From an uncultured Gemmatimonadales bacterium (GTDB lineage Bacteria > Gemmatimonadota > Gemmatimonadetes > Longimicrobiales > RSA9): 64,000 nucleotides of DNA. Under the pieces are notes generated by a model. It did no database searches. It was not told the DNA's origin and saw only the letters and a list, made by a program, of their open reading frames with translations. Position 1 is the first letter of the stretch; the number at the start of each line of letters is the position of its first letter. The stretch is taken from positions 224,001 to 288,000 of the forward strand of contig CAWAMW010000002.1 in assembly GCA_963783305.1 (NCBI GenBank), in the 5' to 3' direction. Made by a program: the position numbers and the translations under genes. Below are positions 1-64,000 of this stretch, piece after piece.

Positions 1-1
1 C

Positions 2-943
2 GAGTTCTTCCAGCGGCTCCGCCTCCCCGCCCGGCAGGCGCCGCTGCTGGATCGGCTTCGGTTGGACGTGGCCGTCCAGGTGGACCGGGACGTCTGGCTC
101 CGCTCCACCGAGGCCAACGTGGAGATCTACACGCCCCCGGAGGCGGGACCGCTGCGGATCGTCCTGGATGGCGGCGAGACGGGACTCGCGCTGGAGGGAA
201 CCATCAACACGGATCGCGGCGAGTACGAGTTCATGAGCCGGCGCTTCGATCTGACGCGAGGTGCGGCCACGTTCAGCGGCGATCCGGCCATCAACCCGGT
301 GCTCCAGCTCGCGGCGGAGCACGAGATCCGGCTGCCGGGACGCGGAGCGTTCGACATGCGGGTCCTCCTGAGCGGCACGCTGCGCGATCTGGAGATCACG
401 CTCGAGAGCAACTCTCAGCCACCCATCTCGCAGACCGACCTGCTCGCCTACCTCGCCTTCGGCAGGAACGCCACCTCACTTCTCTATCAGCAGGGGTCGC
501 CGCTCTCGGCCCAGGCCGGCCACGCCGGTGAGCTCGCCGGGAACGTGGCGGGGGTCGCCACGCAGCAGCTGGGCACCATCGCGCTGGACGCGGTCCTGAG
601 CGATGTGGAGAGCGATCTCATGCGCGACCTGAACGTGGACGTGTTCCGTATCACCCCGGCCGACCTGCCGCCCGACATGTTCACGGGCAAGTACGTGGAC
701 CTGCTCCGGTCGACGGAAGTGGAGGCCGGCCGCTACGTGTCGCCCGGGCTCTTCGTCGCCGGCCAGGTCAACACGGGGATGTCCCGGCCCGGCCTGCGGG
801 TGGAGTACGCCGCGCCATTCGGGCTGCAATGGGAGACCACCTGGCGCTCCCGTTGGCTGCCGCGGATACCCACGCTCACCGACCAGACTCCGCGCCGGGC
901 CGGCATACTCGGGAGCTTCCTCTTCAGGGAGTGGCGCTTCTAG
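2..943 (+). CDS. tamB: Translocation/assembly module TamB (DUF490) C-terminal part, 5' truncated by window edge
   Basis: Frame open from window start; RFDLTRGAATFSG..NPVLQLAAE, ITLESNSQPPISQTDLLAYLAFG, EAGRYVSPGLFV, terminal beta strand FREWRF. Confidence 0.8.
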   Translation, partial: EFFQRLRLPARQAPLLDRLRLDVAVQVDRDVWLRSTEANVEIYTPPEAGPLRIVLDGGETGLALEGTINTDRGEYEFMSRRFDLTRGAATFSGDPAINPVLQLAAEHEIRLPGRGAFDMRVLLSGTLRDLEITLESNSQPPISQTDLLAYLAFGRNATSLLYQQGSPLSAQAGHAGELAGNVAGVATQQLGTIALDAVLSDVESDLMRDLNVDVFRITPADLPPDMFTGKYVDLLRSTEVEAGRYVSPGLFVAGQVNTGMSRPGLRVEYAAPFGLQWETTWRSRWLPRIPTLTDQTPRRAGILGSFLFREWRF

Positions 944-944
944 C

Positions 945-2261
945 TCAGGGACCAACGCTCCTGGCGCCGCCCGCGGTCCACCCCTCCGGGACCCCCGTCT
1001 CGATGGGGTTTGCCGGGTCGGAGCTCCACTCGAACCACCCGCCATCGAACACGCTCACCCGTGGCCAGCCCATGAGATAGGCGTTCATGAACGCCTCGCT
1101 GCCGCGCCACCCGGTGCCGCAGTAAAACGCGATGTGCTTGTCCGGCACGACCCCGGCCTCCGCCCAGGTCTGCGCGACCTCCCCGGCCTCGCGCATCGTG
1201 TGGTCGAAGCTGCGGTAGTTCTCCATGTGGTACGCGTCGCTCCCGCAGTTGCCGAAGATCGCGCCCGGGATCCGCCCTGTCTTCTCGATGTAGTTGTACC
1301 CGCTGCGCTCGCCGATGAACTCCGGCCAGCTGCGGACACTCACCAGCTCCCCGTCGTCCGACTCGATGAGCCACTTCGCCTCGGGGATGTCCACCATGTA
1401 CTCCGGATGGCCGGGAATATCGGCGCCGAAGTCCGTGGCCGGCTCCGGACGCTCGCTCTCTTCGGTCGTCAGCGCGTACCCGGCCTCCTCCCAGCTGTGG
1501 ATGCCGCCGTTCAGGACCCTGACATCCTCGACGCCTGCGTACAGCAGGATCGCCGCGCAGCGCATGGCGCCCAGGTGCCCGGCGCTCTGCCCGGGGTGCG
1601 GCTGATCGGCCGTCGGGAAGGAGTGTCGGCCGTATACAATGACGGTCGTGTCGTGACGGATCCCCAGCCCCGACAGCGCCTCTTTCAGCTCCTCCGGCGA
1701 GCGCCGGTTCCACGTCTCCGGGGATTCCAGCGTGTTGGTGTCCAGCGACAGCGCACCGGGGATGTGCCCGAGCTCGTAGTCTTCACGGTTGCCGAAATGC
1801 GCGTGGCAGATGACCCAGTCGGCGCCGGGCGCGGCCTCCGGCGTGCCACCGTCCATCACCAGCCTCAGCCAGTCCGGAGGCACCAGCTGATGGTAGCGCT
1901 CCAGGCGTTCGAGCGGCCGGCGCGGGTCGTCCGACCATTCCCTGAAGCCGTCATATACCTCCACGCTGGTGAAGCCGAGCCGCTCCAGCTTGTCCGCCAT
2001 CTCGCGCCCTTCTTCGGCGGTGTATCCGTACACGGTAGTCGGCCGCGAGGGCTCCAGCCCCTTCCGCTCCACTACTTCCACCCAGTCCATGTACCGGGTC
2101 CACTGCAGCGGCAGGCTTCGGGCCCCGGGGAGGTGTCCCCCCCGGGGCTCACCCGCCAGGCGCCAACCGTTGTAGGCGGCCGCCGGGCGCACGTCGAGAA
2201 CGGTATGGGACGGGTCGTGGCTCCGATCCGCCATTGCATCGGTCGATATTCCAGAGGTCAT
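945..2261 (-). CDS. Triple-domain rhodanese sulfurtransferase (YnjE-like)
   Basis: Three GH/RxPGA rhodanese repeats; active-site loop FYCGTGWRGS; C-terminal FDGGWFEWS. Confidence 0.85.
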   Translation of the reverse strand: MTSGISTDAMADRSHDPSHTVLDVRPAAAYNGWRLAGEPRGGHLPGARSLPLQWTRYMDWVEVVERKGLEPSRPTTVYGYTAEEGREMADKLERLGFTSVEVYDGFREWSDDPRRPLERLERYHQLVPPDWLRLVMDGGTPEAAPGADWVICHAHFGNREDYELGHIPGALSLDTNTLESPETWNRRSPEELKEALSGLGIRHDTTVIVYGRHSFPTADQPHPGQSAGHLGAMRCAAILLYAGVEDVRVLNGGIHSWEEAGYALTTEESERPEPATDFGADIPGHPEYMVDIPEAKWLIESDDGELVSVRSWPEFIGERSGYNYIEKTGRIPGAIFGNCGSDAYHMENYRSFDHTMREAGEVAQTWAEAGVVPDKHIAFYCGTGWRGSEAFMNAYLMGWPRVSVFDGGWFEWSSDPANPIETGVPEGWTAGGARSVGP

Positions 2262-2307
2262 GGACTCATTAGGTGCAGGAGGGGTCCCTGCCTCGCGGGC
2301 GCGGGGC

Positions 2308-2766
2308 TCAGGATGCCGCCTTCCGTGGGCTTCGGCCCGCTTCCCGGTGCTGCCGGGCGCGGACCTTCATCTCGTGGATCATGGCCGACAGGCCGCTGTT
2401 TCGCTGTGAGCTGAGGTGGGATCGGAGCCCCACCTCGTCGAGGAACTCGAGCTCCGCGTCGGCCACGACCGCCGGGGTCTGACCGTCCAGCACGCGCACG
2501 ATCAGCGCGGCCAGTCCCCGGGTGATCTTGGCATCGCTGTGCACCAGGAACCGGAGAGCATTCCCGGCGGCGTCGTAATCGGTCCGGATCCAGAGGCCGT
2601 ACTGGCAGCCGGGGAGCCGCGTCTCATCGGTCCGCTCGGACTCGGGCAGCGGCGTCATGTTCTCGCCCAGCTCGACCAGGTACCGATACCGATCGACCCA
2701 GTCCTCGAGCGCCTCGAACTCGGCGACGATCTCTCTCGTCCTCTCCTGGATGCTCTCCGCTGCCAT
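2308..2766 (-). CDS. sufE: SufE family sulfur acceptor protein
   Basis: DWVDRYRYLVELG, GCQ motif, SDAKITRGL, LSSQRNSGL; start set at MAAESIQ. Confidence 0.85.
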   Translation of the reverse strand: MAAESIQERTREIVAEFEALEDWVDRYRYLVELGENMTPLPESERTDETRLPGCQYGLWIRTDYDAAGNALRFLVHSDAKITRGLAALIVRVLDGQTPAVVADAELEFLDEVGLRSHLSSQRNSGLSAMIHEMKVRARQHREAGRSPRKAAS

Positions 2767-2795
2767 TCGCTCTCTACCTCGACTCAACCCGGCTC

Positions 2796-4667
2796 TCAAC
2801 CCTCGATGTCGGTAAACTCCGATTCCTGCGCCGGCACCCACTCGCCCGCCGCCACGGCGGGTGGCGCGCCGCTGCCGTTCCGCACCGCGAACGCCACCAC
2901 GTCACCGGCGCGGAACCGCACGTTCTGGCCCACGGGAATTCCGCTGCCGTCCCGGACGACCACCAGCGGGATCGACGACGGTTTCGCCTTCTCGTCCACC
3001 GGCTCCTGCGAGCCGGCCCCCTCACCCGTCCCCCGCAGCCGCCAGTACTTCACCTCCGCCTGGCCGTGCCGGAGCGCATGGATCCAGTCCTCCACTTCCA
3101 GCGCCTGACCGAACAGGATCTCCACGCGCGATCCCTTCACCCGATCTCCGGTTACTCCCGAGCTCCCTCGCTCCAGCGCCGCCAGTGCCTCCGTGAGCCG
3201 ATACTCTTCCTTTCCCGTCCGGGCCAGCAGCACGTTGGCGCTCTCGTTCGGAGTCACGGCCGAGAGGCTGTGTCGACCCTCGATGTCCGCCCGCAACAGG
3301 ACCGATTCTTCGTTCGCGTTCCCGTAGATCACCCGGAGCCCCGCCCGCTCCGCATCGCTGGCCTCCGTTGAGTTCGAATCGATCACCACCACCTCCTCGC
3401 CCGCCGACTGGAGCGCGGTGGCGAGCGCGCGGCCCAGCGGGTTCGCGCCAATCACGATGTGGCCGACGTCCTTCCTGCGCCGGACCCCGAGGAGCGATGC
3501 CACCGGGCCGCTCGTGAACCCCTGAACCACCACCGTCACGGCGATCACCAGGAACACCAAGGCTCTGAACTCGGGGCCTATGTCGTAGCCGGCCGTGGTG
3601 AGGCGCTGGGCGAAGACCGAGGCCACGGCCGCCGCCACGATCCCGCGCGGACCCAGCCAGCCGATGAAGCCACGCTCCTTCCACGTCAGCTCCGAGCCCC
3701 ACGTGCTCACGGCCACCCCCAGCGGGCGGATGACGAACATGAGCGCCAACACTACCGCCAGCCCCTCCCAGCCCAACGCCGTGACCTCCTCCAGCCGGAC
3801 ATCCGCGGCCAGCAGCACGAAGAGCAGGCCGACCAGCAGCACGGTCATCTGCTCCTTGAACTCCCGCAGCTCACGCGAAATGGTCGTGCCGGAGTTGCCC
3901 ACCACGAACCCCGCCACGGCCGCCGCCAGGATCCCGCTCTCGGGCTGCAGCGAGTCGCTGACCTCGAAGACCACCAGCACCAGTGAGAGGGTGAAGACGT
4001 TTTCCAGCCCCTCCGGCACCAGCTTCCGGAACCGCAGGAGCACGGCGATCAGAGATCCGCCGATAAAGCCGACGGTCGCCCCCAGGAGCAGCCTTGAAGG
4101 GATCCCGAGGAGCCCCCGCGCCGCACCACCAAAGGTCTCCGACAACGCCAGCTCCAGCGCCACCACCGCCAGGATGGCGCCGATCGGATCGATCAGGACT
4201 CCCTCCGCCTCCAGGATCGTGGCCACGCCCTTCCGCACCCGGATCCGCCGGAGGAGCGGCGTGATGACCGTGGGGCCGGTGACGATGACGAGGGCTCCGA
4301 ACGTCACGGCAATCGGCCACGGCCAGTCCAGCGCCAGGCGCGCTATCGTGGCCGCACCCGCAGCGGTGATGACGGCGCCCACCGTGAGCAGCATCCGGAT
4401 CACCCGGGCCTCGCCGCGCACCCGGGTGATGTTGAGACTGAGGCCGCCTTCGAAGAGGATGACCGCCACGGACAGTCCCACCAGGATGTTGAGCCCCTCC
4501 CCCAGCGTCTCGGGACGTATCACGTTGGCCAGGTCCGGGCCCAGCACCGCTCCCAGCAGCAGCATCATGACGATTCCGGGCACCCGAAGGTGGCGGGCCG
4601 CCGATTGCGCAACGATCCCCGCCGCGAGGGCGAGGGTGAAGGTCAGTGCGGGATTGGTCAGATCCAC
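2796..4667 (-). CDS. CPA1 (NhaP-type) cation:proton antiporter with C-terminal TrkA-N/RCK domain
   Basis: About 12 TM segments; ILFEGGL, EGVLIDPIG, GPRGIVAAAVAS; HIVIGANPLGRALA Rossmann-like domain. Confidence 0.85.
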   Translation of the reverse strand: MDLTNPALTFTLALAAGIVAQSAARHLRVPGIVMMLLLGAVLGPDLANVIRPETLGEGLNILVGLSVAVILFEGGLSLNITRVRGEARVIRMLLTVGAVITAAGAATIARLALDWPWPIAVTFGALVIVTGPTVITPLLRRIRVRKGVATILEAEGVLIDPIGAILAVVALELALSETFGGAARGLLGIPSRLLLGATVGFIGGSLIAVLLRFRKLVPEGLENVFTLSLVLVVFEVSDSLQPESGILAAAVAGFVVGNSGTTISRELREFKEQMTVLLVGLLFVLLAADVRLEEVTALGWEGLAVVLALMFVIRPLGVAVSTWGSELTWKERGFIGWLGPRGIVAAAVASVFAQRLTTAGYDIGPEFRALVFLVIAVTVVVQGFTSGPVASLLGVRRRKDVGHIVIGANPLGRALATALQSAGEEVVVIDSNSTEASDAERAGLRVIYGNANEESVLLRADIEGRHSLSAVTPNESANVLLARTGKEEYRLTEALAALERGSSGVTGDRVKGSRVEILFGQALEVEDWIHALRHGQAEVKYWRLRGTGEGAGSQEPVDEKAKPSSIPLVVVRDGSGIPVGQNVRFRAGDVVAFAVRNGSGAPPAVAAGEWVPAQESEFTDIEG

Positions 4668-4790
4668 GCGGCGGCGACTTCGTTCAGGGTCATCAGGGCT
4701 CGCATCGTTGAGAACTGCATCGGGAGAAGGATCGCACGGATCCCGAGGAGGTGCAAAAATCGGACACCCGTCCGCGTGCGGCAGGAACCG

Positions 4791-6134
4791 CTAGTGGGAG
4801 ACGGGCGCCACCACGGACTGATATACGAGGCTGCGCAGCTTGCCGTGGTCGTCCAGGCCACCCGCCGGAATCAGCTGCGTCAGGTACACGACGACGAGCT
4901 CCTCCTCCGGATCGACCCAGTACACCGAGTGGTATGCGCCGCCCCAGCCGAACTCGCCCTGCGATCCCGGGACCCCGCGCGCACCCACATCCTCCACCAC
5001 GTAGAACCCGAGCCCGAACCCCTGACCTGGCCCGTAGTCGACCCCTCCCACATGGTCCACCGTCATCAGCTGGACGGTCTTGGGACTGAGGATCCGGACG
5101 CCATCCAGCTCACCGCCGTTCAGCAGCATCTGGAGGAAGCGGGCGTAGTCGGACGCCGTGGAGAGGAGCCCCGCGCCGCCTGAGTAGCTGGTCCTGGGGC
5201 CGTGCAGGTATGCGCCCTGACCCAGTCGCCCACCCCCACCCGGCGCACGCCGGACGTCGCCGTCGGGCGTCGCGGCGTACACCACTGCCAACCGATTCGA
5301 GTCGGACGGCGGCAGGTAGAAATGCGTGTCCCACATCTCGAGCGGCTCCAGGATCCGCACGCGCAGGAAGGCGTCCAGCGACTGCCCGCTCACCTCTTCG
5401 ATCACGGCGCCCAGGATGTCCGCGGAGTAGCCGTACACCCAGCGCTCACCCGGCTGCGCGTCGAACGGGAGCGCCGCCATTCGGGAGACGGTGGCCCGGA
5501 TCGGCTCATCCCGATCCGCGAAGTACCAGCCGGTGATCCCCGCGGCCTCCCATCGGTCCCCGGCCACACCGTAGCCGTACCCCACCCCGGAGGTGTGCGT
5601 GAGCAGGTCGCGGAGCGTGATCGGGCGCGCCGCCGGCTCGATGTCATACCCGCCGTCCTCGCGCGCCACCGCGACCGTGGTCTCGCGGAACTCCGGGAGG
5701 TATCGCGACACCGGGTCCGTGATCAGCAGCCGACCCTCCTCCTGGAGCATCATCACCCCCACGCTCACCAGCGCCTTCGTCTGCGAGGCGATGCGGAAGA
5801 TCGCGTCCTCGGGCATGACCGCCCGCGCCTCCCGATCGAGGTCCCCGAACGCCTCCAGATACGCCACCCGGCCGCCCCGGGCCACCAGCGCCACGCCACC
5901 CGCCAGTTTCCCGTCCTCCACGTAGCCATTCAGGACGCGCGTGAGCCGGCCCAGCCGCTCCGACGAAAGGCCGACCGCCTCCGGCTCCACCACGGGCAGC
6001 CCGGGCGCCGCGGCGGTCTGCCCGCCAAGCGATACCGGACCGGCCAGGGCCAGCGCCACGAGGAGAAGGGCGGACGCCGGAGCCGGGCCGGGGCGGCGGC
6101 CCCTTGGCGCCCTCGAGCACTCGGCTTCCCTCAT
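4791..6134 (-). CDS. Secreted serine hydrolase, beta-lactamase (class C-like) family
   Basis: Signal peptide; IFRIASQTK (SxxK), LLTHTSG, WVYGYS, GGAGLLSTASDY, FGWGG. Confidence 0.85.
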   Translation of the reverse strand: MREAECSRAPRGRRPGPAPASALLLVALALAGPVSLGGQTAAAPGLPVVEPEAVGLSSERLGRLTRVLNGYVEDGKLAGGVALVARGGRVAYLEAFGDLDREARAVMPEDAIFRIASQTKALVSVGVMMLQEEGRLLITDPVSRYLPEFRETTVAVAREDGGYDIEPAARPITLRDLLTHTSGVGYGYGVAGDRWEAAGITGWYFADRDEPIRATVSRMAALPFDAQPGERWVYGYSADILGAVIEEVSGQSLDAFLRVRILEPLEMWDTHFYLPPSDSNRLAVVYAATPDGDVRRAPGGGGRLGQGAYLHGPRTSYSGGAGLLSTASDYARFLQMLLNGGELDGVRILSPKTVQLMTVDHVGGVDYGPGQGFGLGFYVVEDVGARGVPGSQGEFGWGGAYHSVYWVDPEEELVVVYLTQLIPAGGLDDHGKLRSLVYQSVVAPVSH

Positions 6135-6135
6135 A

Positions 6136-6762
6136 TCAGCTCGGAGGTGCCTTCGACGGCAGCCCGATCATCACGTGCGCCGAGGGCGTACCGGGCAGCA
6201 TGAGCCACGGGCCGCCATCGGGGAGCGTCGGCAGCCCTGTCGATTCCGTCGTGGCGTGCTTGATGTAGATGGCGTGCAGCCGCCCGCCCGTTGCCGGGTC
6301 GGTGGTGGCAGGGTCGAAGTCCTCGGTGGGAAACGCCAGGTTGTAGACCATCGCTATGTCCGGCATCGCCAGCGTCCCCGCCTCGATCTCCTCCCACCTC
6401 GCCTGGTTCCGCGCCTCGCCCTCGATCCCCTGGCGGCGCAGTTCGCGTCCGCGCTCCATGAACGGCTCCAGGCTGTCATGGTAGCAGGCCGCGCGGAAAC
6501 CATCGTCCCCCGGCTGGTCGGCCAGGCAGATGAGGTGGTTGGAGCCCTCCCGCAGCGTCACGAGGTGGCCGTCGCCGGTCCACCCCCGGACCTCCGCGTC
6601 CGCACGGAGCTGGGCCGGGGCGGCGAGCGCCGCGGACGCCACCAGCCATTCCGTGGTCCTGCCGTTCAGCACCACGTCCTCAACCGACTGCGCCGCCGCT
6701 CCCGTCCCACGCAGAGCAAAACCCAGCACCAGCAGACATCCCATCACCCGACTCGTTCTCAT
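6136..6762 (-). CDS. Hypothetical exported protein
   Basis: Signal peptide ending AAAQ; ICLAD..AACYH; GPWLMLPGTPSAHVM; ATGA overlap with upstream gene. Confidence 0.7.
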   Translation of the reverse strand: MRTSRVMGCLLVLGFALRGTGAAAQSVEDVVLNGRTTEWLVASAALAAPAQLRADAEVRGWTGDGHLVTLREGSNHLICLADQPGDDGFRAACYHDSLEPFMERGRELRRQGIEGEARNQARWEEIEAGTLAMPDIAMVYNLAFPTEDFDPATTDPATGGRLHAIYIKHATTESTGLPTLPDGGPWLMLPGTPSAHVMIGLPSKAPPS

Positions 6763-7739
6763 GGCTCCCTCCGCTCTCCACGCGCGAACACCTGATCATC
6801 CGGACCACGGAGCACGAACGCCGTCGCCCGCCCGCCTTCAACCTCAAACTCCAGGTACGTCTCCGCTAGCGTCTCCCACAGCTCGCCATCCTCCATGATG
6901 CCAGGCAGGAAAACCCCCTCCGCCCGCCGCATGAGCAGCAGCTCGGAGCTCACCATCCCCTCGTCGGGGTCGGGGAACCAGGTAGCCACCCGCAACGTCC
7001 CATCCTCCTCGTACCGCACGTCGAAATCGAGCGGTGGCGGCGGCTCCGTGAATCCGGGACCCGCATCGCCGCCCCCTCCGAAGCTGAGGCTCCACTCGCC
7101 CACGTACGGGAGCGCGTGCTCCCGCGCCACAGTGAGAGGGAGCGATGGCTCGACTTCGAACGGGATCGCCACGCGCGCATCCCCCCACGCCAGCTCCACG
7201 ACGCCGCCGGTCGATCCGATCTCGGGAAACGACCACGTGAGCACCTCCACGGGCTCGCCGGTGTCCGGATCCACGGGCAGCCGGATCTGCTCCTCCGTCG
7301 GCTCGGGGTGCGCCGTGTGGAACAGCGAGTCCCGGGGGTCCAGCACCAGCTCCCACGGACCGTCCCTCGAGACGACCAGCCACACCGACCAGCTGCCGGC
7401 GGGGATGGGTCGGCCGCCGAGCTTCACGTCATGGCTGAGCGTCAGCCGCGTCGCGTCATTCGCCCCCGGCGTCCACACCTCTCCCCACTTCACCACCTCC
7501 CCGAACAGGTCCGCCCGGCCGCGCGCCCGCGGACGCGAGTAGTCGAGCGTGATCACCGTTCCGTCCACCGTCTGGGCGACCGACGCCCGCTCACTCGCCC
7601 TGACCTGTCCGACGGCATACTTCGGGCTGATGCCCAGCGCCAGGAGAACGCCAAGCACCAGCAGGTCCGGCAGCGTATTCCGCCGCATGACGGCCCCGGG
7701 GGCTCCGGCCACGAGTCGCGCGTTCGATCCAGTCGTCAT
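6759..7739 (-). CDS. DUF2911 domain exported protein
   Basis: ITLDYSRPRARGRADLFGEVVKWGEVWTPGANDAT matches the DUF2911 pattern YSRP..RGR..FG..V.WG.VWR.GAN; true start may be 7688. Confidence 0.8.
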   Translation of the reverse strand: MTTGSNARLVAGAPGAVMRRNTLPDLLVLGVLLALGISPKYAVGQVRASERASVAQTVDGTVITLDYSRPRARGRADLFGEVVKWGEVWTPGANDATRLTLSHDVKLGGRPIPAGSWSVWLVVSRDGPWELVLDPRDSLFHTAHPEPTEEQIRLPVDPDTGEPVEVLTWSFPEIGSTGGVVELAWGDARVAIPFEVEPSLPLTVAREHALPYVGEWSLSFGGGGDAGPGFTEPPPPLDFDVRYEEDGTLRVATWFPDPDEGMVSSELLLMRRAEGVFLPGIMEDGELWETLAETYLEFEVEGGRATAFVLRGPDDQVFARGERREP

Positions 7740-8260
7740 GTCCGATCGATCTCCGCCCGGGTCGCATTCTCCATCTCTGTCCTCTCGTGGCGCGCCGCTC
7801 CGTGGGAGTAGCGGGCGTCCACCGCCCGACGGATCTGCTCCAGGTCCTGCCCCTCACGGGCGCGGCGGTGGACCAGGCGGCCCATCCCCTGACAGATCTC
7901 GCACCAGCGCGCCATCCCCGGCGCCTCGTAGCAGGAGAGGAGCGAGCGATACCCATCGAGGTCGGCGCAGCCGCAGTAGCAGCGGATGCCGTCCGCGAGA
8001 TGGGCGACCTCGCGCACCGCGTCGAACGCATCCACGGCGTGAGGGGCGTCGGTCAGGTCGGCGGCCCGTAGCACCCGTGACCCATCGATTCCCGGGCGGG
8101 GCTCCGGGTGTACCCCCGGGCGACCGGAGGACGGCAGTCCTAGGGCACCGCCGATCAGCGAGGTAGTGCCGTAGAGGCGGGCGGGCAGGCATCCGACGAG
8201 GACGGCGGCGCCGCCGGCGGCCATGAGCAGGAAACGTCGTCGATCCAGCGGGTGGTCCAT
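7736..8260 (-). CDS. PCYCGC-motif family protein with Tat signal
   Basis: DRRRFLL twin-arginine leader; RCYCGC..SLLSCY..CEIC; IRRAVDARY tail. Confidence 0.75.
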   Translation of the reverse strand: MDHPLDRRRFLLMAAGGAAVLVGCLPARLYGTTSLIGGALGLPSSGRPGVHPEPRPGIDGSRVLRAADLTDAPHAVDAFDAVREVAHLADGIRCYCGCADLDGYRSLLSCYEAPGMARWCEICQGMGRLVHRRAREGQDLEQIRRAVDARYSHGAARHERTEMENATRAEIDRT

Positions 8261-8431
8261 GGTCGATCCGGAAGGGGGGGAGGTCGGACCCACTATGATG
8301 GCGCGCCTCCAGCCAACTCGCAATGATGCGGGAGAGAACGTGGGCCGTTACCCGGACCCCCTCCATCCGTTGAGGTCGGAACGCACGACCCGTAGTTTGG
8401 CTGGACCAGTTCTCGCACCGGAGCGCGTGAC

Positions 8432-9268
8432 ATGAGACCCCCAACGCCGAGCCGCCTGACGCTGCTGGCCGTTATCACCATGATCGGCGGCGCGACCGCC
8501 TGCGCCCGCGCGCCACGACCGGCGCCGCCCGCCACCGCCCCCACCAGCGACGCCGCGTGTCCGCCGGTCTCCCAGCGCCCGTCCCTGGTCCACGTGACCG
8601 AAGTCGCGCCCGCGCTCCGGGAGGACGTGCGCTACGCCACCGCCGACAACTTCACCGGTGCTCCGCTGCCCGGCTACGATGCGGGCGCGGCGCTGCTGAG
8701 GCCCGCGGCCGCCGAGTCACTCGCGCGGGTTCAGCGCGCCCTCGAGTCCCGCGGCTATGGGCTGCTGGTCTGGGACGCCTATCGCCCCGTTCGCGCCACG
8801 CTCGGGATGGTCGAATGGGCCGAGCGGACGGGGAACGAGTGGGTGCTGGACGAAGGGTACGTCGCCCGGCGCAGCAACCACAACCGGGGCAACACCGTCG
8901 ATCTCACGGTCGTTTCGCTGGACACCGGGCTGCCCCTGGACATGGGGACGGCGTACGACCATTTCGGCGTCGAGTCGCACACCGCCAACGCCACGGGTGC
9001 GGTCCTGGCCAACCGCCGGGTGCTGCTGCGCGCCATGGAGGCCGAGGGCTGGCAGAACTACGAGCAGGAGTGGTGGCACTACACCTACCCCGGCGACGAC
9101 GAGTTCATCGACATCCCCGTCGGGTGCTATCTCTCCAGCCGGACCCGGGCCGCGGCCGGCGTGGCCGCCATGAGGATGAGCGTCATCACCTCGGCCGAGT
9201 TGATGCACCAGGTGCAGGTGGCGCCAATGATGGCCACGCGACGGTCGATCCTACCGGCCGACCCCTGA
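8432..9268 (+). CDS. ddpX: D-alanyl-D-alanine dipeptidase (M15D, DdpX/VanX-like), probable lipoprotein
   Basis: [28 protein letters not shown] (SxHxxGxxxD), EWWHY; lipobox-like ATAC. Confidence 0.85.
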
Positions 9269-10360
9269 GGGCACCGCGCAGTTCGATACACGATCGAGCT
9301 CCAGCTCGCTCGCCGGGAAGTACTTCCGTTTCCACCACAGCGCGACGTTCACCAGGGCGATCAGCACCGGCACCTCCACCAGCGGACCGATCACCGCCGC
9401 GAAAGCGGCGCCGTGGCCGATCCCGAAGGTGCCCACGGCCACGGCGATGGCCAGCTCGAAATTGTTCGATGCCGCCGTGAAGGAGAGCGTCGCGGTCTGC
9501 GGATAGCTCGCGCCGGCCCATCGGCTCATGAAGAAGGTCACCGCGAACATCACCAGGAAATAGATCAGTAGCGGGATCGCTACCAGCACAACACTCGACG
9601 GCTGCCGGATGATCGCCTCGCCCTGGATCGAGAACATGACCACGATGGTGAACAGGAGCGCCACCAGGGTGATCGGGCTGATCCTCGGGATGAACCGCTG
9701 GTGGTACCACGTCTTCCCCTTCGCCCTCACCAGCACGAACCGGGTCAGCATCCCCGCCAGGAACGGGACGCCGAGATAGATGAAGACGCTCTCCGCGATC
9801 TGGCCCATCGTGATGGCTACGGCCGTGCCCTCCAGCCCCAGCCACGCCGGCACCACCGTGATGAACACCCACGCATACACGGAATAGAAGAGCACCTGGA
9901 AGATGGAATTGAACGCCACCAGGCCCGCCGCGTACTCGTTGTCGCCCTCCGCCAGCTCGTTCCACACGATCACCATGGCGATGCAGCGCGCCAGTCCGAT
10001 GAGGATCAGCCCCACCATGAGCTCGGGGTGGTCGCGCAGGAAGAGCACGGCCAGCCCGAACATGAGCAGCGGCCCGATCACCCAGTTCTGGATCAGCGAC
10101 AGCCCAAGGATCCGCCAGTCGCGGAATACGTCACCCAGCTCCTCGTACCGCACCTTCGCGAGCGGCGGGTACATCATGAGGATGAGACCGAGGGCGATGG
10201 GGATCGATGTGGTGCCCACCTGCGTCGCCTCGTTCAGCGCCGTGATCGGCTCCGGCCACAGGTAGCCCAGCGCCACTCCCACCCCCATCGCCAGCCCGAT
10301 CCACGCCGTCAGGTACCGGTCGAGGAAGGACATCCGGCGCCCTACGCTCTGTTTACTCAT
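9251..10360 (-). CDS. acr3: ACR3 family arsenite efflux transporter
   Basis: [50 protein letters not shown]. Confidence 0.95.
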
Positions 10361-10408
10361 TTGCTGATCACCGCTGAGTTGGCGTTCGGGGTACGGACCA
10401 CAGGTTAC

Positions 10409-10499
10409 AGTTCACGGTTCACGGTTCACGGTTCACGGTTCACAGTTCACAGTTCACAGTTCACAGTTCACAGTTCACAGTTCACAGTTCACAGTTTAC
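10409..10499. repeat. Heptamer tandem repeat (RGTTCAC)x12 plus one degenerate unit
   Basis: AGTTCAC x1, GGTTCAC x4, AGTTCAC x7, AGTTTAC x1, read directly. Confidence 0.95.
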
Positions 10500-11254
10500 A
10501 GCATCTTTGCCGTGCCGCCCGTCTCCAGGTACTCGGCGAAGTCGTCGGGGAGATCGCTCTGCCGAATCGCCGCCGTGGCCCGACCGAGGTCGTAGTCGAC
10601 CCGCACGATCTCCACGCTCACCTCCTCGCCGTCCAGCTCTACGACGAGGTAGCCGGCCCGCCAGTCGCCATCCTTCGGGCGACCCACCGACCCGGTATTG
10701 GCGAAGTGGATCCCCTCCACTGCCCGGTGCCACGGCCTGTGCGTATGGCCGAACGCCACCAGGTCGCCCGCGCGCGCGCCGAGCCGCTCCGCCATCTGCA
10801 GGCAGAACTCGTCGGAGCGGTCCTCGGTCCAGTACACCGTGTTCAGCACCGGATTGCCGTGCACCAGGATCAGCCGCGGGCCGGCGGTATGCCCCCCCAG
10901 CGGCCGAACATCGATCCGGAACGGGAGCCCGGCCAGCCACCGCTTCGTCTCGGCCGACACGTTCGCCCGGGTCCACGCGTAGCTCAGGTGACTGAGCTCC
11001 TCCTGCCGCGGGTCCTCATAGCGGCAGCCGCAGTGCTCGTAGTCCGTGGCCGTCGTCGAGTCGTAGTTCCCGGCCACGCCCGGGATCGCCCGCTCCCGCA
11101 GCGCCGCCACCACCTCGTCCGGCCACGGCGCGTACCCCACCAGGTCGCCCAGGTGGTACGTCGCCTCCACATCCGCCCGGCCGTCGATGTCCGCAAGAAC
11201 CGACTCCAGCGCCGGCAGATTGCCGTGGATGTCACTGATCAACGCATATCTCAT
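10496..11254 (-). CDS. Metallophosphoesterase family protein (ars-operon associated)
   Basis: ISDIHGN, LGDLVGY, GNYD, VHG, FGHTH, NTGSVG calcineurin-like motifs. Confidence 0.9.
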   Translation of the reverse strand: MRYALISDIHGNLPALESVLADIDGRADVEATYHLGDLVGYAPWPDEVVAALRERAIPGVAGNYDSTTATDYEHCGCRYEDPRQEELSHLSYAWTRANVSAETKRWLAGLPFRIDVRPLGGHTAGPRLILVHGNPVLNTVYWTEDRSDEFCLQMAERLGARAGDLVAFGHTHRPWHRAVEGIHFANTGSVGRPKDGDWRAGYLVVELDGEEVSVEIVRVDYDLGRATAAIRQSDLPDDFAEYLETGGTAKML

Positions 11255-11266
11255 CGCCCGCCCCTC

Positions 11267-11716
11267 TCAGATCTCCAGATCTCGCACCATCGCCACGGCG
11301 GACGCGGGACACGCGTCACGGAACTCGACGCTCGACCGCACCTCCGGCGAGGCCGACTCCCGCGGCACCGGCCGGAACCCGTGCCGCGGGAAGTAGTCCT
11401 CCGCCGTGGTCGTCAGCAGGTACAGCCGCCGAAGCCCCGCAGCTCGGGCGCTCTCCAGCACCCGCTCCGTCAAACGCCCGCCCAGACCCCGGCTCCGAAG
11501 ACCCGGATCCACCGCAACCGACCGGAGCACGCCGTCCCCACCGTGGGATTCCAACCCCGCCACTCCCACGAGCCGGCCGGCCTCCTCCGCCACGATGAAA
11601 CCGTCCAGAGACTCGGCGACACCGGCGGTGGGCAGGCCCTCCGCCTCCAGCAGGGTACCCACCGCCTTCAGGTCGCCGGGCTGCGCTTCCCGCAGCACGA
11701 TCGCGTCGGCGCTCAT
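11267..11716 (-). CDS. arsN2: Arsenic-resistance GNAT N-acetyltransferase ArsN2
   Basis: LRSVAV..RSRGLG (acetyl-CoA motif), LYLLTTTAEDYF, EFRDACPASAVAM; ars context. Confidence 0.85.
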   Translation of the reverse strand: MSADAIVLREAQPGDLKAVGTLLEAEGLPTAGVAESLDGFIVAEEAGRLVGVAGLESHGGDGVLRSVAVDPGLRSRGLGGRLTERVLESARAAGLRRLYLLTTTAEDYFPRHGFRPVPRESASPEVRSSVEFRDACPASAVAMVRDLEI

Positions 11717-11726
11717 CGTCCCCGCC

Positions 11727-12629
11727 TCAGCAGCAGTCGGGGCCACAGCACGCGCCCGCGGCCACGACATCGCTCGACTCAGGGGCCGCGCCCGCCACCC
11801 CGGGCTTCCGCGCCCGTACGAACGCCGAGAGGATCCGGCCTTCCACCGCGTCCGAAAAAGCGTCCACATCCAGTCCCGCCTCCTCCAGGAAGGAACGCGC
11901 ATCCTCCGGCTCGTAGATCCGCGTGGGCTCCAGGCTCGGGTCCTCGAATCCCGCCTCCAGCAGCAGCGCCTCGAACTCCCGCTCCTCCAACGCGCCCGCC
12001 ACACACCCCACCCACAGCTCCATACTCCGCCGAACCTCCGCCGGAACCTCGCCTCGCACCACCACGTCCGACACCGCGAATCTCCCGCCCGGCTTCAGCA
12101 CCCGGTACGCCTCCCGCAACACACGACCCTTGTCCGCCGACAGGTTGATCACGCAGTTGCTGATGATCACGTCCACACTCGAGTCCGGGAGCGGGATGCT
12201 CTCGATGTCACCCTTCAGGAACTCCACATTCTCCGCACCCGCCTCCGCCGCGTTCCGACGCGCCAGCTCCAGCATCTCGTCCGTCATGTCCAGCCCGTAC
12301 GCCTTCCCGGTCCGTCCAACCCGCTTCGCGCTCAGCAGGACGTCGATGCCGCCACCGCTCCCCAGGTCCAGCACCACCTCCCCCTCGCTCAGCTCCGCCA
12401 GCGCCGTCGGGTTCCCGCACCCGAGCGATGCCAGCACCGCCTGCTCCGGTAGCGATGACGCCGTCACCGAATCGTACAGGTCCCGCGTGATCGGGTCCGC
12501 AAAGCGCCCCTCCGCCTTCTCATCACACCCGCACGACGTTCCGCAGCACGTCCCCTTCTCGCCCGTCACCACCCGCAACGCCGCCTCCCCGTACTTCTGC
12601 CGCACCACCGCCTTCAGGTCCTCGCTCAT
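11727..12629 (-). CDS. arsM: Arsenite S-adenosylmethionine methyltransferase
   Basis: [34 protein letters not shown]; Cys pairs at both termini. Confidence 0.95.
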
Positions 12630-12641
12630 AGCCCCCTCCGT

Positions 12642-12657
12642 ATCAATTCGGGTTGAT
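12642..12657. promoter_or_regulatory. Putative ArsR operator ATCAA-N6-TTGAT upstream of arsM
   Basis: ATCAAttcgggTTGAT perfect palindrome just upstream of the arsM ribosome-binding site. Confidence 0.7.
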
Positions 12658-12712
12658 GTATTCCGACAAAAAAACAGACGCTCACCGTACCCTCACTCCC
12701 CCTCGCCGCAGC

Positions 12713-13045
12713 TCAGCCGCAGCACGATCCCCGGCTGCTCTCGACGGACCGCCACTCCTCCCGCGGCTTCACCTCCCCCAGGAACGACCGCATCTCGTCC
12801 AGCGCCTCCGGTACCAGCGAGTAATAGACCCAGCGGCCGTCGCGCCGATCCGAGACGACCCCGGCATCCTTCAGCTTCTTCAGATGGAACGACAGTCGCG
12901 ACTGCGCCGCATCCAGCTCGTCCTGCAGCTCGCACACGCACCGCTCGCCTGCGGAGAGCAGCTGTACGAGCCGGAACCGGGTGTCCTCGGCCACCGCCTG
13001 GAAGCGCTGGAGCAGCGCCGCGTTGTGTGCGTTCTGGGTCATCAT
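12713..13045 (-). CDS. arsR: ArsR/SmtB family As(III)-responsive repressor
   Basis: ERCVCEL (CxC), [27 protein letters not shown]-terminal CC. Confidence 0.9.
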
Positions 13046-13051
13046 GGCCGC

Positions 13052-13081
13052 ATGATACATCAACATTGGTGTATATGTCAA
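13052..13081 (-). promoter_or_regulatory. Sigma70-type promoter of ars operon with overlapping ArsR operator
   Basis: Minus strand TTGACA-18 nt-TATCAT; spacer holds inverted repeat ATACATCAA-ca-TTGGTGTAT (13055-13074). Confidence 0.75.
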
Positions 13082-13199
13082 GGGACCTCCGGTGCCGGAC
13101 CGGGGACCGCGGTGGACCGGGTCCTGCAAAGTAGGGGGCTGGAGCCGTCTGGAACGCCCGGCGGTCTGACGAGGAAATGGCCGCTGGAGCGAGTTGCGG

Positions 13200-13823
13200 A
13201 TGCGCGATCTGATTGTCGAGCTGGTGCGGAGCACGGGTGCGTTGGGCGTGGGCGTCCTGATGTTCCTGGAGAACGTGTTTCCCCCCATTCCCTCCGAGCT
13301 CATCATGCCCCTCGGCGGCTACCTCGCCGGGAAGGGGGACCTGCCCTTCTGGCCCGTGGTTCTGGCCGGCGCGGCGGGCTCGCTGCTGGGTGCCACGCTC
13401 TGGTACGCGGTGGGGCGGCGCCTGGGCAAGGAGCGGCTCAAGCGATGGGCGGGGCGCCACGGAGCCTGGGTGGCCATGACCCCGGACGAGATCGAACGGG
13501 CCAGCGCCTGGTTCGAGCGACACGGCGGTTGGAGCGTCTTCATCTGTCGCATGATCCCCTTCCTGCGGACGGTCATATCCGTCCCCGCGGGGATCGCCCG
13601 GATGGCGCTGGCACCCTTCCTCCTCTACACCGCCGCCGGTACGCTCATCTGGACCGCCGCACTGGCGTGGGCCGGCCGGGTCCTCGGCAGCCAGTTCTCC
13701 CAGGTGGGTAGCGTCCTGGGCTGGGTGACATGGGTCGTGATCGGGGTGGCGACGGCGTGGTACCTGTACCGGGTAGTCAAAGTCCACGGCGCGGTGAAGG
13801 AACGAGATGTCCGCACCCGGTAG
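13200..13823 (+). CDS. DedA family membrane protein
   Basis: ENVFPPIPSELIMPLGG, FERHG, RMIPFLRTVISVPAG. Confidence 0.9.
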   Translation: MRDLIVELVRSTGALGVGVLMFLENVFPPIPSELIMPLGGYLAGKGDLPFWPVVLAGAAGSLLGATLWYAVGRRLGKERLKRWAGRHGAWVAMTPDEIERASAWFERHGGWSVFICRMIPFLRTVISVPAGIARMALAPFLLYTAAGTLIWTAALAWAGRVLGSQFSQVGSVLGWVTWVVIGVATAWYLYRVVKVHGAVKERDVRTR

Positions 13824-13879
13824 TCTCCTCGCCCGGTGATCGCTCCTCACGCCTCGCGCCGGATCCTCACCAGGAGCCC

Positions 13880-14254
13880 ATGAGCAGCCAGACTCTCTAC
13901 ACCACGATCGGCGAGGACGGCTTTCAGCGCCTGGTCGCAGCGTTCTATCAGCGCGTTCCGGACGACGACATCCTCGGCCCCATGTACCCGGCCGAAGACA
14001 TGGCCGGCGCCGAGGAGCGCCTGCGCGACTTCCTGGTCGGGCGCTTCGGCGGGCCCCAGCGCTATATCGAGCGACGGGGCCACCCACGCCTGCGCATGCG
14101 CCACGCACCGTTCGCCATCGACCGCGCGGCCGCGGAGCGCTGGTTGACCCTGATGTTCGAGGCCCTGGACGAGACATCGCTGCCCGCCCCCGCCGACGCA
14201 CCCTTGCGGGAGTTCTTCATCGATGTCGCACGGATGCTGATCAACCGCGCCTGA
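13880..14254 (+). CDS. Group II truncated hemoglobin (GlbO-like)
   Basis: LVAAFYQRV..DDILGPMYP, FGGPQRY..RGHPRLRMRHAPF; SD AGGAG. Confidence 0.9.
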   Translation: MSSQTLYTTIGEDGFQRLVAAFYQRVPDDDILGPMYPAEDMAGAEERLRDFLVGRFGGPQRYIERRGHPRLRMRHAPFAIDRAAAERWLTLMFEALDETSLPAPADAPLREFFIDVARMLINRA

Positions 14255-14344
14255 CCGGCGGCCGGCCACTGCGGGGCGAGTCCCGCGCCGGTCCGGAACA
14301 TGCGTTTATAGCGGGCACACCGATCATTCCACAGGGAGACGGAC

Positions 14345-14548
14345 ATGGGTGACAAGGATCGCAAGGCGGAGCGGAAGGGCGCGGAGCACGAGGTGGAGGG
14401 CGCAAGCCGTGAGCGCGCCGGGAAGCTGGAGAAGGAAGCCGGTCGGATGACCGGGGACCGCTCGACGCAGGCGAAGGGCGCGGCGAAGGAAGCCGCCGGC
14501 AAGGTGCAGAAGAAGGCCGGCGAGGCGACGCGGAAGGCCGCCGACTGA
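14345..14548 (+). CDS. CsbD family stress protein
   Basis: GKLEKEAGRMTGDRSTQAKGAAKEAAGKVQKKAGEA; SD GGAG. Confidence 0.8.
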   Translation: MGDKDRKAERKGAEHEVEGASRERAGKLEKEAGRMTGDRSTQAKGAAKEAAGKVQKKAGEATRKAAD

Positions 14549-14573
14549 AGACCGAGGCGGCCCGACGATGAGC

Positions 14574-14611
14574 TGAAAGCCCCGGCCGCTGGAGAGCGGC
14601 CGGGGCTTTCA
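14574..14611. terminator. Bidirectional intrinsic terminator
   Basis: 17-bp perfect stem TGAAAGCCCCGGCCGCT-ggag-AGCGGCCGGGGCTTTCA between convergent genes. Confidence 0.85.
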
Positions 14612-14678
14612 CGTGGCGGATCCGCGCTCCCTCCCGCCGCTGAGCGCTGGCGCCGGCCGAGCGTCGACGGTGATGGCC

Positions 14679-15866
14679 CTATTTCGTCAGCGGGAGGAGG
14701 GCCGTAAAGGTGGATCCGTGTCCGGGCGTGCTCTGAACCTCGATGTCGCCGCCCATCTGCCGTATCAGCTCCCGGGAGATGGTGAGTCCGAGTCCGAGCC
14801 CCCCCTCATGGTCCTCCGCGACGCCTCGGTCGTACGGATCGAAGATATGGGCGAGCGCGGACGGCGGGATGCCGGGTCCTTTGTCGGTGATCGCGATGGC
14901 GGCGAACACCCCGTCGTCCCGCTGGATCGTCGAGATCTCGACCCTGATACCGCCGCCCTCGGGGGTGTACTTGATCGCGTTGCCGAGCAAGTTCACCAGG
15001 GCTTGTCGGAGCAGTTGCGGATCGGCTCGAACGATCACGCCGTCCACGGGTCCGCTCCTGAGCTCCTGCCCCTTCCTGGCGGCGAAGTGCTCCACGAGAT
15101 TCACGGCCTCTGAAAGCACCTCCCCCACCTCTACGTCCCGACTCGCGGTCCGGACGGAGCCCGCGTGGATGCGCGCCATCTCCAGCATGTTCTCGATGAC
15201 CGCAAGGAGGTGCTGGCCGCTCATCCGGATGCGCGCGATGCTGTCCCGCTGCCGTTCCGATATGGGGCCCAGAAGCCCCTCGAGAAGCAGGTCGGAGTAC
15301 GCCTGGATCGCGTTGAGAGGCGAGCGCAGCTCATGGCCGAGCGTGGCGCGGGCGCGGTCCTGGGCCTCGGCGGTCCGGTCGCGCTCCTCCCGCTCCCGGG
15401 CCGCGGCCTCCATCAGCCGTGCGTTCTCCAGCGCTACCGACGCCTGGTCGGCCAGCGCCGACAGGAGCCATTCGTCGTCCTCCGTGATGGGCTCACCGGT
15501 CGTTCGCACGGCCCCCAGCAGCCCCGTCACCTGCCCCTGCGTGACCAGGGGCACGCTGAGGAAGCACTCGTCCGAAGAATAGCCCAGGAGATCCTGAAGC
15601 CTGCGAACGAGCGTCTCGTCGAACGTCTCGCGGATCCTGGCGAACCGCTCTTCCTCGACTCCATACGCCGCCCGCACCACCAGGAGACCGTCCGCATCCG
15701 CGAGCATGAGGACCGCCCGATCCGCGTCCACCAGCTCCGTCGCCCGCTTCACGGCCAGGTCCAGCACTTCCTCGATCGAGATGGTGTGGGTCAGCGCCCG
15801 GCTCACCTCGGTAAGCGTGCGGAGGCGCTCCAGGCGCCGCTCGGCGTTCGTCAAAGCGCTACTCAT
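14679..15866 (-). CDS. GAF-domain sensor histidine kinase
   Basis: GAF ending ASVALENARL; HELRSPL, NLLGNAIKYT, DKGPGI, GLGLGL. Confidence 0.9.
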   Translation of the reverse strand: MSSALTNAERRLERLRTLTEVSRALTHTISIEEVLDLAVKRATELVDADRAVLMLADADGLLVVRAAYGVEEERFARIRETFDETLVRRLQDLLGYSSDECFLSVPLVTQGQVTGLLGAVRTTGEPITEDDEWLLSALADQASVALENARLMEAAAREREERDRTAEAQDRARATLGHELRSPLNAIQAYSDLLLEGLLGPISERQRDSIARIRMSGQHLLAVIENMLEMARIHAGSVRTASRDVEVGEVLSEAVNLVEHFAARKGQELRSGPVDGVIVRADPQLLRQALVNLLGNAIKYTPEGGGIRVEISTIQRDDGVFAAIAITDKGPGIPPSALAHIFDPYDRGVAEDHEGGLGLGLTISRELIRQMGGDIEVQSTPGHGSTFTALLPLTK

Positions 15867-17299
15867 ATGGCCGGCGAGATACGGACGCCGTCCGGGCCTA
15901 TCGCCATCTCCCGCACATTGAGGTCGTGGCCGCTCCCGCGGGCCTTGAGCACCCGGATCGTGCGGCGCATCCTCTCCTCCCCTCGCATCTCCAGCAGGAG
16001 CAGGTTGTCGGCCATGTAGCTGATGGGCCCGGCGTTGATGTCTCCTCCGGTCAGACTCTGCCCTACCGTCTCGAAGGTGAAGATACTGGTGATTCCGTGC
16101 ACGGCTAAGTGCTGCGTCAGGGCGTAGATGTAGTCGTGCAGCCGATGGGGATCGCTGGTGGAGGCGGCCAGGTCGCCTACGGCGTCGATCACCACGCGCC
16201 GGATCCCCTTCGACTCGATGCGTCGGAAGAGCTGTCTGACGATGCTGTCGATCCGCAGCTCCACAGGGGAGAAGTACATCACCTCCAGCGACGAGGCCGT
16301 TTCCCGGTCCGGCGCCAGGCGCCCGATCGAGCGCGCGAGCTGTGTGGGGTTCTCCTGGAAGTTGATGTACAGGCTGGGCTCGGCCTCCCGGAACCCCTCG
16401 AGGGCGAACTGCAGAGCCAGCGTCGTCTTTCCCGATCCGGACGGGCCGGCGACCAGTGTCGCGCTGCCCGAGATCAGACCCCCTTCGAGCATGGTGTCCA
16501 GCTCCGCCACGCCCGTGGAGACGCGGGCGCGCGCCGGCTCGTAGTCCACCGGGACGCGCGGCGTCACCAGGCGCGGGTGGACGTCGAGACCCTGGTCGGT
16601 GATCTCGAAGGCGTGGAACCCCTCCCGATAGCGGCTGCCCCGAAGCTTCAGGACGCGGAAGAACCGTTCATCGCGGGTCCCGAGCTGCTTCCTCGACAGC
16701 TCCACCACCCCATCCGCCACCGCGAATTCCGGCGAGCGCCGGATGTCCTCCTGGTCGTACTCGCCCACGAGGAAGGCCGTGGTATCATAGGCGGTCAGCA
16801 GGCCGGTGAGCTCATGCACCAGGCGCCGCATCTCCGGCACGGACTCCGACAGGTCGTGGAGCGCCTTGAAGGAATCAATGGCGATCAGGCCGGGCCTGAC
16901 GCTCCGGATCGCATCCCTCACCCGCTCCACCACGACCTGCACTCCGTCCCGCGCCAGGTCGGAGCCGATGTCCTCGTAAAGGACGGACGATCCCAGTTTG
17001 TCTTCGTCGTAGAAATCGAAGTGCTGAACGAACCGGATCACCTTCGTCACCGGCTCGGACAGCGTTGTCAGGTAGAGGACCGGCCGCTCCGGGCTCGCGT
17101 TCGCGAACAGGAGCTGCTCCACGAATATGGTCTTCCCCGTGCCGGGCATCCCCATCAGGATGTTGATGGTGTTGAGCGGAAACCCGCCGCCGAGGATCTT
17201 GTCCGTCATCCGGTCGCCGGTGCTGACGCGGGGACGGTCCCCGTCGCGCGCGGACGGATACCGCACCGCTCCTGCCTCGTCCATGTCCGTCGCGGTCAT
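15863..17299 (-). CDS. KaiC-like double-domain RecA-family ATPase
   Basis: Two Walker A motifs GMPGTGKT and GPSGSGKT; VLKLRG and VLKARG; ATGA overlaps on both sides. Confidence 0.9.
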   Translation of the reverse strand: MTATDMDEAGAVRYPSARDGDRPRVSTGDRMTDKILGGGFPLNTINILMGMPGTGKTIFVEQLLFANASPERPVLYLTTLSEPVTKVIRFVQHFDFYDEDKLGSSVLYEDIGSDLARDGVQVVVERVRDAIRSVRPGLIAIDSFKALHDLSESVPEMRRLVHELTGLLTAYDTTAFLVGEYDQEDIRRSPEFAVADGVVELSRKQLGTRDERFFRVLKLRGSRYREGFHAFEITDQGLDVHPRLVTPRVPVDYEPARARVSTGVAELDTMLEGGLISGSATLVAGPSGSGKTTLALQFALEGFREAEPSLYINFQENPTQLARSIGRLAPDRETASSLEVMYFSPVELRIDSIVRQLFRRIESKGIRRVVIDAVGDLAASTSDPHRLHDYIYALTQHLAVHGITSIFTFETVGQSLTGGDINAGPISYMADNLLLLEMRGEERMRRTIRVLKARGSGHDLNVREMAIGPDGVRISPAI

Positions 17300-17706
17300 T
17301 CCGACTCCTCGCTCGTGGACCGATGATCTCTGGACGCGATCAGCTCACGGACCGTTTCCACCAGAAGCTTCTCCGCCAGGGGCTTCCGCAGGAAACTGTC
17401 GGCGCCCGCGTCGCGCGCGCGCCCTTCCGCCAGCATGATGCTGAAGATGAGCACGGCGATATGGCTCGTGGCGGGGTCGCCCTTGATCCTCCGGCACAGG
17501 GCCAGGCCGTCCAGCTGCGGGACCAGGATCTCTGTGATGAGGATGTGGGGCTGGATCGATCGAGCCTGCTCGTGCGCCGCCAGGCCGTCTTCGGCGAATT
17601 CGACAGCGTATCCGGCTTCCTCCAGGAAATACTTCTCGAGCTCCCGGACGTGCGGATCGCGCTCTACGACGAGAATGAGAGCGTGATCGGAGCCCGTCGG
17701 AGTCAT
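17296..17706 (-). CDS. Single-domain response regulator (atypical receiver)
   Basis: ILVVERD, ILITEILVPQLDG, AGADSFLRKP; Glu at the usual phospho-Asp position. Confidence 0.8.
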   Translation of the reverse strand: MTPTGSDHALILVVERDPHVRELEKYFLEEAGYAVEFAEDGLAAHEQARSIQPHILITEILVPQLDGLALCRRIKGDPATSHIAVLIFSIMLAEGRARDAGADSFLRKPLAEKLLVETVRELIASRDHRSTSEESE

Positions 17707-17863
17707 GGCGTCTCGATCGTACGGGGAATCGAGTCTTCACTGTACAACAGAGTACATTCCGCGCAGTTGCGAAAGAAGCAGCCCCGATCATGTTGCGTGC
17801 GGCACGCGGCTCAATATGTGCGCCCATCCCGAACGCCTGTGGGAGACGAACCTGGAGGAGCGC

Positions 17864-18406
17864 ATGGACTGGACCTGGATCACCACGAGCTGGAGCGCGG
17901 CGGCCATGACGGTACTGACCGCACTCGGGATCTACATCGCGGTCATCATCTATACGCGCCTCGCCGGTCTCCGGAGCTTCTCGAAGATGAGCTCCTTCGA
18001 CTTCGCCATGACGGTCGCGGTGGGCTCCGTCATTGCTTCGACCGTGCTCACCCGCGATCCGCCACTCCTCCAGGCGGTGGCGGCACTGGGCGCCCTCTAC
18101 CTCCTCCAGATCGCGGTTGCCCGGTTGCGCGTCGCCTTCGGCCTGGTGGGCCGTGCGGTGGACAACGACCCTGTGCTCCTCATGCGGGACGGGGAGATAC
18201 TGCGGGAGTCCATGGACACGGCCGGTGTCACGGACGGGGACCTCCGGGCCAAGCTGCGGGAGGCGAACGTCCTGCGGCTGTCCCACGTCCGTGCCGTCGT
18301 CATGGAGACGACCGGAGACATCTCCGTCCTGCACGCACCCGCGGACGCTGGCGATCTGGACGAGGAGATCCTGCGGGAGGTCCGGGATCCGCGGCGGGAC
18401 TCCTAG
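17864..18406 (+). CDS. DUF421 (YetF) membrane protein
   Basis: GLRSFSKMSSFDF, PVLLMRDGEIL, AVVMETTGDISV; SD GGAGGAG. Confidence 0.85.
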   Translation: MDWTWITTSWSAAAMTVLTALGIYIAVIIYTRLAGLRSFSKMSSFDFAMTVAVGSVIASTVLTRDPPLLQAVAALGALYLLQIAVARLRVAFGLVGRAVDNDPVLLMRDGEILRESMDTAGVTDGDLRAKLREANVLRLSHVRAVVMETTGDISVLHAPADAGDLDEEILREVRDPRRDS

Positions 18407-18489
18407 ACCTCTGCACTCCCCACAGGTTCCGCGCGGTCTGATTTCTGCGCGTTCGGTAACTGATCGGTCACCGAAACCCTGAGAGCACC

Positions 18490-18669
18490 ATGCCGTACGA
18501 CAAGATCTCCGACCTTCCCGAAGAACAGGTGGACCAGTATGACCACCACCAGAAGAAGGCGTTCCTGGAAGCCTTCAACAATGCCCATAAAGAATACGAG
18601 GATGAGAGCAAGGCCTTCGCGACCGCGCACAAGGCGGCCAAGCAGGCCGGCAAGTCCGAGGACGACTGA
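18490..18669 (+). CDS. chaB: ChaB family protein (59 aa, absent from ORF track)
   Basis: MPYDKISDLPEEQV..HQKKAFLEAFNNAHKEYEDESKAFATAHKAAK matches the ChaB pattern. Confidence 0.8.
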   Translation: MPYDKISDLPEEQVDQYDHHQKKAFLEAFNNAHKEYEDESKAFATAHKAAKQAGKSEDD

Positions 18670-18882
18670 ACAGCTGTTCCAGTGGGGGTCGATGCTGCAG
18701 CCCCGCGGCCCCGAGCCCTTCGACCCGGCTCCTCACAGCCATCGAGACCCAGCGTGCAGAATGAGTCCATTTCCGTCAGCTCGACGGCCCGACGCGATCT
18801 GGCCGCCGGTGCGGAGGTCTTGCGGGGGTGGTATCTTCAACGGGCCGGCGCACCGTGAAGGGCATCCTCTCACGCCGACCCC

Positions 18883-21800
18883 ATGAGCGAGCCGACTGGC
18901 CGGGCCACTGCCTCTCCGCCCACTGAAGCAGAACGATCTCTGAACCTGGTGGCCATAGGTGCATCGGCGGGAGGGATCGCCGCGCTGCGGTCGCTGTTCG
19001 AGGCGGTTCCGGAGCGGACCGGAATCGCGTTCGTAGTGATCATGCACCTCTCGCCGGAGCACGAGAGCCAGCTGGCCGAGGTGCTCCAGCCGCATGTGAA
19101 GATCCCGGTCCGGCAGGTGCGGGAGCGGACGCGGCTCGAGCCGGACCATGTGTACGTGATCCCGCCGGATCGGAGCATGGCCGTCACCGATGGTCACCTT
19201 GAGCTGTCGGAGTTCGATGAGCCCCGGGGGCGACGCTCCCCCATCGACACCTTCTTCCGGACCGTGGCGGAGATCCATCCGGACGGAGTCGGCATTCTCC
19301 TTTCCGGCTCCGGTACGGACGGGGTGCTCGGCCTGAAGGCCATCAAGGAGCTGGGCGGGATCGTGATGGCGCAATCGCCGGAGGAGGCCGAGTACGACAC
19401 CATGCCTCGCAGCGCCATCACTGCAGGGCTGGTGGATTTCGTGCTTCCCGCGCGGGAGCTTGGGGAGCGGGTGGTGTCGCTCCGGGCCAGCGGCCTGCCG
19501 TGGACCCCACCGCAGGACGCGGAGGCGCTGAAGGATGGTGAGGCACATGTGGTGCGCGAGATCCTGTCGCAGCTCCGCAAGCGCACCGGCCACGACTTCA
19601 GCGGCTACAAGAAGAGCACGGTGCTGCGCCGGATCGGGCGCCGGATCCAGGTGACGGGGAGCACGGACCTGGAGGACTACGCCTTCCGCCTGCAGGATAG
19701 CGGCTCCGAGGCCGGGGCGCTCCTGAGGGACCTGCTGATCAGCGTGACGAACTTTTTCCGGGACCCGGAGGCGTTCGATGCGCTGGAGCGGATGGTGGTG
19801 CCGGACCTCTTTGTGGACGCGGCGGACGCGCAGGTGCGGGTCTGGGTGCCGGGGTGCGCCACGGGAGAGGAGGCGTACAGCGTCGCCATGCTCCTGGCCG
19901 AGCATGCGGACACGCTGACAGAGCCGCCGTCGTTCCAGATCTTCGCCACCGACCTGGACGAGGACGCCATCGCCTTCGCCCGGGAAGGGCTGTACCCCGA
20001 CGCTGTGCTGGCCGAGACGGGGGAAGAGCGGGGCCGCCGGTTCTTCACCCGCGTGGGCTCGTACCTGCGGGTGAAGAAGGAGCTGCGGGAGCGGATCCTC
20101 TTCTCGGCTCACGACCTGCTGCGTGATCCGCCTTTCTCGCGCCTCGACCTGATCACCTGCCGCAACCTGCTCATCTATCTCGAACGCGGACTGCAGGAGC
20201 GCGTATTCGATCTCTTTCGGTACGCGCTCCGTCCCGAGGGCTACCTCTTTCTCGGGGAATCGGAGTCGGCCCCGGAGACCAACGACTTCCGGGCGCCCGA
20301 CCGGGAGCACCGGATCTTCCAGAGCAGCCAGGGACTGAACGAGGCGGAGCGCCGGCTCCCGGAGCTGCCGCTGGACGGAGGCTCCGGAGCGGAGGCGAGG
20401 CGCTGGCCGCGAGCGGCTACGAGCCAGCAGGTCGAGCACGATGCAGCACTCCACCTCCAGGCGCTGGAGGCTCATGCCCCACCCAGCATCCTCGTGGATG
20501 GCGACCACGTCGTCGTGCACACCTCCGCGAAGGCGAACCGCTACCTGCGGTTCCCCTCGGGCACCCCGTCGGCCAACCTGCTGAAGACCGCCCTGCCCGA
20601 GCTGCGGCTGGAGCTGCGATCCGCCCTGTTCCAGGCGCTGGAGCAGGGTTCGCCCGCCCGCACCCGTCTGGTGCCGGTGGAGATCGCCGGTCAGCCGCGG
20701 CGGGTGCAGATCCACGTCGCCCCCACGGACGGGGCCGAGGCCACGCGCATGGCGCTGGTCACCTTCCTCGAGGATGCTCCCGCCGAGGAGGCCGAGGTGC
20801 CCGAGGACGCTGCTGAGGGCGATCGTCTGGAGGCCGCGGAGCTGGAGCTGGCCGACGCGAGGTCGCGACTCCAGGACATGGTGGAGACATCGGAGCGCCG
20901 GCAGGAGGATCTGAAGGCCTCCAACGAGGAGCTCCAGTCGATCAACGAGGAGTACAAGTCCACGCTCGAGGAGCTGGAGACCAGCAAGGAAGAGCTCCAG
21001 TCGATGAACGAGGAGCTCAAGACCGTCAACGACGAGCTGAAGGCCAAGCTGGACGAGCTCGGCCGGGCCAACGACGACCTCCGGAACCTCATGTCGGCCA
21101 CGGAAATCGGCACGCTGTTCGTGGACGAAAACCTCCGGATCAAGCGCTTCACGCCCGCCCTCCGCGACATCTTCAACATCCTGCCCACCGATGAGGGGCG
21201 GCCCCTCGCGCATGTCACCCACACCCTGCGCTACCCGGAGCTCACGACCGACTGCGAGAGCGTCCTGGAGTCGCTCCAGCCGGTGGAACGCGAGGTGGTG
21301 AACGGGGGCGGCCACGCCTGGCTCGCCCGGATCACCCCCTACAGGACCGAAGAGAATCGAATCCGCGGCGTGGTCTGCACCTTTACGGATGTCACCCGGA
21401 TCCGGGACACGCAGAAGCACCTCCGTCAGAGCGAGGAGCGCTTCCGCGCCCTCGTCAACGCCACCGCCGAGATCGTCTGGACCACCGGTCCCGACGGCGT
21501 GGTGGTGGAGGACTCCCCCTCCTGGCGCGCCTTCACCGGGCAGTCGCTCGAAGAGTGGCTGGGCCGGAGCTCTTACGACGTCGTGCATCCCGAGGACCGG
21601 CCCGAGGTCGAGGCGACGTGGCAGGGGGCGGTGGAGAGCGGGGAGCCATTCGACTACGAGTTCCGGCTCTGGAACGCGGAGAGCGACGATTGGCGCTTCG
21701 TCTCCGTACGCGCGGTCCCCGTGCTGAACCCGGACGGCTCCGTCCGCGAGTGGGTCGGAATGAACAGCGACATTACCCAGCGAAAGGAAGCGGAAACAGC

Positions 21801-22539
21801 CCTGCGAGGCGCCAAGCAGGCCGCCGAGCAGGCCGCCGAGGCCAAGAGCCAGTTCCTGGCCACAATGAGCCACGAGCTGCGCACGCCCCTCACCGCCGTA
21901 ATCGGCGTCGCCGACCTCCTCGAGACCGATGTGGTGGGTGTCACCAATACGGAGCAGAAGAAACACCTCGGCCGCATCAAGACCAGCGCCTGGCACCTGG
22001 TCTCGATCATCGAGGAGGTGCTGACCTACTCACGGACCGAGGCGGGACGGACCGACGTCAACCGCGGCACCGTGGACCTGGCCGAGATCGCGCGCGACGT
22101 GGTGACCATGGCCGACTACGAGGCCGGCGAGAAGGAGCTTTCCCTCGAGATCGAGGGGGCCGACCGCCCCACCTACGCCTTCTCCGATGGCGGCAAGATC
22201 CGCCAGATCGTGACGAACCTCGTGGGCAACGCCGTCAAGTTCACCGACGAGGGAGAGGTGGTCGTGAGCGTAGCGGAATCGGATGACTACATTGAGATCA
22301 CGGTCCACGACAGCGGTCCCGGCATTCCCGAGGACCAGTGGGAGGCCGTCTTCGAGCCGTTCGTGCAGGCGGACAGCAGCATGACCCGGGAAAAGGGTGG
22401 CGCCGGACTCGGCCTCGCCGTCTCGCGCCGCCTGGCCCGCCTCCTCGGCGGAGATATCGGGCTGGAGTGCGAGCCCGGCGACGGGTGCGCGTTCACGTTC
22501 AGGCTGCCCAAGAAGCCGGAGTCGGCCCGAACCGACTGA
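18883..22539 (+). CDS. CheB-CheR-PAS histidine kinase fusion
   Basis: GASAGG/IMHLS/GSGTDG (CheB), GCATGEEAYS and CRNLLIY (CheR), SNEELQSINEE coiled coil, PAS domains, SHELRTPL, NAVKFT. Confidence 0.92.
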   Translation: MSEPTGRATASPPTEAERSLNLVAIGASAGGIAALRSLFEAVPERTGIAFVVIMHLSPEHESQLAEVLQPHVKIPVRQVRERTRLEPDHVYVIPPDRSMAVTDGHLELSEFDEPRGRRSPIDTFFRTVAEIHPDGVGILLSGSGTDGVLGLKAIKELGGIVMAQSPEEAEYDTMPRSAITAGLVDFVLPARELGERVVSLRASGLPWTPPQDAEALKDGEAHVVREILSQLRKRTGHDFSGYKKSTVLRRIGRRIQVTGSTDLEDYAFRLQDSGSEAGALLRDLLISVTNFFRDPEAFDALERMVVPDLFVDAADAQVRVWVPGCATGEEAYSVAMLLAEHADTLTEPPSFQIFATDLDEDAIAFAREGLYPDAVLAETGEERGRRFFTRVGSYLRVKKELRERILFSAHDLLRDPPFSRLDLITCRNLLIYLERGLQERVFDLFRYALRPEGYLFLGESESAPETNDFRAPDREHRIFQSSQGLNEAERRLPELPLDGGSGAEARRWPRAATSQQVEHDAALHLQALEAHAPPSILVDGDHVVVHTSAKANRYLRFPSGTPSANLLKTALPELRLELRSALFQALEQGSPARTRLVPVEIAGQPRRVQIHVAPTDGAEATRMALVTFLEDAPAEEAEVPEDAAEGDRLEAAELELADARSRLQDMVETSERRQEDLKASNEELQSINEEYKSTLEELETSKEELQSMNEELKTVNDELKAKLDELGRANDDLRNLMSATEIGTLFVDENLRIKRFTPALRDIFNILPTDEGRPLAHVTHTLRYPELTTDCESVLESLQPVEREVVNGGGHAWLARITPYRTEENRIRGVVCTFTDVTRIRDTQKHLRQSEERFRALVNATAEIVWTTGPDGVVVEDSPSWRAFTGQSLEEWLGRSSYDVVHPEDRPEVEATWQGAVESGEPFDYEFRLWNAESDDWRFVSVRAVPVLNPDGSVREWVGMNSDITQRKEAETALRGAKQAAEQAAEAKSQFLATMSHELRTPLTAVIGVADLLETDVVGVTNTEQKKHLGRIKTSAWHLVSIIEEVLTYSRTEAGRTDVNRGTVDLAEIARDVVTMADYEAGEKELSLEIEGADRPTYAFSDGGKIRQIVTNLVGNAVKFTDEGEVVVSVAESDDYIEITVHDSGPGIPEDQWEAVFEPFVQADSSMTREKGGAGLGLAVSRRLARLLGGDIGLECEPGDGCAFTFRLPKKPESARTD

Positions 22540-22612
22540 CCGGGAGTTGCGCCTGGCCCGCGAAGGCCGCTGGCAGGCTGCTGGAAGCGCGGGAGTCGAG
22601 GGTGGATCCCTG

Positions 22613-22851
22613 CGGTCGCTCCGCTCCCTGCGGGACCCGCTGGCGCGGGAGGTCGATCGCCCGCGCTGCGCGCGAGGCGACCGCGAGCAGCGCGGCGTCG
22701 ACGGGACTGGGCACGCGCGTGTGATTCAGCGACGGCGGCGGCGAGACGCGGGAGAAGACGGAGCCAGCGGAGATCGACCAGCGAGGCCGCAGGCCGAAGC
22801 GATCGACCAGCGAGCGCAGCGACGCGAATCGACAGGGAGCGTACGCGACCG
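22613..22851. repeat. Cluster of REP-like palindromic repeats
   Basis: Three ATCGAC(C)AGSGAG-hairpin units at about 22773-22851 and an inverted copy CGGTCGCTCCGCTCCCTG near 22613. Confidence 0.55.
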
Positions 22852-22889
22852 TTCGCTCCCCACCCACGCCTTTTCGCGCCCTGTCAGGG

Positions 22890-24086
22890 CTACGGGCTCC
22901 GCAGGAATAGCGACAGGTGGCGCAGCACCTGGCGGCTTTCGAGTCCACCGGCGAGCGCCCCGGTCAGTACGCCGATCGAACTGATGAGCGCTGCGATCCG
23001 CAGCTGGTCGTCGAATGTGATCACCGCCGAGCCCAGTTCCAGGGAGGGCCATTCGCGGACCAGGTCCGGCGGGAAGATGAACATCTGCACGAGAAGCATG
23101 ATCATGATGAGCATGACGAACAGTCCCACGATCGCCAGCGCCACGTTGAGCAGGATCGCGACGTTCACCACGGCGAGGTGCTCGGTATGGAACCGTCGCT
23201 CCTTCTTCGGGAGAAGCAGGCTCAGCGCGACGGGCAGGTAGATCGCAGACGCCAGCATGCTCAGAGCCGCGAACAGCCACACCTCCCTATCCGTCATGTG
23301 GAAGCCGGCGTCCCAGATCTCGGCGGTGAAGACAAGGATGAAGGCCGGCGCCACCGCCGCCGTGGTCAGCCGCGGCAGGTAAAGGGGCAGCAGCGGCGCC
23401 CGGCTCCGGACCAGGGTGCTGAAGATCTGCCGGGGGTGGCGGGCAGCGCTCGAGAGATGAAAGAGGACCTCGGAGAACGTCCCCTCGTCCACGTCCTGGC
23501 GCTCCCGGAACTCGCGCGCGAGACGGTCCACCCGCCTGCGGGACCGCTCACTGAACGCGGGTAGCTCCCGCCGGTCCGGGACGATCTCGAACGGCGCCAT
23601 GACGGTGCCGCTCCCTCGCGGCTCGTGCCCGAGACCGAGGGCGTGGCCCAGCAGGTGGAGCAGGAGAGTCGAGGCGTTCCAGTGGAGCCCTTCATCATCG
23701 AGGGGCCGCGGCGGCTCCCCCCGGGGCGACAGTCGGAACTCCCGCATCGAAAGGACCACGAGCCGCGCCACCGGAGAGGCCAGGCCGGGGACCAGGTGCT
23801 GCTGTCGCGAGATGACCCCCACGTCCGTGACCACGATCACCGCGTCGTAGGGGCCTTCGACCATTCTGAGGCTGGCTGGGCCCAGGAAGTCGGAGGGCCG
23901 GCGCGGCTCCTCCGTCTGCAGACTCATCGGTTCTTCCGGATGGAACACCCACCGTACCCCCGTCACATCCTCGAGAGCCCCCGCCACCTCCTCGGTCAGG
24001 CGCCGGATGCAGGCGCCCAGCGCCTCCGCCTGCGTTGCGGGCGAGGACGCGGCAACCACTCCGATGTGTACTTCGGCTCGTGACAT
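22890..24086 (-). CDS. Membrane protein with degenerate metzincin-like domain
   Basis: HLLGHALGLGH followed by VMAP Met-turn; about 4 C-terminal TM helices. Confidence 0.7.
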   Translation of the reverse strand: MSRAEVHIGVVAASSPATQAEALGACIRRLTEEVAGALEDVTGVRWVFHPEEPMSLQTEEPRRPSDFLGPASLRMVEGPYDAVIVVTDVGVISRQQHLVPGLASPVARLVVLSMREFRLSPRGEPPRPLDDEGLHWNASTLLLHLLGHALGLGHEPRGSGTVMAPFEIVPDRRELPAFSERSRRRVDRLAREFRERQDVDEGTFSEVLFHLSSAARHPRQIFSTLVRSRAPLLPLYLPRLTTAAVAPAFILVFTAEIWDAGFHMTDREVWLFAALSMLASAIYLPVALSLLLPKKERRFHTEHLAVVNVAILLNVALAIVGLFVMLIMIMLLVQMFIFPPDLVREWPSLELGSAVITFDDQLRIAALISSIGVLTGALAGGLESRQVLRHLSLFLRSP

Positions 24087-24198
24087 GGCTGCAGTCGTCC
24101 GCAGGGCGCATGCCCGGCGGCTCGTCCCGTGATACTATGGGGGGCACGGCTCGTCACCCCCCCTCGACGAACCGCTGGCCGACCACCGGAGAGGTTTG

Positions 24199-25056
24199 AT
24201 GCAGTCCGAGCAGGCGGAAACATGGCTCCGGACCGTGCTGGACTACCGGCTCTTCATTCTGGGCGACAGCGTGGTCCGCGTCAGCACACTCCTCGTCCTG
24301 CTACTGGTCCTCGTCGCCGCGTACGTGGCCTCGCGCGGGATCCAGCGGGCGATCCGCCGGGTCTTCCGCAGCCGCGGCATGACGGACATCGGGACCATCG
24401 AGCTGGTGCTCCGACTCGTTCACTACTCCATCATGGCCCTGGCCATCGCCGTGGGGCTCCAGACGGTCGGGATCGAGTTGGCCGCCCTGTTCGCCGCCGG
24501 GGCCATCTTCGCGATCGCCATCGGCTTCGCCATGCAGAACATCGCCGAGAACTTCGTTTCCGGGCTGATCCTGGTGGGGGAGCGATCGATCAAGCCGGGC
24601 GACGTGCTCGAGGTGGGGGGTCAGGTGGTCCGCGTGGTCCGGATGGGCATCCGCTCCACGGTGGCCCGTACGCGCCATGACGAGGACATCATCATCCCCA
24701 ACTCGAAGCTGGTGGGGGACTCGGTGAAGAACTTCACGCTCCGGGACTCGATCTACCGGATCCGCTGCAGGGTCGGCGTCGCCTACGGCTCGGACCCGCG
24801 GCACGTCATCGAAACGCTGGAGCGCGCAGCCGCGCAGCTCGAGTGGCGGCACCCGGCCCACGAGCCGCAGGCCGTGCTCACGGAGTTCGGCGACTCCGCC
24901 GTCCAGTTCGAGCTCCGCGTCTGGATCGACGACCCATGGCGCGCCACGGCCCTCGAGTCGGCGTTGAACCAGACCGTCTGGTACGCGCTCCAGGAGGGTG
25001 GGGTGGTCATCGCATTCCCGCAGCTGGACGTCCACCTGGATCGGGATCGCGCGTAG
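24199..25056 (+). CDS. mscS: Small-conductance mechanosensitive channel
   Basis: IGFAMQNIAENFVSGL, GIRST, IIIPNSKL, VGVAYGSD, IAFPQLDVH. Confidence 0.92.
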   Translation: MQSEQAETWLRTVLDYRLFILGDSVVRVSTLLVLLLVLVAAYVASRGIQRAIRRVFRSRGMTDIGTIELVLRLVHYSIMALAIAVGLQTVGIELAALFAAGAIFAIAIGFAMQNIAENFVSGLILVGERSIKPGDVLEVGGQVVRVVRMGIRSTVARTRHDEDIIIPNSKLVGDSVKNFTLRDSIYRIRCRVGVAYGSDPRHVIETLERAAAQLEWRHPAHEPQAVLTEFGDSAVQFELRVWIDDPWRATALESALNQTVWYALQEGGVVIAFPQLDVHLDRDRA

Positions 25057-25114
25057 TTGGGAGCGGCCCGACCTTACGGCCTGTTCCTCGCGCCCGCGGC
25101 CGGACCGCCCGCGG

Positions 25115-26220
25115 CCGGACCAGGTTCCATATTCCACTTTTGCACACTCCGACCCTTCTGAGGCCACGGGTCTGCGGAGCTCACCCAGGACAGGGCATGC
25201 GTAGGACGTTGGAGACGGCTTGGTCGCTGATCCGCAGGTAGCGCGCGATCGATGCGCCGCGATGACCGGCCGCCCGCATTCGCCGGATCATGATCCTCCG
25301 AACTGCAACGGCTTCGCGACCCTTGTAAGGGCTTCGCACCATCTCGAGGTGCAGGTGAGGCGCGTGTTCCGCCAGGGTCAGTCGCGCGAGATCGGCAATT
25401 TCGGCGCCTGCGCCACTCGTCCCGCTGCTCCCGTCTCGGCCAGGATCCACGCCGTCCCGGAACAAGGGGGCATAGTAGCGCGCCCAGCAGAGATCTCCTG
25501 CCGGCGCCGGCGGAGGAATGCTGGAACGGTCCGCGGCGGCGTTGTCCGCCTCCTGCTCCCCCTGCCGATCACACTGGAGGCGCCATTCTACGCGTGCCAG
25601 GTACGCGCTGCGCAACTCTTCTACGCCAGGGGACGAGGTCACGGCGAAGAGCCTCAGGGCATCCGCAATCTGCAATGCTCCCTTCACGCGCTCCGGAATG
25701 GCGGCTCGCCCCGCATAGAAGGCATGGGAGCTCCAGGGATACCCGGATGGGTTGTTGACGAGTCGAGCTCGAATCGGATTGAGGTGGACGTAAACTACCG
25801 CCGTGCGTACGTACTCCGGATCGAGGCAGACTCGGTGTCCATAGCGACGCTCGAAGACGTGGCCCTCGAGCCCATGGCTGCGCTGGACGAGAAGTGCGGT
25901 CCTGCGCAGGAATGGCTGCATGATACGGTCGAGCGGCCACTGCCCCTGGCGCAGCACCAGGTGGAGGTGGTTCGGCATGATCGCGAACGCCAGCAGCCTC
26001 CCATCCGAGTATCCGACGGCAGTAGCCATGTAGTCCATCACGCGATTGCGGAGAGTCGGCGTCAGCCACGGCTCCCTCCCCTGCATCCGGGCGGTGAGGT
26101 GGAAAACGGCGCCAGGCATGTGGGGTCTTCGTTTTCGTCCCATGACCCCGACAATGACGGTGGTATCGGGGCACCGGAATGGTGAAACCGGTCAGATATG
26201 GAATATGGAACCAGGTCCGG
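25115..26220. mobile_element. Putative RAYT/Y1 transposase element bounded by 22-bp inverted repeats
   Basis: CCGGACCAGGTTCCATATTCCA (25115-25136) and TGGAATATGGAACCAGGTCCGG (26199-26220), 1 mismatch. Confidence 0.7.
25181..26143 (-). CDS. REP-associated tyrosine transposase (Y1/HUH) with C-terminal HTH
   Basis: FHLTAR, IMPNHLHLV (HUH), VFERRY, YVHLNP, YPWSS; SIARYLRISDQAVSNVL HTH. Confidence 0.85.
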   Translation of the reverse strand: MGRKRRPHMPGAVFHLTARMQGREPWLTPTLRNRVMDYMATAVGYSDGRLLAFAIMPNHLHLVLRQGQWPLDRIMQPFLRRTALLVQRSHGLEGHVFERRYGHRVCLDPEYVRTAVVYVHLNPIRARLVNNPSGYPWSSHAFYAGRAAIPERVKGALQIADALRLFAVTSSPGVEELRSAYLARVEWRLQCDRQGEQEADNAAADRSSIPPPAPAGDLCWARYYAPLFRDGVDPGRDGSSGTSGAGAEIADLARLTLAEHAPHLHLEMVRSPYKGREAVAVRRIMIRRMRAAGHRGASIARYLRISDQAVSNVLRMPCPG

Positions 26221-26309
26221 TACCTCGCGCCAGGCACCCGCGCTGCCGCTGGCCTTGGCGGTATGGCGTCGCCATCTTCGGAGGCACTCCGTCACCGACT
26301 CCGAGCCTA

Positions 26310-27863
26310 ATGACCCTGCCGTCAAGGAAAGCCGACGCCTCCGCGCCCGTATCTGCGGTGCCCAGATTTCGGGTGACGCACGGCGTGGGGCGGCGCTACG
26401 GGGCGGCGATCCTGCTGGCCGCTGCGGCTCTGGGCCTGACCCTGGCGTTCGAGTCGGTGATCCAACCTACGATCTTCTTGCTCTTCTTCCCGGCCGTTGC
26501 GGTCAGCGCCTGGTACGGTGGGCGGGGCCCCGCGGTGGTCACCAGCCTGCTGGCCGTCCTGGTGGCGAACTACTACCTGATCCCCCCGACGCACTCGCTC
26601 GACGTCGCCCAGCCACTGGCGCTGGCCCGGCTGGGAATCTTCCTGCTCGTGGCGCTCCTCATCGGCTCTCTCACCGAGTCGCTCCGCGCCCAGGTCCTGG
26701 TGCGGATCCGCGAGCAGGAGGCGCTCCTGCAGAGCGAGGCGCGCTTTCGCGCCACGTTTCAGAACGCGGCCGTGGGGATCGCCCACGTGGGGTTGGAAGG
26801 GCAGTGGCTCGGGCTGAACGACCGACTATGCGAGATCCTGGGACACCCCCGGGAGCGGCTGGTGGAGCTGTCGTGGCAGGATATCACGCACCCCGAGGAC
26901 CTGAACGCAGACGAGGAGCAAGCCGCCCGTCTGTTCGCGGGCGACATCGACTCATACCGGCTCGAAAAGCGGTATAGGCGGGGCGACGGGTCCACCGTCT
27001 GGACTCAGTTGACCGGCTCCGTGGTCCGGCGCGAGGACGGCGAGCCGGACTATTTCATTGCGGTGGTGGAGGACATTTCCGCCCGGAAGGAGGCGGAGCG
27101 GCGGGCGGAAGAGCGGCAGCTGGCGCTGGAGGAGGCGAACCGGGCCAGGTCGACGTTCATGGCCACCGTGAGCCACGAGCTCCGGACCCCGCTGAACGCG
27201 GTGATCGGCTATGCGGACCTGCTCACGGAAGGGGTCCCCGAACCCATCGGGCATGGTGCCCTTCAGCAGGTCCACCGTATCCGGATGGCCGCCCGGCACC
27301 TCCTCCAGCTGATCGAGGAGGTCCTGACTTTCTCCCGGCTCGAAGCGGGCCGGGAGCGGGTGAATGTCGAAGAAATCGAGATCTCGCGCCTGATCGAGGA
27401 GGTCCGAGCTGTGGCGGAGCCGCTGGCCGCCCACGCCGGCCTTGCATTCGCCATCGAAGTGCCCGCCGATGTCCAGGCCCTTCGTACCGACCCACGCAAG
27501 CTGCGCCAGGTGCTGCTGAACCTCCTCGGCAACGCCATCAAGTTCACGGACGAAGGCGACGTGCGACTGGCGGTCGCTCAGGAGGGATCCGAGGTTCGGT
27601 TCGTCGTCTCCGATACCGGGATCGGGATCTCCGAGGCCGACCTCGAACAACTCTGCGATCCGTTCTGGCAGGCGGACGGCAGCCACACCCGGCAGGCGCA
27701 GGGCTCGGGGCTCGGCCTTACCATCTCGGAGCGATTCGCGCAGTTGTTGGGCGGGACCCTGGAAGTCGTGAGCGAGGTGGGCGCGGGCAGCACATTTACG
27801 CTGCGCGTACCGCTGGCACCACCCTCCTCCGGGGAAGACGCCTCCCTTCCCATGGAAATTTAG
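26310..27863 (+). CDS. Membrane (DUF4118-like) PAS sensor histidine kinase
   Basis: 4-TM AWYGGRGPA segment, PAS ITHPED, SHELRTPL, NAIKFT, GSGLGL; start uncertain. Confidence 0.85.
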   Translation: MTLPSRKADASAPVSAVPRFRVTHGVGRRYGAAILLAAAALGLTLAFESVIQPTIFLLFFPAVAVSAWYGGRGPAVVTSLLAVLVANYYLIPPTHSLDVAQPLALARLGIFLLVALLIGSLTESLRAQVLVRIREQEALLQSEARFRATFQNAAVGIAHVGLEGQWLGLNDRLCEILGHPRERLVELSWQDITHPEDLNADEEQAARLFAGDIDSYRLEKRYRRGDGSTVWTQLTGSVVRREDGEPDYFIAVVEDISARKEAERRAEERQLALEEANRARSTFMATVSHELRTPLNAVIGYADLLTEGVPEPIGHGALQQVHRIRMAARHLLQLIEEVLTFSRLEAGRERVNVEEIEISRLIEEVRAVAEPLAAHAGLAFAIEVPADVQALRTDPRKLRQVLLNLLGNAIKFTDEGDVRLAVAQEGSEVRFVVSDTGIGISEADLEQLCDPFWQADGSHTRQAQGSGLGLTISERFAQLLGGTLEVVSEVGAGSTFTLRVPLAPPSSGEDASLPMEI

Positions 27864-27906
27864 CCGACTCCGCACATCCGGCCTCGAGCCCCGCTGCGGC
27901 CACCCG

Positions 27907-28788
27907 CTATGGTCCTGCAGCTTCCAAGCCCGCGGCCGCGGTGAGCAGCTCGTGGAGCCGGTGAACGAAGCGTCCGACCGGCGCCCCATCGGTGACGCCG
28001 TGGTCGAAAACGATGGTCAGAGCGAGTATGTCCCGGTCGCCTGCTGTCGTACTCCGGCGCGCGATCCCGCCGACGCCGATCGCCAGCGGGTGGAGGCCCG
28101 ACGGGATCCCCCAAGCCAGAATGCCGGGACTGGACATTCCAATCGAAGTCACGACCACTGTTCCCATGGTCCGCTTGATCCGGAGCGGGCTCCGGAGAAA
28201 CCACTTCCAGTACAGCAGGTCCCGCAGCAGAGCCGGCACGCGGAAGAAGATCGCCTGTATGCGGGCGGGGACAGCCCTCTCAATGGAAGCCGATCCGGAC
28301 GCCACATCCGCCTCCTGCGCCCGGCGGATTTCCTGGTGGATCTCTATTGGGTCCTTGCAGTCCGCATTGCGAACCACGAACGGCATCGGCAGGGTTTCAC
28401 TGTCCCCGGGGCCTCCGACTTTCCTCTCGATGAGGACCGATACGTCTACTTCATTGAATATGGCGATTCGCCGCCTCCCCAATCGGATGGAGTGCACCCG
28501 GGGGTGCTCCCCCGCAGCCCGGCCAACACAGCTGATCACCCAGGCCGTGAAGCCGAGGTTTCCGCCGGTCCGGCGACGGAAATCGCGGATCCTCTCGCGC
28601 GCCTCCGTTACGTCCACTTCGAGGAGGATCGGGATCTCCGGCCGCTTCCTGGCGAGTCGAAGCCAGTCAATTGTGGCGTTCCGCTCGGGTCGAAAGGGCA
28701 CGAGCCGATACCCATCCGCGCGGCCATGTCGCGCCCCCTGCGGGTCCGCAGGAGCATTCGGTGCCTCCTCCAGCCAATCCGTAGCCAT
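27907..28788 (-). CDS. Stand-alone 2-oxoacid dehydrogenase E2-like acyltransferase catalytic domain
   Basis: LEVDVTEAR, GTVVVTSIG, FDHGVTDGAPVGRF (DHxxxDG); no lipoyl domain. Confidence 0.8.
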   Translation of the reverse strand: MATDWLEEAPNAPADPQGARHGRADGYRLVPFRPERNATIDWLRLARKRPEIPILLEVDVTEARERIRDFRRRTGGNLGFTAWVISCVGRAAGEHPRVHSIRLGRRRIAIFNEVDVSVLIERKVGGPGDSETLPMPFVVRNADCKDPIEIHQEIRRAQEADVASGSASIERAVPARIQAIFFRVPALLRDLLYWKWFLRSPLRIKRTMGTVVVTSIGMSSPGILAWGIPSGLHPLAIGVGGIARRSTTAGDRDILALTIVFDHGVTDGAPVGRFVHRLHELLTAAAGLEAAGP

Positions 28789-28841
28789 TTTGCCCTCCGG
28801 GCAAGGGGAACCAAACCCCGCCGGCCTCAGGATTCGACTGC

Positions 28842-30765
<1,924 letters not shown>

Positions 30766-30808
30766 CACCCCTGAGGCTATCGGAGCGGGGGTCTCCGGTC
30801 AAGATGGG

Positions 30809-30828
30809 GGCTCGCTTCGCTCGCGGGG
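30809..30828 (-). repeat. REP-like repeat CCCCGCGAGCGAAGCGAGCC
   Basis: Reverse complement is identical (20/20) to 55150-55169. Confidence 0.7.
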
Positions 30829-30922
30829 CGGGCAGCCGCTACTGCGGCGCAGGGGGCTACGCTGCCCGGCGCGGAGGGGGGGCGCTGCCCGGCGCGGGGG
30901 GCCGCCTCTCGACGGCGCAGGC

Positions 30923-30968
30923 GTCCCATCGAGCCATGGAGTCGCCCCGTACCTTGGATGATCCTGGG
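30923..30968 (+). promoter_or_regulatory. Conserved upstream motif copy 1 (peptide gene A)
   Basis: 33/46 ungapped identity to 33569-33614, including GTCCC, GCCAT, GCCCCGTACC and ATCnTGGG. Confidence 0.65.
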
Positions 30969-31011
30969 TTCGAAGGGTCGGCATGCGCCCAATCAAACCC
31001 AGGAGGTAGCT

Positions 31012-31218
31012 ATGACCAAGTTCATGATGGCAATGGCAGTCGGCGCAAGTGCGCTGGCGTTCGCCCCGCGGCCCGTGGCCGCGGCAGGATGCACGGATGA
31101 CTACCACAAGTGTCTGAACGACACCTGGTATTACACCGGAGTCTCTCAGACCATGGCCGATGTGGAGTGCTTCGCCTCGTACGCCGGGTGCGTGCGGGAC
31201 AAGTTCCTTCGCCAGTAA
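31012..31218 (+). CDS. Secreted twin-CX6C peptide A (68 aa)
   Basis: SD AGGAGG; Sec-type signal ending PVAA; C-x6-C-x18-C-x6-C; paralog at 33654. Confidence 0.85.
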   Translation: MTKFMMAMAVGASALAFAPRPVAAAGCTDDYHKCLNDTWYYTGVSQTMADVECFASYAGCVRDKFLRQ

Positions 31219-31242
31219 TCCTCTGATCGTGGAGTAAATCCC

Positions 31243-32262
31243 ATGCGCACGCCGATCCTTCTCCTCCTGCCGCTCTGCCTCGCCTGTGGTGAGGCCGCTG
31301 GTGCGGCTCCTGCGCTGATCAATGGGTTCCGCGAGCACGCGGCGCCCCTGGTCTGCGACCCGGTCGATCTCGGCATGGAGCCGGCGGCCACGGAGATCCG
31401 ACTGTCGTCGGACTCCACGTGGATACTGCTGGACGGGCCTCAGCTCCAGCTGCTCTCGTTCGACGACTCTTTCCGACTGCTCGACCGCACGCCCCTCCCG
31501 GCCACGGGACCCGGCGCGGCGGTGCACGCCGTGAGCGCGACCCTCCTCGGCGACACCGCAGTCGCGGTGGCGGCGCGGGGCGGGCTCCAGCTCGTCGTGT
31601 TGTCGCGCGATGGGTCCTTCCGCGCCAGCACGCCACTCGACTTCATTCCGAACGCGCTCGCGGGCACGCCCGCGGGCGAGATCCTGGTGACCCCGCTCCC
31701 GTTCGGGACCAAGCCACCCACCCTGCTCATGCGGTACTCCGGTGGGGAGTGGGAGACGCTGCCCGTGCCCCGGCGGTCATACGTGGACATGAGCATCAAC
31801 GCCCTCGGCAACTCGACCCTGGTGGAGGTGTTCCCGGATGGTCGGGCGCTGGTGATGCACCAGTTCCTGCGGCCGAGGGCGTTCATCGTTTCCCCCGACG
31901 GGGAGGTCGAGGAGCCGTCGGCACCCACGCCGGACGGGACCCGGGATCACGTGGATTTTGTTCCGAGCTCGCCGATCACGTCGGACCAGATGGAGCGGAC
32001 GCTCGTGCCGGCCATCGCACTGTCTATCGACCCACGCAGTTCCGAGGTGTACGTGATGACGCGGTCCGGCACCACAGTGGGCGGGCGTCCGGAGCGTGCG
32101 ATCCTGAGGCTGTCGGAGCGACTGGAATTCATCGAGGGCTTCACGCTTCCGATCCCCGCCGCGGGCATGGTCTACCTGCCGCGCCGCCACGGGGCGCTGG
32201 TCGTGGACGACGTGGACCGGTTCCACCTGTGCGCGTTCCCGCAGTCCGGTGGCCCGGCGTGA
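31243..32262 (+). CDS. Probable beta-propeller lipoprotein
   Basis: SD GGAG; LLLLPLCLAC lipobox-like leader; blade-like repeats (ALAGTPAGEILVT, VEVFPDGRALV, LSIDPRSSEVYV). Confidence 0.65.
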   Translation: MRTPILLLLPLCLACGEAAGAAPALINGFREHAAPLVCDPVDLGMEPAATEIRLSSDSTWILLDGPQLQLLSFDDSFRLLDRTPLPATGPGAAVHAVSATLLGDTAVAVAARGGLQLVVLSRDGSFRASTPLDFIPNALAGTPAGEILVTPLPFGTKPPTLLMRYSGGEWETLPVPRRSYVDMSINALGNSTLVEVFPDGRALVMHQFLRPRAFIVSPDGEVEEPSAPTPDGTRDHVDFVPSSPITSDQMERTLVPAIALSIDPRSSEVYVMTRSGTTVGGRPERAILRLSERLEFIEGFTLPIPAAGMVYLPRRHGALVVDDVDRFHLCAFPQSGGPA

Positions 32263-32864
32263 TCCGTCTCGAGAGCGTGACCGTGGCGCGCGGTGCCAAT
32301 CCGGTCGTCGAGGATCTCGACATGGACGTGGCGCCAGGACGCGTGTTCTGGGTCCTCGGTCCAAACGGCGCGGGGAAGACCAGCCTGCTTCGGGTCATTG
32401 CGGGTCTCGACTCGCCACGCCGGGGTCGGGTGATCCGTATGGGAGACCGGCTGCGCTACTTCCAGAGCGAGATGGCGCTCCCTCCAACGTCCACCGTCGG
32501 GAGCTGGGAGCGGCTGCTGCGGCGTCTCGCCCGCGGATCGGGCGCTGCTTCTCCAACGCCCCTCTGGCCCGATGTGAAGTCGCACAGAAGGATCGGCCGA
32601 CTCTCGACCGGTCAACGCAAGCGGCTGCTGCTGGACGCGATCCTGCGCCAACCGGGACCACTCGTGCTCGACGAGCCGTTCGAGCACCTCTCGCCGGACG
32701 CGAAGAGCGCACTGCGCGACCTGCTGCGCGACCGAGCCCGCCGGGAGGAAGTGGTCGTGGCCACCAACCAGCGCTCGTCGCTCTACCCGGAGATGGCCGG
32801 CGTGCACCTCGAAGGGGGCGTGGCCGCTCCGCTGAACGTCGCCCCCGACGCGTCCGGCTCGTGA
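32259..32864 (+). CDS. ABC transporter ATP-binding protein (atypical D- and H-loops)
   Basis: GTGA overlap; GPNGAGKT, LSTGQ, LVLDEP. Confidence 0.85.
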   Translation: MIRLESVTVARGANPVVEDLDMDVAPGRVFWVLGPNGAGKTSLLRVIAGLDSPRRGRVIRMGDRLRYFQSEMALPPTSTVGSWERLLRRLARGSGAASPTPLWPDVKSHRRIGRLSTGQRKRLLLDAILRQPGPLVLDEPFEHLSPDAKSALRDLLRDRARREEVVVATNQRSSLYPEMAGVHLEGGVAAPLNVAPDASGS

Positions 32865-33586
32865 TCCCGGGCGCCCGCGGACTCGGACGTGGCCTGTGGC
32901 TCGGGCGGTACACGGCCGCGGCCAACCTCGGCCGCTGGCTGACGCGCGGCGGCCTGATAGCGGGTGCCGGCGTCATGGCACTCGGGTGCGCGCTGTCTCT
33001 CCAGCGAGGGAGGGGCTGGACCTTCGACGCGGACATCGGGCTCATGGGCTTCTTCATCATGGCGCTCTTCGCGGCTCGATCCGGCCAGGAAGAGCAGCGA
33101 GAGCTCGGCCTCGACACGTTCCTCCGCCACAACCTCGTCTCGCCGGTGGAGCACGCGTTCGGGCTGCTGGTCGCCCTCGTCGCCACCTGGCTCACCGTCT
33201 GTGCCGCGGCCTTCCTCGCGATCCTGGCGGTGACCGCCGGCGACGTCGCGACGGCCGCGTGGTACACGACGGCGTGGGGTCTCAGACTCCTCGTCCTGCT
33301 CGGGTTCGTACCGCTCGTGGAGTCCATGGCCAGCCTCCGGCTCCCGCTGATCCTGCCGGTCTTTGCCTACTGGGGGTTGGCCATGGCCCTCGTGATCGCC
33401 CTGCCGGAGGACGACGCCATCGCGCTGTTCATCCCGGTAGAGCACGGGGACTGGGGCGCGCTCGCCCGACTCGCGCTGCAGGGAGTCCTCTCCTTCGCGG
33501 CCACCTCCTCGCTGTTCCTCGCACTGTCCGTGGCCGGATCCCGGCTCCGGCTGCGGCTCCAGCAAATGGTCCCGTTCCGCCATTGA
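32861..33586 (+). CDS. ABC-2-type-like membrane permease (about 6 TM)
   Basis: GTGA overlap with ATPase; six hydrophobic segments. Confidence 0.7.
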   Translation: MIPGARGLGRGLWLGRYTAAANLGRWLTRGGLIAGAGVMALGCALSLQRGRGWTFDADIGLMGFFIMALFAARSGQEEQRELGLDTFLRHNLVSPVEHAFGLLVALVATWLTVCAAAFLAILAVTAGDVATAAWYTTAWGLRLLVLLGFVPLVESMASLRLPLILPVFAYWGLAMALVIALPEDDAIALFIPVEHGDWGALARLALQGVLSFAATSSLFLALSVAGSRLRLRLQQMVPFRH

Positions 33587-33614
33587 GGTGCCCCGTACCC
33601 GGGGCAATCATGGG
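33569..33614 (+). promoter_or_regulatory. Conserved upstream motif copy 2 (peptide gene B)
   Basis: Matches 30923-30968; overlaps the permease stop codon. Confidence 0.65.
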
Positions 33615-33653
33615 GGTGAGTCGCGGGACACGGACCCATACCCGGAGGACATC

Positions 33654-33869
33654 ATGTGGACAGGGAAGCTGAGCGCGGTCTCTCTCATCTTCGGTCTGAC
33701 GCTTACTCTGCTGGCGGTGCCGGACACAGCCGCGGCGGCGGACTGCGGTGGCGGCTATATCGCGTGTCTGAACGACGCGGGCGCGATCGGCAGCTCCGAC
33801 GCGCTGCACGAGAGCGAGTGCTACGGCCGCTACTGGACCTGCGTCATGCGACAGATCCGGACGTACTGA
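33654..33869 (+). CDS. Secreted twin-CX6C peptide B (71 aa)
   Basis: SD GGAGG; signal ending TAAA; C-x6-C-x17-C-x6-C; shares YxxCLND and EC[FY]xxYxxCV with peptide A. Confidence 0.85.
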   Translation: MWTGKLSAVSLIFGLTLTLLAVPDTAAAADCGGGYIACLNDAGAIGSSDALHESECYGRYWTCVMRQIRTY

Positions 33870-35484
33870 GCCGGCCCGGATCGACGGGAGCGTGGCGGTC
33901 GGCCGTCGGCATGGCCGCCGCAGCCCGCTCAGCGAGCGCGGTGATCGTGAGCGATGGGTTTACGCCCGGGTTGGCGGAAACCGCCGACCCATCGATGACA
34001 TAGAGCCCCGGGTAATTCCAGACCTGGTGGGACGCATCGATGACTCCGGACTCCGGCCCATCTCCCATAACGCAGCCGCCGAGGATGTGTGCGGTCGTGG
34101 GGATGCCGGTGAGCGTCTCCGTGACGAAGCTCACCGGGTAGCCGCCGGTCAGCTCGGCCACCTGCTCACCCAGCGCCGTGGCCGCCGGAATGGACGCCCG
34201 GGGTGCCGACCCGCGGGAGACGCGGGTCGTGAGCCCGCCCCGGCCCCTGCGGGCGCGGGTGGTCAGCCGGAGGTGGCTGTCATCCGTGCTCATGTAGAGG
34301 AGGATCAGCGTGTGCCGGGCCCAGTCGCGCACCAGCCACGCACGGGCGGTGCGGACGGGATGGCGCAGAACTCTTTTCGTGGCCGCGGCCAGCCTCTGCC
34401 GGAGCGTGTCGCCCGGGGCGTGGGGCGCCTGGAGCAGGCGCAGCACTCCGGAGCCCGCTGGGTAGCGGACGGGCTCCAGCGTCGAGCCATCGTGGGCCAT
34501 GATGGACGTGATGGCGACGCCCTCGGACATATCGCGGTCCGGGGCCACGATCCCCATGAGGACCTCGGAATTGGTCCGCACGAACTCCCCCAGGCGCGGG
34601 GAGAGGTCTGGCAGCCCATCGGATTCCGAACGCATGCGAAGCAGGAGCGGCACCGTGCCGAGCACACCGGCGGACAGCACCACGTTCCTGGCCTGATAGA
34701 TCCGACTGGAACGGCGCCAGGGTCGTGGCCCCTCCCGCACCTCGACGGTGTACCTGTGCGGACCAATGGCTGTGCTTCCGCGCTCGGTTCCGCCGCGGCG
34801 CACCGCCGTCACCTCGGTCTGCGTACGGACCTCCAGCCCCTGACGCTCAGCCAGCCAGAGGTAGTTGCGGTCCAGTGTGTTCTTGGCGCCGTGGCGACAC
34901 CCAACCATGCACCCGCCGCAGTGGGTGCAGCCGGTCCGGGCGGGGCCGCCCCCATCGAAATAGGGATCGGGCACCGTCTCATCCGGCTCTCCAAAATGGA
35001 CGCCGACCGTAGTGGGCACGTGCTCCGACTCGAGTCCCCGTGACCGCGCCACCTGGCGGAGGAGCGTGTCGGCATACGAGTCGAAGGGGACCCGCGCGGC
35101 GCCCAGCATACGGAGGGCTGTGTCGTAGTGGGGGCTCAGCTCGTGTTCCCAGTCGCCGAGGTGTCCCCAGGATGGTGCACGAAAGAAGGCATCTCCCGGG
35201 CGCTGGAGCACCCCCGCATAGACCAGGGAGCCACCTCCCAGCCCCACCCCTGACAGAGCGGTGATGTGCCGCAGGAAGGTCATCCGGAACGGCCCCCGCA
35301 GGCCGAGCGTCGGGAGCCAGAACCATCGGCGAAGATTCCAGGTGCTCTTCGCGAAGTCCCCCGGGGCGTACCGCCGCCCCTGCTCGAGGAGCAGGACGCG
35401 GTGCCCCTTCTCCACGAGCCGGAGCGCGGCGACGCTTCCGCCGAACCCGGAGCCCACGATGATGTAGTCCCAGTCCGTTCGCAT
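33844..35484 (-). CDS. GMC family oxidoreductase (cholesterol oxidase ChoD-like)
   Basis: IVGSGFGGSVAALRL, GGGSLVY, CTHCGGCMVGC, TAHILGG, GVNPSLTITALAERA. Confidence 0.9.
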   Translation of the reverse strand: MRTDWDYIIVGSGFGGSVAALRLVEKGHRVLLLEQGRRYAPGDFAKSTWNLRRWFWLPTLGLRGPFRMTFLRHITALSGVGLGGGSLVYAGVLQRPGDAFFRAPSWGHLGDWEHELSPHYDTALRMLGAARVPFDSYADTLLRQVARSRGLESEHVPTTVGVHFGEPDETVPDPYFDGGGPARTGCTHCGGCMVGCRHGAKNTLDRNYLWLAERQGLEVRTQTEVTAVRRGGTERGSTAIGPHRYTVEVREGPRPWRRSSRIYQARNVVLSAGVLGTVPLLLRMRSESDGLPDLSPRLGEFVRTNSEVLMGIVAPDRDMSEGVAITSIMAHDGSTLEPVRYPAGSGVLRLLQAPHAPGDTLRQRLAAATKRVLRHPVRTARAWLVRDWARHTLILLYMSTDDSHLRLTTRARRGRGGLTTRVSRGSAPRASIPAATALGEQVAELTGGYPVSFVTETLTGIPTTAHILGGCVMGDGPESGVIDASHQVWNYPGLYVIDGSAVSANPGVNPSLTITALAERAAAAMPTADRHAPVDPGRLSTSGSVA

Positions 35485-35761
35485 TGGCGGACGCTTCCGG
35501 CTTTGAAGGTGGGTGGGGGCTGCGGAGGACGGCCGTCGCGGCACCCGGGTGTACCTCATAATACGACCGCCGGCTCCGCTCACGCGACCTTCGCGATTCC
35601 TCCACAGGTGATCAATGCGCGTCCGGGGGCAACCGAGAGCGTGGCAGAACGAACGGACACGGCGTTAGCTTGCGTATCAGGCCGTTTCGGACGGGGAAAC
35701 GATTCTGCGGCTCGCTCCGTCTAAGAGGTGGGCATCGGATGACACCAGGGGGGCTGGGATC

Positions 35762-37561
35762 GTGAGTTCAGGCGGGTTCTTCTTCGAGCTTCGACGGCGC
35801 CGGGTCTGGCGCGTGGCCGGCGCCTACGCCTTAGTGGTGTGGATGGTGGTCGAGGTCGTGCTGGAGACCGGCCCAGTCCTCGGCCTCCCGGAGTGGGTGT
35901 CCCGTACGGTGGTCATCCTCGCCTTCCTCGGGTTCCCCATCACGCTGGTGCTGGCGTGGGTCTTCGATCTGACCGCGCACGGGGTCGTCCGTACGCCCTC
36001 CATGGGCGTGGGAGCCGCCGAAGACACGCGCGGGCCACCGGCGATTCACACCGCCCCGGGGGACCGGGCTCGCCTGGCCGGCGTGTTCGGGGCCGGCATG
36101 GTCGTCGCCCTCGTCGGCTTCGGCGCCTATGCGGCCATCCAGCCGACCCCTCTGATCCGCCCCGAGACGATCCAGGCCATCGCCGTCCTGCCGCTCTCGG
36201 ACCTCAGCCCCGCGGGCGACCAGGCATACTTCACCAACGGGATCACCGAGGAGCTGATCAACCGGCTCGCGCGCGTCCCGGAGCTACGCGTCGTCGGCCG
36301 GACGTCGGCGTTCGCGCTGCGTGAGCAGGGCGCCGGGCTCTCGGAAATCGCCCGGCAGCTGCGGGTGGACGCCGTTGTGGAAGGAAGCGTTCGTCGCAGC
36401 GGTGACCGGCTGCGCGTCAACGTGGAGCTCGTGGATGCCACCACAGGGTTCCAGATCTGGTCGGAGAGCTACGACCGGACCGTGGAAGACATCTTCGCGA
36501 TCCAGGACGAGATCTCCGGCGCCATCGTGGACGCCCTCCGGGTCCAGCTAACGCCGGGCGCATCGCGCCACCGGGCGGGCACCGAGAGCGTGCGCGCCCA
36601 CGACGCGTACCTGCTGGGGCTCAGCCGCTGGCACGCGCGCTCGGAGGAGGACCTGCTGCAGGCACTCGAGTACTTCGGCCAGGCCATCGAGGAGGACCCG
36701 GCGTACGCACCGGCCCGATCGGGTCTGGCACTCACCTACGCCGTCCTTCCCTGGTACAGCGACATGCCGTCGGAGCTGGCGGCCGACCGCGGCCTCGATG
36801 CTGCCGCCCGCGCGCTGGCTCTCGATGCCCAGAACGCCGAGGCCCACGCGGCCATCGGTCAGATCGCCCAGGCGCTGGAGTGGGACCTACCGGCCGCGGA
36901 GATGGCCTACCGTCGGGCGCTGGAGGCGCAGCCGAGCTACGCCACGGGGCACCAGTGGTACGCCGAGACGCTCCTGCTCATGGGCCGGCTCCAGGAGGCG
37001 CGACAAGAGATCGCTACGGCCATGTCCATCGACCCGCTGTCGGTCGCCGGGCAGTACATCCAGGCCTACATCGAGATCGCCCGCCGCGACCTGGACGCCG
37101 CCGTCGCCGCGTATCAGCGACTCATCCAGACCAACCCCGGGTACGTCCTGGCCCACGTGGCTCTCCTCGATCTCTGCCTTGCGGCAGATTGCCACGACCT
37201 CGCCGAATCCGCGGCGCGCGAGGCCTATACGCCCGATGTGGCCGCCGCGCTCCAGGAAGTGATCGCCGCGGACCGCGCCGCGTACGACCAGAGCGACGAT
37301 CGCGACGCCCTGCGCGCGTCGGCTCTGGCGCGCCTCCAGTCCCTCAATGGCGAGGTCGCACCCGCGCACCTGGCGCTGTTCCACGCGGCACTCGGAGATA
37401 CGAACGTCGCGCTGGACCGGCTGGAGCAGGCATACGCGGAGGGGGAGGACCCGAGCCTCCTCTTTGCCCTGGTCCACCCCCTGTTCGATCGCATGCGCCG
37501 CGAGCCCCGCTTCGTCGCCATAACGCGGAACCTCGGCGTCGAGGCGCCGCTGGCGCGCTGA
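35762..37561 (+). CDS. Membrane protein with TolB-N-like (IAVLP) domain and TPR repeats
   Basis: ELRRRRVWRV plus 3 TM; IAVLPLSDLS..YFTNGITEELI; EGSVRRSG; multiple TPRs; no cyclase or kinase domain. Confidence 0.8.
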   Translation: MSSGGFFFELRRRRVWRVAGAYALVVWMVVEVVLETGPVLGLPEWVSRTVVILAFLGFPITLVLAWVFDLTAHGVVRTPSMGVGAAEDTRGPPAIHTAPGDRARLAGVFGAGMVVALVGFGAYAAIQPTPLIRPETIQAIAVLPLSDLSPAGDQAYFTNGITEELINRLARVPELRVVGRTSAFALREQGAGLSEIARQLRVDAVVEGSVRRSGDRLRVNVELVDATTGFQIWSESYDRTVEDIFAIQDEISGAIVDALRVQLTPGASRHRAGTESVRAHDAYLLGLSRWHARSEEDLLQALEYFGQAIEEDPAYAPARSGLALTYAVLPWYSDMPSELAADRGLDAAARALALDAQNAEAHAAIGQIAQALEWDLPAAEMAYRRALEAQPSYATGHQWYAETLLLMGRLQEARQEIATAMSIDPLSVAGQYIQAYIEIARRDLDAAVAAYQRLIQTNPGYVLAHVALLDLCLAADCHDLAESAAREAYTPDVAAALQEVIAADRAAYDQSDDRDALRASALARLQSLNGEVAPAHLALFHAALGDTNVALDRLEQAYAEGEDPSLLFALVHPLFDRMRREPRFVAITRNLGVEAPLAR

Positions 37562-37570
37562 GGCCGTCCG

Positions 37571-38530
37571 CTACGCCATCGCCGTACCCGTGTGCTCGGT
37601 CGACACGGGAGCCACCGTCTCCATGTATCCCCACGCCGGCACGCCCACGTCCACCGCCAGTGGACGGTAGAGGAACATCGGCAGAGCACTGCCCCGGACC
37701 ACGCTCTCGGCTACGCTCCCCAGGATCAGCCGCCTCAGTCCGCCACGACCGTGCGTCGCCATTGCGACCACGTCCACATCGCCGCGCCGTGCCTCCTCCA
37801 CGATCCCGGCCGCCGCGTTCCCCTTCTCCACCACCCGCACATCCACGGCCCCAAACTCCTCGCCGATCTCGCTCCGCACTTTCCGGAGGAAACGCTCCGC
37901 CGACTCCGCCGACCGCTCACCAGGCCGCAGCAGCCGCACGAGCCCGTTGTGACGGGTCACGACCTCCAGCAGCGACAGTCGCGCCGACGTGGCACGGGCG
38001 AAGTGGAGCGCGGCCTTGATCACCTCGCAGGAGAATGGAGACCCGTCCAGTGTGATGAGCATCCGGCCCAGCGGCGGAAGCGCCTGCCCCGCCCGGACCA
38101 GCAGGACCGGTACCCCACCCCCCGCGAGCAGCTCCCGAACGGAGACCGGCAGCCCGTCCAGGTGCGCATCTCGCACCGCCGCCACCACCAGCACCCGCTC
38201 CCCCTCATCGTGCAGGCGCTGCGACACCGGAGCATGCACCACGCGACTGGTCACGGTCACGCCGGGCTCCGAGTCGGCCACTGTCTCCGCCAGCCGATTC
38301 AGCCACTCCACCTCGTGCTCTTCCGCCTCGCGGTCCCGGTCATCCCACGCCTCCACCAGGCCCTGGTAGCGGAACTGGGGCAACCCCTCGAGCTCTGCGG
38401 GTGCCTCCTGCGGGTGATGGACGTGGAGCAGCGTCAGCGCGCATCCGAGCATTCGGGCCAGGGGACGCGCGGCGGCCACGGCATCCATGCCGTCGCCCTC
38501 GTCGATGGGTACGATGATCCGGTCGTACAT
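37571..38530 (-). CDS. Tandem universal stress protein
   Basis: MYDRIIVPID; MLITLDGS; MATHGRGGLRRLILGSVAESVVR; SD GGAGG. Confidence 0.9.
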   Translation of the reverse strand: MYDRIIVPIDEGDGMDAVAAARPLARMLGCALTLLHVHHPQEAPAELEGLPQFRYQGLVEAWDDRDREAEEHEVEWLNRLAETVADSEPGVTVTSRVVHAPVSQRLHDEGERVLVVAAVRDAHLDGLPVSVRELLAGGGVPVLLVRAGQALPPLGRMLITLDGSPFSCEVIKAALHFARATSARLSLLEVVTRHNGLVRLLRPGERSAESAERFLRKVRSEIGEEFGAVDVRVVEKGNAAAGIVEEARRGDVDVVAMATHGRGGLRRLILGSVAESVVRGSALPMFLYRPLAVDVGVPAWGYMETVAPVSTEHTGTAMA

Positions 38531-38694
38531 GCGGCCTCCTTCATGGCGGGGACTGGCGGGAGCAGATCTCTCCAATTGCAACGTGCACTTCGGCAGGCCC
38601 GTTCGTCTGTCGGATTTTGCTTGATTCTCGGGTGGGGCCTTCGCCGACACAGGCATCGCATTGCCGCGCGGCGCGTCTAAGACACGTCCGACGG

Positions 38695-38723
38695 TTGCGG
38701 GTTCACCGCGCCGGCAATACCCT
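38695..38723 (+). promoter_or_regulatory. Putative leaderless promoter of DtxR/MntR regulator
   Basis: TTGCGG-17 nt-TACCCT followed by 6 nt then ATG; no SD. Confidence 0.45.
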
Positions 38724-38729
38724 CCCGCC

Positions 38730-39389
38730 ATGCCCACGCCTGCGGTCGAGGATTACCTCAAGACCATCTACCTGCTCACTCAGGGCGACCTGCCCGTGGG
38801 GACGTCGGCCATCGCCGAACGGCTGGGTGTCGCCCCCGGCTCCGTGACGGGGATGCTCAAGCGGCTGGGGCAGCAGGGGCTGGTCGAGCACGAGCGCTAT
38901 CAGGGCGCGCGCCTCACGCAGCAGGGCGCTCGGGAGGCGATCCGGATGATCCGCCGCCATCGCATTCTCGAGCTCTTCCTCGTGGAGGTCCTCGGCTACA
39001 CCTGGGATCAGGTCCATTCGGAGGCGGAGCGCCTGGAGCACGCGGCGTCGGACGAGCTCGTCAACCGTATGGCCGCGGCTCTCGGGGACCCTGACTCCGA
39101 CCCTCACGGACATCCGATCCCCGGACCCACCGGGCAGTTCCGGAGCCGACCGCTCCCCACGCTTGCCGACCTGGAGCCGGGTCGGTCTGCGACCCTGCGA
39201 CGGGTGAGCGACGAGGACCCCGAGGCGCTCCGCTACCTCGCCCGCCTGAACCTGGTCCCCGGCGTGCACATCGAGGTGCTGGAGCGGACCCCCTTCGACG
39301 GGCCGCTCCGGATCCGCGTCGCGGAGACGGAGGAGATGGTGGGACTGGAGCTCGCGCGACGACTGCGGGTCGAGCCCTCCGACGAATGA
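38730..39389 (+). CDS. DtxR/MntR family metal-dependent repressor with FeoA domain
   Basis: EDYLKTIY, RRHRILELFL, EAERLEHA, DPHGHPIP. Confidence 0.92.
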   Translation: MPTPAVEDYLKTIYLLTQGDLPVGTSAIAERLGVAPGSVTGMLKRLGQQGLVEHERYQGARLTQQGAREAIRMIRRHRILELFLVEVLGYTWDQVHSEAERLEHAASDELVNRMAAALGDPDSDPHGHPIPGPTGQFRSRPLPTLADLEPGRSATLRRVSDEDPEALRYLARLNLVPGVHIEVLERTPFDGPLRIRVAETEEMVGLELARRLRVEPSDE

Positions 39390-39964
39390 GCCGGGACGAC
39401 CGGGACGCGCGGGTCGTCTTCACGATCGGCCATTCCACCCGCACCATCAATGAGCTGACCGACCTGCTCACTCGCAACGGCGTCCAGCGTCTCGTGGACG
39501 TTCGACGGTTCCCGGGCTCCCGCCGGCACCCGCACTTCAACCGGGAAGCGCTCGCCGGGAGCCTGGCCGACGCTGGCATCGTCTACCGCCACGCCCCCGA
39601 GCTCGGCGGCCGCCGCGGCGCTCCCGACCCGGCCTCCCCCAACACCGGCTGGCGCAACGCCAGCTTCCGGGCGTACGCCGATCACCTGGGCACACCAGAG
39701 TTCCGCGAGGCGCTGGAGACGCTGCTGGAAGACGCGGTGCGGGGGCCGGTAGCGATCATGTGTGCGGAGGCCGTCCCCTGGCGCTGTCATCGTCAGCTCA
39801 TCTCGGATGCCCTGGTCGCCCGGGGCCACCCGGTCCTCCACATCCTGTCCGAGGCCGAGCCGCGACCGCATGAGCTGAACGAGATGGCCCGGACCGACCC
39901 GGAGGGTGGCGTCACCTACCCGGGGGCGGCGCCGGAGCAGCGGGAGCTTTTCGGCGGAAGCTGA
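39386..39964 (+). CDS. DUF488 family protein
   Basis: FTIGHSTR, LVDVRRFPGSRR, MCAEAVPWRCHR. Confidence 0.9.
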   Translation: MSRDDRDARVVFTIGHSTRTINELTDLLTRNGVQRLVDVRRFPGSRRHPHFNREALAGSLADAGIVYRHAPELGGRRGAPDPASPNTGWRNASFRAYADHLGTPEFREALETLLEDAVRGPVAIMCAEAVPWRCHRQLISDALVARGHPVLHILSEAEPRPHELNEMARTDPEGGVTYPGAAPEQRELFGGS

Positions 39965-40003
39965 CGGCGGCCGACCTCCCGACCGCCGATCACGGCGGGG
40001 CTC

Positions 40004-40867
40004 CTACAGGCTGGCGCCCGTGAGCGCGCGGTAGCTCTTGAGGTGGCGGAGCGCCGACATCCGATCGCCACGCTGCTCGTACAGGCGAGAGAGGTTGTAG
40101 TGTGCATCGGCGAACCCCGCATCCGCCGCGAGCGCGGCCGTGTAGGCGTCCTGGGCGGCGCGGCAACGACCCAGGTCCTCCAGCGCGAGCCCCAGGTTGA
40201 ACGCCGCCGTGGGGGCGTCGCCACCGGCAGCCGCGAGCGCCCGCCGGTAGTGGACCACCGCCGCCTCCAGCTCGCCGTCCTCCTGGAGCAGGCGCCCCAG
40301 GTTGATGAGCGCGTCCACGTGCAGGGGGTCCAGCTCCAGTACCTTCCCGTACGCGGCCCGCGCCTGCGTGGGGGCATGGCCCTCGAGCTCGATCCCGCGA
40401 TCGAGCCAGTCTCCGGGTGATTCGTTCGACCGCTCCGCGTCGGCGACCGCCGCCCGGTCGAGCGGCTCCACCTGCGCCGCCAGCTCGGCCACGTCGAAGA
40501 CCATTCGGAGCTGCTCGGACCCCGCCTGCCAAGCACGTCCCTCGTCGTGGACCACTACGTTCTCGCCCTCTGCGGCGATGCGGACCTCGGTCAGGCTGCG
40601 GTCGTCGGGGAGCTGACCCTTCAGGCGCCGAAGCGCGCGAAGGATCCGGCGCTGGGGGACCTCCGCATCCAGAAGCTCCTTGGCCGTACGGAGCAGGACG
40701 AGGTCCTGGAACGAGAAGTAATATCGGTTGTTCGGACCTCTCTCGGGGTCGAGGACCCCGGACCGGCCGTATTGCCGGCTGTAGCGGGGAGCGAGCCCGA
40801 TCAGGCTCTCCACGTCACCGGTCGTGTACCCTTTCATGCGGTGCTTCCCGGCACGGGCGCGGCTCAA
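40004..40867 (-). CDS. MerR-like HTH plus TPR protein
   Basis: YTTGDV..YYFSFQDLVLLRTAKEL (MerR-like); TPRs ALINLGRLL, AFNLGLALEDLG, AHYNLSRLYE; overlaps Ku stop (alternative ATG 40837). Confidence 0.8.
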   Translation of the reverse strand: MSRARAGKHRMKGYTTGDVESLIGLAPRYSRQYGRSGVLDPERGPNNRYYFSFQDLVLLRTAKELLDAEVPQRRILRALRRLKGQLPDDRSLTEVRIAAEGENVVVHDEGRAWQAGSEQLRMVFDVAELAAQVEPLDRAAVADAERSNESPGDWLDRGIELEGHAPTQARAAYGKVLELDPLHVDALINLGRLLQEDGELEAAVVHYRRALAAAGGDAPTAAFNLGLALEDLGRCRAAQDAYTAALAADAGFADAHYNLSRLYEQRGDRMSALRHLKSYRALTGASL

Positions 40868-41721
40868 CCCGACGCGCCGCCCGCCCTCTTCTTCGGCTTC
40901 TTCTGCGACGACGCGCCCGAGCGCTTCGCCGGCTTCCGCTCTGCCCCACTACCCTCGTTCAGACTCGCCTTGAGCGCCTCCATCAGATCGATGATCTGCG
41001 TTTGCGGCTCCTCCGCCGCGCTCACCGTGATATCCTCACCCTCGACCTTCTTCTGGATCAGCTCCAGCACCCGGTCCCGCACCTCGTCCGTGTACTTCTC
41101 CGGCGCGAAATCCTTCGACGCGATCTGGCCGATCAGCTGCTTCGCCAGCTCCAGCTCCTGCTCCTTCACCTCCGCGTCGCCCATGGGGACCTCCTCGAAC
41201 GGCCGGATCTCATCCGCGTAGCGCAGCTGCTCCATGATCACGCCGTCCTCCTTCGGCGTCAGCAGAACCAGGTACTGCTTCCCCCGCGCCGCATACCGCC
41301 CGAGCGCCGACAGCCCCGTCTCCCGCATCGCCCGCGAAAGCAGCCGGTACGCCCGGTCGCCTCCCTTGTCGGGACCGAGGTAGTATACCTTGTCGATATA
41401 CTCACGGCCCACCTTATCGCGCGGCACGAACTCCTCGATCTCGATGGAGTTGTCGCTCTTCGCCTCCAGCGTTTTCAGCTCCTCGGCGGTGAACGTGACA
41501 TAGCGGTCCTTGGCGAACTCGTACCCCTTCACGAGCGACGACCGCTCCACCACCTCACCGTCCGACGCCCGGATGTACTGGTACTTCACGCGCGACCCGC
41601 TCTCCGGGTCGATCATGTTGAACGATACGCCCGACGAACTGTCCGCCGCCGTGTAGAGCTTGCACGGGACGGTTACCAGCCCGAAGGAGATGGTGGCGTT
41701 GCCGATCGATCGTGGAGTCAT
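40864..41721 (-). CDS. ku: Non-homologous end-joining protein Ku
   Basis: ISFGLVTVPCKLY, LVKGYE, YYLGPD, IIDLMEALKASL, basic tail. Confidence 0.95.
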   Translation of the reverse strand: MTPRSIGNATISFGLVTVPCKLYTAADSSSGVSFNMIDPESGSRVKYQYIRASDGEVVERSSLVKGYEFAKDRYVTFTAEELKTLEAKSDNSIEIEEFVPRDKVGREYIDKVYYLGPDKGGDRAYRLLSRAMRETGLSALGRYAARGKQYLVLLTPKEDGVIMEQLRYADEIRPFEEVPMGDAEVKEQELELAKQLIGQIASKDFAPEKYTDEVRDRVLELIQKKVEGEDITVSAAEEPQTQIIDLMEALKASLNEGSGAERKPAKRSGASSQKKPKKRAGGASG

Positions 41722-41911
41722 AATCTGGGAATATTCCCGGGACAGCCACCGGAGGTCAATGGTCGCATCGCCCGAACGAGATCACACGTCGGTGGTGCGC
41801 ATGCATCCGCTGTACTCGGATTTAGCGCCGAGTGACTCCCGTTCGGCGGACCCATGAGCGGGAGTTGACGGCACAGTTGCGCACCCCTGTCTTCCGCCGC
41901 AACAATCCCCC

Positions 41912-44560
41912 ATGTCCCGACCGCGCACCGACCTCTCCGACTACCACCGCAAACGCTCCTTCGACCGCACCCCCGAGCCGGGCGGCGGCGGAGTGGGCCG
42001 CAGCGAGGCGGTCGGCGGAACCTCGGGATCCGATGGTCTCTTCGTCGTCCAGAAGCACGCGGCCACGCGCACCCATTACGACCTTCGCCTCGAGCTCGAC
42101 GGCGTGCTGAAGTCCTGGGCCGTGCCGAAGACGCCGTCGTACGATCAGGCGGACAAGAGGGTGGCGATCATGGTGGAGGACCACCCGGTGGAGTACGCGC
42201 GCTTCGAGGGTGTGATCCCATCCGGCAACTACGGTGCGGGCCCGGTGATCGTATGGGACCGGGGCCTCTGGATCCCGCTGGAGGATCCCCACGAGGGATT
42301 CGAGAAAGGCAAGCTCCTGTTCGAGCTGCGCGGCTACAAGCTGCGCGGACGCTGGACGCTGGTGAAGATCCGGGACCGGGACAGCGACGCGGATAATACG
42401 TGGCTTTTGATCAAGGAGCGGGACCCGCTGGAAGGGCCGGGTCGCGACATCCCCAATGGCTCCATCCTGTCCGGCCTGACCGTGGAGCAGCTGGGGGAGG
42501 GTTACGACCCCGCGGACGACGTGCGCGCCGCCCTCGCCGCGCTCGAGGATGGAGCGATCGAGATCCCCACGTGGATCGGCGACCCGGCCTCGCTCCGACC
42601 CATGCTCGCCGAACCCCGGAAGCGGGCGTTCGACCGCGACGGCTGGGTCTTCGAGCTCAAGTACGATGGCTACAGGATCATCGCGACGGTGCGAGAGGGC
42701 GCTGCGGCGCTGTTCACGCGGAACGGAAACGACATCACGACCTCGTTTCCCGACGTGGTTGCAGCCCTCGAAGCCCTGCCGTTCAGCGATTTCGTGGGGG
42801 ACGGTGAGGTGGTGGTGCATGATGATCAGGGGCTGCCGAACTTTCAGCGGCTCCAGAAGCGCGCGCGGCTGAGCCGCCCCCTCGACATCCACCACGCGAC
42901 CACTACTCTGCCGGCCACCCTCTACCTCTTCGATCTGCTCGCGTTCGAAGACCACGACCTCCGGCCGCTCCACCTCCTCCACCGGAAGGACCTCCTCCGA
43001 CGCATCGTCCCGCCGGCCGGCGCGCTCCGCTACTCCGAACACGTACCGGACCGCGGCGCCGAACTCTACCAGCGCGTCGTCGCCATGGGGCTCGAGGGGG
43101 TCGTGGCGAAGAGGGCCGACTCGCCCTACCGCGCCGGCCGCTCCAGCGACTGGCTCAAGGTCCGGGCGGATCTCGTGGACGATTTCGTGGTGGTCGGCTG
43201 GACCGATCCCGCCGGCGGCCGCACGGGCTTCGGCGCGCTGCACCTGGCCGCATACCACCATGGCACCCTCACCTACGCCGGGCGCGCCGGCAGCGGCTTC
43301 AGCGATGATCAGCTGGCCGCAACCCACACGGTCCTGCTCCAGGCGGAGACGACGGAGGCGGCCGCCACCGGCTCCCCCACCGGCCGCGGCCACCACTGGG
43401 TTGACCCCATACGGGCAGGGCTGGTAGCGGAGGTCCGCTACAAGGAATGGACGGAGGAAGGCAACCTGCGCCAGCCCGTGTTCCTCCGGTTCCGGGACGA
43501 CAAGACGCTCGCCGAGTGCGTGAAGCGGGCTCCCGCCGACGATCTTCCGCTTCCAGCCAGGGGGCCGGGAGGGGCCGAGCACGGTCCCGCCCAGGGCGCC
43601 GCGCCCGCCGGTGAGGCCGCTCCCGCGGCCGGCCGAGTACGGCGCGAGGTACGCATCACCAACCCGACCAAGGTCTTCTGGCCCGATTCGGGATACACCA
43701 AGGGCGACCTGGTGGAGTACTACGACGCCATCGCCGACTGGCTCCTGCCGTACCTCCGCGACCGGCCGCTGGTACTCACGCGATTCCCGGACGGCATCCA
43801 CGGCAAGTCATTCTACCAGAAGGATATGCCGGAATGGGCACCCGACTGGATCCGCACCGAGACCGTGTGGAGTGACGGTTCGGAGCGGGAGCTGCGCTAC
43901 GTCATCTGCGACAACGTGGAGACGCTTCTGTGGGTGGCCAATTCCGCGTCGATCCCCCTCCACGTGTGGCACAGCCACATTGGCTCGCTGGAGACCCCCG
44001 ACTGGTGCGTGCTCGACCTGGATCCCAAGGATGCACCGTTCGACGACGTGATCCAGGTGGCGCGGGCGCTGCACGAGCTCTGCGAGGACATCACGCTCCC
44101 GCACTACGTAAAGACGAGCGGGTCCTCCGGCCTCCACGTGCTCATCCCCCTCGGCCGAGCGTTCACCCACGAGCAGAGCCGGACGCTGGGGCACCTCCTC
44201 TCGCAGGTGGTGGTGGCCGAGCGGCCGGATATCGCTACGGTGGAGCGCGTCATCGATCGCCGGGGCGGCCGCGTCTACCTGGACTACCTCCAGAACGGTC
44301 ACGGAAAGCTGATCGCCGCGCCCTTCAGCGCCCGCCCCAGGCCCGGCGCGCCGGTATCGGCGCCGCTCCACTGGGACGAGGTCCGCCACGGGCTCACGAT
44401 CCTCGATTTCACCATCAGCAGCGCGCCGGCGCGGATGCAGGATCTGGGAGAGGACCCCATGCGCCCGGCACTCCATGAGAAGCCCGACCTGCCGGCGTCG
44501 CTCCGCCGGCTCCAGGACCGTCTGTCGAGTGCCCCCCGCAAGCCGGAGCCGAGCTCATGA
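41912..44560 (+). CDS. ligD: DNA ligase D (phosphoesterase-ligase-polymerase)
   Basis: QKHAATRTHYDLRLE (PE), ELKYDGYR and EGVVAK (ligase), RFPDG, DLDP, KTSGSSGLH (polymerase). Confidence 0.96.
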   Translation: MSRPRTDLSDYHRKRSFDRTPEPGGGGVGRSEAVGGTSGSDGLFVVQKHAATRTHYDLRLELDGVLKSWAVPKTPSYDQADKRVAIMVEDHPVEYARFEGVIPSGNYGAGPVIVWDRGLWIPLEDPHEGFEKGKLLFELRGYKLRGRWTLVKIRDRDSDADNTWLLIKERDPLEGPGRDIPNGSILSGLTVEQLGEGYDPADDVRAALAALEDGAIEIPTWIGDPASLRPMLAEPRKRAFDRDGWVFELKYDGYRIIATVREGAAALFTRNGNDITTSFPDVVAALEALPFSDFVGDGEVVVHDDQGLPNFQRLQKRARLSRPLDIHHATTTLPATLYLFDLLAFEDHDLRPLHLLHRKDLLRRIVPPAGALRYSEHVPDRGAELYQRVVAMGLEGVVAKRADSPYRAGRSSDWLKVRADLVDDFVVVGWTDPAGGRTGFGALHLAAYHHGTLTYAGRAGSGFSDDQLAATHTVLLQAETTEAAATGSPTGRGHHWVDPIRAGLVAEVRYKEWTEEGNLRQPVFLRFRDDKTLAECVKRAPADDLPLPARGPGGAEHGPAQGAAPAGEAAPAAGRVRREVRITNPTKVFWPDSGYTKGDLVEYYDAIADWLLPYLRDRPLVLTRFPDGIHGKSFYQKDMPEWAPDWIRTETVWSDGSERELRYVICDNVETLLWVANSASIPLHVWHSHIGSLETPDWCVLDLDPKDAPFDDVIQVARALHELCEDITLPHYVKTSGSSGLHVLIPLGRAFTHEQSRTLGHLLSQVVVAERPDIATVERVIDRRGGRVYLDYLQNGHGKLIAAPFSARPRPGAPVSAPLHWDEVRHGLTILDFTISSAPARMQDLGEDPMRPALHEKPDLPASLRRLQDRLSSAPRKPEPSS

Positions 44561-45261
44561 CCGACCGCACGCGCGAGATCGCCATCGAAGTGCCCGAGTC
44601 AGGCCGGGTGAGTGGGCTGCTCCGGCGGGCTCCAGCCACGAGAGCGGTCCTGGTGCTGGGCCATGGCGCTGGGGCCGGGATGCGCCACGCCTTCATGGAA
44701 GCCGTGGCCGACCTGCTCGCCGATCGTGGCATCGCAACGCTCCGCTACCAGTTCCCGTACATGGAGGCCGGCGGGCGGCGGCCCGACCGCGCGCCCGTGG
44801 CCCACGCCACCGTGCAGGCCGCCGTCGCCGCCGGCGTCCGCCTGGCCGCGGAGCTCTCCGGGGCGGGTGCCCCCCTTCCCGTCCTCGCCGGCGGGAAGTC
44901 GTTCGGAGGCCGGATGACATCCGGGGCCGCCGCGGAGTCGCCGCTCACGGGTGTGCAGGGCCTCGTCTTCCTCGGGTTCCCCCTCCACCCCGCCGGCCGC
45001 CCCGGCACCGACCGCGCCGGCCACCTCGCCGCCGTGGGTGTACCCATGTTCTTCGTGCAGGGCACCCGCGACCGCCTGGCCGATCTGGACCTGCTCAGAC
45101 CGGTGCTCGCGGACCTGGGCCCCCGCGCCACCCTGCACGTGGTAGAGGGTGCGGATCACTCGTTCCACGTCCTGAAACGCTCGGGCCGCACCGATGCCGG
45201 GGCGCTGCTCGAGCTCGCAGACGCCGTGGAGCGGTGGAGCAGGGGTGTGGGTCGGTCCTGA
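44557..45261 (+). CDS. Alpha/beta hydrolase (KANL3/Tex30-like)
   Basis: GHGAGAGM, GGKSFGGR, GFPLHP, QGTRD, ADHSF; ATGA overlap with ligD. Confidence 0.85.
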   Translation: MTDRTREIAIEVPESGRVSGLLRRAPATRAVLVLGHGAGAGMRHAFMEAVADLLADRGIATLRYQFPYMEAGGRRPDRAPVAHATVQAAVAAGVRLAAELSGAGAPLPVLAGGKSFGGRMTSGAAAESPLTGVQGLVFLGFPLHPAGRPGTDRAGHLAAVGVPMFFVQGTRDRLADLDLLRPVLADLGPRATLHVVEGADHSFHVLKRSGRTDAGALLELADAVERWSRGVGRS

Positions 45262-45270
45262 GCCCCGCCG

Positions 45271-45963
45271 TCACACCTGGAGAAAACGCGCGGCCAGTCG
45301 CGGCCCGGTGCCCTCGTCCTCGTGCTTGAAGAAAACATAGGCCTCCCGCCACTTCTGGCTCCCCACGCGCTCCGCCCACGCCTCCACTTCTCCCACGTCG
45401 TAGTGGACCTTCCGCAGCCGCAGGTAACCCCAGTCGGCGGTGGCGACCAGCGGCGTCTCCTCGTCCTCCGTCTGCGCGATGACCAGCGCGGCGCAGTGTT
45501 CGGAGAGGGTGGCGTACACGGCGTCGTCGAGCCAGGAGCCGTGCCGGAACTCGACCGCGACTCGCATCCCGTCGGGGGTGCCGGCGAGGAAGTCGCGGAG
45601 TCGCGGGATGTCCTTCTTGAGGTTGGGGGGCAGCTGGAGCAGGATCGGACCGAGGCGCGCGCCGAGGGTGGTTGCCTGGGACCAGAAGTGCTCCAGCGGC
45701 TCGAGGGCCTCGAGCTTCAGCCGCTTGAAGTGCGTGATCTGCCGGTTGGCCTTCAGCACGAACCGGAAGGATTCCGGCACCTCTCCGCACCACTGCTCGA
45801 GGACGCCGGCCGACGGCATGCGGTACCACGTGCTGTTGATCTCGACGGCATCGAAGCGACCGGCGTAGAAGCCGAGCATGGCATCCTTCGAGATATCGTC
45901 GGGGTAGAAGCTGCCCTTCCACTCCTTGTAGGAGAAGCCGCTGGTGCCCGCCCGGACGATCAC
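45271..45963 (-). CDS. DUF72 family protein
   Basis: GTSGFSYKEWKGSFYP, VEINSTWYR, LLQLPPN, EFRHGSW, YLRLR; GTG start. Confidence 0.9.
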   Translation of the reverse strand: MIVRAGTSGFSYKEWKGSFYPDDISKDAMLGFYAGRFDAVEINSTWYRMPSAGVLEQWCGEVPESFRFVLKANRQITHFKRLKLEALEPLEHFWSQATTLGARLGPILLQLPPNLKKDIPRLRDFLAGTPDGMRVAVEFRHGSWLDDAVYATLSEHCAALVIAQTEDEETPLVATADWGYLRLRKVHYDVGEVEAWAERVGSQKWREAYVFFKHEDEGTGPRLAARFLQV

Positions 45964-45998
45964 AGGGGGCCGCCGCTGTCCCGCTCGTGCGATAGCAC

Positions 45999-47672
45999 CT
46001 AGTAAAACCGGTATCCGGGTGAGACCAGATCCGGTGGCAGGTGAGTGATGAAGAACGGGCCGTACGCCATGAGGATCAGGACGATCGCCACGATGACCCA
46101 GAACCACATGTGGTCCAGCCGGAGCTCCCAGCCGCTCCGGGCCGGGGCCGTCAGCGTCTCGGAGATGGGGATGTCCATCGGCTGCGCACCCTTCTTCCCC
46201 ACCAGCGCCGTCATCACGATCACCAGGAAGAACATCACCGCGCCGATCGTCATCAGCGTGCCTCCGATCCCCGTGAGAGCGCCCGCCAGGATCCACTCGC
46301 TCTTCTCCGCCGCGTAGGCCGACTCGGCCCAGAACGTCCGTCGCGGCATCCCCTCCAGGCCGCCGGAGATCATGCCACGGGCGAAGATCAGGACGCCCAC
46401 CGTATAGACCCACGACTGGGCGACGGCGATCCGGCGCCCCCAGAGCCCGCGACCGGTCAGGTACGGGATCAGCCAGTACGCGATCCCCATGAACGTCAGC
46501 GCCACGGCGCTGCCCACCGTCATGTGGAAGTGGCCGGGGATCCACGTGGTATTGTGGATCACCTGGTTCATCGTGTAGCTCGCGTTGATCAGACCGGTGA
46601 TCCCGCCGAACACGAACGTGAACATGGCCAGTACCTGCGCCGCCACCGACGGGTCGCCCCACGGCAGCTTCCGGATCCAGCCGAACAGTCCCGTCCCGCC
46701 CCGATGCCGACCGCCGATCTCCAGCGACGCCACCACGCTGAACGCCGTGGCCAGGCTCGGATAGAACACCCCGAACGTCAGGATGGCGTGGAAGGCCTTC
46801 ATCTTCGTGTCGATCCCGGGGTCCGTATACTGGTGGTGGAACCCGGTGGGAATGGACAGCAGGAGGAACAGGATGAAGACGACCCGGGTCAGCGAATCGC
46901 TGATCATCTTCCCCTCCACCTGCCGCGGGATCAGCGCGTACCAGGATACATACGCCGGCAGGAGCCAGGCATAGACGATGGCGTGCCCGGTCATCCAGAA
47001 GAGGGTCCGGTTGAACAGCGGGTCCACCCGCTCCAGGATGCCCAGCGACCATGGCAGCAGGAACCCGATGAACGACACCGCCACGCCGAACGACGCCAGG
47101 CACCACATGGCGTACGAAGCCACGGAGATGTGCGCGAGCAGCGGGATCCGCTCACCCGGGTGCTCCTTCTTCCAGCCCCGGAGCGTGATGAACATGTTGG
47201 CCGCGGCCACGTACGTGCTCACCACCAACAGGATCAGCCCCAGGTAGTACGTCCAGTGCGCCTGGAGCGGCGCGTAGGACGTGTACAGCACCGACGCCTG
47301 GTTGGACGCCACGGCGTAGATGACCAGGATGTTGGCCACCAGCAACAGCCAGAAGCTGCCGTGGATGAGCCCCCCGTTCAACGGCCGGTTCAGCGCCCGC
47401 GAGGTGAGCAGCGGGAGGAAGCCGTTGCTGAAGGCGAACGTCATGAACAGCACGTTCGCCACGCCGTGCGCTGTCAGCCCCTGGTAGTAGCCTCGGAGGC
47501 CCGGGAAATACGGGAGAATGTTGATCCCGGCGTAGCTCAGCGCCTGCGCGAGCCCATGGGCCACGCCCGCCGCCAGCGCGAAGTAGCCGATGTAGATGGT
47601 CCAGCGCAGCATGCGGCGGTGGCCGGCGGGGAAATCATACCCGGTCGGATCGTAAACGACGGCCGTGCTCAT
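45999..47672 (-). CDS. cbaA: ba3-type (B-family) heme-copper oxidase subunit I
   Basis: YYQGLTAHG, FWMTGHAIVY (His-Tyr), GFHHQY, HNTTWIPGHFH, GMPRR. Confidence 0.92.
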   Translation of the reverse strand: MSTAVVYDPTGYDFPAGHRRMLRWTIYIGYFALAAGVAHGLAQALSYAGINILPYFPGLRGYYQGLTAHGVANVLFMTFAFSNGFLPLLTSRALNRPLNGGLIHGSFWLLLVANILVIYAVASNQASVLYTSYAPLQAHWTYYLGLILLVVSTYVAAANMFITLRGWKKEHPGERIPLLAHISVASYAMWCLASFGVAVSFIGFLLPWSLGILERVDPLFNRTLFWMTGHAIVYAWLLPAYVSWYALIPRQVEGKMISDSLTRVVFILFLLLSIPTGFHHQYTDPGIDTKMKAFHAILTFGVFYPSLATAFSVVASLEIGGRHRGGTGLFGWIRKLPWGDPSVAAQVLAMFTFVFGGITGLINASYTMNQVIHNTTWIPGHFHMTVGSAVALTFMGIAYWLIPYLTGRGLWGRRIAVAQSWVYTVGVLIFARGMISGGLEGMPRRTFWAESAYAAEKSEWILAGALTGIGGTLMTIGAVMFFLVIVMTALVGKKGAQPMDIPISETLTAPARSGWELRLDHMWFWVIVAIVLILMAYGPFFITHLPPDLVSPGYRFY

Positions 47673-48151
47673 CCCGCCACCTCCCCTTCCACGATGACCT
47701 TACCCCACATGTTGTGATGTCCAATCCCGCAGAACTCGTGGCAGATGATCAGGTACTCACCCGCCTCATCGAACGTGTACTCCACCCGCGCCACCTGCCC
47801 CGGCAGGAGCATGACGTTGAGCCGTGTCCCCTCGACGTGGAACCCGTGGATGACATCGGCGGACGTCATCAGAAACGTCACCTCCGCGCCCACCGGAACC
47901 CGCACCTCCCCCGGTGTGAACGACCACGCCTGCCCGAGCATCACCACCTCGTACTTCCCCGGCGCCGTCTCCCGCACGCCCGGGTTGTCGAACGGCGGGA
48001 TGGACCGGACCTGCAGCGGATCGATCCGCGCCACGTCGTCGGGCAGCGAGATCCCCATGGTGTAGGACGTGAGCGCCAGGGTGATCATGAAGACCACCAG
48101 CATGCCCGCCCCCACGTAGAGGAAGGCCTTCTCGTAGGTGTGGACTTTCAT
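47669..48151 (-). CDS. cbaB: ba3-type oxidase subunit II (CuA)
   Basis: Single TM; DVIHGF, CHEFCGIGHHNM. Confidence 0.92.
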   Translation of the reverse strand: MKVHTYEKAFLYVGAGMLVVFMITLALTSYTMGISLPDDVARIDPLQVRSIPPFDNPGVRETAPGKYEVVMLGQAWSFTPGEVRVPVGAEVTFLMTSADVIHGFHVEGTRLNVMLLPGQVARVEYTFDEAGEYLIICHEFCGIGHHNMWGKVIVEGEVAG

Positions 48152-48155
48152 CGGC

Positions 48156-48323
48156 TCACCGGTTCAGCAGGGTGAAGTACATGATCCCCCACATGCCGGC
48201 GAGCGCCATGAGGAAGACGATCATGATGAACAGGGTGCCCGTGGTGGTGGGCTCCTCGTCCGGTGGCAGCTCGGAGGGGTCGAACTCGGCGTCGTGAGGG
48301 GGGCGCTCGGCGTCACCCTTCAT
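48156..48323 (-). CDS. ba3-type oxidase subunit IIa (55 aa, absent from ORF track)
   Basis: MKGDAERPP..EPTTTGTLFIMIVFLMALAGMWGIMYFTLLNR matches the CoxIIa pattern G.L...W...Y....R; SD AGGAG. Confidence 0.8.
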   Translation of the reverse strand: MKGDAERPPHDAEFDPSELPPDEEPTTTGTLFIMIVFLMALAGMWGIMYFTLLNR

Positions 48324-48359
48324 GGGGGGTCTCCTGGTTGTATTGGCTGGTGCGCGGCG

Positions 48360-48596
48360 TCAGCGGACGTCGATACGGCGGATGGCTCGGGACAGCATGC
48401 CGAGTAACAGCAGGAAGATCAAGAGGATTGCGAGCGTGCCCAGCAGGCGTGGGGTTTCGAAGCGCCCTGCCAGGAGCTCGTTGATCGTGGTCCACAGGTA
48501 GTACACCATGGGGGCACCCACCACCACGAACGACGCAATGAAGCCGATGAGCGCTCCGGTCCGGAGTCCCGGTTCCTGCGTATCCACCTCAGCCAT
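48360..48596 (-). CDS. Small 2-TM membrane protein
   Basis: Two hydrophobic helices around YLWTTINELLAG; SD GGGAG. Confidence 0.7.
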   Translation of the reverse strand: MAEVDTQEPGLRTGALIGFIASFVVVGAPMVYYLWTTINELLAGRFETPRLLGTLAILLIFLLLLGMLSRAIRRIDVR

Positions 48597-48647
48597 GCTG
48601 GCTCCCGGTCTGGGGGAATGGAAAACCGGTTCGACCATGGGTCAGGT

Positions 48648-49052
48648 TCAGGTCAACTCAGCTTCGGCCCTCCGGCCGGTCACCGCAACCCACTGCTCGC
48701 CGTCCAGGCGCAGCATGGTCCACACATTGATGGTGTCGCACGCGGGGCAGTGGGCGTGGGTGTCATCGATGATTTCGAGCTCCTGCACGCGCTCGCACGC
48801 TTCGCACACCGCCCGCACCGTCTCCAGCCGCTCCGGAGCCATACCGCTCCGGGCGAGACGCACGCCCATGACCACGCGGGGGAGCGCCGAGACCGCGCAC
48901 CGCTCTCCCGTGCACTGCGGTCCGAAGTCCAGGCAGACCATGTCCCCACCGTCCGGCAGCGTGGCGTGCCCACTGCCGTGCAGCGGCTGCGGCGTGACGG
49001 TGACCGTGACGTCGTGGTTGCACTTCGGACAGAACACCTTGCGCGATTCCAT
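48648..49052 (-). CDS. Cys-rich putative metal-binding protein (long paralog)
   Basis: SD GAGGAGG; CPKC..MVCLDFGPQCTGERC plus CEAC..CPAC. Confidence 0.75.
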   Translation of the reverse strand: MESRKVFCPKCNHDVTVTVTPQPLHGSGHATLPDGGDMVCLDFGPQCTGERCAVSALPRVVMGVRLARSGMAPERLETVRAVCEACERVQELEIIDDTHAHCPACDTINVWTMLRLDGEQWVAVTGRRAEAELT

Positions 49053-49062
49053 GGCTTCCTCC

Positions 49063-49284
49063 TCAGGACTGGGTCCGGAGCCCGCTCTGGTCGAGGTTCT
49101 CCTCCATCTGCTTTGGCGGCACGCCGAACAGCGGGCAGAGCGCGCCCGTGCAGGTATCGCCATGAGCCAGGCAGACCATGGCCTCCCCGGGGATCGGCTC
49201 CCCCGGCTGGGGCTCATAGCCGGGCTTCAGGGTGACCTTGACCTCCCGATCGCAGGCCGAGCAGTAAGCGAGGTGCGTCTCCAT
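49063..49284 (-). CDS. Cys-rich putative metal-binding protein (short paralog)
   Basis: SD AGGAGG; CSAC..MVCLAHGDTCTGALC. Confidence 0.75.
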   Translation of the reverse strand: METHLAYCSACDREVKVTLKPGYEPQPGEPIPGEAMVCLAHGDTCTGALCPLFGVPPKQMEENLDQSGLRTQS

Positions 49285-49302
49285 GATGCCTCCTGGTCTG
49301 GT

Positions 49303-50334
49303 CTAGGCAATGTGCAGGAGATCGGCGCTCCGGTCCACGCTCGCGATTACGCGGCGCGCACCCTCGTCGGTCTCCCCGAATACAGCCGTGCCGGCGGCAT
49401 CGGCCATCATGCAGCGGTCCGCGGCCACGGTGACGCTCCGCATGGCGCTCCGCCGGGGCTCACCCGTGCGCGGGTCCAGCAGATGGTGGTAGCGGCGACC
49501 CTCGTACTCGAAGTACTGCTCGTAGTCGCCGGACGTGGCGATCGCCCGATCACTGATCCGGAACGTCGCCGCCAGCTTCCCGGCGTCATCGGGATCGCGG
49601 ACGCCCACCTCCCACGCGTCCCCGTCCTCCGAGACCCCCAGGGCGTACAGGTCCCCGCCCACGTTCACCAAAGCGTTCTGCACGCCCCACTCCCGCAGCG
49701 CGGCCACCGCGCGGTCCACGCCGTAGCCTTTGGCGATGCCGCCCAGGTCCAGTGCCACATCCTCATCACGATAGACCACGACCGGCGAACCGGAATGCTC
49801 GCCGAGCTCCAGCTCCCGGTAGAGCGACGCGCCGGCGAAACGACGCAGCTCGCCGGCGGCGGGGGGGGCCGCGCGATGGCCCACGTCCCAGAGCTCGACC
49901 GCCCGGCCCAGTGTGGGGTCGAATGCGCCCTGGCTGGCCTCCGCCCAGACGAGCGCGGCGGACACCACCTCCGCGGTCGCGCCACTCACCGGCACCGGCC
50001 GCTGCGCCGCCTCACGGTTGGCGCGACCCACCTCGGAATGGTCGCTGAACCGGGTCATGGTGCGGTCCACGGTCCGGAGCTCGGCGATCGCCGCGCCAAT
50101 GGCGGCCTGCGCGTACCGCGGGTCCCGGTGGACCACGCCGATCTCGGCGATCGTACCCATCACCGGCACCACCCGCCGCACCAACCTGCGACCGGGCCGG
50201 ATCACTCCCGGCGTGGCCGCCACCACGAGCGCGCCCACACCCAGCGCCATGAACTCGCGACGGGACGGCCGACCACCGGCGACGCCGGGCTCGGAGGTCG
50301 GGTTCCGGGACTCGATATTCGGATTGCGATTCAT
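49303..50334 (-). CDS. apbE: FAD:protein FMN transferase with Tat signal
   Basis: SRREFM leader; VMGT, AFDPT, DLGGIAKGY, ATSGDYEQ, HHLLDPRTG, ADAAGTA. Confidence 0.93.
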   Translation of the reverse strand: MNRNPNIESRNPTSEPGVAGGRPSRREFMALGVGALVVAATPGVIRPGRRLVRRVVPVMGTIAEIGVVHRDPRYAQAAIGAAIAELRTVDRTMTRFSDHSEVGRANREAAQRPVPVSGATAEVVSAALVWAEASQGAFDPTLGRAVELWDVGHRAAPPAAGELRRFAGASLYRELELGEHSGSPVVVYRDEDVALDLGGIAKGYGVDRAVAALREWGVQNALVNVGGDLYALGVSEDGDAWEVGVRDPDDAGKLAATFRISDRAIATSGDYEQYFEYEGRRYHHLLDPRTGEPRRSAMRSVTVAADRCMMADAAGTAVFGETDEGARRVIASVDRSADLLHIA

Positions 50335-50483
50335 TTTTCCTGCTCCGTGTACTTGCATGAGGCGCCACTGCACGAGCCGCAGCTGTCGCCGCCGCACTTC
50401 TGTTTCCGCGCCAGAACCGGCGCCATCAGCCCGAACGCACCGAAGAGCACCGCGAAACCGAGCACCGCCACCACCGTGCTCAC
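50331..50483 (-). CDS. Small TM protein with Cys-rich tail (NqrM-like)
   Basis: GTG overlapping rnfA stop; TM then KQKCGGDSCGSCSGASC; stop overlaps apbE start. Confidence 0.7.
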   Translation of the reverse strand: MSTVVAVLGFAVLFGAFGLMAPVLARKQKCGGDSCGSCSGASCKYTEQEK

Positions 50484-51058
50484 GACGAGAACAGCCCGGC
50501 GAAGCCCATGAACGCCAGCGACAGGCTGCCGGCGATGATCAGGACCAGGCCCATGTTCCGCGCCACCGCGGGGAGGGCCGACAGCTCCGTGCGCTCTCGG
50601 ATCGACGCCATGAGCACGAGCGCCAGCGTGACGCCGAGGCCGGCGCCGATGGCGAACACGAGCCCCTCGAGGAACCCGTAGCCGCGGTTCGTCTGGAAGA
50701 TCGCCAGACCGAGGATCGCGCAGTTGGTCGTGATCAACGGCAGGAAGATGCCCAGCTCCCGGAAGAGCCCCGGGCTCACCTTCTTGATCGTGATCTCCAC
50801 GATCTGCACCAGCGATGCGATCACCACGATGAACGAGATCAGCCGCAGGTACGGCGCCGAGGGCAGCACGAAGCTGTTCAGGAACCACGCGGCGATGGCG
50901 GTCAGCACCATCACGAAGATGTTTGCGCCCCCCATCCGGAGCGCCGTGCTCACCCGCGCCGACACGCCCAGGAAGGGGCACAGCCCGAGGAAGAGCGCCA
51001 GCGTGAAGTTGTTGACCAGCAGCGCCGAGATGAAGATGAAGAACAGATCGCCGCCCAT
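50480..51058 (-). CDS. rnfA: Rnf complex subunit A
   Basis: VNNFTLALFLGLCPFLG, LPLITTNCAILG. Confidence 0.93.
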   Translation of the reverse strand: MGGDLFFIFISALLVNNFTLALFLGLCPFLGVSARVSTALRMGGANIFVMVLTAIAAWFLNSFVLPSAPYLRLISFIVVIASLVQIVEITIKKVSPGLFRELGIFLPLITTNCAILGLAIFQTNRGYGFLEGLVFAIGAGLGVTLALVLMASIRERTELSALPAVARNMGLVLIIAGSLSLAFMGFAGLFSS

Positions 51059-51756
51059 CACGCCACCTGCTTTCCGGTGGGCGCGGTGGCCCGCGCGGTC
51101 ATGGAGCCCACGCCGTGCGGCCATTCACGCACGCGCGGGCCGCTCCCCTTCTTCTTCCGCTCCTCCCACGAGGCGAACCCCAGCAGGATGAAGCCGAGGG
51201 TGAAGAACCCGCCCGGAGGCAGGATCATGATCACCCACGGCTCGAAGCCATCACCGAAGACGGAGTAGCCCAGGATGCTGCCGCTGCCGAGGAGCTCCCG
51301 GAAGGTGCCCATGATGAGCAGCGCGATGCCGAAGCCGAGACCGCTTCCGACCGCGTCCAGCACCGACCGACCCACGGAGTGCTTGCTCGCGAACGCCTCC
51401 TGCCGCCCCAGGATCATGCAGTTCACCACGATCAGCGCGATGAAGGCGCCCAATGCCTTGTGGATCTCCGGCACCACCGCGTTCAGCACCAGGTCCACAA
51501 TCGTCACGAACGTCGCGATGATCAGGATGTAGGCGCTGATCCGGACTTCCTTCGGGATCACGTCCTTCACCAGTGAGACCAGGATGCTGCTCCCGACCAG
51601 GACGAAGAACGTCGCCGCCGCCATGGCGATGCTGTTCGCCACCGTGTTCGTAACCGCCAGCGCCGGACACAGCCCCAGCAGCTGGATCAGCACCGGGTTC
51701 TCCTTCCAGACCCCGCGCATGAGGTCCTGCGTCGGCGTCGTCTGCCTCGGGCTCAT
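51058..51756 (-). CDS. rnfE: Rnf complex subunit E
   Basis: ENPVLIQLLGLCPALAVT, LIVVNCMILGR, ILPPGGF. Confidence 0.93.
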   Translation of the reverse strand: MSPRQTTPTQDLMRGVWKENPVLIQLLGLCPALAVTNTVANSIAMAAATFFVLVGSSILVSLVKDVIPKEVRISAYILIIATFVTIVDLVLNAVVPEIHKALGAFIALIVVNCMILGRQEAFASKHSVGRSVLDAVGSGLGFGIALLIMGTFRELLGSGSILGYSVFGDGFEPWVIMILPPGGFFTLGFILLGFASWEERKKKGSGPRVREWPHGVGSMTARATAPTGKQVA

Positions 51757-52490
51757 TGCCCACCCCCCGCGTATCCCTTCAGGACACCGTCCAGCGCTTC
51801 CAGACGGTGGTTGATGATGTCGATGACCGCGTTGGACGAGATCGTGGCACCCGTGATCATGTCCACCTCCTCCGCCGCACCCGTCGGCTCCTTCACCCCA
51901 CGGAGCGGAGTGCCCACGCCGTCGAACCCCGTGATGAACGCCTCGTCCTTCATGATCGCGTCCCCCAGCCCCGGGGTTTCCTTGCTCTCCAGCACCCGCA
52001 TCCCCAGCACCTCCCCCGAGCCTGGGTCATAGCCGAAAATGAGCTGGATCACGTCCTGGAAGCCCGGTTCCGCCCCGACGATCGCTATGCCCATGGGGGC
52101 GCCGCTCGCGCTGAAGCCGGCATAGACCTTCTCCGCCTTCACCGTGTCCACACCCGCCGGCGGCTCTTCCACGAGCCGACCGTTTTCGACGTACAATGTC
52201 TGCACCCGCTCCGGACCCCCCAGCACCTCGCCAATGGCGTCCGTCAGCACGCGCGCCCGGTACTCGAGGATCTGAGGCTGCGCCCATTCGAATACGCTGA
52301 CGATGAGCAGCCCCGCCAGCGCGCCCGCCAGCGCGAGCGTCGTGATCAGTCGCCACGCCGGCACGTCGTCCGCCTCCGGGTGCGGACCCGCATCCGACTC
52401 GAACGCCGGCCCGGTCTCCGGCGGCTCCTCCGCATCTCCCCGGTACGCCTGCGACTCCGTCACGGGCAGCTCCTTCCGATCCTCGCTCAT
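51753..52490 (-). CDS. rnfG: Rnf complex subunit G
   Basis: ETPGLG, DMITGATISS FMN-attachment motif; ATGA overlap. Confidence 0.9.
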   Translation of the reverse strand: MSEDRKELPVTESQAYRGDAEEPPETGPAFESDAGPHPEADDVPAWRLITTLALAGALAGLLIVSVFEWAQPQILEYRARVLTDAIGEVLGGPERVQTLYVENGRLVEEPPAGVDTVKAEKVYAGFSASGAPMGIAIVGAEPGFQDVIQLIFGYDPGSGEVLGMRVLESKETPGLGDAIMKDEAFITGFDGVGTPLRGVKEPTGAAEEVDMITGATISSNAVIDIINHRLEALDGVLKGYAGGGQ

Positions 52491-53566
52491 GCCGCCCCCA
52501 TTTTCTTCGCCGACCGTTCCGCGGTACCGAAGACCTTGGGACGCGTCGCGCGCTCGATGAACGGGACCATGGCGTTCATCAGCAGGATGGCGTACATGAC
52601 GCCTTCCGGCAGCCCGCCCCAGTTGCGGATCACCACCACCAGCGCGCCGATCCCGACTGCGTAGATCCACGAGCCCTTGTGGGTCACCGGCGAGGTGACC
52701 ATGTCGGTCGCCATGTAGACGGCGCCCAGCATGAGACCGCCGCTGAAGAGCATGAAGAGCGGCCCCGGGTAGGCCGGATCGATGGCGCTCAGCAGCCACG
52801 ACAGCCCCGCCACCGTGGCGAAGATCCCGGCGGGAATCCGCCAGTTCAGATAGTTGCGCGCGGCCAGGTACGCACCCCCCAGCAGGATCAGGATCGCCGA
52901 CGTCTCGCCCAGCGACCCGCCGGTCGTACCCACCAGCAGGTTGAGCACGTCCGTCGCCTGACCCTCGAACTTCATGAGCCCCAGCGGCGTCGCCTGCGTC
53001 AGCGCGTCCACCTCCCCCGCCGTCATCAGCGGCGTGGCGAACAGGTCTCCCCGCAGCTGGAGCCATGAGCCCGTATCCGCCATCCGCAGCGACGGCCAGG
53101 TCGTGATGGCCGTGGGGAACGCCGCCTGGAGGAACGCCCGGCCGAGCAGCGCCGGGTTGAAGATGTTCTGCCCGAGACCCCCGAAAATGAGCTTTCCGAA
53201 CCCGATCCCGAACGCACCGCCCACGAAGGCCATCCAGAGCGGGAACCCCGGGGGGAGCGTGAGGCCGAGCAAGAGCCCGGTGATCGCCGCCGAGCCGTCG
53301 CGCAGGGCGCCGCCCGGGCCGAACACCCGCTCCGTCAGCATGGCCCCGAGCACCGCGGTGGCGATCACCAGCAGCGCGCTCACGCCGAAGAAGTAGAGCG
53401 AGGCCGCCACCACCGGCAGGAGTGTGATCACCACCGACCACATGATCCGGGCGGTGGAATCCTGTGCGTGCAGGTGCGGCGAGGCCATGAGCCGCAGCGA
53501 CGGATCGTCCGTCGGTCCGGGCAGGCCCGCCGTCTGCTGCCAGCCGGTCCCGCGCCACGGGCTCAT
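52487..53566 (-). CDS. rnfD: Rnf complex subunit D
   Basis: FGGLGQNIFNPA, DALTQATPL, GSLGETS, MATDMVTSP, PEGVMYAIL. Confidence 0.93.
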   Translation of the reverse strand: MSPWRGTGWQQTAGLPGPTDDPSLRLMASPHLHAQDSTARIMWSVVITLLPVVAASLYFFGVSALLVIATAVLGAMLTERVFGPGGALRDGSAAITGLLLGLTLPPGFPLWMAFVGGAFGIGFGKLIFGGLGQNIFNPALLGRAFLQAAFPTAITTWPSLRMADTGSWLQLRGDLFATPLMTAGEVDALTQATPLGLMKFEGQATDVLNLLVGTTGGSLGETSAILILLGGAYLAARNYLNWRIPAGIFATVAGLSWLLSAIDPAYPGPLFMLFSGGLMLGAVYMATDMVTSPVTHKGSWIYAVGIGALVVVIRNWGGLPEGVMYAILLMNAMVPFIERATRPKVFGTAERSAKKMGAA

Positions 53567-55074
53567 GCGTGCACCGCGGCCGTCCCGGCCTCGTCCCCGA
53601 CCAATGCATCCGCTGCCGATCCAGGCGATTCAGCCGCCGCGGCCGCCGCCTCCGCCCGTTCCCGCTCCGCCTTCTCTTCCGCCTCGTCCTTCTGCCGCTG
53701 CTTCCGCCGCCGCAGTCCGCCCTTCCCCAGTGCGAACATCTGGGAGAGCGGGATATTGGACGGGCAGACATAGGAGCAGGAGCCGCACACCATGCAATCC
53801 ATGAGGTGTTGGTTCTCCATCTCCTCGTAGCGGCCGAGCTGCGCCAGCTGGCCCAGGTGCTGCGGGTCCAGGAAGACAGGGCACGCGTCCAGGCACCGGC
53901 CGCAGTGGATGCACGGCATGGCCGGCGGACGCGCCGACTCCTTGTCCGTGAGCACCACCACACCGGACGTGCCCTTCACGATCGGAACATCCAGATCCGG
54001 CTGCGGCAGCCCCATCATGGGCCCGCCGAAGATCACCTCCGTCGCGTCCTCCGTCAGCCCGCCACAGAACTCGATCACGTCCCTGAGCTTGGTCCCCACC
54101 GGCACCACCAGGTTCTGCGGCCGGCGAACGCCCGGGCCGGTGACGGTGACGATCCGCTCGATCAGCGGATACCCCGTCTCGAAGACCTCGGCGATCGCGG
54201 CGATGGACCCCACGTTCTGGACCACCGCCCCAACATGCATCGGCAGCTTCCCCGACGGCACTTCCCGCCCCGTCACCGCCTTGATCAGCATCTTCTCCGC
54301 GCCCTGCGGATACTTCACCGTCAGCCCGATCACCTCGATATCCAGGTCCGGTGGGACCGTCTCGCGCAGCCGCTCGATGGCGTCGGGCTTGTTCTTCTCC
54401 ACCCCGATCACCGCCCGAGCCACGCCCAGACACTGCATCATCACCCGGATCCCGAAATGCACCCGCTCCGGGTGCTCCACCATGACCCGGTGATCACTCG
54501 TCAGGTACGGCTCGCACTCCGCACCGTTGATCAGCAGGAGCTCGACCGAGACATCCTCAGGCGGGTTCAGCTTCACGTGCGTCGGGAACCCGGCCCCTCC
54601 GAGCCCCACCACTCCCGCACCCTGCACCGCCTGCCGCACTTCCGCCGCGCTCAGGCCGTCCCACTCCGGGACGATCCGCGGCCGCGGCAGCTGCGGACTG
54701 AACGTGTCCACCTGGATCCGGATCGCCCGGTCCATGCTCCCGTCCGGGTGCGGCCACCACCCGATCTCCGTCACCCGCCCCGTGGCCGGCGCGTGGATCG
54801 GCACCGACACGTACCCGTCCGCCACACCCAGCACGTCCCCGCGCTCCACCCGGTCGCCCACCGCCACGATCGGACGCGCCGGCTTCCCCGCGTTCTGACG
54901 CAGCGGAAGCACGACCTCCTCCGGGAACGGCATCCGCCGGATCGGCACGCTTGCCGTCAGCGACTTCGAGTCCGGCGGGTGCACACCGTGCCGGAAGCTC
55001 GGCCCGAAGAGCAGCTCCCCGAACGTGCGCTTCCGCGCCTTCTTCCCCGCCCCTCCAGTAGTTGGCTTCACCAC
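53563..55074 (-). CDS. rnfC: Rnf complex subunit C
   Basis: GLGGAGFPTHVK, NGAECEPYLTSD, YPQGAEK, GGPMMG, two CxxCxxCxxxCP motifs. Confidence 0.95.
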   Translation of the reverse strand: MVKPTTGGAGKKARKRTFGELLFGPSFRHGVHPPDSKSLTASVPIRRMPFPEEVVLPLRQNAGKPARPIVAVGDRVERGDVLGVADGYVSVPIHAPATGRVTEIGWWPHPDGSMDRAIRIQVDTFSPQLPRPRIVPEWDGLSAAEVRQAVQGAGVVGLGGAGFPTHVKLNPPEDVSVELLLINGAECEPYLTSDHRVMVEHPERVHFGIRVMMQCLGVARAVIGVEKNKPDAIERLRETVPPDLDIEVIGLTVKYPQGAEKMLIKAVTGREVPSGKLPMHVGAVVQNVGSIAAIAEVFETGYPLIERIVTVTGPGVRRPQNLVVPVGTKLRDVIEFCGGLTEDATEVIFGGPMMGLPQPDLDVPIVKGTSGVVVLTDKESARPPAMPCIHCGRCLDACPVFLDPQHLGQLAQLGRYEEMENQHLMDCMVCGSCSYVCPSNIPLSQMFALGKGGLRRRKQRQKDEAEEKAERERAEAAAAAAESPGSAADALVGDEAGTAAVHA

Positions 55075-55105
55075 CGTATCACCGCCCCATAAGCGTCATC
55101 GTAGT

Positions 55106-55193
55106 TTCCGCGAGGCCGAAGGCCGAGCCCTCCGCGCCCAGCGGGCGCTCCCCGCGAGCGAAGCGAGCCTTCCGCGAGGCCGACGGCCGAGCC
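55106..55193. repeat. Tandem REP-like units between por and rnfC
   Basis: TTCCGCGAGGCCGA[A/C]GGCCGAGCC at 55106-55129 and 55170-55193 (23/24) flanking CCCCGCGAGCGAAGCGAGCC. Confidence 0.75.
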
Positions 55194-55196
55194 ACT

Positions 55197-58100
55197 TCAG
55201 TTGAACGGCTCCGCCCGCTTCACCCACTTCTCCAGGTCCTTCTCGCTCTTGTTCAGCGGGGTCCCGGGGTGGATGATCCCGGCCGGACACCGCTCAGCGG
55301 CCATGACGATCTCCTTGAACGAGCCGGCCGCCGCATCGGCGATATACGCCTGCTTCGCATCGTTGTACTTGAACAGCCGGTTGTTCAGGTTCGTGCATTC
55401 GTTGCAGGTGGTGCAGCGCGCCGTCTCGATGTACGGCTCCATCCCGAGCTCGTCGTCCTCCTCCGGCTCGGCCGTCGCCGATTCCACCACCGACGACGGC
55501 TTCTCCATGGTGGCCACGCCACCCCCGTCCTTCACCGACTCCGCACCGCCCGCCGCGCTCCCCTTCCCGGCCCCGTTTCCTCCGCTCGGACCCACCTGGA
55601 GTCCCCCAACCTCGGCGCCGATCGGCTGCAGCCCAGGCGTCGACTGCGCGGTCTTGAGCAGGTCCGCAACCGTACGGTTCCCCGTACCCTGCTTCACCAG
55701 CCCCTCGGCCAGCCGCCGGGCGATGATCTGCGGGTACGTGGCCTTCAGCTCCTCCAGCTTGGCCTCGAACTCCTGCCGCGCGACCGCGAGCTTCGACTCG
55801 AACTCCGCCTGCATCTCCGAGCCGATCTCGTCGCGGACCCACTCCGGAACCTCCAGCCCCGCCATCTCCTTCAGCTGGTGCCAGTAGAGCAGCCGCTCCT
55901 CGGCCAGCGTCACCATCTCCTTCGAGACCCGCACCCGCTTCAGCGTGCGGTCGTCGGCCAGGGAGTAAATGAACGGGACCTTGCCCGCGCGATCGTCCTT
56001 CTCCATGGCGACGAACTCGTGGAATACCACCATGTCGTCGTTCCACTGGTCCTCGGGCACGGACTTGAAGTGCTTCTTGAACCGCGTCTCTGTCGCGGCC
56101 CAGTCGGCGATCGTGACCGGCAGCTCGATCTTCTGCTCGGCGCCATCCGCGTCCACGTACGTGAGCTCGTACAGCGGCCAGAGCTCGTCCATGCTCGGGT
56201 TCCCGTCCAGGCTCAGGCACTCCGCGATGGAGTCGCCGGCATCCGGGTCGTAGGTAAGGAACGGGAACGCCCGGCTCTCCAGAGCCAGCTTCGCGCTCGC
56301 CGGCGCCCACTCATCCGGCAGCCCGTGCTCCACCGGGCACGGCGTGTACACGTTGATCACGCTCGGCCGCCGCGTCTTGAGACCCTTGATCAGCCCGCCG
56401 ATCAGGTGGCTCGCCGACGCCTGCGAGGTCTGGTGGACGTAGGCCCCGCGGTGCGCCATGGCGATATAGCCCAGCTCCTTGCGGACCTCCGTCTTCCCGT
56501 GCACCGCGGCGCCGAACGGCGACATGTCCGCAGACTGCCCCGTGTACGTGCCCGTGCTCGCCTGCCCACCCGTGTTCGAGTAGACCTGCGTATCCAGCAC
56601 GATCACCCGGATCGGCTTCCCGCTCGCCAGCAGCCGGCTCAGGTTCTGGAACCCGATGTCCAGCATGGCGCCATCGCCGCCGATCGACAGGATCGGCGGG
56701 ACCAGGTTGAACTCCTCCTCGTTGAACTGCTGCCAGTCGAAGTTCGTGAAGAACGCCTCGTCCTTCTCAGCGTCGTAGCTGCCGTCCAGGAGCTTCTCGG
56801 CGCGGCGGAGGGAGACGAAGTTGTCGCCCATCTTCCGCATGTGACCTTCGAAGATCCCGATCGCGATGCTCGGCGCGTCCTGGAACAGGTGGTTGACCCA
56901 CGGGAACGGGTACGGGTTGAAGGGATAGCTGCTCCCCCACACGCTCGAGCAGCCGGTGGAGTTGGTGATCCCCATTTCCGCCCGGCCGCGGCCGCTCGGT
57001 CCCTCCTCGTACCGCCACTTCAGGTCCTTCAGCGCCTTCAGCGACGACGCGTACCGCTCCAGCTGCACGCGCTTGTCGTCGCTCATCGGCACGTCCACCC
57101 GACCGCCCTCGGCCACCGACATGAGGTCCAGGTCGGCATCCGCCGACAGCAGCCCCCGCGCCTTCTCGTCCAGACCGGCGATCAGCGTATCGAGCTTCGT
57201 CATCAGCTTCTCGACCCGCCCCTGCATCAGCGCCTCGATCGTCGACGTGATCAGGTGCACCGCCGTCTTTTCGCCACAGCCCATGCACGCGCCATCGCCG
57301 CCCACCATGCTTCGGTACACGTCCTTCCGGAGCAGCAGGCTCGGCAGCACCCCGATCCCTTCCTCCAGGTCACGGATGTTGATGAACCGCTCATCCGTGT
57401 CCGGCAGCGCCTTCCAGAAGTCCCAGTTCCGGCGCAGCTCCTCCACCGTCTCCTCGTCCTGCTTGATCGTGATCAGCGCGTTCTCCGGGCAGACCTCCAC
57501 GCAGATGTTGCAGCCCTTGCACGCTTCCGGGTTGATCGTAACCGACAGCAGCCCGCCGGCTCCCTTCTCCTTCGACTCCGGGTTGTCCCAGAACGGCTGC
57601 GTCTTCGCCAGCGGGAACTCCGCCAGGATCGGGTACACGGCGGCGAAGTCGTCATCCAGCTCACGGCGCTTCTCCGGGTCCCAGTTCAGCTTCGGAACCA
57701 GGTTCTTGTACGCCGCCTTGAGGGTGTCGCCGAAGTTGTCGAAGGGCACCCCCTCCACCACCTTCCGCGTCTCCTTCACGAGGTGCTTCGACACCTGCTT
57801 CAGCCGGTCCAGGCTGCGCCCGTTCTGGGCGTGCGCGATCGCCGTTTCCAGCAGGTCCTCCACACTGTTCACCAGACCCGGGATCGCCGCGTCCGGGCAC
57901 TGCGTCCAGCACTGCGCGCACCCCGTGCACTTGCTCGCGATGAAGTCCGGGACCTCGAACCGGATGTTCGTCATGTCCCGGATCACGCTCGTGGCCGCCG
58001 GGATCGCGCTGATCGCCGCATACGGGTCCGCGATCGGCTCCTCGCCCGCGCCGTAGATCGAGCACACCTGCTCGAAGAACCGGCCGGGGTTCCCGATCCC

Positions 58101-60341
58101 GATCTCCGCCGCCGGCACGTCCAGCATGTCCGGCACCTGCGCCACCGGGAGCGCCACGTCCTTGCCGTTCCCCGCGGCCGCCACCACGTCCCGGATCTCG
58201 TCGTAGCCACGCCGGATCACCCGCACGTTGTCCTCGACGATCTTGCTGCCCAGCTTGCCGAACTTCCGCTCCATCTGCTCGCGGATCCCCGCGAACAGCG
58301 TCTCCTCGTCCAGACCCTCCCGCTCAGCGAGCGGGGAGACCTTGAAGAACGCGCCCATGAAGGCCGCGCCCTGCATGCGGTAGCGGAGCTCCGCGGAGGA
58401 CGACTCGTCCTGCGCGATCTTGAAGCCGTCCAGCGCGTACACCTTGATCTTCTTCGAGCGGACATAGCGCTTGGCGTCCTCCGGGAAGCTCTCCCAGAGC
58501 GCCTCGGGCTCCTGGTCGCTCTGGATCACGAACACGCCGCCTTCCCGCAGCCCCGCGAGCGGGTTCGAGTGGCGGAACACGTTCGTGTCCGGGCTCAGAA
58601 CCACGTCCACGTGCTTCAGCTCCGCGTTGATCTTGATGGGATCGCGGCTGAGCGTGGCGTAGAACGTCGTAGGCTGACCCTTCTTCTCCGAGCCGTACTT
58701 CGGATTGGCCTTCACGTGCAGCCCGGCCATCTCGAAAGCCGTCAGCGACACGTTCTTCCCCATCGTGATCGCGCCCCAGCCGCCCACGCTGTGAATCCGC
58801 AGCGCCGTCGAGCCCTCCGGAAGGAGGTTGATGCTCCCCGCCGGCTCGAGCGCCAGGTCCGCCAGCTTCGGATACGACTCCAGGAGCTGCTGCTGCCAGA
58901 TCTCCAGCTTCGGCAGCTTCGTGTTCTTTCGGACGAAGTCGATTCCCAGATAGAACTGACGACGGCGCTTCCCGTCGTCCAGCATGTTCTCCACTGCCGC
59001 CACCAGGTCGCCCGCCTGCAGGTCGCGACTGCCGAAACCGAACCCGCCGCTGAAGAAATCGGGCACCTCGTCCGCGCTCAGCGCGGGGACGCCCTCGTGC
59101 GGGATTTCCACCTTCTTCTGCTCCGACAGTGGGTACCGCGCCGACCGGCCGTTCCCCGCCGCCGTACGCGCCTCCCGGCCGTTCTCCACCGCCTTCGCCA
59201 TCGCCGCCCGGATCTCCCGGAGCAGCGGCGCGTCCACCGCCAGCGGCTGGTCCACGCGCTCCAGCACCGTCACCGCCTTCTTCCCCGCCAGCAGCTTCGC
59301 CACCAGGTCGGTCGGGAAGGGCCGGAACATGACCATGTCCAGCACGCCCACCTTCAGACCCTTCTCCTTGCGCAGGTAGTCCGCCACCGCCTCCGCGTTG
59401 CCCACCACCGAGCCCTGGCCCAGGAGCACGTACTCCGCGTCCTCGAGCCGATATCCCATCGCGCGGGCGTACCGGCGGCCCGTCAGCTCACCGTAATAGG
59501 CCATCGCCTGGTCGGTGATCGCCTGCACGTGGTCGAAATAGAAGGGCCGCTGCGCCGCAACACCCTGCGCGTAGCTGTCCTGGTTCTGCACTGTGCCCAG
59601 CATGGCCGGATAGTCCATGTCGAACAGCTCGGGGATCCGGCGACGCTTCTCGCCGAACACCAGCCGCTGCGCCGGCGTGGGGCTCTCGATGATGTCCGAC
59701 GGGTCGCCCAGGTACTCCTTCACCAGCGCCCGCTCCGGCATCTTCATCGTCTCGATGACGTGACTCGTCAGGAACCCGTCCTGAGCCACGATCCCCGGGT
59801 TCAGGCTGAGCTCGGCGATCCGGTGCGCGATCAGGTTCAGGTCCGCCGAGGCCTGGACGTCCTTCGCGAAAACCTGGAAGAAGCCGGTGTCATCCACCGC
59901 GTGGTAGTCGTCGTGGCCCGCGTGCACGTTGAGCGCGTGCTTCGTCATCGCCCGCGCGGCCACGTTCAGCACGTACGTCAGTCGCTTCCCCGCCGCCGCA
60001 TACAGGCTCTCGTGCATGTACGCGATGCCCTGGCCGCTGGAGAAGTTGGTCGCCCGCAGCCCGACCATGCTCATCCCCGCCGTGACGCCCGCCGCCGCAT
60101 GCTCGCCCTCCGGCTCGAAGAAGAGGAGCTTGCGGCCGTTGACGTTCGTTACTCCCTGGGCCACGGCCATGGCCCACCCCTCGCCCATCTGCGTCGAGGG
60201 CGTGATCGGGTAGGCACCCGCGGCCTCGCTCCCCGCCGTCTCCATCGTGACGATGGCGGTGGTGCCGTCGGTGGCTTCCGGGGTGCCCGGATACCGGGCT
60301 TCCGCCTCGGCCGCTTCCTTCTTCATGAACGGGATCTTCAT
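55197..60341 (-). CDS. por: Large single-chain pyruvate(2-oxoacid):ferredoxin oxidoreductase with extra C-terminal ferredoxin
   Basis: YPITPS, HSVGGWG, two CxxCxxCxxxCP, ACMGCGE, TGCSS, GGDG, YSNTGGQ, terminal CTTCNEC..RCP; substrate not provable. Confidence 0.9.
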   Translation of the reverse strand: MKIPFMKKEAAEAEARYPGTPEATDGTTAIVTMETAGSEAAGAYPITPSTQMGEGWAMAVAQGVTNVNGRKLLFFEPEGEHAAAGVTAGMSMVGLRATNFSSGQGIAYMHESLYAAAGKRLTYVLNVAARAMTKHALNVHAGHDDYHAVDDTGFFQVFAKDVQASADLNLIAHRIAELSLNPGIVAQDGFLTSHVIETMKMPERALVKEYLGDPSDIIESPTPAQRLVFGEKRRRIPELFDMDYPAMLGTVQNQDSYAQGVAAQRPFYFDHVQAITDQAMAYYGELTGRRYARAMGYRLEDAEYVLLGQGSVVGNAEAVADYLRKEKGLKVGVLDMVMFRPFPTDLVAKLLAGKKAVTVLERVDQPLAVDAPLLREIRAAMAKAVENGREARTAAGNGRSARYPLSEQKKVEIPHEGVPALSADEVPDFFSGGFGFGSRDLQAGDLVAAVENMLDDGKRRRQFYLGIDFVRKNTKLPKLEIWQQQLLESYPKLADLALEPAGSINLLPEGSTALRIHSVGGWGAITMGKNVSLTAFEMAGLHVKANPKYGSEKKGQPTTFYATLSRDPIKINAELKHVDVVLSPDTNVFRHSNPLAGLREGGVFVIQSDQEPEALWESFPEDAKRYVRSKKIKVYALDGFKIAQDESSSAELRYRMQGAAFMGAFFKVSPLAEREGLDEETLFAGIREQMERKFGKLGSKIVEDNVRVIRRGYDEIRDVVAAAGNGKDVALPVAQVPDMLDVPAAEIGIGNPGRFFEQVCSIYGAGEEPIADPYAAISAIPAATSVIRDMTNIRFEVPDFIASKCTGCAQCWTQCPDAAIPGLVNSVEDLLETAIAHAQNGRSLDRLKQVSKHLVKETRKVVEGVPFDNFGDTLKAAYKNLVPKLNWDPEKRRELDDDFAAVYPILAEFPLAKTQPFWDNPESKEKGAGGLLSVTINPEACKGCNICVEVCPENALITIKQDEETVEELRRNWDFWKALPDTDERFINIRDLEEGIGVLPSLLLRKDVYRSMVGGDGACMGCGEKTAVHLITSTIEALMQGRVEKLMTKLDTLIAGLDEKARGLLSADADLDLMSVAEGGRVDVPMSDDKRVQLERYASSLKALKDLKWRYEEGPSGRGRAEMGITNSTGCSSVWGSSYPFNPYPFPWVNHLFQDAPSIAIGIFEGHMRKMGDNFVSLRRAEKLLDGSYDAEKDEAFFTNFDWQQFNEEEFNLVPPILSIGGDGAMLDIGFQNLSRLLASGKPIRVIVLDTQVYSNTGGQASTGTYTGQSADMSPFGAAVHGKTEVRKELGYIAMAHRGAYVHQTSQASASHLIGGLIKGLKTRRPSVINVYTPCPVEHGLPDEWAPASAKLALESRAFPFLTYDPDAGDSIAECLSLDGNPSMDELWPLYELTYVDADGAEQKIELPVTIADWAATETRFKKHFKSVPEDQWNDDMVVFHEFVAMEKDDRAGKVPFIYSLADDRTLKRVRVSKEMVTLAEERLLYWHQLKEMAGLEVPEWVRDEIGSEMQAEFESKLAVARQEFEAKLEELKATYPQIIARRLAEGLVKQGTGNRTVADLLKTAQSTPGLQPIGAEVGGLQVGPSGGNGAGKGSAAGGAESVKDGGGVATMEKPSSVVESATAEPEEDDELGMEPYIETARCTTCNECTNLNNRLFKYNDAKQAYIADAAAGSFKEIVMAAERCPAGIIHPGTPLNKSEKDLEKWVKRAEPFN

Positions 60342-61183
60342 CGGATACTCCCTGCGACAACGGGTTGGCGGAACTGCGAGCCCTCGACCCACACGATGGC
60401 CCCGGTCGGGCAGCGGGCGATGGCTTCCTTGTTCTCCAGCTCTGACTTCATGTAATCGACTACGGCCAGACCGTCCTTCATCTCGATCAGGCCATCGGGC
60501 GCATCGACCGCGCAGCGGCCGCACGCGTTACAGGCGACGGCGCACACTTCCGTGGCCGCCTCGCCCTCCAGCAGACTCTTGCACTGCACGATCAGGTGGT
60601 CGCTCACGGGCAGCAGCTCGAACAGCCCCAGCGGACAGGCCTCCACACAGTCGCCGCACGCGGTGCACAACTCGGGGTCCACCACCGGGAGCCCGGTCGA
60701 GCTCATGACAATGGCATCGAAGTCGCACGATACCGCGCAGTCGGCCAGCCCCACGCACCCCCAGGTGCACCCCTTCCCCCCACCCCCGACCGCCACGGAC
60801 GCCGCGCAGCTCTCGACGCCGTAGTACTCTGCCCGCTGCACGGCCACATCGCTCCCGCCCGCGCACATCAGCCGGGCCACCACCTTGTCCGCCTCGCCGG
60901 CGGAGACGCCCAGGTAGTCAGCCACGTCCTCACGCTCGAACTCGCTCATCACCGTGCACGTGGCCGGCGGCTCCTTGCCGCTGATCACGGCCTCGGCGAA
61001 CGTGCGACAGCCCGCGTAGCCACAGGCCCCGCAGTTCGCGCCCGGCAGCAAGCCCTCCACCTCGTCGATGCGCGGGTCCTCCCACACCTTCATCTTTTTG
61101 TTCGCCAGCGCGATGAGGGTGCCAAACGTCAGGCCCACTCCGCCCAGGATGGCGGCCGAGCCCAGGAGCGGAGCGATTCCCAT
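60338..61183 (-). CDS. rnfB: Rnf complex subunit B
   Basis: N-terminal TM; LPGANCGACGYAGC; multiple ferredoxin motifs. Confidence 0.92.
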   Translation of the reverse strand: MGIAPLLGSAAILGGVGLTFGTLIALANKKMKVWEDPRIDEVEGLLPGANCGACGYAGCRTFAEAVISGKEPPATCTVMSEFEREDVADYLGVSAGEADKVVARLMCAGGSDVAVQRAEYYGVESCAASVAVGGGGKGCTWGCVGLADCAVSCDFDAIVMSSTGLPVVDPELCTACGDCVEACPLGLFELLPVSDHLIVQCKSLLEGEAATEVCAVACNACGRCAVDAPDGLIEMKDGLAVVDYMKSELENKEAIARCPTGAIVWVEGSQFRQPVVAGSIR

Positions 61184-61187
61184 TTCC

Positions 61188-62174
61188 TCAGACCTCGCCC
61201 GGTCCCGGGATGGTCGCCTGGCGGAGCAGCCACGCCGCCAGCTTGTCCGTCGGGTCCACCGCGGCCGCCGGCTCGCCCGCCGCCGCCGCCACCCGACCGG
61301 CCACCGCGCCGTCCAGCACCTTCAGCAGCTCGAGGTCCGACTCCTGGCGCGCAACGCTCAGCCGGCCGACCGGCCGGCACCGCTCCTCGGGCACCGACTC
61401 CAGCTTCAGCTGACCCGGGCCATCCTCCTCCGGCTGGTACCGGAACGCCGCGCCATCCGTCACCACCGCCACCGCCGCCGGGCCCTCCCAGGTCTTCAGT
61501 GCGCTCAGCGCATCGGCGTCCGCGCCCTGCACCACCAGCGTGCCCGGCGTGATCAGCCGCGAGAGCGCCGCCGGCGGCGCCGGCCTGCGGACCAGCAGCA
61601 CGATCGCCTGCGCACCCTCGAGCAGGTCCACAAGCCCCGCCGGACGCAGGTCCGACCCGTCCACCTCCACTACCAGCGGCGGCGCCACCGTCCGCTCCGC
61701 ACGGTTCCACAGCGCCGGATCGAAACCGTCCGCGTAGTCCGCCGACGGCACGCCGGCGCGCGCGTTCTCCACCGCTCGGCCCGCGCCGAACGCGCGCCCC
61801 GCGGACGCGAGGGCCCGCCGGACCGTCTCCAGCAGGTCACCGCCCGGGACCACGCGCACGGTGTGCAGGTTGTCGCCCTCACGCAGGATCGACGTCAGCA
61901 CCTTGAGCGCTTCCCCGATCCGGTCCAGCGAGTCGCTGTCCATGGCCTGCTGGTCGGAGAACAGCGACTCGAAGCGCTCCGTGTCGATACGACCCGCCGC
62001 GAACGCGCCCAGCTCCGCCGCCGCCCGCTCGCCCTTCTTGGCGTGCTTCGGCGAACGCTGACTCTCCAGCAGCGTGCGGACCTCGTCCACGGCCGTGGCC
62101 ACCGCCGACCGGTACGACTCGCGGCGATCCCCGAGCGCCTCGAGCGCGCTCTCCCTCAGCTCATCAAACGGCAT
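61188..62174 (-). CDS. Hypothetical protein; degenerate paralog of the PFOR beta (TPP) domain
   Basis: Collinear similarity to the beta region of the neighbouring por product; GDG and Cys ligands absent. Confidence 0.65.
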   Translation of the reverse strand: MPFDELRESALEALGDRRESYRSAVATAVDEVRTLLESQRSPKHAKKGERAAAELGAFAAGRIDTERFESLFSDQQAMDSDSLDRIGEALKVLTSILREGDNLHTVRVVPGGDLLETVRRALASAGRAFGAGRAVENARAGVPSADYADGFDPALWNRAERTVAPPLVVEVDGSDLRPAGLVDLLEGAQAIVLLVRRPAPPAALSRLITPGTLVVQGADADALSALKTWEGPAAVAVVTDGAAFRYQPEEDGPGQLKLESVPEERCRPVGRLSVARQESDLELLKVLDGAVAGRVAAAAGEPAAAVDPTDKLAAWLLRQATIPGPGEV

Positions 62175-63111
62175 AGTTGTCGAGCTCCTGGTTCAGACGA
62201 CCGATCTTCTCCTCGGCTGAGAACTTCGGCAGCCGGCGCGTCTCCTCGTACACCGGCCGCGTCTCATCCCTGAAGAAGATCCCGAGCGGGACCCGGCCGC
62301 TCTCCTCGGCGATCACGCGCGCCATGTCGATGTCCTTCGGGTCGTGGTGCCTGTGGTTCTTGTACAGACCGTGGATCTCCGGCACGTTGATGCCGTCATC
62401 GTGCACCAGCAGCTCCACCGCGTCCGGGTTTCGCACCGCATCCTGGAAGATCGGCGCGGTGAACTTCGGACACCGCTGGAGGATCCGGACGAAGCCCAGC
62501 CCCTTGTGCCGGTGGGCGGCCCGCAGCGTTGCGTACAGGTGCTGGGGAATCCACTCGGCGGTCTGCGCGACGAAGCTCGCGTTCGTGAACCCGAGCAGGT
62601 TCTCGATGGGGTTCAGCGCCGGCAGGTAGCTGCCCCGCGGCTGCGTGTTGCTCTTGAAGCCCTGCGGCGTGGTGGGCGACGTCTGCATCTTCGTCAGACC
62701 GTAGATGTTGTTGTCCAGGATCACCGCCGTCATGTCCATGTTGTAGCGGACGGCGTGGAGCCAGTGCCCGGCTCCGATGGACGTGCAGTCGCCATCGCCC
62801 ATCACCACGAAGACGTTCAGGTCGGGGCGGTTCAGCTTGATCCCCTCCGCCACCGGCAGCGCCCGTCCGTGGATCCCGTGGAACCCGTAGGTCCGCATGT
62901 AGTGCGGGAACCGGCTCGAGCAGCCGATCCCTGACACGAACATGGTCTCCTCGGGCTTCAGCTGCTCCTCGCTCAGCAGTTTCTGATAGGCCGTGAGCAC
63001 CGCCATGTCACCACACCCCGGACACCACCGCGGGAGCGCGCCCTCGTAGTCCTCCATCCCGAAGACACGGTCATCCGTGGCCGCGTGCAGGAGTGAGCAG
63101 GTCGCGATCAT
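62164..63111 (-). CDS. korB: 2-oxoacid:ferredoxin oxidoreductase beta subunit
   Basis: WCPGCGD, SGIGCSSR, HGRA, GDGD, NNIYGLTK; ATGA overlap. Confidence 0.92.
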   Translation of the reverse strand: MIATCSLLHAATDDRVFGMEDYEGALPRWCPGCGDMAVLTAYQKLLSEEQLKPEETMFVSGIGCSSRFPHYMRTYGFHGIHGRALPVAEGIKLNRPDLNVFVVMGDGDCTSIGAGHWLHAVRYNMDMTAVILDNNIYGLTKMQTSPTTPQGFKSNTQPRGSYLPALNPIENLLGFTNASFVAQTAEWIPQHLYATLRAAHRHKGLGFVRILQRCPKFTAPIFQDAVRNPDAVELLVHDDGINVPEIHGLYKNHRHHDPKDIDMARVIAEESGRVPLGIFFRDETRPVYEETRRLPKFSAEEKIGRLNQELDNYAV

Positions 63112-64000
63112 GCCGCACCTCCCTTCGACTTCTTCGTGGTTCGCCGTCCGCTCGAGCTCAGCTTCCCGTCCCGCACCAGCCGGCTCACGATCGCTTCGTG
63201 GATTACCTTCGGCCGCAGCGGCTCGCCCAGCACCCGCGTCCACGAGTCCACGTCCACCAGCGTCCGCCCCCGGAGCAGCCACGCCAGCTGGCCGTAGCGC
63301 CGGTTGTCATCCGTGATGTACGGGTCGCCCGCATCGTCGCTGTAGTTGATCTCCACCGTCATGACCCGGTCGAACTTCTCGAAGATCTCGCGGAGCCCGG
63401 GCTCCATGGGCGACAGGAACCGCAGGTGGAGCGACGACACCGAAAGCCCCTCGTCGCGCGCCCGGTCCACGGCCTCCTCGATCGCCCCCTTCGTGCTCCC
63501 CCACCCCACCACCAGGAGGTCGCCCTCCTCGTCCCCATGCACGTCCGGCTTCTTCAGCGCCTGCTGGAGCACCGCCAGCTTCCGGCTCCGCATCGCCGAG
63601 CTCCGCTGGTTGATGTCGCTCGCGTACGCCACCTTGCTGTTCTCGTCGTGCGCCAGCCCCGTCACCGTATGCATGCCGTTCGGCTGGCCCGGAATGAACC
63701 GCCGGCTCAGCCCCGTCTTCGGGTCCCAGTCGTACGGCCTCAGCCCGTCCGGGATCGGCGACTGGTCGAACGGGCCCGCCATCCAGCTCAGCTGCGGGTC
63801 GGGCCGCGGGAACGGCTGTACGCCCGTCGCCAGGTTGGCGTCCGTCAGCACCATCACCACCATCCGGAAGCTCTCCGCGATCCGGCGCGCGGTGACCATG
63901 GCGTGGAAGCACTCCTCGATGGTCGCCGGCGCCATCACCACGTGCGGCGCGTCCCCCGGCTGACCGTGGATCGCCGCCAGCAGGTCGCTCTGCTCCACCT
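63108..64000 (-). CDS. korA: 2-oxoacid:ferredoxin oxidoreductase alpha subunit, 5' truncated
   Basis: EQSDL, TGLAHDE, VGWGSTKGAIEEAV, VEINY. Confidence 0.88.
   Translation of the reverse strand, partial: VEQSDLLAAIHGQPGDAPHVVMAPATIEECFHAMVTARRIAESFRMVVMVLTDANLATGVQPFPRPDPQLSWMAGPFDQSPIPDGLRPYDWDPKTGLSRRFIPGQPNGMHTVTGLAHDENSKVAYASDINQRSSAMRSRKLAVLQQALKKPDVHGDEEGDLLVVGWGSTKGAIEEAVDRARDEGLSVSSLHLRFLSPMEPGLREIFEKFDRVMTVEINYSDDAGDPYITDDNRRYGQLAWLLRGRTLVDVDSWTRVLGEPLRPKVIHEAIVSRLVRDGKLSSSGRRTTKKSKGGAA

What the first reader, a model, noticed from the sequence alone, without database searches (positions are those of the whole stretch)
30923..33869. Candidate new secreted two-peptide system: twin-CX6C peptides flanking a beta-propeller lipoprotein and ABC transporter
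Seen: two small genes with strong SDs bracket three coupled genes (GTGA overlaps). Both encode a Sec-type signal ending in Ala-rich sites and a 43-44 aa mature region: AGCTDDYHKCLNDTWYYTGVSQTMADVECFASYAGCVRDKFLRQ and ADCGGGYIACLNDAGAIGSSDALHESECYGRYWTCVMRQIRTY. The shared consensus is C-x3-Y-x2-CLND-x13/14-EC[FY]-x2-Y-x2-CV with a completely divergent central loop. No modifying enzyme or C39 peptidase is present. Inference: disulfide-stapled helical hairpins displaying a variable loop (signal, toxin or inhibitor). Since Sec can export them, the lipoprotein and ABC more likely receive, sense, release or protect against them. I recognise no named family with this layout.
Basis: partly seen in the sequence, partly recalled or inferred. 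Interest (0 to 1): 0.85.

Follow-up and report, generated by a model that had tools for sequence, protein, structure and literature searches.

The report
Competence-linked secreted peptides in Gemmatimonadota
A poorly studied group of bacteria carries a conserved gene set for small, likely secreted four-cysteine peptides with a partner lipoprotein and a transporter, behind a DNA motif that also precedes their DNA-uptake and recombination genes, so the peptides are likely made when the cells take up DNA, possibly to kill neighbours and free their DNA.

Summary
The locus is real and conserved. A twin-CX6C peptide gene lies directly before the lipoprotein gene in 42 of 44 related stretches (the 2 misses are cut contigs), and the same 39 of 401 genomes of the order carry both. 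No family model or paper found here describes the peptide, lipoprotein or permease. Models give a helical hairpin and a six-bladed NHL-type propeller. Two first-reader ideas fail: most loci have one peptide, and the 'variable loop' is largely a conserved helix marking paralog classes. New finding: both peptide genes have their own copy of a promoter-like motif, GTCCC-N5-GCYAT-N6-GCCCC with a fixed -10-like element. The motif also precedes comM, comF, ssb, radC, yraN, recQ, recX, a PilB-like ATPase and a minor-pilin cluster, and occurs in 69 of 73 family genomes. This looks like an undescribed competence/recombination regulon; its regulator is unresolved. Best guess (0.4): a competence-induced antagonistic peptide with lipoprotein/ABC self-protection, as with pneumococcal CibABC. 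Against it: acidic, slowly evolving peptides, and an ATPase lacking the H-loop histidine. Rivals: exported structural subunit (0.25), pheromone (0.15). Expression, binding and activity are untested.

The parts
30923..30949 (+). Conserved upstream motif GTCCC-N5-GCYAT-N6-GCCCC(G), copy 1 (predicted activator or sigma site, about -49 to -23 of a promoter)
   Evidence: 29.4 bits, rank 8 of 3788 called genes; conserved before orthologous peptide genes
30960..30965 (+). Predicted -10 element (nAnnnT) at the fixed offset from the motif
   Evidence: 20 of 30 sites have A and T at this offset, 0-2 of 30 at neighbouring offsets
31012..31218 (+). Peptide 1 (class found at nearly every locus): Sec-type leader plus predicted 44-aa mature twin-CX6C helical hairpin, acidic core and basic-hydrophobic tail
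   Evidence: 4 Cys invariant in 52 of 52; helices 2-16 and 20-43, pLDDT 88.8
31243..32262 (+). Predicted lipoprotein, six-bladed NHL-type beta-propeller; constant partner of the peptide
   Evidence: searches (pLDDT 92.8, pTM 0.90; Brat NHL Z 24.5, rmsd 3.5, 263 aligned; lipobox Cys in 88% of 40; C38 and C330 invariant), 44 with 115
32259..32864 (+). Short ABC ATPase; Walker A/B and signature present, H-loop His replaced by Asn
   Evidence: Asn in 33 of 35 readable relatives, His in 2
32861..33586 (+). Divergent ABC-2-like permease
   Evidence: 29 relatives at E<=0.001; weak ABC2_membrane hits below cut-off in 2 of 23 relatives
33569..33595 (+). Motif copy 2, overlapping the last codons of the permease; predicted own promoter of peptide 2
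   Evidence: 35.0 bits, rank 2 of 3788 called genes
33606..33611 (+). Predicted -10 element of the peptide-2 promoter
33654..33869 (+). Peptide 2 (minor paralog class with SSDxLHE segment): Sec-type leader plus predicted 43-aa mature twin-CX6C hairpin

Best explanation
This is a conserved Gemmatimonadota module of a likely secreted four-cysteine peptide, a propeller-fold predicted lipoprotein and usually an ABC transporter, predicted from a shared upstream motif to be switched on with DNA-uptake and recombination genes, and the peptide most likely acts against neighbouring cells while lipoprotein and transporter would protect the producer. Shown: the genes, their order and conservation, the one-to-one occurrence of peptide and propeller, the motif and the genes it precedes. 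Predicted: folds, export, promoter function. Inferred: (1) an unidentified activator or sigma factor fires the motif promoters during competence or DNA stress; (2) Sec exports the peptide, which folds into a hairpin held by two disulfides; (3) the lipoprotein binds it on its conserved top face; (4) released peptide damages cells lacking the module and frees DNA, as competence-induced bacteriocins do in streptococci. Confidence is about 0.75 for co-regulation and 0.4 for the whole chain including killing.
For: Motif found independently: a matrix trained only on 24 sites before relatives' peptide genes gave 32 hits in the own genome against 5 in the reversed genome, among them sites before comF-like, radC, recQ and pilin genes. 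The refined matrix gives 32 sites >=20 bits vs 0 reversed (trained on own sites, so partly circular); targets named by Pfam/NCBIfam. Same target genes recur in five other genomes. Motif >=12 bits before 38 of 50 peptides, 0 of 50 reversed. pil genes, rec2, comM, radC and ssb make up the Haemophilus competence regulon (PMC1635313, passages). cibABC and radC are in the pneumococcal ComX regulon (PMC6560143, passages); co-regulation of competence and neighbour predation is reviewed in PMC12378983 (passages). Lipoprotein plus ABC is the LanI/LanFEG immunity layout (PMC4234265, passages). The module is accessory (26 of 73 family genomes), the regulon exists without it (G012, G033, G038), the smallest unit is peptide plus lipoprotein (3 loci) and paralogs are added with their own promoters.
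Against: Mature peptides are not cationic (net negative in 43 of 50). They evolve at the rate of the propeller, sit in genus-stable neighbourhoods at genome-average GC and gave no match in viral contigs: no arms-race signature. The ATPase lacks the H-loop His in 33 of 35 relatives, a residue needed for NisFEG immunity (PMC4234265). No outer-membrane exit route is encoded. The motif was not found directly before dprA, comEA or the major pilins, and recA scores only 9.3 bits; many targets are transposases and nucleases, so the regulon could be a broader DNA-stress response. 12 of 50 peptides lack a >=12-bit site, including the long-loop clade.
Confidence: 0.4

Rival explanations
1. The peptide is an exported structural subunit (major class 1, minor classes 2 and 3) of a competence-associated surface or periplasmic assembly; the lipoprotein is its chaperone or anchor and the His-less ABC is a release or gating device rather than a pump.
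For: Conserved surface residues (N12 and E28 in 41 of 43, G35 in 38 of 43, small residues along helix 2); strong ribosome sites and one promoter per paralog; paralog classes each conserved (last 10 inter-Cys residues 0.64 and 0.74 identical within classes, 0.10 between, hand-picked sets of 15 and 7 with near-duplicates); same motif as the minor-pilin cluster and a PilB-like ATPase; distant propellers are also preceded by unrelated small secreted Cys proteins, one as a tandem pair (5 of 19 loci by one filter).
Against: Two thirds of family genomes have the regulon but not the module; the ABC is missing at 3 loci; only a monomer was modelled; I know of no precedent for such a subunit in DNA uptake (recalled).
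Confidence: 0.25
2. The peptide is a competence pheromone: induced by the regulon, sensed through the lipoprotein/ABC pair and feeding back on the regulator.
For: Small, non-cationic, likely secreted and predicted to be under the regulon; a sensorless sigma-54 activator gene lies directly upstream in 11 loci and a POT peptide transporter nearby in 10; a His-less ABC could signal rather than pump.
Against: The motif and its targets exist in genomes without the peptide (69 of 73 vs 26 of 73); no kinase or receptor is linked; the motif marks late-type genes; activator and POT links are confined to one lineage and may be inherited gene order.
Confidence: 0.15
3. The propeller is an extracytoplasmic maturase and the peptide a modified-peptide precursor of other function.
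For: Strict precursor-first pairing; NHL-type propellers include peptide-acting enzymes (PAL Z 20.4; virginiamycin B lyase); N190 (98%) and H206 (90%) are conserved and lie, by my reading of the secondary structure, on the top face.
Against: No full metal or catalytic set is conserved; the best fold matches are non-enzymatic NHL domains.
Confidence: 0.1

Closest known systems
Pneumococcal CibABC and other competence-induced bacteriocins
   Same: Small exported peptides plus co-encoded protection inside a late-competence regulon that also holds radC (PMC6560143 table).
   Different: No sequence relation tested or expected; here Sec-type leaders, four Cys, a propeller lipoprotein and an ABC-2 pair, in a diderm phylum; mostly one peptide; regulon and killing are only predicted.
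Glycocins (glycocin F, sublancin, thermoglycocin)
   Same: Short helical peptides with four conserved Cys; glycocins have two nested disulfides (PMC12139839, passages). The twin-CX6C spacing of glycocins is recalled, not taken from a call.
   Different: No glycosyltransferase, C39 transporter, thioredoxins or double-glycine leader in the operon; partner lipoprotein instead.
LanI plus LanFEG lantibiotic immunity
   Same: Lipoprotein plus ABC ATPase plus ABC-2-like permease next to a peptide gene.
   Different: No lanthipeptide enzymes; one permease; H-loop His absent; lipoprotein is a six-bladed propeller.
NHL / DUF5128 / TolB_like / DUF4221 six-bladed propeller lipoproteins
   Same: Fold (BVU_1028 DUF4221 Z 21.4, rmsd 3.4, 295 aligned); language-model neighbours DUF5128 and TolB_like at 0.94.
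   Different: No Pfam membership: 1 of 71 members hits NHL and 1 PQQ_2 at E<=0.01; a clear score gap (>=154 vs <=44 bits) separates this family from other propellers in the order.
PafBC DNA-damage regulon (mycobacteria) and Sxy/CRP-S competence regulon (gamma-proteobacteria)
   Same: PafBC: a conserved element near -26 with a fixed -10 and no canonical -35 (PMC8635444, passages); a pafB-pafC pair is in this genome. CRP-S: similar gene content (PMC1635313).
   Different: Motif sequence differs from both; it occurs in near-complete genomes where PafB was not found with the query (G012, G038).

Membership tests
Glycocins | Glycosyltransferase in the cluster | tested here: not met
   Operon holds only peptide, propeller, ATPase, permease; no recurring neighbour family among those scanned is a glycosyltransferase (singleton neighbours were not scanned)
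Glycocins | C39 peptidase-containing transporter and double-glycine-type leader | tested here: not met
   ATPase is 201 aa with ABC_tran only; leaders are hydrophobic, Sec-like
Glycocins | Two nested disulfides on a helix-loop-helix | tested here: inconclusive
   Four Cys invariant and hairpin model; bond pairing could not be read from the model output
Competence-induced bacteriocins (CibABC type) | Member of the late competence regulon | tested here: inconclusive
   Shared motif with comM, comF, ssb, radC, pilin genes; no expression data; motif absent before dprA and comEA
Competence-induced bacteriocins (CibABC type) | Two complementary peptides | tested here: not met
   One peptide in 35 of 42 peptide-bearing stretches (some stretches are short)
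Competence-induced bacteriocins (CibABC type) | Kills non-immune cells; co-encoded protein protects | not testable with these tools
   Needs bioassay
LanI/LanFEG immunity | Lipoprotein plus ABC ATPase plus permease beside the peptide gene | tested here: met
LanI/LanFEG immunity | Catalytic H-loop histidine in the ATPase | tested here: not met
   Asn in 33 of 35 readable relatives and in the window's own protein
DUF5128 / TolB_like / NHL Pfam families | HMM match above cut-off | tested here: not met
DUF5128 / TolB_like / NHL Pfam families | Six-bladed NHL-type propeller fold | tested here: met
PafBC regulon | tGTCgg-N10-tAnnnT motif | tested here: not met
   Element at the same place reads GCCCCG; the GTC triplet lies two helical turns further upstream
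PafBC regulon | pafB-pafC present wherever the motif is | tested here: inconclusive
   Present in own genome and 47 of 66 family genomes; not found with the query in G012 and G038, which carry 7 and 13 sites; genomes are draft assemblies
Twin-CX9C (CHCH) hairpins | CX9C spacing (recalled) | tested here: not met
   Spacing is CX6C in 52 of 52; only a non-significant Mdm35 match, E 0.12

The most novel reading that the evidence does not exclude
Gemmatimonadota have their own, undescribed natural-competence regulon with the promoter signature GTCCC-N5-GCYAT-N6-GCCCC, and this module is a new class of competence-induced extracellular device (disulfide-stapled hairpin subunit or signal, NHL-propeller lipoprotein partner, His-less ABC) rather than a bacteriocin; it would be one family in a wider class of small secreted disulfide proteins paired with propeller lipoproteins.
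Probability: 0.3. Interest if true: 0.9.

Novelty: new variant of a known kind. Interest (0 to 1): 0.74.

Why it matters
Gemmatimonadota are widespread and mostly known from assembled genomes. The motif gives a concrete, testable definition of a likely competence or recombination programme across a whole family (69 of 73 genomes), a possible route to finding inducing conditions and genetic tools. The peptide module would extend competence-linked peptide warfare or signalling, known mainly from streptococci, to a diderm phylum with unrelated parts. It also offers one of the first functional leads for the many uncharacterised six-bladed propeller lipoproteins of these bacteria, and a new small disulfide-rich scaffold. 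No description was found in these searches of open-access full text: propeller family names; Gemmatimonadota and competence; glycocin, CX6C; Gemmatimonadota peptides; PMC11316326 (passages) never mentions competence, pili or transformation. Subscription journals were not searched.

Tried and rejected
Complex prediction of peptide with propeller: tool not available, so binding is untested. Sequencing runs: no RNA holder listed; no evidence either way. Earlier scan findings: nothing for the peptide or by words; four unrelated thiC-type notes by place. Pfam, NCBIfam, PADLOC: nothing for peptides, propeller or permease beyond one sub-threshold CesT hit. Peptide fold searches: only generic hairpins, best Z 6.7 to a plant vicilin-buried peptide, within chance range. 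Atlas look-alikes of the peptide in Acidobacteriota clusters scored 0.88-0.90, a lead only, not followed. Viral contigs: 13 pattern matches, none confirmed. Horizontal island: GC equals the genome and neighbourhoods are genus-stable. Link to thiamine: thiC and its TPP riboswitch are divergent and neighbour only 6 genes in 5 loci. Sigma-54 promoter in this window: the first regex was mis-spaced and no corrected scan was run on this window; the corrected scan covered only activator-linked loci. PafBC as the regulator: attractive, but the motif also occurs where PafB was not found. Tat export: twin Arg in only 3 of 32 leaders. The weak G503 peptide hit is a partial match inside a 587-aa frame and was dropped from the co-occurrence count.
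Full report
Observation. The five ORFs, both GTGA overlaps and both ribosome sites are as described. The peptides are 35% identical over 51 aa. Pfam and NCBIfam name only the ABC ATPase. Relatives carry the labels Gemmatimonadota and Longimicrobiales.

Conservation. The propeller has relatives in 26 of 73 genomes of the family, own genome included. In 401 genomes of the order, a propeller profile gives strong hits (>=154 bits) in 39 genomes, 26 in this family and 13 in a second; the next hit scores 44 bits. A mature-peptide profile hits 40 of the same 401: the same 39 plus one partial match in a long frame, which I dropped. That profile was built from these loci, so divergent orphan peptides could be missed. 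In a phylum-wide sample 5 of 401 genomes matched, all in these two families. Of 44 fetched stretches, 42 have a peptide directly before the propeller; the 2 misses start inside the propeller. An ABC ATPase was found in 40 of 44 and the permease in 37 of 44. Three intact loci of one genus have neither; one has a different ABC pair upstream; two are cut by contig ends; one has a second propeller and no permease match. Seven of 44 stretches have two or three peptides, five of them on both sides as here. The smallest unit is therefore peptide plus lipoprotein.

The peptide. Four Cys are invariant in 52 of 52. AlphaFold2 gives helices 2-16 and 20-43, pLDDT 88.8; disulfide pairing could not be read out. 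Fold searches return only generic hairpins. Over 32 complete loci, mean pairwise identity is 34% for the peptide without Cys, 33% propeller, 44% ATPase, 27% permease. The difference between the window's two peptides marks two paralog classes. Net charge is negative in 43 of 50: acidic core in 51 of 52, basic tail in 46 of 52.

The partners. The lipoprotein models as a six-bladed propeller (pLDDT 92.8), closest to NHL domains (Brat Z 24.5, rmsd 3.5, 263 aligned) and Bacteroides BVU_1028 (Z 21.4, rmsd 3.4, 295 aligned). The lipobox Cys is kept in 88% of 40 and C38/C330 in all. The permease is a remote ABC-2 type. The ATPase has Asn for the H-loop His in 33 of 35 readable relatives (2 of 37 rows were unreadable). 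In NisFEG that His is needed for immunity (PMC4234265, passages).

The motif. Both peptide genes have GTCCC-N5-GCYAT-N6-GCCCC about 90 nt upstream. A matrix trained only on 24 sites from relatives gave 32 hits in this genome against 5 in the reversed genome. After refinement on own-genome sites there are 32 hits >=20 bits against 0, and the peptide genes rank 2 and 8 of 3788 called genes. A nAnnnT element lies at a fixed offset in 20 of 30 sites and a start codon at +50/+51 in 14 of 30, which fits promoters of partly leaderless genes (inference). I scanned 36 of the 42 downstream ORFs listed, leaving out 6 judged non-coding or low-scoring. Named targets: ComM/YifB, ComF-like, SSB, RadC, UPF0102 (YraN, name recalled), a PilB/GspE-like ATPase, two RecQ-like helicases, RecX, four AbiEi/DUF559 proteins, three four-helix-bundle proteins, an integrase, a methylase, two IS1595-like and one REP-type transposase, and several DUFs. 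One site heads a run of pilin-like genes (the first gene is below the N_methyl cut-off; FimT is my label). A 15.7-bit site precedes the gene before comEC. No site was found directly before dprA, comEA or the major pilins, and a recA-like gene (recognised by eye) scores 9.3. The pattern occurs in 69 of 73 family genomes, 665 matches against 10 for the reversed pattern. In five other genomes, 33 of 54 downstream ORFs had a homolog here, again the pilin-cluster head, comF, yraN, ssb, radC, recX, recQ and the PilB-like gene. Three of the five lack the peptide module. A site >=12 bits precedes 38 of 50 peptides, against 0 reversed. This content resembles the gamma-proteobacterial competence regulon (PMC1635313, passages), with a recombination-repair flavour.

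Regulator. The genome has a pafB-pafC pair between two motif-bearing genes, and PafBC promoters have a similar layout (PMC8635444, passages; PMC7617703, first part of text). But the sequence differs, PafB was found in 47 of 66 family genomes and not in G012 (97% complete, 6 contigs) or G038, which carry 7 and 13 sites, and WYL was found in only 6 of 20 further module-bearing genomes (chosen partly because they had no earlier hit). The tally includes one unpublished genome, G493; no conclusion rests on it. In one lineage a sensorless sigma-54 activator gene lies upstream in 11 loci, and a sigma-54-like site precedes the peptide in 6 of the 9 intergenic regions printed. The regulator is unresolved.

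Mechanism. Secreted peptides in late-competence regulons are typically bacteriocins with co-encoded immunity (cibABC, PMC6560143, passages; PMC12378983, passages), and lipoprotein plus ABC is an immunity layout. I commit to antagonism with self-protection at 0.4. The acidic charge, slow evolution, stable inheritance and missing His leave real room for a structural subunit (0.25), a pheromone (0.15) or a maturase-precursor pair (0.1). It is not a glycocin (PMC12139839, passages) or a lantibiotic cluster by the tested features.

Wider class. Of 19 distant propeller loci, 5 have an unrelated small signal-peptide, Cys-containing ORF close by under one filter and 4 directly upstream under another; none matches this peptide family. 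This hints at a broader architecture and was only sampled.

Limits. No expression, binding or activity data. Genomes are mostly draft assemblies and related, so counts are not independent. Gene starts come from a simple caller of my own. Supplementary files of papers were not read. Literature searches were seen as listings apart from the papers cited.

Noticed in passing
window 30667-30769 (-) and 28842-30605 (-): TPP riboswitch (Rfam 66.5 bits) ahead of a thiC-like gene (name recalled), divergent from the peptide operon.
   Followed up: yes
window 26195 (-) and 25181-26143 (-): A third motif copy (21.6 bits) 52 nt before a gene resembling REP-associated tyrosine transposases; transposases, DUF559 and four-helix-bundle genes repeatedly carry the motif and may hitch-hike on the regulon.
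   Followed up: partly
L112:3130-4230 and 4557-5576 (G000:C12): A pafB-pafC pair outside Actinobacteria; the PafB recognition helix has Lys where M. smegmatis has R46. PafB relatives in 71 of 201 genomes of the order (tally includes unpublished G493).
   Followed up: partly
L040-L046, L048, L049, L052, L106: Sensorless sigma-54 activator (AAA+ and HTH only, GAFTGA intact in 11 of 11) with the motif upstream, also in G038 without the peptide module; a possible second tier of the regulon.
   Followed up: partly
L274, L279, L284, L285, L273, L275: Unrelated small secreted Cys-containing proteins before distant propeller lipoproteins; L274 has two 95-aa paralogs in tandem and L285 a similar Ser/Thr/Gly-rich protein.
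   Followed up: partly
L054, L101, L102, L104: Long-loop peptide clade (26 residues between inner Cys) without the motif and without the usual ABC pair.
   Followed up: partly
L227-L229 (G033:C1:4909228-4909451): The motif is tandemly repeated at 66-nt spacing at one site, and four identical copies precede four near-identical long ORFs in the same genome.
   Followed up: no
window 33844-35583 (-): GMC/cholesterol-oxidase-like gene (label recalled) converging on peptide 2; also beside the module in two relatives.
   Followed up: no
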